DNA of 32,000 nt, taken from assembly GCA_965250005.1 (NCBI GenBank), contig OZ252279.1:1710001-1742000 (forward strand), in the 5' to 3' direction. Source of the DNA: Demequinaceae bacterium (GTDB lineage Bacteria; Actinomycetota; Actinomycetes; Actinomycetales; Demequinaceae). This document shows positions 1 through 32,000 of this stretch, piece after piece. The position numbers and the translations under genes were made by a program. Position 1 is the stretch's first letter; every line of letters starts with the position of its first letter. Under the pieces are notes generated by a model. The model did not search any database and had not been told where the DNA came from. It saw only the letters and a program-made list of their open reading frames with translations.

Positions 1-837
1 TCGGACGGCCAGCGGTTCATGCCCGAGGTCCACCCGCAGGCGGAACTCGCACCACGCGACGTGGTGTCGCACGCGATCGTTGAGCAGATCGCCAGCAACG
101 GCGTCGAGAGCGTCTTCCTTGACGCGCGTCACCTTGGCCGTGAGTTTCTTGACGAGCGCTTCCCCACCATCCAGGCACGCCTGGAAGAGCACTCGCTTTC
201 GCTGGCGCGGGACCTGATTCCCGTCGCGCCTGCGCAGCATTATCACTCGGGCGGAATCCTCACCGACCTGCGCGGGCGCAGCACGGTAGACGGCCTGTAC
301 GCGGCGGGGGAGGCCGCGTGCACCGGAGTGCACGGCGCCAACCGGCTCGCATCCAACTCGCTGCTCGAGGGGCTCGTTTACGCGTACCGTGCGGCGCGCG
401 ATGTGGCGACCCGCGTGGCCGACGGAGACCTGCCGCAGTTCAGCCCCGAGGAGCGTCCCGGCACCGTGGGTCTTCTCCCGGCCACCAAGCGCGCTGAAAT
501 CCAGAAGCACGCGCATGCGGGTGGCGGGCCCGTCCGCAACGCGGACGGCATCATCGCTGCTCAGAAGGAGTTGAGGGCGATTCGCCGACCGGGGCGCTTC
601 GATCATCCCGACGTCGAGGTCATTCCACAGACGGCAGAGTGGGAGACCACAAACGTCGCGCAGACGGCGGCCGTCTTGCTTGCCACCGCCTTCGAGCGCG
701 AAGAGAGCCGCGGCGGGCACTTCCGTAGTGACTTCCCCGAGGATGACGACGCGTGGAAGGTGCGCATCGCAGCGCGGTTTGACGGGGACAACGAACTGGT
801 GCTCGAGCGAGAGCCGCTGGAGCGCAAGTTGGCCTAG
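1..837 (+). CDS. nadB: L-aspartate oxidase, C-terminal ~278 aa (5' end outside the window)
   Basis: The frame is open from base 1 (SDGQRFMPEVHP...). It contains ELAPRDVV, AAGEAACTGVHGANRLASNSLLEGLVYA and ESRGGHFRSDFP, typical of the FAD-dependent NadB/succinate dehydrogenase flavoprotein family. nadC follows in the window. Confidence 0.9.
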   Translation, partial: SDGQRFMPEVHPQAELAPRDVVSHAIVEQIASNGVESVFLDARHLGREFLDERFPTIQARLEEHSLSLARDLIPVAPAQHYHSGGILTDLRGRSTVDGLYAAGEAACTGVHGANRLASNSLLEGLVYAYRAARDVATRVADGDLPQFSPEERPGTVGLLPATKRAEIQKHAHAGGGPVRNADGIIAAQKELRAIRRPGRFDHPDVEVIPQTAEWETTNVAQTAAVLLATAFEREESRGGHFRSDFPEDDDAWKVRIAARFDGDNELVLEREPLERKLA

Positions 838-910
838 CCGCGAGGTGGTCTAGTCGTGAGGAGCCGCGAATCTCTACAACGCTTCGGGCATCGCCTTCCG
901 TGTCGCTCTG

Positions 911-1233
911 GCCCTCAATGGGAAACTCTGCGCGGCTCCACACGCTGGTGCCGCCGGCAACGTTAACCACGTCGTGGCCGCGCTCGGCTAGCCAGAGTCG
1001 GCACTGCTCGGAGCGGTTGCCGGTTTGGCAAATGAAATGAGGTAGATGGGGGACTCCATTGCGCGGAGCTCCTCGTGCCGTGCGGTGAGTTCGCTCATGG
1101 GCAATAGCGTCGCGCCTGCTGCGCGCCCACCGGCAAACTCGAGAGCCTCGCGCACGTCCACGAGCGTCCCGGGCTCCCCGGCCTGGAGTGAGGCGCGGAG
1201 CGCCCTCACGTCGACCGTGCCTTTAGGCAGCAC
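911..1233 (-). pseudogene. Single-domain rhodanese-like sulfurtransferase, frameshifted at the active-site loop
   Basis: The GTG-started ORF 988..1233 encodes a rhodanese N-terminal half (LVDVREALEFAGG...ATLLPMSEL...SPIYLI) and then stops early. In the +2 frame the sequence continues CQTGNRSEQCRLWLAERGHDVVNVAGGTSVWSRAEFPIEG, which is the C-x-x-G-x-R-S active-site loop and the C-terminal half. The frames are joined by a CATTT CATTT tandem duplication. End 911 marks the end of recognisable rhodanese sequence; the open frame itself runs on to 620, antisense to nadB. Confidence 0.6.
1030..1039. repeat. 5-bp tandem duplication AAATG AAATG (CATTT CATTT on the coding strand) causing the rhodanese frameshift
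   Basis: The coding strand reads ctc att tca ttt gcc aaa ccg. Deleting one CATTT gives ctc att tgc caa acc ggc aac cgc tcc, which translates to LICQTGNRS. Confidence 0.7.
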
Positions 1234-1391
1234 GGTCCCACGATTCTGGGCGCGCTTGCTGGGCTTGCCCGCGATGAGGCGCAGGCACTTTGGGCCAGAA
1301 CTGATTCGTCTCCGTGTTCATTGTTGCCTTCCGGGTTCGGGGGTCCGACGACGGGCGCGAAATGACCCAGCGGGGGCGCGCAAGTGGGAAG

Positions 1392-1661
1392 TTAGGCGAG
1401 CGACATGAACATTTTTTGGAGGCGTTCGCGCGCCGCAGACGCCGTCTCGCCCTTGGCGATGCACTGCTCTAGCCCGGCCGCGATCATGGTGAATCCGGCG
1501 CGGTCGATGGCCTTGGACACCGCGGCGAGCTGGGTTACAACCTCCCCGCACTCACGGTTGTCCTCGATCATTCGCAAAATGCCGTCGAGTTGGCCGCGAG
1601 CGCGCTTGAGGCGCTTGACTACGGGCTCCATGTCCTCTTCCGTCAGGTGTACGTCGTTCAT
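1392..1661 (-). CDS. CsoR/RcnR-family (DUF156) metal/persulfide-sensing transcriptional repressor, CstR-like Cys-x-Cys variant
   Basis: 89 aa with the family signature KRLKRARGQLDGILRMIEDNRECGEVVTQLAAVSKAIDRAGFTMIAAGLEQCI. A GAGGAG RBS lies upstream of the ATG. Cys38 and Cys67 are 29 residues apart as in CsoR, but the position 4 residues before Cys67 is Gly63, not His. Confidence 0.85.
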   Translation of the reverse strand: MNDVHLTEEDMEPVVKRLKRARGQLDGILRMIEDNRECGEVVTQLAAVSKAIDRAGFTMIAAGLEQCIAKGETASAARERLQKMFMSLA

Positions 1662-1721
1662 TGCTTTGACTCCTCACGCCTGCATCGCACTAGTAGAAGC
1701 CCCTCCAGCGTTGCCGAAAGC

Positions 1722-1737
1722 ATACCCCCACTGGTAC
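1722..1737. promoter_or_regulatory. Candidate CsoR-family operator (ATACCCCCACTGGTAC; TACC-N6-GGTA with a C-tract)
   Basis: It lies in the divergent intergenic region, 61-76 bp upstream of the CsoR-like ATG and 67-82 bp upstream of nadC. It resembles the published TACC...GGTA, G/C-tract-containing operators of CsoR-family repressors. Only the 4-bp half sites are symmetric, so support is weak. Confidence 0.3.
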
Positions 1738-1803
1738 CCATTCCGGCCAGACCTCCGTCACAGTTGCGAAACTGGGCAAACCCGCAACAATGGGCAAGTG
1801 ACC

Positions 1804-2703
1804 ATGCCAGAAGAGTTCTATCAGGACCAGTCGCTCGACGCCAACTGGCTGGCCGAGATTGTCGAGCGCACGCTAACCGAGGATCTGGGCCCGAACCCCG
1901 GTCGCGACGTCACCACGCAATCCACCATCGGCGAGGATGCCGAGGTCGCCGGTGAGATTGTCGCCCGCGAGGGTGGAGTGGTCGCGGGGATTCCCGTGAT
2001 CGCGGAGGTGCTGCGGCAGGTCGCGGAGCGCTACGGTCTGCAGGTCCCGAGCGTCAAGTTCATGAAGGCCGACGGGGACGCCGTGGCCGCGAATGACGTG
2101 GTGGCCCAAATCGCGGGTCTGGGGCACGTGGTGCTGAGCGCGGAGCGCACCATCCTCAACCTGATGAGCCACGCGAGCGGCGTCGCGAGCCACACGCGCC
2201 GCTGGGCCGACGCGCTCGAGGGCACCGGCGCGCGCGTGCTCGACACCCGCAAGACCACGCCCACGCTGCGCGAGCTCGAGAAGTACGCGGTCCGCTGCGG
2301 CGGCGGCGTCAACAAACGCATGGGCCTCTACGACGTTGCGATGATCAAGGACAATCACGTGGTGGCCACGGGCTCCGTGGGCAAGGCGATCGCCGCAGTG
2401 TGGGCTCGTTTTCCGGATGTCGAGGTGCAGGTCGAGGTGGAGACGTTTGCGCAAGCGCAGGAGGCGCTCGCGGCTGGCGCCCGGTTCCTCATGCTCGACA
2501 ACATGTCGAACGAGCAGATGGCCGAGGTGGTTGGCGTCGTACGCGCCGACGAGGCCCTGACCGGCAAGGTCTACATCGAGGCCACGGGCGGGCTCACGGT
2601 CGAGCGCGCACGCAGCGTTGCGCAGACGGGCGTGGACTTCATGAGCGTCGGCGCACTGACGCACTCATCACCTGGGCTGGACCTGGCGCTCGACCTGCGC
2701 TGA
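1804..2703 (+). CDS. nadC: Nicotinate-nucleotide pyrophosphorylase (carboxylating), quinolinate phosphoribosyltransferase
   Basis: ORF 1405..2703 is trimmed to the ATG at 1804 ([21 protein letters not shown]...). Upstream of that the frame is antisense to the CsoR-like gene. Contains [46 protein letters not shown] and IEATGGL motifs. Confidence 0.9.
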
Positions 2704-2755
2704 GTCTGCTCGCGCCCCGCATCGTCTCCCTTGCTCCGCCGGTACGCTGGGCATC

Positions 2756-4270
2756 GTGACTGACGAGCCCGATATCCCGACCGAAGCAGACGTCCCCGAG
2801 CAGATGCGCGTGCGCCGCGAGAAGCGCGACCGCATCATCGCCGCGGGCGGCCAGGCGTACCCCGTCTCGGTGCCGCGCACGCACGAAATCGCGGACGTCA
2901 AGGCCAAGTACGCGAGCCTCGAGGACGGCGAAGAAACGTCGGATGTGGTGGGCGTCGCGGGCCGCGTGGTCTTCATCCGTAACACCGGCAAACTGTGCTT
3001 TGCGGCCCTTCAGGACGGCAAGGGCGAGCGCCTGCAGATCATGCTGAGCCAGGGTGTCATTGGCGAGACGGAGTTGACCGCGTTCAAGGCGGACGTTGAC
3101 CTGGGCGACCACCTGTTCGCACACGGAAACGCAATCAAGTCGCGCCGTGGTGAAGTGTCGGTGATGACCGACGAGTGGGCGATCGCTGCCAAGGCCCTGC
3201 GCCCGCTGCCCGTGCTCCACAAGGACATGAACGAGGAATCGCGCGTCCGCCAGCGCTACGTTGACCTGATCGCGCGCCAGAGCGCCCGCGACACCGTCCG
3301 CAACCGTGCCGCCGTCATGCGCTCGCTGCGCGAATCCATGCACGAGCGCGGCTACATCGAAATCGAGACACCGATGCTCCAGGTCCAGCACGGTGGAGCG
3401 GCGGCCCGCCCGTTCACCACGCACATGAATGCGTTCGACCTCGACCTGTACATGCGCATCGCGCCTGAACTCTTTCTCAAGCGCGCGGTGGTTGGCGGCG
3501 TCGAGAAGGTCTTCGAGATCAACCGCAACTTCCGCAACGAGGGCGCGGACTCGTCGCACTCGCCTGAGTTCGCGATGCTTGAAGCCTACGAAGCATACGG
3601 CGACTACAACACCATGGCTGAGCTGACACGGTCGCTGGTCCAGGGCGCCGCGCAGGACGTGTTCGGCGGCACCCAGCTGGAGCTGACCGACGGCACCATC
3701 TACGACATCGGCGGCGACTGGACCGAGCTCAGCCTGTACGGGTCTCTGTCTGAGGCCATCGGCGAGGACGTCACCCCGGCCACCGACGTCACGCAGCTCC
3801 TAGAGTGGTGCGACGCGGCTGAACTCTCCGTGGATCCCAAGAAGTCCAATCACGGCAAGCTGGTCGAGGAGCTGTGGGAGCACCACGTCGGCGATGACCT
3901 CCACGCCCCGACGTTCGTGCGCGACTTCCCCGTGGAGACATCCCCGCTGACGCGCGACCACCGCGAGATCGACGGCGTGGTCGAGAAGTGGGACCTCTAC
4001 GTGCGCGGCGTCGAACTGGCGACGGCGTACTCCGAGCTCGTGGATCCGGTCATCCAGCGCGAGCGCTTCGAGCAGCAGGCGCGCATGGCCGCCGTCGGCG
4101 ACGACGAGGCGATGCCGCTGGACGAAGACTTCTTGGCCGCCATGGAGCACGCCATGCCGCCCTCGGGAGGAATGGGGCTCGGCATGGACCGACTACTCAT
4201 GGCACTGACTGGATTGGGCATCCGCGAGACCATCCTGTTCCCGCTCGTGAAGCCTACTCAGGAGGGCTAA
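2756..4270 (+). CDS. lysS: Lysine--tRNA ligase (class II)
   Basis: 504 aa, GTG start. An OB-fold N-terminal region is followed by a class II core ([36 protein letters not shown]). Confidence 0.95.
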
Positions 4271-4434
4271 TGGACGACGGCACCCCGTGGGGTCTCATCA
4301 TCGGCGGGCTCATCCCGTCTGCCGGTGTTGCGCTGGTGTTTTGGTTGGCGTGGCGCGCCATCACGCGTGCCGATCGCAATGAGCGCAAGGCCCAGGCTGA
4401 GCTCGACGCAGCCGAGAGGAAGGACGCCCGCTAG
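4270..4434 (+). CDS. Small hypothetical membrane protein (54 aa), translationally coupled to lysS
   Basis: The ATG overlaps the lysS TAA stop (TAATG). The product [54 protein letters not shown] has one hydrophobic helix followed by a charged tail. I recognise no homology. Confidence 0.45.
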   Translation: MDDGTPWGLIIGGLIPSAGVALVFWLAWRAITRADRNERKAQAELDAAERKDAR

Positions 4435-4508
4435 GCTCGCGAAACCCGCGGGTTCTTTGACCCCGCATCGGCCCGCATGGGAGGCTGACGGAGACGAAAG
4501 GTTGACTC

Positions 4509-4820
4509 ATGGCTCAGAAGGTTCAGGTCATTCTCATCGACGATGTCGATGGTGGCGCAGCAGACGAGACCCTGGGCTTCGCCCTCGAGGGCGTGACGTA
4601 CGAGATCGACCTCGCCAGCCACCGTGCTGATCAGCTCCGCGCGGCGCTCGAACCCTGGATCAAAGCGGGCCGGCGCGTGAGCACCCGCCGCTCCAGCAGC
4701 CCCCGTGGCTACAGCGACGCCGCCAAAATCCGCGCGTGGGCCGTGGAGAACGGCCACAGCGTCCCCACCCGCGGCCGCATCCCCGGTCCCGTCCGGGAAG
4801 CGTACGAAGCCGCCAACTAA
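4509..4820 (+). CDS. lsr2: Lsr2-family nucleoid-associated protein (H-NS-like xenogeneic silencer)
   Basis: 103 aa. The N-terminus MAQKVQVILIDDVDGG...ETLGFALEGVTYEIDL is the dimerisation domain. The C-terminus has IRAWAVENGHSVPTRGRIPGPVREAYEAAN with the RGR AT-hook-like motif. The lysS-lsr2 neighbourhood is conserved in Actinobacteria. Confidence 0.92.
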   Translation: MAQKVQVILIDDVDGGAADETLGFALEGVTYEIDLASHRADQLRAALEPWIKAGRRVSTRRSSSPRGYSDAAKIRAWAVENGHSVPTRGRIPGPVREAYEAAN

Positions 4821-4862
4821 CCAGCAACTGGTCCAGAGCATCGGCGCTACTGAGGGAGCACA

Positions 4863-5933
4863 ATGACGTCGCACACTTGGTGGTGGGGCACCTACCCGGC
4901 TGAAGGGCTGGGCGCGCCAGTGGGCACCGGCGAGGGCCTTTTCCGTATGGACGCCGACGGCTCGACGGCGGATATCGCGCTCGAGTTGCCCGCACCGTCG
5001 TACGTGATTGCGCATCCCGACCTGCCGCTGCTCTACGCGGTGAGCGAGGGAGGGCTGGACGTGGCGGCCGTCCACGCGATCGATGTCAGCAATCCCGATG
5101 CGACCCGCGTGCTGGGCACCGTGCGAACAGGGGGGCATGATCCCTGCCACATTCTGATGGCGCGCGACACGCTCTCGCTTTACGTCTCCCATTATTCGTC
5201 GGGCGAGCTCGCCGTGATCCGCTTGGGCGCGGACGGCCTGTTCGACTCGGACGAGCCGGCGCAGTCGCTTGGGCACTCTGGAAACGGCCCCACCGAGCGC
5301 CAGGACGCGCCACACGCGCACTGGGCTGCCTACGCGCCCGGAGGGGGCACCCTGCTCGTGGCTGACCTCGGGACTGACGAACTGCGCAGGTACGATGTCC
5401 TTCCCGACGGCCTGCTCCGCCCGGACGGCGTCGCGGCAACACTCCCTCCAGGCGCGGGCCCGCGGCTCGTACTGGTGCGCAACAACCTGCTGTACGTCGT
5501 GTGCGAGCTCGACCTGAGCCTGAAGACCTACTCCTGGGACGCTGAGGCTCGTATCGCAGAGCTCATCGTCGAGCAGCCCGCGTCAGTAGCCCCCCACCGC
5601 AGCGGCGACAGCGTTAGTCCCGCGATGTTGGTCCACGTCGCGGGGGTGCTGTTGCTGAGCGTTCGCGGTGCGGACGTCATCTCCGTGTTCGACCTGGACG
5701 GAAACGATCTGCCCTCGCTGCGCGGGAGTTTCGATACTGGCGGCCAGTGGCCGCGCCACTTTGCCGTCGCTGGCGAGCGGGTTGTGGTGGGCAATGAGAA
5801 GTCCCACAACGCCGCGGTTTTCGATCTCGCCGACGTTCTTGCGCTCAAGGCCCCGGAAGAGGCGGAGGAGATCGTCGAGCTCGCACACAGCAGCATCGCG
5901 GTGACCAGCCCCGCCTGCATCTGCCCGGTCTAG
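4863..5933 (+). CDS. Lactonase-family 7-bladed beta-propeller protein (6-phosphogluconolactonase-like, COG2706)
   Basis: 356 aa. It shows repeated blade-like segments ([62 protein letters not shown]) characteristic of this family. GGGAG RBS. Confidence 0.7.
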
Positions 5934-5991
5934 AGGTACCCGGGACCAAAGGGATTCGCCAGCGGCCCGAGCATCAGGCAAACTTGGCCCC

Positions 5992-6732
5992 ATGACTCAC
6001 ACACTGATCCTGCTCCGCCACGGCGAGAGCGAATGGAACGCCAAGAACCTGTTCACCGGCTGGGTGGATGTGCCGCTCAACGAGAAGGGCTGGCACGAGG
6101 CGATTCGCGGCGGCGAGCTCCTCAAGGACGCCGGCCTCCTGCCTGACGTGGTTCACACGTCGCTGCTGCGTCGCGCGATCATGACGTCGGCTCTCGCGCT
6201 GGATTCCGCCGACCGCCACTGGATCCCCGTGAAGCGCAACTGGCGCCTCAACGAGCGCCACTATGGCGACCTGCAGGGCAAGAATAAGGCGGAGGTGCGC
6301 GACGAGTTCGGCGAGGAACAGTTCATGACCTGGCGCCGTTCGTACGACGTGCCGCCGCCGGAGATCTCTGACGCCAACGAGTACTCCCAGGCAGGCGAGG
6401 TCCGCTATGCCGGCGAGCCCATTCCCAAGACGGAGTGCCTGAAGGACGTCCTCGACCGCGCCCTGCCGTACTGGGAGGGCGAGATCGTTCCAGACCTCGC
6501 CTCGGGAAAGACCGTCCTTGTCGCCGCGCACGGAAACTCGATTCGAGCCATCGTGAAGTACTTGGACGACGTCCCCGACGAGGACATCGTGGGAGTCAAC
6601 ATCCCCACGGGCATCCCGCTTCACTACGAGCTTGACGACGACTTCAAGCCCGTCGCCAAGGGTGGCACGTACCTTGACCCTGCCGCCGCGGCAGAGTCCA
6701 TCGCCGCCGTCGCGAACCAGGGGAAAAAATAG
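5992..6732 (+). CDS. gpmA: 2,3-bisphosphoglycerate-dependent phosphoglycerate mutase
   Basis: 246 aa. Contains [25 protein letters not shown] (catalytic RHGE), [14 protein letters not shown] and AAHGNSIRA. Confidence 0.95.
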
Positions 6733-6776
6733 AAAAGGCCGAGCGGCCACACGCCGGGCGTGGCACGATTGGCAGC

Positions 6777-7901
6777 GTGAACTCGAAAGCCCCCTCCGGC
6801 GGCCGCTTGATTGCGGCGGTCGCGGGGGCGGCTCTTGTGCTTACTGCGTGCGCCGCGTCCGCGCCGGACGCCTCCTTTCCGAGCGACACGGCGTCGCCCG
6901 CCGCCAACGGGCCGCTGCGCGGCGTCGCGATCTCGCCCCATGGCTTCCCAGCAGATTTCTCTCAACTAGCCGAATTCTTTACAGAGGTTTCTGCCCACCC
7001 GAACACTTCGGTGCTGTGGAATGGCGCCTGGCGGAACGACGTGGACGGCGGCACCGACGCCGGTGGCATCCCGGACGGAGCGCGCCTCATCGCGGGGCAG
7101 GCGGCCGAGTACGGTTTCGTCCCCGTCGCGGTGTTCGGTTGGCGCTCGGGTGACGCGCTCTTCGTGTCCGTCCCGGCGGACGGGATCAACGATTGGACGA
7201 ACGCGGCGGCCGCAGACGCGTTCGTCGCAATGACGGCCGCGTTCGCCGCGGAGTACAAGCCGCCGTTCATGTTTCTCGGCAACGAGAGCGACGCCTACTT
7301 TGAGAAGGACCCCGCAGGCTACGCGGCGTGGGTGGCCGTGTACGAACGTGCGTACGATGCTATCGAGGCGGTGTCGCCTGAGACGCAGGTGGGCCCGGTG
7401 CTTCAATTCGAGCACCTCTCAGGCAACGGCCCGAACACTGGCTGGACGGAGCCGCAATGGGGCGCGCTCGAGGCGCACGGAGGCGGGCGCGACGCGACCG
7501 CGCTGGCGCGTGTTGACACGCTGGCGCTCACGGTTTACCCGTTTTTCGCTTACGACGACCCGCGCGATATCCCCGACGACTACCTCACGCCCGTCCTCGA
7601 CCGCATCGGCTCCACCCCGATCTTCATCACAGAGACCGGATGGCCAGCGGAGTCCTCGGACGCGATCCCCTCGACGTGGGTCGCGTCGCCCGGCGCCCAA
7701 GTGGATTACGTCGGCCGCTTCGACGCCTTCACCGTCGGCGTCGACATCGAGGGAGCGTCGTGGCTCTTTCTCTATCAGGCGGCGCCGAGCGGTGACCTTG
7801 TCGGCGTCGAATTCGCGCTGTTCGCGAGCGTAGCCCTTCGCGGCCCCAACGGATCCAAGCGCCCCGCGCACGATCTCTGGTTTGCTCCGGGCGACGGCTA
7901 G
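6777..7901 (+). CDS. Lipoprotein, putative clan GH-A (TIM-barrel) glycoside hydrolase
   Basis: Signal peptide with lipobox (AALVLTAC). FLGNESD (Asn-Glu acid/base-like) and FITETGWPA (nucleophile-like, cf. the GH17 ...SE(S/T)GWPS motif) are spaced about 150 aa apart. Confidence 0.6.
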   Translation: MNSKAPSGGRLIAAVAGAALVLTACAASAPDASFPSDTASPAANGPLRGVAISPHGFPADFSQLAEFFTEVSAHPNTSVLWNGAWRNDVDGGTDAGGIPDGARLIAGQAAEYGFVPVAVFGWRSGDALFVSVPADGINDWTNAAAADAFVAMTAAFAAEYKPPFMFLGNESDAYFEKDPAGYAAWVAVYERAYDAIEAVSPETQVGPVLQFEHLSGNGPNTGWTEPQWGALEAHGGGRDATALARVDTLALTVYPFFAYDDPRDIPDDYLTPVLDRIGSTPIFITETGWPAESSDAIPSTWVASPGAQVDYVGRFDAFTVGVDIEGASWLFLYQAAPSGDLVGVEFALFASVALRGPNGSKRPAHDLWFAPGDG

Positions 7902-7942
7902 GCAGCGAGCGTGGGCGCCGCACCCGCGCCGCCTACGGCAAT

Positions 7943-7970
7943 GAACCGGGTCCCTTGCATGGCCCGGTTC
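7943..7970. terminator. Hairpin between convergent genes (GAACCGGG...CCCGGTTC)
   Basis: 8-bp perfect inverted repeat, extendable by G-U and G-C pairs to 10 bp with an 8-nt loop. It lies in the 88-bp gap between the lipoprotein gene and phoU. There is no clear U-tract. Confidence 0.4.
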
Positions 7971-7989
7971 GATGCGTGGGCAGGGGGAG

Positions 7990-8649
7990 CTAAATGGTGG
8001 ACCTGCCGTCGGTGAGGTCGCCGGTCACCAAGTACACGATGCGACGGGACACGTTGACGGCGTGGTCGCCGAACCGCTCGAAGAAGCGCGCGAGCAGCGC
8101 GATGTCCAGCGTGGTCTGTGTGTCCCCCTTGTAGCCCTTGGCGAGAAGCGCGGCGTACGCCTCTGAGTGGAGGGCGTCCAGGGCGTCATCGTCGCTCACG
8201 ATCTGGGCGGCGACGTTGAGGTCGCGCGTCTTGAGCAGCTCGACAACCTGGACGGACGCGTGCACCGCTGCGTCCGACATGTCGCCGATGATGTTGGCGT
8301 GAGACTTGGGGATGGCGGAGTCGGGGTAGGCGCGGCGAGCGGCCTCGGCCACATGCTGCGCGAGGTCTCCCATGCGCTCGAGTCCAGCAGAGATCCGTAG
8401 TGAGGTCACGAGCGTGCGCAGGTCCAGGCCAACGGGTTGCTGCTGAGCGATGAGCAGCACACAGCGCTCGTCAACGCGAACCTCGAGTTGGTCAAGATTG
8501 ACGTCATCGGCGATCACGGCCTGCGCCAGGCCCACGTCTTTGTCTTGAAGCGCCTTTGTCGCGCGGGCGATCGCCGAGTTGACGTGCTCGCCCATCTCGA
8601 CCAGGTCTTCAGCCAACTGCGACATCTCGGCCGTGAATATGGTGCGCAT
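7990..8649 (-). CDS. phoU: Phosphate signalling complex protein PhoU
   Basis: The 630-aa ORF is trimmed to the ATG at 8649 (MRTIFTAEMSQLAEDL...), which has a GGAG RBS. There are two PhoU repeats, each with an (E/D)xxxD metal-site-like motif (ERMGDLAQH, ERFGDHAVN). Upstream of 8649 the frame is antisense to senX3. Confidence 0.92.
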   Translation of the reverse strand: MRTIFTAEMSQLAEDLVEMGEHVNSAIARATKALQDKDVGLAQAVIADDVNLDQLEVRVDERCVLLIAQQQPVGLDLRTLVTSLRISAGLERMGDLAQHVAEAARRAYPDSAIPKSHANIIGDMSDAAVHASVQVVELLKTRDLNVAAQIVSDDDALDALHSEAYAALLAKGYKGDTQTTLDIALLARFFERFGDHAVNVSRRIVYLVTGDLTDGRSTI

Positions 8650-8711
8650 GTGGCTCCTCGAGGCAGTCTGTTGCGTTGCCTCTAGTTTGTCAGGGATTCG
8701 CGAGCGAGGAC

Positions 8712-8749
8712 ATGAACGCGAGTGACGGATCGGTGAATTTTGGGTAAAC
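8712..8749 (-). promoter_or_regulatory. Candidate PHO-box-like phased repeats in the phoU / senX3 divergent region
   Basis: On the minus strand it reads GTTTAC-N5-ATTCAC-N5-CGTCAC-N4-GTTCAT. On the plus strand these are ATGAAC 8712, GTGACG 8722, GTGAAT 8733 and GTAAAC 8744, spaced 10/11/11 bp. The repeats are degenerate versions of the GTTCAC units found upstream of pstS. Confidence 0.35.
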
Positions 8750-8776
8750 CACGGGCGCCCCGGATACTGTGAGCGC

Positions 8777-9892
8777 ATGACCCCCGAGGCCTGGCTGGCG
8801 GCAGCTGGAGGCGCCGCGCTTGCCGCGCTCGTCACGTACGTCACGTTGCGCGCACGCCAGGGCCGCGAGGCCGTCGCGCGCAGCCTGGTGCCGCGCCGTA
8901 CCCGCCAGCTCATGGGAGCGCTGTCGTCCGGCGCGATTATCGTCCGCCGCGATCGGCGCGCGGCTTTCTCCAATGCGACCGCGTCCGCGCTGGGGCTCGC
9001 GCGGCCCGACGGCGCCCTCGACGAATCCGTCGCGGACCTGGCGGAACGGGCGTGGGAGCAAGGCGAGGCCGTCGAGGAGGAGATCAGCATTCGACGCGGC
9101 GTGCTCGGGGCCGTCGCCACCGTGCACGTGCGCGTCTCGCCGCTAGACGAGGATCTCGCGCTCGCCGTCGCGAACGACAGCACCGACCAGCGCGCCGCCG
9201 AGCTCACACGTCGCGAATTCGCCGTGAACGTGTCGCACGAACTCAAGACACCGGTGGGCGCGCTCGCGCTCTTGGCGGAAACCATTGACGCAGCAGCCGA
9301 TGAACCGGACACGGTGCGCGAGTTTGCCGCGAAAATCGGGAAGGAATCTCGGCGACTGTCCAAACTCATCCAGGAGATCATCGAGATCTCGCGACTCCAG
9401 GGCGGCGAAAGCGTCATGGACCACCAAGAGGTCAAGATCGGTGAGGTGATTGTCGAGGCGGTAGAAGCGGCGAAGCTCGCAGCCGAGGCTCGCAACATTG
9501 ACGTCACTGTTACAGAGAAGGCCAAGGCGAGCGTCATGGGTGACCGGGATCTGCTGGTCATGGCACTGCGCAACCTCGTCGACAACGCGATCGCATACTC
9601 CGATGCCGGGGGCCGGGTGTCCATAGATACGGCCCTTGACGGCAGCATCGTCACCCTGTCGGTCATCGACCGGGGCATCGGGATTGCCGCAAGCGAGCAG
9701 GAGCGCATCTTCGAACGGTTCTTCCGCACCGACCCCGCGCGATCCCGCGACAGCGGAGGCACGGGCCTTGGGCTGAGCATCGTCAAGCACGTGGCGCTGC
9801 AGCACGCGGGCGACGTGTCCGTCTGGTCGAGGATCGGTATCGGCTCAACGTTCGCGTTGCGCCTGCCCGTACACAAGGTCAAATCGTCATGA
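8777..9892 (+). CDS. senX3: Phosphate-responsive sensor histidine kinase (SenX3/PhoR type)
   Basis: 371 aa. It has an N-terminal TM segment, a PAS-like region, HisKA (FAVNVSHELKTPVGAL) and a HATPase domain (NLVDNAIAYS, DRGIGI, GGTGLGLSIVKH). It overlaps the response regulator gene by ATGA. Confidence 0.85.
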   Translation: MTPEAWLAAAGGAALAALVTYVTLRARQGREAVARSLVPRRTRQLMGALSSGAIIVRRDRRAAFSNATASALGLARPDGALDESVADLAERAWEQGEAVEEEISIRRGVLGAVATVHVRVSPLDEDLALAVANDSTDQRAAELTRREFAVNVSHELKTPVGALALLAETIDAAADEPDTVREFAAKIGKESRRLSKLIQEIIEISRLQGGESVMDHQEVKIGEVIVEAVEAAKLAAEARNIDVTVTEKAKASVMGDRDLLVMALRNLVDNAIAYSDAGGRVSIDTALDGSIVTLSVIDRGIGIAASEQERIFERFFRTDPARSRDSGGTGLGLSIVKHVALQHAGDVSVWSRIGIGSTFALRLPVHKVKSS

Positions 9893-10599
9893 CCAATAAG
9901 AGCGGGCCGCGGGTGCTGGTGGTTGAGGATGAAGAGTCATACCGCGCCTCGCTCAAGTTTCTGCTGGAACGCGAGGGCTTCGATGTGGCGCTCGCGGCCA
10001 CCGGGCCCGACGGTGTCCGCGCGTTCGAGCGCGGCGGCGCCGACGTCGTGCTTCTAGACCTCATGCTGCCCGGGCTAAGCGGCACGGACGTGTTCAAGGC
10101 GATCCGCGCGGACTCCGATGTGCCGATCATTATGGTGACGGCAAGGGACGACCAGGTGGACAAGGTTATTGGCCTTGAATTGGGCGCAGATGACTACGTA
10201 ACGAAGCCGTACTCGGGTCGCGAACTGGTCGCGCGCATACGCGCCGTGCTCCGGCGCGGGTCGCCCGCCCCACGCGATGACTTGGCGGCTGCGGAAAAGC
10301 TCACCGTCGCGGGACTCACGCTCGACCCCGAGCGACTCACGCTCGAGGGCATCGGAGAGAAGCAGTCGCTGCCGCCCAAGGAGTTCGCGCTACTGCACCT
10401 GCTCGTCACGAACGCGGGCCGCGTGTTGCCGCGTCAGACGATCATCGACCGGGTGTGGGGTCACGACTACTACGGGGACACCAAGACGCTCGACGTGCAC
10501 GTCAAGCGCGTGCGCGATCGCATCGAGCACGACGCGTCGCGGCCCGAGCTCGTCAAGACTATTCGTGGTGTCGGATACACGTTTGAGGCGCCCAAATAG
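9889..10599 (+). CDS. regX3: OmpR-family response regulator RegX3/PhoP
   Basis: 236 aa. Strongly resembles mycobacterial RegX3 as I recall it (VLVVEDEES, VLLDLMLPGLSGTDV, PIIMVTARDDQVDKVIGLELGADDYVTKPYSGRELVARIRAVLRR, DTKTLDVHVKRVRDRIE). Confidence 0.9.
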   Translation: MTNKSGPRVLVVEDEESYRASLKFLLEREGFDVALAATGPDGVRAFERGGADVVLLDLMLPGLSGTDVFKAIRADSDVPIIMVTARDDQVDKVIGLELGADDYVTKPYSGRELVARIRAVLRRGSPAPRDDLAAAEKLTVAGLTLDPERLTLEGIGEKQSLPPKEFALLHLLVTNAGRVLPRQTIIDRVWGHDYYGDTKTLDVHVKRVRDRIEHDASRPELVKTIRGVGYTFEAPK

Positions 10600-10647
10600 C
10601 GGCCGCCACCTGCGCGGCTTCGCGCCAGCAGAATGCCCGATTTGCGC

Positions 10648-10680
10648 GTTCACCGTTTGTTCATCCAACGTTCACGCCTG
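10648..10680 (+). promoter_or_regulatory. PHO box: three 11-nt direct repeat units GTTCACcgttt GTTCATccaac GTTCACgcctg upstream of pstS
   Basis: The hexamers start at 10648, 10659 and 10670, an exact 11-bp phasing, 86-118 bp upstream of the pstS GTG. They match the GTTCAC-core 11-nt direct-repeat architecture described for actinobacterial PhoP PHO boxes. Confidence 0.6.
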
Positions 10681-10765
10681 AGGCCTAGGCACCGTTACCT
10701 GGCGTGCGTAGCGTCGTAGTCAGCTGGCAAGGGTCGGCACTCATCACCGCCAAGAGGATGACTTC

Positions 10766-11851
10766 GTGACAATAGCAACGCGTACCGGCGTGGTGGCCGT
10801 CGCTGCGCTGTCGCTGGTGCTCGCGGCGTGTACGCCCACTAATGAGCGCGAAGACTGGGTTGGCGGGTCTGACTTGACCGGCGAGCTCAACGGGGCCGGT
10901 GCGTCGTCGCAGGAATCGGCGATGGAGGCGTGGCGCGCCGCGTTCCAGACAGACAACCGGGCGACCACGGTGAATTACGACGCGGTCGGCTCGGGAGGCG
11001 GACGCACCCAGTTTCTCGACGGTGCCACGAGCTTCGCCGGGTCTGATTCGCTCATGAACGCTGGCGAGTACGCGCTTGCCGTCGAGCGTTGCGACGGCAC
11101 TGCGGGTGCGATTCACTTCCCCACCTATGTCTCTCCCATCGCGGTGATCTTCAACCTCGACGGTGTCGCGAGCCTAAACATGACGTCGGACGTCATCGCG
11201 CAGATATTCGATGGCAAAATCGCGAACTGGTCTGACGCCGCGATCGCGGACATCAACCCTGGCGTCTCGCTGCCTGACCTGGTGATCACCTCGGTGCACC
11301 GCTCGGACGAGTCGGGCACGTCGAAGAACTTCACCGACTATCTCGCCAAGGCCTCCGAATCCTGGCCGTACGAGCCGTCCGGCGAGTGGCCAAACAACAT
11401 CGGCGAGGGCGGCCCGGGAACCTCCGCGGTTGTTTCGCTCGTCCGGGACACCAACGGCACGATCGCCTACGCGGATGCCTCCCGAGTCGGCACACTCGGC
11501 ACCGTGGCCCTTGGCGTTGGCGACAGTTTTGTCGAGTTCTCGCCCGCGGGAGCCGCAATCGCGGTGGCGGCGTCGCCGCTCGCCGAAGGCGCGAACGGCG
11601 CGAACGACCTCGCGTACGAACTCGACCGCAACACCACGGCGGAGGGCGCGTACCCGCTTGTGCTCGTCTCGTATCACGTCGCGTGCCAACAGTACGACGA
11701 CGTGGACGAGCGCGCGCTGGTCACCGCATTCCTCAGGTTCGTAGCGTCAGAAGACGGTCAGGACGTTTCCGCACGCGCCGCTGGGTCCTCTCCGATTGGC
11801 AGCCTCGGTGACGACGTCGTCGCGATTCTCGACGAGATCGCGGTGGGATAG
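10766..11851 (+). CDS. pstS: Phosphate ABC transporter substrate-binding lipoprotein
   Basis: 361 aa, GTG start with an AAGAGGA RBS and lipobox LVLAAC. Contains GAGASSQESAMEAW, YDAVGSGGGRTQF and the SDESGTS phosphate-binding motif. Confidence 0.9.
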   Translation: MTIATRTGVVAVAALSLVLAACTPTNEREDWVGGSDLTGELNGAGASSQESAMEAWRAAFQTDNRATTVNYDAVGSGGGRTQFLDGATSFAGSDSLMNAGEYALAVERCDGTAGAIHFPTYVSPIAVIFNLDGVASLNMTSDVIAQIFDGKIANWSDAAIADINPGVSLPDLVITSVHRSDESGTSKNFTDYLAKASESWPYEPSGEWPNNIGEGGPGTSAVVSLVRDTNGTIAYADASRVGTLGTVALGVGDSFVEFSPAGAAIAVAASPLAEGANGANDLAYELDRNTTAEGAYPLVLVSYHVACQQYDDVDERALVTAFLRFVASEDGQDVSARAAGSSPIGSLGDDVVAILDEIAVG

Positions 11852-11947
11852 AAAGATGCGAAAAGACCGGTCGTGCGCTCGTCCGCAGGGACGGGTCCAC
11901 GGCCGCGCGATTCTCTCTGCGGCAAGGACGTTCAACGGAGGCAGTAG

Positions 11948-12964
11948 GTGACGCAGACAAATCGGGTGGCCATCGAAGCCGATTCCGTGCCTCTCACGGT
12001 ACAGAACCGCAATGTCGCCAACTCCATTTTCACCGGGCTCTCCGTCGGTGCCGCGGGCCTCATCCTGGTCACACTCGCCGCCGTCGCAAGTTTCCTCCTG
12101 CTCGAGGCGATGCCGGCACTCACGTCGTCGGCCGAGGACCTTGCTGACTACGTCGACTGGCTCGGCACCGAGTCTAACGAGACGCTCATGGCCAATATCG
12201 GCTTCCTTGTGTATGGAACACTGATCATTTCGACCATCGCCATCCTGCTCGCCGCCCCCGTCTCGTACGGCATCGCTCTGTTCATCTCACATTACGCGCC
12301 GCGCCGTCTCGCCTCCAGCCTTGGGTACGCCGTTGACCTGCTCGCCGCCATTCCGTCCGTGGTCTACGGGCTCTGGGGATTCATCGTGCTGGTCCCCGCG
12401 CTGCTACCCACGTTCGAGTGGCTCGAAACCAACGTCGGGTGGATTCCCATTTTTGCCGGCCGCGAGCTCGCCGACGGAACCACCTCGGTGGGAACCGGCC
12501 GGGTCGCCCTGGCCGCAAGCGTGGTCCTTGCCATTATGATCTTGCCCATCATCACAGCGGTGACCCGTGAGGTCTTCCTTCAGACACCCAAACTGCACGA
12601 GGAGGCCGCTCTCGCGATGGGCGCCACCAAGTGGGAAATGATCCGTATGGCCGTGTTCCCGTACGGACGCTCCGGGATGATCGGCGCAACAATGCTGGGC
12701 CTGGGTCGCGCGCTCGGCGAGACGATGGCCGTCTACATGATCCTGACACCCGCAGCGGTGGTCGTGTACTCCGCGAGCGTGCTCGAACCTGCGGCACACA
12801 ACACCATCGCCGCCAATATCGCCCTCAAGTTCCCGGAGGCCAACTCGCAGGGCGTCTCGGCGCTCATCGCCATGGGTCTCGCATTATTCGTCATCACGCT
12901 CCTGGTCAACATGGTGGCTCGCTGGGTTGTCGCGCGCCGCGCAGAGTTCTCGGGAGCCAACTAA
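11948..12964 (+). CDS. pstC: Phosphate ABC transporter permease PstC
   Basis: 338 aa, GGAGG RBS, polytopic. EAALAMGATKWEMI is the EAA loop. Confidence 0.9.
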   Translation: MTQTNRVAIEADSVPLTVQNRNVANSIFTGLSVGAAGLILVTLAAVASFLLLEAMPALTSSAEDLADYVDWLGTESNETLMANIGFLVYGTLIISTIAILLAAPVSYGIALFISHYAPRRLASSLGYAVDLLAAIPSVVYGLWGFIVLVPALLPTFEWLETNVGWIPIFAGRELADGTTSVGTGRVALAASVVLAIMILPIITAVTREVFLQTPKLHEEAALAMGATKWEMIRMAVFPYGRSGMIGATMLGLGRALGETMAVYMILTPAAVVVYSASVLEPAAHNTIAANIALKFPEANSQGVSALIAMGLALFVITLLVNMVARWVVARRAEFSGAN

Positions 12965-13959
12965 TGGCAGCGAAGAAGCAATTGGGTGTGAACAAGACGA
13001 CGACGGCGACGGCGTTGGCGCTTGGGACGGTCTCGGCGCGGCGTCGGTGGACCGACCGTGGCATGCGCGCCGTTGTCTATGCGGCGTTCGCTGCGGCCAT
13101 GATCCCGCTGGTGTGGCTGACAGTGACCGTTGTCGATCGAGGCATGGACCGCTTCTTCCTCGACTCGAAGGGTGAACGAAACTTCAACCTTGACTTCTTC
13201 AACCAGTCGATGCGCGGCATCTTTGGTGGAATGCCGGAGGGCGGCATCGCTCACGCGATGACCGGAACGCTGCTCATTACGGTGGCGGCCGCAGTCATCT
13301 CGATCCCGATCGGTCTGCTCACCGCTATCTACCTCGTGGAGTACGGCGAGGGCTGGCTCAAGCGAGCGGTCACCTTCTTCGTTGACGTCATGACCGGAAT
13401 CCCGTCCATCGTTGCTGGGCTCTTCGCCTACGCACTGTTCTCGGTGATCTTCGGTGGGCCAACCAAGACGGGGTTCGTTGGCGCCGCAGCGTTGTCCGTG
13501 CTCATGATTCCGGTCGTTGTCCGCACCAGCGAGGAAATGCTCCGCCTGGTTCCGAACGAACTGCGCGAAGCGTCGTACGCGCTCGGCGTGCCCAAGTGGC
13601 TCACCATCCTCAAAGTTGTGATGCGGACGGCGTTCGCTGGCATCTCGACTGGAGTCATGCTCTCTGTCGCGCGGGTAATCGGCGAGACGGCTCCGCTGCT
13701 CATCGCCGTTGGGTTTGCGGACTCGCAGAATGTCAACCTCTTTGACGGCAAGATGATGTCCCTCCCGGTGTACATCGTGGAGCAGTGGCGCAAAGGCGAC
13801 GCGACGTGCAACGAGGGTTCCGCCATCATCGGATGCACGCCAGAAATCACGGAGTATCGCGCTTGGGCCGCCGCCCTGGTCCTCATCGCGATCGTCATGC
13901 TGCTTAACCTCGTCGCGCGGATAATCGCGCGCTACCTGTCCCCCAAGACCAGCCGCTAG
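12964..13959 (+). CDS. pstA: Phosphate ABC transporter permease PstA
   Basis: ORF 12631..13959 is trimmed to the ATG at 12964, which overlaps the pstC stop (TAATG). The product starts MAAKKQLGVNK..., is polytopic and carries the EAA loop REASYALGVPKWLTI. Confidence 0.9.
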   Translation: MAAKKQLGVNKTTTATALALGTVSARRRWTDRGMRAVVYAAFAAAMIPLVWLTVTVVDRGMDRFFLDSKGERNFNLDFFNQSMRGIFGGMPEGGIAHAMTGTLLITVAAAVISIPIGLLTAIYLVEYGEGWLKRAVTFFVDVMTGIPSIVAGLFAYALFSVIFGGPTKTGFVGAAALSVLMIPVVVRTSEEMLRLVPNELREASYALGVPKWLTILKVVMRTAFAGISTGVMLSVARVIGETAPLLIAVGFADSQNVNLFDGKMMSLPVYIVEQWRKGDATCNEGSAIIGCTPEITEYRAWAAALVLIAIVMLLNLVARIIARYLSPKTSR

Positions 13960-13974
13960 AAGACGGAGAATCAC

Positions 13975-14754
13975 GTGGCGAAGCGAATTGACGTCAACAA
14001 CCTGGATGTCTTCTACAGCAAGTTCCTTGCCGTAGAAGATGTGTCGCTCGCGATCGAGCCCAACTCAGTCACGGCCATCATTGGCCCCTCGGGATGCGGA
14101 AAATCCACCTTTCTGCGAACCATAAACCGCATGCACGAGGTCATCCCCGGCGCGCGCGTCGATGGCGAGGTGCTGATGGATGGCGTGGACCTCTACGGCG
14201 ACGGCGTTGACCCTGTCGCAGTGCGACGTCACGTGGGCATGGTGTTCCAGCGGCCCAATCCATTCCCGACCATGTCAATCTCTGGGAATGTGCTCGCCGG
14301 CGTGAAACTCAACAACGGACGCATGTCCAAGCCCGACGCGGCCGACCTTGTCGAAAAGTCGCTTAAGGATGCCAACCTCTGGAAAGAGGTCAAAGACCGC
14401 CTAGACAAGCCGGGCTCAGCGCTTTCCGGAGGGCAGCAGCAGCGACTCTGCATCGCCCGTGCGATCGCGATTAAGCCGGACGTGCTGCTGATGGATGAGC
14501 CATGTTCGGCCCTCGACCCCATCTCGACTCTCGCGATCGAGGACCTCATCGCGGAACTGAAGGATTCGTACACAATTGTCATCGTCACGCACAACATGCA
14601 GCAGGCAGCCCGCGTGAGCGATCGGACGGCGTTCTTCAATATCAGCGGCAGCGGAGAGCCAGGCAAACTCATTGAAATGAACGACACGGCGACCATCTTC
14701 TCGGCCCCCGAGGTCAGGGCGACCGAGGATTACATCTCCGGTCGGTTCGGCTAG
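13975..14754 (+). CDS. pstB: Phosphate ABC transporter ATP-binding protein
   Basis: 259 aa. Walker [10 protein letters not shown], signature [14 protein letters not shown], Walker [12 protein letters not shown], and the PstB-typical C-terminus [10 protein letters not shown]. Confidence 0.95.
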
Positions 14755-14859
14755 AGCGAGCAGTTTCGGTGTGCCTTTCGATGGCCAAAGCTGGCCCCGG
14801 CTCTAGCCGGCCGCGCGATGGTAGAATAGGTCTTCGAACCGAGGGGAATCACCAAAAAC

Positions 14860-15342
14860 ATGAACTTCGCAGTTGGCGAGACCGTTGTCTACCCGCATCA
14901 CGGGGCCGCAAAGATCGAAGACATCAAGAAGCGCACCGTCCGAGGTGAAGAGAAGACCTACCTCAAGCTCAGGGTCGCACAGGGCGACCTAACCATCGAA
15001 GTTCCCCAAGAGAACGTCGACCTGGTTGGCGTGCGCGATGTTGTCGACAAGAAGGGCCTCGAAAACGTATTCAAGGTCCTCAGGGAGCCGTACATCGAAG
15101 AGCCGACCAACTGGTCGCGCCGCTACAAGGCCAACGTCGAGAAGCTCGCCTCTGGCGACGTGCTGCGCGTGGCCGAGGTGGTTCGCGATCTCTCCCGCCG
15201 CGACACTGAGAAGGGTCTGAGCGCTGGAGAGAAGCGCATGCTGAGCAAGGCACGCCAGATCCTCGGATCCGAGCTCGCACTCGCGTGGAAGTGTTCGGAG
15301 GAAGAAGCAGCAGTCCGCCTGGACGAGGTCCTAGCGCCGTGA
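14860..15342 (+). CDS. carD: CarD-family RNA polymerase-binding transcription regulator
   Basis: 160 aa. [20 protein letters not shown]...EKTYLKLRV is the RID/TRCF-like domain, and the C-terminal helical domain has the WSRRYKAN tryptophan motif. The carD-ispD-ispF-cysS order is conserved. Confidence 0.93.
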
Positions 15343-16043
15343 CCGTTGCGGCGGTTATCACCGCCGCTGGGCTTGGCGCCCGCCTGGGCTCGGGCCTACC
15401 CAAGGCGCTCGTGAGCGTGGCCGGTAGGCCGCTGGCCGCATGGGCGCTCGCGAACATCGCCGATGTGGCTGACGTCGTAGTCATCACCGCACCCGTCGAC
15501 TATGTAGAAGCGATGGAGGACGCCGTGGCCAGTGTGTGCCTAGCCCACCCCACGCTTGACGTCTCCGTAATCCCGGGAGGCGAAACCCGGCCCCAGTCCG
15601 TTCGCGCCGGTCTCGACGCCCTGTGGGCGTTCAACGGCTCCCCACCGAGCATCGTCCTCATTCACGACGCCGCGCGGGCGTTCATGCCAGCCGAATCCAT
15701 GCGAGCCGCGATCGACGCAGTGCAGGCAGGTTCAGACGGTGCCGTCCCCGTAGTCCATCTAGTGGACACGCTGGTCGCGTCGCCAGGCGAAGACGGCGCC
15801 ATGGGCGTGAACGTGGACCGCGATACGCTCCGGGCCGTGCAAACCCCACAGGTATTCAAGGCGGCCGTTATCAAGGACGCCCACGACCGCGGGGCCGCGG
15901 ACGGCCGCAGCGACACGGACGACGCCACGCTCGCGAGGGAGTACGGCTACCGCGTGGTAGCAACCAAGGGCCACCCGTGGGGCTTTAAGGTGACACAAGC
16001 GGGGGACCTTGCCCTCGCCGAGCACATCGCGAGGCTGACGTGA
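15339..16043 (+). CDS. ispD: 2-C-methyl-D-erythritol 4-phosphate cytidylyltransferase
   Basis: The GTG at 15339 overlaps the carD stop (GTGA). The product has [30 protein letters not shown] (the P-loop-like AAGxGxR...PK motif), then IHDAARAF and VQTPQVF. Confidence 0.88.
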
Positions 16044-16531
16044 CCACACCTTCGGCTGGAACGCCGCGAACCGGCATTGGCGTAGATGTACACGCTTATG
16101 GCGAAAAGACCGGGCTCAATCTTGCCGGGCTTCACTGGGCTGACGAGCGCGCGCTTGTGGGCCACTCTGACGCGGACGTCGCCGCCCACGCCGCCTGCGA
16201 TGCGCTGCTTAGCGCCGCCGGGCTCGGGGACCTAGGCACGCACTTTGGGACGGACCGTCAGGAGTGGGCCGGTGCCGCGGGAGTGGCTCTGCTGGCCCAG
16301 ACCGCACACCTCGTTCGCGAGGCCGGTTTCGAAATCGGCAACATCGCCATTCAGGTGCTTGGAAATCGTCCCAAACTCGCGCCGCGCCGGGCCGAGGCCG
16401 AGGCCGCGCTGAGCGAGGCAGCAGGAGCCTCCGTCGCTGTGAGCGGGACCACCACGGACGCGCTTGGGTTCACGGGCAGGGGTGAGGGCCTCGCGGCGTT
16501 CGCCACGGCCCTGATCACGCCGGTACCCTGA
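16040..16531 (+). CDS. ispF: 2-C-methyl-D-erythritol 2,4-cyclodiphosphate synthase
   Basis: 163 aa. Contains GIGVDVHAY and [34 protein letters not shown] overlap with ispD. Confidence 0.92.
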
Positions 16532-16536
16532 ACCCC

Positions 16537-17955
16537 GTGACCCTCAGCCTCTTCAATACCGCGACCCGTGAGGTCGCCGACTTCGTCCCCGTCAACAAGG
16601 GACAGGCCGGCATCTACGTCTGCGGCGCGACCGTCCAGGGAGCCCCGCACGTGGGCCACATGCGCGCGTTCGTCGCGTTCGACGTGCTGCGGAGGTGGTT
16701 GACGCGCTCGGGCTACAACGTGACTTACGTGCGAAACGTCACGGACATCGGTGACAAGATCTTCGACCTAGCCAAAGAGAACGACGTTCAGTGGTGGGCG
16801 TGGGCTCAGCACTTCGAGCGCGAGTTCACGCAGGCGTACGACGCGCTTGGCATCCTGCCTCCCACGCGTGAGCCGCGGGCTACGGGCCACATCCCGGAAA
16901 TCGTCGCGCTCATCGAGAAGCTGATCGAGCGCGGGAACGCCTACGAGCAAGAGGGCTCGGTCTATTTTGACGTTGCTTCGCTGCCCGACTACGGCTCACT
17001 CACCAACCAGGGGCTCGCGGACATGGCTCCGGCGCAGGATTCGCCAGAGATCGCCAAGCGCGACGCGCGCGACTTCGCGCTGTGGAAGGCCGCCAAGTTC
17101 GACGAGCCGGCGTCCGCGCAGTGGCAGACTCTGTGGGGCCTTGGCCGGCCTGGCTGGCACATCGAGTGCTCAGCAATGGCGCAGAAATACTTGGGCGAAG
17201 AGTTTGACATTCACGGCGGCGGACTCGACCTGAGATTCCCACACCACGAGAACGAGTTGGCCCAGTCGCGAGCAGCAGGCCACCCGTTCGCGCGTGTGTG
17301 GATGCACAGCGCCTGGCTGACCCAGTCGGGCACCAAGATGTCCAAGTCGCTCGGCAACTCGCTGCTGGTCGAGGAGGTGCTCAAGGACTTTGACGCCGCG
17401 CCGCTGCGGCTCGCGCTCGCGGGGGTGCACTATCGTTCGATGCTCGAGTACTCCGACTCCAGCGTGGAGGACGCTACAGCCACGTGGGCCCGCCTTGATG
17501 GCTTTGTACGTCGCGCGAGTGAGCGCGTGGGCCAGGCGAGCCCTGAAGATGTTGCGGCGGCCAGCCTTCCTGCTGAGTTTGTCGAAGCCATGGACGACGA
17601 CCTCTCGGTTCCGCGCGCGCTCGCGCACATCCACGAGGTGGTAAGCGACGGCAACACCGCGCTGACCGCCAGGGACGACAAGGCGCTTGCGCCCGTCGTC
17701 CTCGTGGTCAGGGCAATGCTCGACGTGCTCGGTCTCGATCCGCTCAGTGCGCAGTGGAGCGCGGACGGATCTGCGGGCGCAGCGCTGACCGCACTTGACG
17801 TGATGGTCAAGTCCGCGATTAACGACCGTGAAAGGGCGCGCGCCAATAAGGACTGGGCAGAGGCCGACGCCATTCGGGACCGCCTTACAGCAGCGGGGGT
17901 CGTGGTCGAGGATTCAGCCGACGGCGCGCGCTGGTCGCTAGCGCAGGAAGAGTAG
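16537..17955 (+). CDS. cysS: Cysteine--tRNA ligase
   Basis: 472 aa. HIGH-type motif (APHVGHMR), GRPGWHIECSAM, FPHHENE and KMSKSLGN. Confidence 0.95.
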   Translation: MTLSLFNTATREVADFVPVNKGQAGIYVCGATVQGAPHVGHMRAFVAFDVLRRWLTRSGYNVTYVRNVTDIGDKIFDLAKENDVQWWAWAQHFEREFTQAYDALGILPPTREPRATGHIPEIVALIEKLIERGNAYEQEGSVYFDVASLPDYGSLTNQGLADMAPAQDSPEIAKRDARDFALWKAAKFDEPASAQWQTLWGLGRPGWHIECSAMAQKYLGEEFDIHGGGLDLRFPHHENELAQSRAAGHPFARVWMHSAWLTQSGTKMSKSLGNSLLVEEVLKDFDAAPLRLALAGVHYRSMLEYSDSSVEDATATWARLDGFVRRASERVGQASPEDVAAASLPAEFVEAMDDDLSVPRALAHIHEVVSDGNTALTARDDKALAPVVLVVRAMLDVLGLDPLSAQWSADGSAGAALTALDVMVKSAINDRERARANKDWAEADAIRDRLTAAGVVVEDSADGARWSLAQEE

Positions 17956-17963
17956 GAACAGAC

Positions 17964-18911
17964 GTGGCAGGCAACTCCAAGCGCAAGGGCGCCATCCGCA
18001 AGCCGGGCTCCAAGAAGGGCGCCCAGGCGGGCAGCGGCGGCAAGGGCCGCCGGTCACTTGAGGGCAAGGGCCCCACTCCCAAGGCGGAGGACCGGCCGTA
18101 TCACGTGGCGCATCGGCGCAAGAACCTCGCCGAGAGGACGCCAGCGGCCCCTCGCAGGGTGTCTGGAGGACGTGGAGGCGGTTCGGCGACGGAAGTAGTG
18201 GCTGGGCGCAACGCGGTCCTCGAGGCGCTCCGTGCGCAGATCGAGGCCGAGGGGCTATTCGTGTTCAATCACGTGGACGCAGATGACCGCATTACCGAAA
18301 TAGTTGAGTTCGCGCTCGATCGCAACATCAAGGTCGAAGAGGTGCCCAAGGCGGATCTCGAGGCTCTCACTGACGGCGCCAAGCACCAGGGCGTAGCGCT
18401 TACGGTCCCGCCATACGATTACGCGGCTCCAGATGATCTGCTTGGTGGGTCCGCGACTCCGCTCATTGTCGCGCTCGACTCGATCCAAGACCCTCGTAAC
18501 CTGGGCGCGATCATGCGGTCGGCAGCTGCCTTCGGCGCGACCGGCGTGTTGGTCCCTGAACGTCGCGCCGCGGGCGTGACCGTCAGCGCTTGGAAGGTCT
18601 CGGCCGGTGCCGCCGCCCGCATTCGCGTGGCGCGCGCAACCAATCTCGCACGCACTCTGGGTGACTACAAGAAACAGCACCTCTTTGTGGTGGGTCTAGA
18701 CGGCGGTGGCGACATGGAGTTGGCAGATAGCGAGCTTCTCAATGAGCCGCTTGTGCTGGTGGTCGGGTCCGAAGGCAAGGGCCTGTCGCGCCTGGTGCGG
18801 GAGGCGTGCGACCAGGTAGTGTCCATTCCGATCAGCGCGGCAACCGAATCGCTCAACGCGTCGGTCGCTGCGTCGCTTGCGCTGTACGAGACTCGGCGCG
18901 CGCGCTCCTAG
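17964..18911 (+). CDS. rlmB: 23S rRNA (guanosine-2'-O)-methyltransferase, TrmH/SpoU family (RlmB-like)
   Basis: 315 aa. A basic N-terminal extension is followed by a SpoU substrate-binding domain and a SPOUT core (LDSIQDPRNLGAIMRSAAAFG, LVVGSEGKGLS, IPISAATESLNASVAA). Confidence 0.85.
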   Translation: MAGNSKRKGAIRKPGSKKGAQAGSGGKGRRSLEGKGPTPKAEDRPYHVAHRRKNLAERTPAAPRRVSGGRGGGSATEVVAGRNAVLEALRAQIEAEGLFVFNHVDADDRITEIVEFALDRNIKVEEVPKADLEALTDGAKHQGVALTVPPYDYAAPDDLLGGSATPLIVALDSIQDPRNLGAIMRSAAAFGATGVLVPERRAAGVTVSAWKVSAGAAARIRVARATNLARTLGDYKKQHLFVVGLDGGGDMELADSELLNEPLVLVVGSEGKGLSRLVREACDQVVSIPISAATESLNASVAASLALYETRRARS

Positions 18912-18929
18912 TTGACACCGGCGCTGGCG

Positions 18930-20342
18930 CTACTTCTTGCCGCCGCCCTTGGGGTTTCGCTTGGGTGCGGCACGCTTGGTGGTCGGGCGAGCGGGAGCCT
19001 TCACATTCTTTCCGACGGGAGGCGGCTCGTCGGGCTCTGTGCCCCACGCACCCGTGTTGTCGCCCTCGAACTCTTCTTGTGCCCGTGCGGCGACTTCCGC
19101 AGTCAACGTGGGTAGCTCCGCGGTCATGTCGCTCACGCTGATGCCAAGCACGGCCTGTTCATCGGGGCGGCCGGGAAGCACGTTCTTGACGTAGGACGCC
19201 ACCGCAACCGGCATCGGCACGTCGCGTCCAGCCGCCTCCGCCAGGAACCACCGGTGGTCAAGCACCTCGTGATAGACCTGAGCCGGCTCGAGTTTCTGGC
19301 GGAACTCACGGGGGACCGCGCGCACGGTGGGCTCGAAGCAAGCCGTAAGCCATTGGTGAGCCGTGTAGCCCTCGTCCTCATCGTCGGGAGCCGTGACGGT
19401 CCGATATTCATCGAGGTCGTTGAGGAGCCGCCGGGCCTGGTTCTCCTGTACATCGAGCCCGGTGAGCCGCATCAACCGCCGCGCGTGGTGGCCAGCATCG
19501 ACAACTTTGGGACGAATCTCAAGAGCTTTGCCGTCGTCGGTCTCGTGCATGTCGAGCTCGCCGATGTCGAATCCAAGGTCGTTGAGCCCGCGCACCCGTT
19601 CGGCAATGTTCAGCGGGATGTTCGAGGCGAACGTCTCGGTCTCGGTCAGCGCCTGCCAAAGCACGTCGTAGCGCGCCTGCAGGCGGTCGGCGACCGAAGC
19701 GGGATCGACGCTCTCGTCAAGGTTCTCTTGGGCCTCCAGGTCGAACAACTCGCCCATGATGTTGGTGCGCGCCAGGTCGAGATCGTACGCGCGCTGTCCG
19801 TCGGTGAGAGCGTCGTGCATGTCGCCAGTCTCGGCGTCCACCAGATAGGCAGTGAACTCTGCCGCGTCGCGCCGAAACAGCGCGTTGGACAGCGACACAT
19901 CGCCCCAATAGAAGCCCAGCAGGTGCAGGCGAACCAGAAGCACCGCGAGCGCATCGATGAACCGTGCGACGGTTTCAGCGCGCAGCGACTGCGAGAACAG
20001 TGCGCGGTAAGGAAGCGAAAACTGCAGGTGCTCCGTGACGAGCGCGGCCTCAAGCGGCTCGCCGTCCGAGCCGACTCTCCCCGTCACCACGGCGAGCGGC
20101 ACGACGCACGGCGCGGCCAACTGGCGCAGGCGCCTCAGAAGCTGGAACTCGCGGTCGGCGATCTTGGGGCGGGTTTCCTTGACGGCGATCACCTTGTCGC
20201 CAAGTTTCACGAAACGCACCACGTGCCTGGAGATTCCGCGGGGGAGCGCCGTGACGGTGTCCTTGGGCCACTCCTCGAGCGGAATGGACCAGGGCAGTGC
20301 GATCAGCCCAGGGTCAGCAGCACCCTTGATTGTCAGCGCCAC
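18930..20342 (-). CDS. DUF4032-type protein with an N-terminal small-kinase-like (Kdo/RIO-like) fold
   Basis: 470 aa, GTG start with a GGAGGAGGG RBS. Kinase-like strings are VIAVKETRP, LVTEHLQFS, FYWGDVSLSNALFRRD and AYLVDAETGDMH. The tail is basic and K-rich. The family assignment is from memory and unverified. Confidence 0.65.
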   Translation of the reverse strand: MALTIKGAADPGLIALPWSIPLEEWPKDTVTALPRGISRHVVRFVKLGDKVIAVKETRPKIADREFQLLRRLRQLAAPCVVPLAVVTGRVGSDGEPLEAALVTEHLQFSLPYRALFSQSLRAETVARFIDALAVLLVRLHLLGFYWGDVSLSNALFRRDAAEFTAYLVDAETGDMHDALTDGQRAYDLDLARTNIMGELFDLEAQENLDESVDPASVADRLQARYDVLWQALTETETFASNIPLNIAERVRGLNDLGFDIGELDMHETDDGKALEIRPKVVDAGHHARRLMRLTGLDVQENQARRLLNDLDEYRTVTAPDDEDEGYTAHQWLTACFEPTVRAVPREFRQKLEPAQVYHEVLDHRWFLAEAAGRDVPMPVAVASYVKNVLPGRPDEQAVLGISVSDMTAELPTLTAEVAARAQEEFEGDNTGAWGTEPDEPPPVGKNVKAPARPTTKRAAPKRNPKGGGKK

Positions 20343-20401
20343 ATTCCCTCCTCCGTCGCGGCCAGGTGGCCACCTTCGCCATCGTACCGGCGCAAGAATG
20401 C

Positions 20402-20435
20402 CAAGGGCGGGTCAACCGAAGTCGACCCGCCCTTG
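20402..20435 (-). terminator. Intrinsic-terminator-like hairpin downstream of the sugar ABC ATPase gene
   Basis: 12-bp perfect inverted repeat CAAGGGCGGGTC / GACCCGCCCTTG with a 10-nt loop, starting 25 nt after the stop codon. On the transcribed strand only a weak U-rich stretch follows. Confidence 0.55.
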
Positions 20436-20459
20436 AACAGCAGCAGCAGTGCTTGGCGC

Positions 20460-21617
20460 CTACTTCTTCTTGGCGCGCGATTTGGTCGCCGGGGCCGCGA
20501 GGCGCTTACCCGTGGAGGCCGAGAACGTGTGCTGCTCGCCCTTGCGAATGGTGACCCAGATGGTGTCGCCTGCCTTGGGCACATCGCGCGGGTCGATGCG
20601 CACGATCATCTTCGCGTCGCCTGCGGCAAAGTGTAGGTCGCTGGCTTCGCCGAACTCGTTCGGAACCGTGCCGTAGACAAAGGCGTCCGAGCCGAGCTCT
20701 TCGACAAGGTCAACCTCGATCGGGATGGCACCGTCTGCGTTCGGCGTGGCACGGTCGAGCGCTTCGGGACGCAAGCCAAGCACGACGTGGTTCTTGTCTT
20801 CGGCTTTAAGTGCCGCGACGGCCTCTCGCGTGAGCGGGACCTTGGCGCGGCCAATCTGGGCTGCGCCGTCGAACACCTGGAAGGTCCCAAGGTTCATTGC
20901 GGGCGAACCGATGAAGCCAGCGACAAAGGCGTTTGCTGGGACGTCATACATTTCACGCGGCGTTCCGACCTGCTGGAGGACGCCATCCTTGAGGACCGCG
21001 ATGCGGTCACCCATGGTGAGGGCCTCGACCTGGTCGTGTGTGACGTACACGGTGGTGGTGCCCAGGCGGCGCTGGAGAGCAGCGATTTGGGTGCGAGTCT
21101 GAACGCGCAGTTTGGCGTCGAGGTTCGACAGCGGCTCGTCCATGAGGAACACCTGAGGTTGGCGCACGATAGCGCGACCCATGGCAACGCGCTGGCGCTG
21201 ACCACCGGACAGCGCGCGTGGGCGGCGGTCTAGGTATTCCGTGAGGTCAAGAAGCTTGGCGGCGGCTTCGACGCGCTCGCGTTGCTCTTGCTTGTCGACA
21301 CCGGCAATCTTGAGCGCGAAGCCCATGTTGTCGGCGACAGTCATGTGGGGATACAGCGCGTAGGACTGGAACACCATTGCGATGTCACGGTCCTTGGGCT
21401 GAACGTGGGTGACGTCGCGGTCGCCCACCAAGATCGAGCCTTCGTCGATGTCCTCAAGGCCTGCGAGCATTCGCAGTGAGGTTGACTTTCCACAACCCGA
21501 CGGACCAACGAGGACGAGAAACTCGCCGTCCTCAATCTTGATGTCAAGTTTGTTTACCGCGGGGCGTTCAGTGCCGGGGTAAATCCGCGTGGCCTTGTCG
21601 AATGTAACGGTTGCCAT
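20460..21617 (-). CDS. Sugar ABC transporter ATP-binding protein (MalK/UgpC/MsiK family), stand-alone
   Basis: Trimmed to the ATG at 21617 (GGAGG RBS; MATVTFDKATRIYPG...). Walker [24 protein letters not shown] and FLMDEPLSNLD, plus a MalK-type C-terminal regulatory/TOBE domain. There are no adjacent permease genes. Confidence 0.9.
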   Translation of the reverse strand: MATVTFDKATRIYPGTERPAVNKLDIKIEDGEFLVLVGPSGCGKSTSLRMLAGLEDIDEGSILVGDRDVTHVQPKDRDIAMVFQSYALYPHMTVADNMGFALKIAGVDKQEQRERVEAAAKLLDLTEYLDRRPRALSGGQRQRVAMGRAIVRQPQVFLMDEPLSNLDAKLRVQTRTQIAALQRRLGTTTVYVTHDQVEALTMGDRIAVLKDGVLQQVGTPREMYDVPANAFVAGFIGSPAMNLGTFQVFDGAAQIGRAKVPLTREAVAALKAEDKNHVVLGLRPEALDRATPNADGAIPIEVDLVEELGSDAFVYGTVPNEFGEASDLHFAAGDAKMIVRIDPRDVPKAGDTIWVTIRKGEQHTFSASTGKRLAAPATKSRAKKK

Positions 21618-21664
21618 GTTGTTGCCTCCACCGACAGGTACGTGTCGGACGATCCGAAGTGAAG

Positions 21665-21693
21665 AGTGACGATGTGGTGACCACATCGTCACT
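21665..21693. promoter_or_regulatory. Perfect 29-bp palindrome AGTGACGATGTGGT-G-ACCACATCGTCACT in the ATPase/kinase divergent region
   Basis: It has 14-bp arms around a single central base, all 14 pairs checked by hand. It lies 48 bp upstream of the ATPase ATG and 94 bp upstream of the kinase start. It could be an operator or a leader RNA hairpin. Confidence 0.5.
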
Positions 21694-21786
21694 GCCGCCA
21701 CAGGCGTGACGGCTCACTCATGATGCCACAGGTTGCTCGCACGTTGAACTTGAGTTACGGGGCAATTTGCATTTTCGGACGGTACG

Positions 21787-23307
21787 GTGCTTGTCATGAG
21801 CAAAGCGGTTGAGGAGCCAGGGGTTGTCATCGGTGGTTACACGGTTCTTGGCACCCTGGGCAAGGGCGGATCGGGCAATGTCTATCACGTCGAGAACGCC
21901 GGCGGGATCGATGGCGCGCTCAAGTTGATCGACGATCCGTCGGACGACGCCGCCGTCGCTCGACTGCGCCGCGAGGTCGAGTCGCTCAAGACGCTGCACC
22001 ACCACGCAGTGCCCGCCGTGCTTGACGCCGAGTTCGACGGCGATCAGAAGTTCGTGGTCTACCAATTCGTCGAGGGACAGACGCTCACGGCCTACATCGC
22101 CGAGTACGGCCCGCTCCGCGACAGCGAACTTGCCGAGTTCGCGGCGACTCTCGAGGACGCGCTAGAGGCCGTGCATCGCGAGGGCGTTGTACACCGCGAC
22201 GTCACGCCAGCGAACGTGATGATGAACTCTCGGGGACCCATGCTTATCGACTTTGGTCTGTCTCAGCTTATGGGGGACGACCGGCTGACCCGAACTGGGC
22301 TTGTGAGCGGCACCGTCGGCTACGTTGCGCCGGAGGTAATTGATGGCGGGGAGCCAGACAAGACCGCCGACCTGTGGTCGTGGGCTGCGGTGGTCGCCTT
22401 TGCTGCGATGGGCGCGTCGCCCTTTGGGCACGGCAAAGGTGCGCTGCGCCGAACTCTTGAAGGTAAAGCGGAACTACCGAGCATCCAGGGAGCCGACGAA
22501 CTCGCTGCGGCGCTGAGCCCCAATCTCGGCTCCCGACCCGCACCGAACGTGGTGGTGGCCGCACTACGCGGAATGGGAGACGGGCTCGGAACTGAAGAGA
22601 TGTACGCGCCGTCACCTGAGCGTCGCAAGGCCCGCAAGGTCGTTCCCACGACGGTGATGGAAACCGAGGACTCCGGGATCGAGTGGGACGATACGGACGA
22701 ACTCCCCGAGATCGCCGAATCCCGGTCGTCGGTTATCGGGACGTGGGCCGTGGCGCTCGCGTTGGCCGCGGCGATTGCGCCGCTCGTGGCGTTCTTCAGC
22801 ATGGCGGGCCTAGCCGTGATGGGCCGCGCCGAGCATCGTCGCGTAGCGGGTCTTTCCGCAGCCAGAGCTAAGCGTGGCGAGCGCCGTCGAGACACCGCTT
22901 TGGTGAACGCCAGCGTGCCGTGGTTCCTGCTCAGGTCGACGGCAGAAGTGCTCCCTGCGGGAATACTGGCGGTTGTCGTTGGGGGCGCGTGGGCAGGTTT
23001 CTGGTGGTGGTTAGTGAGTTCGGAACGTCTCGTAATTGTCGAGGGCGAAGCGGGAGTGCTCTGGGGCGAGGCGGTCGCACTGGCGACGGCAGGCGCGGGC
23101 GCGATGGCGCTGTTGTGGTGGGGACCATTGTCTGGAGCGACGCGCGACGGGGTGAGGCGCGGAGCTCTGCTGATTTCCGGATCCGAGACGGCCCGGCGCG
23201 GTTGGATTGCGCTCGCCGTAATCCTCATCGGCGCGTTGGGGGTGGCCATCGGGCTGCAGGCGGAGCCATGGACGTGGCCGCTACCGCCCTTGCCGGATTC
23301 CCACTAG
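21787..23307 (+). CDS. Membrane-bound Hanks-type Ser/Thr protein kinase with a polytopic C-terminal domain
   Basis: 506 aa. Contains GKGGSGNVY, ALKLI, HRDVTPANVMM, DFGLS, GTVGYVAPE and DLWSW. Hydrophobic segments follow from about residue 315 onward. The start could be GTG 21787 or ATG 21796. Confidence 0.85.
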   Translation: MLVMSKAVEEPGVVIGGYTVLGTLGKGGSGNVYHVENAGGIDGALKLIDDPSDDAAVARLRREVESLKTLHHHAVPAVLDAEFDGDQKFVVYQFVEGQTLTAYIAEYGPLRDSELAEFAATLEDALEAVHREGVVHRDVTPANVMMNSRGPMLIDFGLSQLMGDDRLTRTGLVSGTVGYVAPEVIDGGEPDKTADLWSWAAVVAFAAMGASPFGHGKGALRRTLEGKAELPSIQGADELAAALSPNLGSRPAPNVVVAALRGMGDGLGTEEMYAPSPERRKARKVVPTTVMETEDSGIEWDDTDELPEIAESRSSVIGTWAVALALAAAIAPLVAFFSMAGLAVMGRAEHRRVAGLSAARAKRGERRRDTALVNASVPWFLLRSTAEVLPAGILAVVVGGAWAGFWWWLVSSERLVIVEGEAGVLWGEAVALATAGAGAMALLWWGPLSGATRDGVRRGALLISGSETARRGWIALAVILIGALGVAIGLQAEPWTWPLPPLPDSH

Positions 23308-23331
23308 AGGGGCACCTCGATCGTGCCCCTC
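23307..23331 (+). terminator. Hairpin directly after the kinase stop (GAGGGGCAC-N7-GTGCCCCTC)
   Basis: 9-bp perfect stem with a 7-nt loop, overlapping the last base of the TAG stop. There is no clear U-tract. Confidence 0.45.
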
Positions 23332-23456
23332 GCGCCTCCGACCTCTGAGTCTCTGAAACGGGCCCAACGTCCCGAGAGCGACGCGGCCGGGAGCCTCTAG
23401 GATGAGTCGGATGCCCGTAGGGACTATTTGCAAACCGCCATGGGGAGGAACACAGG

Positions 23457-23939
23457 TTGTTCACCAAAGACCGGTTCGAGGCGGCGCAGCCGTGGCTCTC
23501 CCTTGTTGTGCGGCTCGCAGCCGCTGTCATCATGATTTGGGCCGGGTTCGCCAAACTCCAGGACCTGCCCGCAAGCGTTCGCGCTGTGCGGGCGTACGAA
23601 CTCGTTCCAGAGACGTTTGTTCCGCTCATAGGCAATTCGCTTCCATTCGTAGAGATTCTTGTGGGCTTCTTCCTGCTCTTTGGACTGCTGACGCGGGCGA
23701 CGGCGATCGCGTACATGGCGATGCTAGTCGGCTTCCTGATCGGGCTGGTATGGGCTTGGTCGCACGGACTCAACATTGACTGCGGCTGCTTTGGCGGGGG
23801 CGGAGAACTGGCCGAAGGCGAGGCCGACTATGCGGGCCACCTGATCGAGAGGCTCGGCTTCATGGCACTCGGCACCTGGCTCATCATTTGGCCCCGCAGC
23901 AAGTTCTCAGCGGACGGATGGCTCCGGCCAGCAAGCTAG
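23457..23939 (+). CDS. MauE/DoxX-family redox-associated membrane protein
   Basis: 160 aa, TTG start 8 nt after GGAGG. It has four hydrophobic segments and the DCGCFGGGG motif characteristic of MauE-type proteins. Confidence 0.7.
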   Translation: MFTKDRFEAAQPWLSLVVRLAAAVIMIWAGFAKLQDLPASVRAVRAYELVPETFVPLIGNSLPFVEILVGFFLLFGLLTRATAIAYMAMLVGFLIGLVWAWSHGLNIDCGCFGGGGELAEGEADYAGHLIERLGFMALGTWLIIWPRSKFSADGWLRPAS

Positions 23940-23987
23940 CGGACCGCAGATAAGATGGCACCAGCAAATCCAGACTGGACGGGGTAG

Positions 23988-24845
23988 ATGACGATGGCGA
24001 ACAAGGCGAAGAACAAGGCCGCATCAGCAGCGGCGCGGCAGCGAGCCGCAGAACTGGCAGCGAGCGAGAAGCGCAAGAGTGCGCTCGTCGTCACCTTCAC
24101 GGTTGTAGGCGCGCTGTTGGCAGTGGCGCTGATCGTGTGGGCCGTCATGTTCATCATGGGCAGCAAGCCCGGTCAGGTCGCGGGGCTAGACGTCGAACTC
24201 TACGATTCAGGCGTGGTGACCGTGCCTTCTTCGGCAGACGAGACGGGAGGCTTCGTTGTGGGGATGACGGGCATTGTTGGGCAGGATCTCCCGGCCGAAG
24301 GCACGGTCCGCGTCGACATCTACGAAGACTTCATGTGCCCCAATTGCGCCACCCTGGAACGAGTGACGCACTTTGACATTGAAGAGCTCCGTGAGCAGGG
24401 ACTCATCACAGTCGCGTACCACCCGATCTCGATCCTCAACCGCTTCTCTGAGGGAACCGCATATCCGACGCGCGCCGCACAGGCGTTGGCAACAGTCGCG
24501 GAATATGACCCCGAGCACTTTGACGAGTTCTCACTTCAACTATTCGGGAACCAGCCCGCAGAGAACACCATTGGCTTGACCAACACAGAGATCGACAATT
24601 TTGCTCGTGCCGCTGGCGTGAGCGAGGAAGCGATTCTGAAAATTCGTGATGGCGAGTTCACTCGATGGGTGGCGCAGGCGACGGAGGCGTCCTCGATCGC
24701 GGGAGTCCGCGGGACCCCGACGATCTTGTTCGACGGCGCTCCAGTTTCGCCGGAGTGGTGGGTAGAAGGCCAACTTCGCGCGGCCATTGAGGACTTCATT
24801 GACTTCAAGGCGCTCGATGACGCGTTGGAGGAAGACGCCGCCTAG
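23988..24845 (+). CDS. Membrane-anchored DsbA-family thiol:disulfide oxidoreductase
   Basis: 285 aa. A basic N-terminus and one TM helix are followed by a thioredoxin-fold domain with the CPNC active site (IYEDFMCPNCATLE) and a C-terminal GVRGTPT cis-Pro loop. Confidence 0.8.
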   Translation: MTMANKAKNKAASAAARQRAAELAASEKRKSALVVTFTVVGALLAVALIVWAVMFIMGSKPGQVAGLDVELYDSGVVTVPSSADETGGFVVGMTGIVGQDLPAEGTVRVDIYEDFMCPNCATLERVTHFDIEELREQGLITVAYHPISILNRFSEGTAYPTRAAQALATVAEYDPEHFDEFSLQLFGNQPAENTIGLTNTEIDNFARAAGVSEEAILKIRDGEFTRWVAQATEASSIAGVRGTPTILFDGAPVSPEWWVEGQLRAAIEDFIDFKALDDALEEDAA

Positions 24846-24917
24846 CCCTCGCGATTTTCGCGTGCTCTGAGTGAGGCATACTGTTTGCAATGCCGCGCGC
24901 TCGCGCGCACGGACCCC

Positions 24918-24990
24918 GCTGGCATGGCGCAATTGGTAGCGCACCCGTCTTGTAAACGGGAGGTTGCGGGTTCAAGTCCCGCTGCCAGCT
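24918..24990 (+). tRNA. tRNA-Thr (anticodon UGU)
   Basis: Hand-folded cloverleaf. Acceptor GCTGGCA/TGCCAGC, D stem GCGC/GCGC, anticodon stem CCCGT/ACGGG with loop CTTGTAA, variable loop AGGTT, T stem GCGGG/CCCGC with loop TTCAAGT, discriminator T. 73 nt, with no encoded CCA. Confidence 0.9.
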
Positions 24991-25215
24991 CAAGTGCGAT
25001 AGGGGCTTTTACCAGGCCGAATGTCTCTGACGTACCCCATTAAATGGGGGCGATCGTGTCGTCCCCCGCACTTATGGGGCAGAAACCGCGTCATAATTGG
25101 CTACCACCCCTCTCTCATGTAGTAACGGCAAACAGCCGATAGTACAATCCAAAGGCGGATGCGAGAGTCACTCGCTCCCGCAACGCTCCAAGCAAGTCTC
25201 GAAAGGAACATCATT

Positions 25216-25614
25216 ATGACCACGCGAAAGAAGAAGAATTCGCGCAAGTCCCTGGCCATCGCACTCGGCATCGTCGGCGTCGCAGGCCTGAGCATGGCAT
25301 CTGCCGCTCAGCTCTCTGTAACGTCCAATGACGTCTCAGCAGGAACGGCGGATGTCGTTTCGTGTGACACCGACGGCGTCACCGTCTCGTACACCACCGC
25401 GTTTGCGGCAACCCAGTACGAGGTTTCGGACATTGATGTTACCGGCGTGGCCGCGGCTTGTGTAGGCGACACGATTTCCATCACCGTTCGCAACAGTGGC
25501 GGCACGACAATCTTCACCGGCTCGCAGGTCGTTTCGGGCACGACAGAGTCGTTTGGCAGCGTTGATGTAGCTGCTGAAGATGTCGAGGATGTGGATGTAG
25601 CAATCTTCCAGTAG
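25216..25614 (+). CDS. Small exported protein with a SipW-dependent (TasA/camelysin-like) signal peptide
   Basis: 132 aa from the ATG at 25216 (GAAAGGA RBS 9 nt upstream; the longer ORF from 25159 lacks a usable RBS). It has a K-rich n-region (MTTRKKKNSRK), an h-region and ASA, then AQLSVTSNDVSAGTADV. That layout echoes the TasA mature N-terminus (...ATFASGTLDL). Confidence 0.7.
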   Translation: MTTRKKKNSRKSLAIALGIVGVAGLSMASAAQLSVTSNDVSAGTADVVSCDTDGVTVSYTTAFAATQYEVSDIDVTGVAAACVGDTISITVRNSGGTTIFTGSQVVSGTTESFGSVDVAAEDVEDVDVAIFQ

Positions 25615-25635
25615 GCAATTGCGAGTGGAACACTC

Positions 25636-26205
25636 ATGATTCGGCATGCGACGAGTACCGGTGTGAAGAACTCACGCCGGTATTTGTCGTTGCTGGGCAA
25701 CTTGTTGCTTTGGGCCGTGATCCTGGTTGATGCGTGGTTCTTGTGGCCCACCGCTCTCGGCGGCGCCACGTCGCTGGTGATTGTCTCGGGAAATTCGATG
25801 TTCCCGACGTATGAGGACGGCGACCTGGTGGTCGCGAGGGTGGGCGAACCCTCAGTAGGAGATGTCGTTGTGTACTCCCCCGAAATGCTGGGAGGAGCGC
25901 GCGTGGTCCACCGCATCGTCGGTGGCAACGCAGACGACGGGTGGGAGATCCAAGGCGACGCCAATTCGTATGCGGACCAGTGGCGTCCAGGAAACGACGA
26001 AATTGTTGGCGTGGTCGAGCTTCACTACGCACGCGTAGGGCTGTTCGCGACACTCCTGATGACCCCGTGGACCTGGGGATTTGTGTTGCTCGCAGCCGTG
26101 GGGTTGATCTTGTGGCCCGATGATCACGACGACGAAGATGGGGCCGCGCCGGTCGCTGCGCGACAAGAAGGGGCACCACTTGCGTCGGTGAGCCCGCGCA
26201 CATGA
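25636..26205 (+). CDS. Signal peptidase I, ER/archaeal (SipW) type
   Basis: 189 aa. An N-terminal TM segment is followed by SGNSMFPTYEDGDLV (catalytic Ser), VVHRIVGG (His where bacterial P-type enzymes have Lys) and QGDANSYAD (GDNN-like box). There is a C-terminal TM segment and an acidic tail. Confidence 0.85.
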   Translation: MIRHATSTGVKNSRRYLSLLGNLLLWAVILVDAWFLWPTALGGATSLVIVSGNSMFPTYEDGDLVVARVGEPSVGDVVVYSPEMLGGARVVHRIVGGNADDGWEIQGDANSYADQWRPGNDEIVGVVELHYARVGLFATLLMTPWTWGFVLLAAVGLILWPDDHDDEDGAAPVAARQEGAPLASVSPRT

Positions 26206-26972
26206 AGCGCCGGAAAGTGGTGGGGTTACTCGCGCTTGCGGGAATCGCGCTCGTTGCCGTGGGATCGGCCAGGGCGGTGCAGCTCTCGGTTGCTTCATCG
26301 AACTTGCAATCGATTTCCGAATCCAGGTGCGATGATGCGACTCTCGCCGCGCGGAACATCACCCTCAATACAGGTTCGTCTTTCGATGGCGTGCGGATCG
26401 ATCCGATCGACGTAGCGTGTGACGCGCTCGGGATCACCGTCATCGGGTTCCAATCGGACGGAACGCAGGTGTTTTCGGTAAGTGGCACTGCCTCGACGGG
26501 CCAGAATGACATTGCGGTCACTACGTATGATGCAACCCTCGTAGCTGTCGTTGCCGTGCTTGTGGATGGTTACGGGATTCCCAACACGTGGACGTACGTA
26601 CCACAGGCGATTACGTGCGCTCCGTACAAGAAGAACGGCCAGCCGCACCCCGCCAAGCAGTGCACAGTGATAGCGGAGACGTACTCATCCGTCTCGGGAA
26701 CGACCCCCAATCAGAACCAACAGGTGGGCTTCGCCGTCAACTCGACTGCACAGTCGTGGCGAACGTCGGTGGATTTCACGAACGCCAACTTTGAGTTCCC
26801 CGTCTTTTGGGTGGGCCAAATCGGCGGCACTGTTCAACTCGCGCCCGGATACACGTGCCCCGGCGGCGCGATCTCGAGCATCACACTGGCTCCCGTTGGG
26901 GGCAGTTCCGCAGGAACAATCGTGGTCAGCGAGTCCGGTACGGTCGCAGGAGCAACGGAGCTCTGCCCCTAG
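26202..26972 (+). CDS. Exported six-cysteine protein; its N-terminal domain is paralogous to the 25216..25614 product
   Basis: 256 aa. The ATG overlaps the peptidase stop (ATGA). The signal peptide is [25 protein letters not shown], followed by VQLSVASS. There is no LPXTG motif and no lipobox. Confidence 0.65.
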
Positions 26973-27640
26973 GTCGGGGAGCCCCACTCAATAGGGCTTG
27001 CGCCCTGATCGGCGAGCAGGGCATTGGTGCGTGAGAACGGACGCGAGCCAAAGAACCCTCGCGAGGCGCTCAGCGGGCTCGGGTGGGCGCTCTCGATGTG
27101 CGCAGTCTTTGCAAGCGCGGGTGCGAGCGCCCGCGCGTCCCGCCCCCACAGAATCGCGACCACGGGACCTCCACGCTGCACGAGGGCGCTGATCGCGAGG
27201 GCGGTGACTTCTTCCCATCCGCGCCGCTGATGCGACCTGGGCTTGCCGGGCTCCACCGTGAGCACCCGATTGAGGAGCATGACGCCCTGAGCCGCCCAGT
27301 GGGAGAGGTCGCCGTCGTTGAGCACCTCGCCGGTGTCTTCGCGAAGTTCGCGGGCAATGTTGCGCAGCGAGCGCGGAAGGGGACGTCCGGCCGCTACCGA
27401 GAAACTCAGGCCAACCGGGTCCCCAGGCGTCGGGTAGGGGTCCTGTCCGAGCAGCAGCACGCGCACGTTGGCCATTGGGGTTTCAAAGGCCCGCAGAACG
27501 GCCGCGGGCGCTGGCAGGTACGGCCGACCCGCAGTCACCTCGCCGTCAAGGAACTCTGCCACCTCGGCGAAGCGACCCGCAGCCGGTTGAAGCGCTTCGA
27601 TCCAGTCGGGAGCCACCTGGTCGCGCCAACTGTTTGACAT
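26969..27640 (-). CDS. ung: Uracil-DNA glycosylase (family 1)
   Basis: 223 aa. Contains [13 protein letters not shown] (the water-activating GQDPY loop), [11 protein letters not shown] and HPSPLSA. Confidence 0.93.
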
Positions 27641-27747
27641 GACGACAGCGTAACTAGTGGGTAGGCCGACGCCCGAATGACAACCATGTGATTTACAACG
27701 TAGAGTTGACCTGGGCGCCGCGAGGGCGCGGAATTCGAGGAGGACCA

Positions 27748-28065
27748 GTGGACAGCATTGAGGAAGACGCGCTCGCTCCGGGCGAGCGCTTTGGCGTGAT
27801 GCCTCCTCGTGAACTGAGCGATCGCGAGCGGCTCGTACTCTCGTTCGAGCGCGAGTGGTGGCGCTACGGCGGTGCGAAAGAGACCTCGATTCGCGCCGAA
27901 TTCGGCGTCAGCGCGACGGAGTACTATCAAGTGCTCAACGCACTCCTCGATCGCGAAGACGCGCTGGCACACGATCCAATGCTCGTGAAGCGCTTGCGCC
28001 GGATGCGCGATTCGCGCCAGCGCCGCCGCACGTCAAGGCAGTTGGGCCTGCCTGCCGCAAGGTAA
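27748..28065 (+). CDS. DUF3263 domain-containing protein
   Basis: Trimmed to the GTG at 27748 (GAGGAGG RBS). [46 protein letters not shown] matches my recollection of the DUF3263 family, which usually pairs with a LytR_C gene. Confidence 0.75.
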
Positions 28066-28074
28066 GGTTTCCGC

Positions 28075-28692
28075 GTGTCAAAGACAAGTTTCCCGCCTGA
28101 CGAGTTTGATCGGCTTCCCGAGACCGCAGATGATCCCGTTGGCGTTCACCGCTCAGCCCCAAGGGCCTGGACGCGCTTGGTGACGTTTATTACTGTGTTT
28201 GCACTCTTCGGCGGTATGGCCTACGGCGTTGTCATCGCGATCAGCCGTGCTGGTGACGTGCCGTGGCTCGCCTGGCTAGACGGGATCGGTTCGGCGCCGG
28301 CACCTTCGCCATCTGCGTTCGTCACAATTGAGCCCAGCGCCACTCCAACCGCCTCGCCTAGCGCCACCTACGTTCCGTCCTATGAGTACGCTGCCTCTAT
28401 TCGAGTATTCAACGACGCCGGAATCGCCAATCTCGCGGCAAAAGTACGCGACCATATTCTGATCGGCGGTGAGTTCACCAATGTCGCCACTGACAACTGG
28501 GATGGCGCAAGCGCCCCTGCCAACGTCATTCGGTACAACGACCCATCGCTCAAAGAAACGGCGGAACTACTGGCGAAAATGATAGGAATCACGACCGTGG
28601 CATTCGGCATTACAGATACGGCCTCGATCGAAATCGTGCTTCGCAGCGACCCGATTCCCGAGCCCGAGCCGGAGCCCTCACCCTCCTCATAA
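28075..28692 (+). CDS. LytR_C (LytR cell-envelope-related C-terminal) domain membrane protein
   Basis: 205 aa. One TM helix and a Pro/Ser/Ala/Thr linker are followed by IRVFNDAGIANLAAKVRDHIL...VIRYNDPSLKETAELLAKMIG...IEIVLRSD. The tail is PEPEPEPSPSS. Confidence 0.75.
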   Translation: MSKTSFPPDEFDRLPETADDPVGVHRSAPRAWTRLVTFITVFALFGGMAYGVVIAISRAGDVPWLAWLDGIGSAPAPSPSAFVTIEPSATPTASPSATYVPSYEYAASIRVFNDAGIANLAAKVRDHILIGGEFTNVATDNWDGASAPANVIRYNDPSLKETAELLAKMIGITTVAFGITDTASIEIVLRSDPIPEPEPEPSPSS

Positions 28693-28771
28693 TTGCGGCT
28701 TGCGGTGCAAAGTGGGCGCACGGCGTCCCTGGGGGCCAGCATCGCCTAGAGCGAAACGAGGGCCACGGGGT

Positions 28772-28800
28772 TTGCGCTCTTCATGGGAGAGTGTCAGAAT
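28772..28800 (+). promoter_or_regulatory. Candidate groEL promoter TTGCGC-N17-CAGAAT
   Basis: -35-like hexamer at 28772-28777 and -10-like hexamer at 28795-28800 with a 17-nt spacer. The CIRCE element starts 6 nt downstream, the usual arrangement for HrcA-repressed promoters. Confidence 0.4.
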
Positions 28801-28805
28801 CGCTA

Positions 28806-28832
28806 TTAGCACTCTCACCCTGAGAGTGCTAA
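28806..28832 (+). promoter_or_regulatory. CIRCE element (HrcA operator) TTAGCACTC-N9-GAGTGCTAA
   Basis: Exact match to the CIRCE consensus inverted repeat with a 9-nt spacer (tcaccctga), 107 bp upstream of the groEL ATG. Confidence 0.85.
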
Positions 28833-28905
28833 CAAATCGATTCTCTGTCAGTGACTCTGCTACGCGACACGTTATTTGCGCAGTGGACCAGCCCTTTTTG
28901 GGTGA

Positions 28906-30567
<1,662 letters not shown>

Positions 30568-30581
30568 AAGAAGAACTTCAC

Positions 30582-30655
30582 ATGCGGGCCGAAGAGGTTC
30601 GCTGCTCACGGTGGTCATGCTTGACCCCTTCGCAGCGAATCGGTTCGGCCCGCAT
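30582..30655. terminator. Long composite hairpin between convergent groEL and the DUF4031 gene
   Basis: The outer stem is a 12-bp perfect pairing ATGCGGGCCGAA / TTCGGCCCGCAT. After a 2x2 internal loop there is an inner 10-bp stem GGTTCGCTGC / GCAGCGAATC (one G-U) with a 26-nt apical loop. It starts 15 nt after the groEL stop. Confidence 0.55.
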
Positions 30656-30697
30656 TGCTCTTTCCGAGCAGTGTGGGATAGGTCGGGGCTGCGGGAG

Positions 30698-30979
30698 TCA
30701 CTGCTCGCTGCGGCCGAGACGTTCGGCGACCGTCACGCGCAGCCCTGACGCGCGCAGTCGGCGGATGAGATCTTTTCCGTCGACGAGCGTCGCTCCGAGC
30801 TCCATCAGGCGAGGGTGAAGCTCCAGTGGGATGTCGTAGTGGTCGCGGTCAAAGCCGCGTTCGGGGACGCCCGCGGCGCGTGCTGCCGCGTGAAGCTCCT
30901 CGAGTGACTGGTCGCTCACAAGGTGCCCCCAGAGGCGGCCGTGATTGGGCCACATGGGCGGGTCAACAAACAGGGCCAT
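30698..30979 (-). CDS. DUF4031 domain-containing protein
   Basis: 93 aa. MALFVDPPMWPNHGRLWGHLVSD...LHAAARAAGVPERGFDRDHYDIP matches my recollection of the DUF4031 family. Confidence 0.7.
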   Translation of the reverse strand: MALFVDPPMWPNHGRLWGHLVSDQSLEELHAAARAAGVPERGFDRDHYDIPLELHPRLMELGATLVDGKDLIRRLRASGLRVTVAERLGRSEQ

Positions 30980-31003
30980 TGGCCCACCCTAGGCGCGCGG
31001 CAG

Positions 31004-31294
31004 TTAGCGCGTGAACATGCGCGCGGCAGTGGCCTCGGCTGACGCATATTGGTCCGCGGCGCTCGAGAGACCGCGGGTCATACTGTCGAGGGCCTGCTCG
31101 AGCTGAATCTGAGCCGTCCGCCATTGGGTGAGCAGCCCCGCGAAGGCGGTTGACGCCCCGCCCTGCCATGAGGCCTCGAGTTGCGTCAACTGTCCCACTA
31201 GAGCGGCGACCTCCGCACGTATGGTCTCGCCGGAAGAAGTAGCGAGGGCGGCGGCCTGCGCTACTTGAGCGGCATCGACGTGGTATTGGGACAT
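31004..31294 (-). CDS. WXG100-family type VII secretion substrate (Esx-like)
   Basis: 96 aa, predicted helix-turn-helix hairpin with the central WQG motif (LEASWQGGASTAF). A C-terminal YASAE (YxxxD/E) export-signal-like motif is present. GAGAGGG RBS. Confidence 0.85.
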   Translation of the reverse strand: MSQYHVDAAQVAQAAALATSSGETIRAEVAALVGQLTQLEASWQGGASTAFAGLLTQWRTAQIQLEQALDSMTRGLSSAADQYASAEATAARMFTR

Positions 31295-31409
31295 GAGGAA
31301 CCCTCTCGTTGGTGTTCCCCAAAACTAGGCGTGGGCGAGCGCCGGTGCGCGCGCCCGAGGTCTGGCGGTGCAAGGACTGTAGATGCGGCGCGCTGGGGAC
31401 ACTTGCTGA

Positions 31410-32000
31410 CTAAGCGGCGTCGAGCTCAGCGATCTCGCGAGACACCCGCATGAGTTCGGCCTCGATATTTTGGCGGGCTCGAGCTTCCCACGGCGCGCCG
31501 AGCGGGCTTAGGTACAGACGTTCACGGGCAAGTAGCTGCGCGAGCACGGCCTTGCGGTGCTCGAGATAGTCGCGCTGTGGGGTATCGGCGAACTCGGCCC
31601 TCAGGTCTTCCACGTACGCCATGTAGCGCTTAGGGTCTGCGGCAAGGATCGAGAGGTCGGCGTCGCACAGGACTGCGCAGTCAATGTTGTCGGCGACCGG
31701 CGCGTGCTTTGCTAGCGCCTCGACCATCTCGGCGATCCCGTCAATGGTTTTGTCGGTCATGCCCAATTCGGCCAAATCGGCGCGCGCGAACGCCGCGCTG
31801 GCGGCTTCCGCGTTGGGTCGACGCTCCGCAATCCTCGAGCTGCTGTCAGCCTCCGCAACCGCGCCGTGGTACCAGGCTGCGATGCGGACACTTTGAGGGT
31901 CGTGGGTCTCTTGCTGCAACTGATCGATGTGTTCTAGCAAGTCCATGAGGTGCCGAACGGAGTGATAACTGCGGCGCGAACCTTCCCACATCCGCAAGAG
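31410..32000 (-). CDS. HD-superfamily-like hypothetical phosphohydrolase (COG4339-like), N-terminus probably outside the window
   Basis: RRSYHSVRHLMDLLEHIDQL...VRIAAWYHGAVAE resembles the RxYHxxxH...AAWFHDAVYD pattern of this family. The frame is open to the window edge. Confidence 0.55.
   Translation of the reverse strand, partial: LLRMWEGSRRSYHSVRHLMDLLEHIDQLQQETHDPQSVRIAAWYHGAVAEADSSSRIAERRPNAEAASAAFARADLAELGMTDKTIDGIAEMVEALAKHAPVADNIDCAVLCDADLSILAADPKRYMAYVEDLRAEFADTPQRDYLEHRKAVLAQLLARERLYLSPLGAPWEARARQNIEAELMRVSREIAELDAA

What the first reader, a model, noticed from the sequence alone, without database searches (positions are those of the whole stretch)
24918..26972. Lower-GC islet next to tRNA-Thr encoding a tapA-sipW-tasA-like secretion/fibre cassette
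Directly 3' of tRNA-Thr(UGU) the composition drops. My hand counts of single 60-nt lines give about 48-62% GC inside 25200-26760, versus about 67-72% in the flanks at 24001 and 27061. The segment holds three co-oriented, tightly packed genes: a 132-aa exported protein, an ER/archaeal-type (SipW-like) signal peptidase, and a 256-aa exported protein. The first gap is 21 nt and the second junction is an ATGA overlap. A dedicated SipW-type peptidase sandwiched between its likely substrates is the layout of the Bacillus tapA-sipW-tasA biofilm-fibre operon. The first protein even shows the TasA-like K-rich signal peptide followed by SAGTADV (cf. ASGTLDL). Such actinobacterial cassettes are, to my knowledge, functionally uncharacterised. 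Neither substrate has a sortase motif or a lipobox. I found no integrase, no transposase and no repeat of the tRNA 3' end, so this is an old or non-canonical acquisition. The Lsr2 encoded in this window is a plausible silencer of it, but that is speculation.
Basis: partly seen in the sequence, partly recalled or inferred. Interest (0 to 1): 0.75.

Follow-up and report, generated by a model that had tools for sequence, protein, structure and literature searches.

The report
Signal-peptidase cassette with two exported paralogs
A small actinobacterial genome carries a conserved three-gene set: a Sec11/SipW-type signal peptidase flanked by two related, uncharacterised exported proteins. It is laid out like the Bacillus biofilm-fibre operon, but it is not a foreign island and its proteins show no relation to TasA.

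Summary
The genes are as described: tRNA-Thr(UGU), then a 132-aa exported protein (P1), an ER/archaeal-type signal peptidase and a 256-aa exported protein (P3), with a 21-nt gap and an ATGA overlap.

The "acquired islet" reading fails.
- The GC trough is shallow (0.594 against 0.644) and begins about 1.2 kb left of the tRNA.
- Codon usage is ordinary for genes of this length.
- The cassette sits at the same DsbA–ung locus in five related genomes (GroEL 88–93% identical) and in most long metagenomic loci.

The operon analogy holds and is now quantified.
- 58 of 60 loci with a P1 gene also carry the peptidase, and 38 of 40 carry a P3-type gene.
- Natural peptidase::P3 fusions exist.
- P1 is homologous to the N-domain of P3 (hhalign 98.8%).
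- Both share an A-x-A-[AS]-x-L-x-[VIL] junction, a fixed 18–21-residue N-terminal segment and strict Cys counts.

No sequence, profile or fold test links either protein to TasA, TapA or camelysin.

Best reading: a surface fibre or adhesin module matured by a dedicated peptidase. Donor-strand assembly is inferred, not shown. I rate it a new variant of a known kind.

The parts
23457..23939 (+). MauE/DoxX-family membrane protein. It is a context gene and a possible redox partner of the DsbA-like protein.
   Evidence: Pfam MauE 7e-26. It lies upstream of the cassette in L001, L006, L007, L014 and in most long metagenomic loci.
23988..24845 (+). Membrane-anchored DsbA-like thiol-disulfide oxidoreductase with a CPNC motif. 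It is a context gene. A role in oxidising the Cys pairs of P1 and P3 is inferred, not shown.
   Evidence: Pfam Thioredoxin_4 / DSBA. It is conserved directly upstream of the cassette.
24918..24991 (+). tRNA-Thr(UGU). It is a landmark only, not an island boundary.
   Evidence: ARAGORN. The same tRNA is present in L001, L006 and L007. L075 has a cassette on both sides of it.
24992..25215 (+). 224-bp spacer upstream of P1 (GC 0.54). It presumably holds the promoter. An AAGGA ribosome-binding site lies 8 nt before the ATG.
   Evidence: Sequence and GC. The sigma-70 consensus scan found no site.
25216..25614 (+). P1, a 132-aa exported protein. Residues 1-29 are a Sec-type signal peptide ending in ASA. 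Residues 30-50 are a conserved N-terminal segment (AQLSVTS...C50). Residues 51-132 are a six-stranded beta-sandwich core with a C50-C82 pair. It is the proposed major subunit.
   Evidence: Family alignment A1, 36 sequences with no Pfam or NCBIfam match. AF2 model: core pLDDT above 88, residues 23-39 below 50. All 86 P1-type proteins have exactly 2 Cys.
25636..26205 (+). ER/archaeal-type (Sec11/SipW-like) signal peptidase I, 189 aa. Transmembrane segments lie at 16-42 and 137-159 with the catalytic domain between them. The proposed catalytic residues are Ser54, His92 and Asp108/Asp114. The C-terminal tail is acidic and predicted cytoplasmic.
   Evidence: Pfam S24 27.2 bits (above cutoff); TIGR02228 45.4 bits (cutoff 51.85). 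The closest solved sequences are human SEC11C and SEC11A, with the SM, HR and GD(N/A)N motifs aligned. Invariant S54, H92, R93, D108 and D114 in 23 homologs. Hydropathy.
26202..26972 (+). P3, a 256-aa exported protein. Residues 1-25 are a signal peptide ending in ARA. Residues 26-42 are an N-terminal segment (VQLSVASS...). Residues 43-135 form an N-domain homologous to P1. Residues 136-256 form a second beta-sandwich domain. Six Cys are invariant. It is the proposed minor subunit (tip, anchor or nucleator).
   Evidence: Exhaustive HMMER search found 42 relatives among 1.84 billion representatives. Alignment A2. hhalign A1 against A2: 98.8%, E = 8e-17. AF2 pLDDT 85.5. The stop codon overlaps the convergent ung stop.

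Best explanation
This is a vertically inherited three-gene module of a clade of mostly uncultured Micrococcales-like Actinomycetota (the closest named relative is a Demequinaceae MAG).

Proposed mechanism:
1. P1 and P3 are exported by Sec.
2. The membrane-embedded Sec11/SipW-type peptidase encoded between them cleaves both at a shared A-x-A | [AS]-x-L-x-[VIL] junction.
3. Cleavage frees a conserved N-terminal segment of fixed length (18-21 residues up to the first Cys).
4. This segment sits ahead of a small disulfide-bonded Ig-like beta-sandwich.
5. I propose that the freed segment acts as a donor strand that inserts into the sandwich of the next subunit. P1 would then polymerise into a sortase-independent surface fibre.
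6. P3 carries the same N-terminal segment and a P1-like domain plus an extra C-terminal domain. It would be built in as a minor subunit (tip adhesin, nucleator or wall anchor), as TapA is for TasA.
7. The DsbA-like and MauE pair directly upstream may form the disulfides.

Status of each step:
- Shown: gene content, peptidase type, paralogy of P1 and P3, the shared junction motif, the Cys pattern, obligatory co-occurrence, natural fusions and conserved synteny.
- Inferred: cleavage by this particular peptidase, polymerisation by strand donation, the roles of P1 and P3, and the involvement of DsbA.

The confidence of 0.5 is for the whole statement. The enzyme-substrate module alone is about 0.85, and polymerisation by strand donation about 0.4-0.5.
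For: Linkage:
- 58/60 metagenomic loci with at least 700 nt downstream of P1 carry the peptidase.
- 38/40 loci with at least 2200 nt downstream carry a P3-type gene.
- All 253 cassette features are co-oriented.
- 17 of those 40 loci have 2-4 P1 paralogs. L006 and L025 have duplicated P1-peptidase pairs.

Fusions:
- P0064, P0076 and the L009/L010 ORF fuse the peptidase to P3 through an acidic linker.
- The fusions keep a hydrophobic segment and the ASA|[SA][QK]L junction.
- The predicted topology places that junction outside the membrane, next to the catalytic domain.

Peptidase type:
- Ser54, His92 and Asp108 are invariant.
- The best matches among solved structures are SEC11C and SEC11A.
- TIGR02228 scores above TIGR02227.

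Substrates:
- hhalign of the P1 family against the P3 family gives 98.8%, E = 8e-17.
- The junction motif is present in 43/52 P3-type proteins and in 10/14 P1 paralogs that were not selected by the search pattern.
- The first Cys lies 18-21 residues after the A-x-A.
- P1-type proteins have 2 Cys in 86/86 cases. P3-type proteins have 6 Cys in 35/42.
- In P1, positions L33, V35 and S37 are conserved while the positions between them vary.
- This N-terminal segment is more conserved than the core (0.51 against 0.35).
- AF2 gives it pLDDT below 50-60 in both monomer models, whereas the cores exceed 88.

Precedent:
- TasA and TapA share an N-terminal donor motif and are processed by SipW (PMC9674648).
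- TasA-superfamily loci combine a TIGR02228-type SPase I with minor and tip subunits (preprint 10.64898/2026.01.04.697558).
Against: - The substrates show no sequence or fold relation to any known fibre subunit.
- A 6-stranded core of about 80 residues is smaller than the known TasA-superfamily subunits I could compare it with (own knowledge for their sizes).
- The conserved N-terminal segment could serve only as a recognition element for the peptidase.
- It could also be an A-strand that packs in cis and that AF2 failed to place.
- No anchoring device is evident: there is no LPXTG motif, no C-terminal transmembrane segment and no SLH domain.
- The peptidase scores below the TIGR02228 cutoff.
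- The rest of the genome was not available, so I could not check for a separate housekeeping LepB.
- The strong conservation of the P1 signal peptide (0.77) is partly an ascertainment artefact, because both P1 searches used shared words or a signal-peptide pattern.
Confidence: 0.5

Rival explanations
1. A dedicated-peptidase secretion cassette for non-polymerising proteins. P1 and P3 would be monomeric secreted or envelope-associated Ig-like proteins, such as adhesins, binding proteins or envelope components. The conserved junction and N-terminal segment would then be only the recognition or positioning element for the private peptidase.
For: - Everything that ties the three genes together fits this reading equally well.
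- No fold or sequence match to any fibre subunit was found.
- No anchor or assembly factor is present in the window.
Against: - Conservation extends to +14 (G43 is invariant) with alternating constrained positions. As far as I know (own knowledge), signal-peptidase specificity does not usually reach that far.
- The segment length is fixed up to the first Cys.
- Arrays of 2-4 P1 paralogs together with one larger paralog carrying an extra domain resemble loci with a major subunit, minor subunits and a tip subunit.
- The conserved segment has low pLDDT next to a confident core.
Confidence: 0.3
2. The substrates are true but extremely diverged members of the TasA/camelysin superfamily, so the locus is a genuine ortholog-level relative of tapA-sipW-tasA.
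For: - The operon layout and peptidase type match.
- A 2026 preprint places TasA homologs in Actinomycetota and shows many diverged subfamilies that only profile or structure methods detect.
- One weak hit to the TapA model TIGR04087 (E = 0.02).
Against: - The TapA hit occurs in 1 of 36 family members.
- No member of either family hits TIGR04088, TIGR04089 or any TasA/camelysin model in Pfam or NCBIfam.
- Family HMMs find no PDB chain at E <= 10.
- The top 50 Foldseek PDB matches contain no TasA, AbpA, thread or cannula chains.
- The P1 core is an approximately 80-residue six-stranded sandwich, not a jelly-roll of about 200 residues.
Confidence: 0.1
3. A horizontally acquired genomic islet inserted at tRNA-Thr, possibly silenced by Lsr2.
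For: - The cassette is adjacent to a tRNA gene.
- The segment is in the lowest 2.3% of same-size windows for GC.
- The cassette proteins diverge fast: P3 is 26-30% identical between relatives, against 88-93% for GroEL.
Against: - The order Pkinase-MauE-DsbA-tRNA-P1-SPase-P3-ung-DUF3263-LytR_C-GroEL is the same in L001, L006, L007, L014 and L015. L015 lacks a called MauE gene.
- 17/22 metagenomic loci with enough downstream sequence have ung.
- The GC trough starts left of the tRNA, and GC3 and codon distance are within the range of the neighbours.
- There is no integrase and no att-like repeat.
- L075 has cassettes on both sides of the tRNA.
- P3 and ung overlap at their stop codons.
Confidence: 0.03
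4. The peptidase is the cell's general signal peptidase and its neighbours are incidental secreted proteins.
For: The window contains no other signal peptidase, and the rest of the genome was not available.
Against: - Near-obligatory co-occurrence, duplicated P1-peptidase pairs and fusions to P3.
- The same trio occurs in unrelated neighbourhoods (L011, L012, L030, L053, L095).
- Actinobacteria normally use a P-type (Ser-Lys) LepB as the housekeeping enzyme (own knowledge).
Confidence: 0.05

Closest known systems
Bacillus subtilis tapA-sipW-tasA biofilm-fibre operon (and C. perfringens sipW-bsaA-bsaB-bsaC)
   Same: - A dedicated ER/archaeal-type signal peptidase I is encoded in one operon with the exported proteins it is thought to process.
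- The two substrates share an N-terminal motif.
- One substrate is small or major and the other is a larger accessory protein.
- No sortase is needed (PMC9674648, PMC9245690, PMC11580942).
   Different: - The substrates are unrelated by every test run here.
- They are much smaller: the mature P1 is about 103 aa with a six-stranded sandwich.
- They are disulfide-bonded (2 and 6 invariant Cys).
- The accessory protein is a paralog of the small one.
- The gene order is small-peptidase-large.
- Peptidase::substrate fusions occur.
- The peptidase does not reach the SipW equivalog model (NF046067 gives no hit).
TasA-superfamily donor-strand filaments of archaea and bacteria (AbpA, AbpX, Tafi, 0406-thread, cannulae)
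   Same: - Chaperone-free extracellular filaments built by N-terminal strand donation.
- Loci often hold a TIGR02228-type SPase I, minor subunits resembling the major one, and tip proteins with variable domains (preprint 10.64898/2026.01.04.697558).
   Different: - Membership is not supported by profile or Foldseek tests.
- No calcium-site or isopeptide signature was looked for or seen.
- Filament formation here is only inferred.
Chaperone-usher pilins of Gram-negative bacteria (for example PsaA/MyfA, FimA)
   Same: - Small Ig-like subunits of about 100-150 aa with a conserved N-terminal extension that has alternating hydrophobic positions.
- Arrays of paralogous major and minor subunits plus a two-domain subunit.
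- 11 of 36 P1 members give sub-threshold hits to the MyfA/PsaA model.
   Different: - Those hits lie mainly in the signal-peptide region and are far below cutoff.
- There is no chaperone, no usher and no outer membrane.
- The two-domain subunit carries its extra domain at the C-terminal end.
Eukaryotic Sec11 / archaeal signal peptidase I (MEROPS S26B)
   Same: - The Ser-His(-Asp) active-site motifs SM, HR and GD(N/A)N.
- The best sequence matches among solved structures are SEC11C and SEC11A.
   Different: - It is a bacterial two-TM stand-alone enzyme with an acidic cytoplasmic tail.
- It is operon-linked to specific substrates.

Membership tests
ER/archaeal-type signal peptidase I (TIGR02228; S26B, SipW/Sec11-like) | Catalytic Ser in an SM motif, and His in place of the Lys of P-type enzymes (HR motif), plus the conserved GDN-box Asp | tested here: met
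   S54, H92-R93, G107-D108 and D114 are invariant in 23 homologs. They align to the SEC11C and SEC11A motifs.
ER/archaeal-type signal peptidase I (TIGR02228; S26B, SipW/Sec11-like) | Score at or above the curated cutoff of the family model | tested here: not met
   TIGR02228 scores 45.4 bits against a cutoff of 51.85. It is still the best model (bacterial TIGR02227 scores 29.5). Pfam Peptidase_S24 at 27.2 passes its cutoff of 23.3. Peptidase_S26 at 22.4 is just under 22.9.
ER/archaeal-type signal peptidase I (TIGR02228; S26B, SipW/Sec11-like) | Membrane topology with the catalytic domain outside, between an N-terminal and a C-terminal TM segment | tested here: met
   Hydropathy segments at 16-42 and 137-159. 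This rests on hydropathy alone; no dedicated topology predictor was run.
SipW proper (NF046067 equivalog) | Match to the Bacillus SipW equivalog model | tested here: not met
   The window peptidase gives no hit at E <= 1. A distant relative in L017 reaches only 39 bits against a cutoff of 190.
tapA-sipW-tasA type fibre operon / TasA superfamily | A dedicated signal peptidase co-transcribed with its exported substrates | tested here: met
   21-nt gap and ATGA overlap. Co-occurrence in 58/60 and 38/40 loci. Natural fusions. Co-transcription itself was not measured.
tapA-sipW-tasA type fibre operon / TasA superfamily | Substrates homologous to TasA/camelysin, or carrying the SipW-cognate signal (TIGR04088/04089/04090) | tested here: not met
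   No hit for the window proteins or for any of the 36 + 31 family members. Family HMMs against all PDB sequences find nothing relevant. hhalign against TasA gives 0.2-0.3%.
tapA-sipW-tasA type fibre operon / TasA superfamily | Jelly-roll subunit fold similar to TasA, AbpA or the thread subunit | tested here: not met
tapA-sipW-tasA type fibre operon / TasA superfamily | An N-terminal donor strand that completes the neighbouring subunit | tested here: inconclusive
   The segment is conserved, of fixed length and has low pLDDT. That is compatible with strand donation, but no multimer prediction or experiment was possible.
tapA-sipW-tasA type fibre operon / TasA superfamily | An accessory protein that shares the N-terminal motif of the major subunit | tested here: met
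   P1 and P3 share the A-x-A-[AS]-x-L-x-[VIL] junction and a homologous domain.
tRNA-linked genomic island | Integrase or recombinase, and a direct repeat of the tRNA 3' end | tested here: not met
tRNA-linked genomic island | Patchy presence among relatives | tested here: not met
   The cassette is present at the same locus in L001, L006, L007, L014 and L015, and in most long metagenomic loci.
tRNA-linked genomic island | Atypical composition or codon usage bounded by the insertion site | tested here: not met
   The trough begins around 23.7 kb, left of the tRNA. GC3 is 0.68-0.72 against 0.64-0.77 for neighbours. Codon distances of 0.18-0.26 are comparable with other short genes.
Sortase-dependent Gram-positive pili | LPXTG sorting signal on the subunits and a sortase in the locus | tested here: not met
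   Neither window protein has LPXTG. It occurs in 2/86 P1-type and 0/52 P3-type proteins. No sortase is present in the window.

The most novel reading that the evidence does not exclude
P1 and P3 define a previously unrecognised class of actinobacterial surface filament. Disulfide-bonded Ig-like subunits of about 100 residues would polymerise without chaperone or sortase, by N-terminal strand donation, after cleavage by a private Sec11/SipW-type peptidase. In some lineages that peptidase is physically fused to the minor subunit. This would be an independent invention, or a very deep branch, of the TasA-type assembly principle on a different fold.
Probability: 0.35. Interest if true: 0.75.

Novelty: new variant of a known kind. 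Interest (0 to 1): 0.55.

Why it matters
Filaments built by strand donation after cleavage by a dedicated signal peptidase have recently emerged as a major way of building biofilm matrices in Bacillota and Archaea. Comparable machinery in Actinomycetota has not been characterised.

- This cassette gives two unnamed protein families with no Pfam or NCBIfam model. At least 111 loci in JGI metagenomes carry them.
- It also gives a clean, minimal three-gene system in a 2-Mb genome.
- The natural peptidase::substrate fusions make the enzyme-substrate pairing directly testable.
- If the fibre reading is right, the known assembly principle extends to a new, much smaller subunit fold and to a new phylum-level setting.
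- If it is wrong, the cassette is still a clear case of a private signal peptidase with a defined recognition motif.

The analysis also removes a false lead. The locus is not a horizontally acquired island.

Tried and rejected
- The word-indexed homolog search found only the query itself for P3. The exhaustive HMMER search was needed to find its family.
- Exact-sequence look-ups of the window's own P1 and P3 found no record. Cluster look-ups gave no names or accessions.
- The weak TapA hit (TIGR04087, E = 0.02) was checked across the family and occurs in 1 of 36 members, so I reject it as chance.
- The MyfA/PsaA hits occur in 11 of 36 members but lie mostly in the signal-peptide region, so I do not use them as evidence.
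- By eye the P3 C-domain recalled a CBM2-like pattern. No member hits CBM_2 in Pfam, so this stays an untested recollection.
- I scanned substrates of a distant SipW-like cassette (L017) as a positive control for the TIGR04088-type models. They hit nothing either, so the control failed.
- The sigma-70 promoter scan found nothing, and the terminator-like hits lie inside coding sequence.
- Literature searches for actinobacterial SipW-type cassettes returned nothing specific.
- Both structure-prediction jobs went on monomers, so no multimer test of strand donation could be run.
Full report
**What is there**

ARAGORN finds one tRNA in the window, tRNA-Thr(UGU), at 24918-24991. Three co-oriented ORFs follow after a 224-bp spacer:
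- P1, 25216-25614, 132 aa, with an AAGGA ribosome-binding site 8 nt upstream.
- A peptidase, 25636-26205, 189 aa, 21 nt after P1.
- P3, 26202-26972, 256 aa, joined to the peptidase by an ATGA overlap.

The P3 stop codon overlaps the stop of the convergent uracil-DNA glycosylase gene (ung, 26969-27640, minus strand).

**Composition and the island idea**

The segment 24992-26972 has GC 0.594. Windows of the same size average 0.644 +/- 0.023, so the segment is in the lowest 2.3%.

All windows that low start between 23731 and 24991. The trough therefore already includes the MauE and DsbA genes to the left of the tRNA (GC 0.617 and 0.606). At 300-nt resolution the left flank is 0.58-0.63. Similar dips occur at 14-15 kb and 28-29 kb.

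GC3 of the three genes is 0.68, 0.72 and 0.71. Their neighbours have DsbA 0.73, DUF3263 0.71 and LytR_C 0.64. The deficit is mainly at codon position 1 (0.56-0.57), which reflects a Thr/Ser/Val/Asn-rich composition. Synonymous-codon distances of 0.18-0.26 match those of other short genes, such as WXG100 at 0.27 and DUF3263 at 0.23.

There is no integrase or transposase and no repeat of the tRNA 3' end. The surrounding window is core actinobacterial housekeeping: nadC, lysS, lsr2, a two-component system, pst, carD-ispD-ispF-cysS, groEL and a WXG100 gene.

**Synteny**

I used ung, P1 homologs and the peptidase as probes. The order Pkinase-MauE/DoxX-DsbA-tRNA-Thr-P1-peptidase-P3-ung-DUF3263-LytR_C-GroEL recurs in five genomes:
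- L001, an Actinomycetota MAG.
- L006 and L007.
- L014.
- L015, a Demequinaceae MAG, GCA_016933155.1, where no MauE gene is called.

Identities to the window are GroEL 88-93%, ung 67-71%, peptidase 45-56%, P1 44-53% and P3 26-30%. The cassette is therefore ancestral to this clade and fast-evolving, as surface proteins tend to be.

In 80 metagenomic loci, ung lies downstream in 17 of the 22 with enough sequence. One locus (L075) has a complete cassette on each side of the tRNA. The islet interpretation is rejected.

**The peptidase**

- Pfam gives Peptidase_S24 (27.2 bits, above cutoff) and S26 (22.4, just below cutoff).
- NCBIfam ranks the archaeal/ER model TIGR02228 first (45.4 bits, cutoff 51.85), ahead of the bacterial model (29.5).
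- The closest solved sequences are human SEC11C and SEC11A. The motifs SGNSM, VHRIV and QGDAN align with their GSM, HR and GDNN motifs.
- Ser54, His92-Arg93, Gly107-Asp108 and Asp114 are invariant across 23 homologs.
- Hydropathy gives two membrane segments, 16-42 and 137-159, flanking the catalytic domain. A conserved acidic tail follows.

It is a Sec11/SipW-type Ser-His enzyme, although it is not a member of the SipW equivalog family.

**The substrates**

P1 has 36 relatives in the word-indexed search, all unnamed and without Pfam domains. P3 has 42 relatives among 1.84 billion cluster representatives in an exhaustive HMMER search.

A profile-profile comparison shows that P1 is homologous to the N-terminal half of P3 (98.8%, E = 8e-17).

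AF2 predicts a confident six-stranded beta-sandwich for P1 residues 51-132. For P3 it predicts two beta-sandwich domains (pLDDT 85.5). In both models the stretch just after the signal peptide is low-confidence.

Both families share the junction A-x-A-[AS]-x-L-x-[VIL]. In the metagenomic loci it is present in 43 of 52 P3-type proteins and in 10 of 14 secondary P1 paralogs that were not selected by the search pattern.

The first Cys lies a fixed 18-21 residues after the A-x-A. All 86 P1-type proteins have exactly two Cys, and 35 of 42 full-length P3-type proteins have six.

In the P1 family the post-cleavage segment is more conserved than the core (0.51 against 0.35). Constrained positions alternate (L33, V35, S37), and G43 is invariant. 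The signal peptide is even more conserved (0.77), but that figure is inflated by how the homologs were found.

**Functional linkage**

- Among the 80 metagenomic loci, 58 of 60 with enough downstream sequence have the peptidase right after P1 (median gap about 40 nt).
- 38 of 40 have a P3-type gene.
- All 253 cassette features are on one strand.
- 17 of those 40 loci carry 2-4 P1 paralogs.
- L006 and L025 have duplicated P1-peptidase pairs.
- The trio also occurs in unrelated neighbourhoods, including L011 and L012.

Three distinct sequences are natural peptidase::P3 fusions: P0064, P0076 and the L009/L010 ORF, which comes from two independent assemblies. Each has an acidic linker, a third hydrophobic segment and a retained ASA|[SA][QK]L junction. 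The predicted topology puts that junction outside the membrane, next to the active site. This is Rosetta-stone evidence that P3 is a substrate of this enzyme.

**Tests against TasA and relatives**

- Neither window protein, and none of the 36 + 31 family members, matches the TasA/camelysin models or the TIGR04088-04090 models.
- The one TapA hit (E = 0.02) is confined to 1 of 36 members.
- Family HMMs find no relevant PDB chain at E <= 10.
- Foldseek against PDB returns only generic Ig-like matches. P3 matches Fab/scFv chains at TM 0.2, and P1 has nothing below E = 0.01.

**Mechanism**

The steps I propose are:
1. Sec exports P1 and P3.
2. The private peptidase cleaves both at the shared junction.
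3. Disulfides form. The DsbA-like/MauE pair directly upstream is a candidate catalyst (inference).
4. The freed N-terminal segment acts as a donor strand that links P1 subunits into a fibre.
5. P3 contributes the same strand and a P1-like domain, plus an extra domain for adhesion, nucleation or anchoring.

This follows the precedent of TasA and TapA (PMC9674648), BsaA (PMC11580942) and the archaeal and bacterial TasA-superfamily loci. Those loci combine a TIGR02228-type peptidase with minor and tip subunits (preprint 10.64898/2026.01.04.697558).

The enzyme-substrate pairing is well supported; I put it at roughly 0.85. Polymerisation is inferred; I put it at roughly 0.4-0.5. The main rival is that P1 and P3 are non-polymerising secreted proteins and that the motif serves only for recognition.

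**Novelty**

I found no paper on actinobacterial cassettes of this kind. The two substrate families have no model in Pfam or NCBIfam. The overall principle is known, so I rate this a new variant of a known kind. The source is an unnamed 2.0-Mb Actinomycetota genome. The closest named relative of its peptidase is a Demequinaceae (Micrococcales) MAG.

Noticed in passing
P0064, P0076; L009 7446-8897; L010 3323-4774: Natural fusions of the SipW-like peptidase to a P3-type protein. They run TM-catalytic domain-TM, then an acidic linker, then a signal-peptide-like TM segment with the ASA|[SA][QK]L junction, then the P3 body. They are found in independent assemblies.
   Followed up: partly
L075 3992-8131: One complete P1-peptidase-P3 cassette lies on each side of tRNA-Thr (tRNA at 6021-6094). 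The tRNA is therefore not a boundary of the element.
   Followed up: partly
L006 6001-9200: The P1-peptidase pair is duplicated. The P3-type gene looks frameshifted, and its downstream frames give weak FRG1/beta-trefoil-like and DUF7910 hits (E = 0.016 and 1e-4, both below cutoff). This may be an alternative C-terminal binding domain.
   Followed up: partly
L020 7582-7965; L026 3236-3637; L050 3804-4205; L071 7274-7678: A third subclass of P1-type genes lies about 1.2 kb downstream of P3. It keeps the ASAA junction but lacks the Q-L-x-V motif (consensus RTASAAGxDF...LIGSSTAEQC). What lies in the intervening 1.2 kb was not examined.
   Followed up: no
window 23457-24845: A MauE/DoxX membrane protein (DCGCFGGGG motif) and a membrane-anchored DsbA-like protein (CPNC) sit directly upstream of the cassette in nearly all syntenic loci. 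They fit the strict 2-Cys and 6-Cys patterns of P1 and P3. Whether the link is functional or only syntenic is unknown.
   Followed up: partly
window 25636-25700 and 26113-26202: The peptidase has a conserved cytoplasmic N-terminal motif (RH[SA]TG[TI]GA) and an acidic C-terminal tail, both conserved across homologs. No function is assigned to either.
   Followed up: no
window 26969-26972: P3 and the convergent ung gene overlap at their stop codons (CTAG). That leaves no room for a terminator between them.
   Followed up: no
L017 2716-6943: More distant SipW-like peptidases (two copies; one passes TIGR02228 at 63.8 bits) sit among four or more exported proteins of about 190-260 aa. These have G-T-Y-A-K-Y-T-T-type signal ends and also match no curated family. 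This is another uncharacterised cassette type.
   Followed up: partly
window 4509-4820: Lsr2 is confirmed (both Pfam domains). It lies in a conserved housekeeping block about 20 kb from the cassette, and nothing links the two.
   Followed up: partly
window 8777-14754: A histidine kinase/OmpR-type regulator pair is followed by genes matching a PstS-like phosphate-binding protein, an ABC permease and an ABC ATPase. The layout resembles senX3-regX3 next to pst.
   Followed up: no
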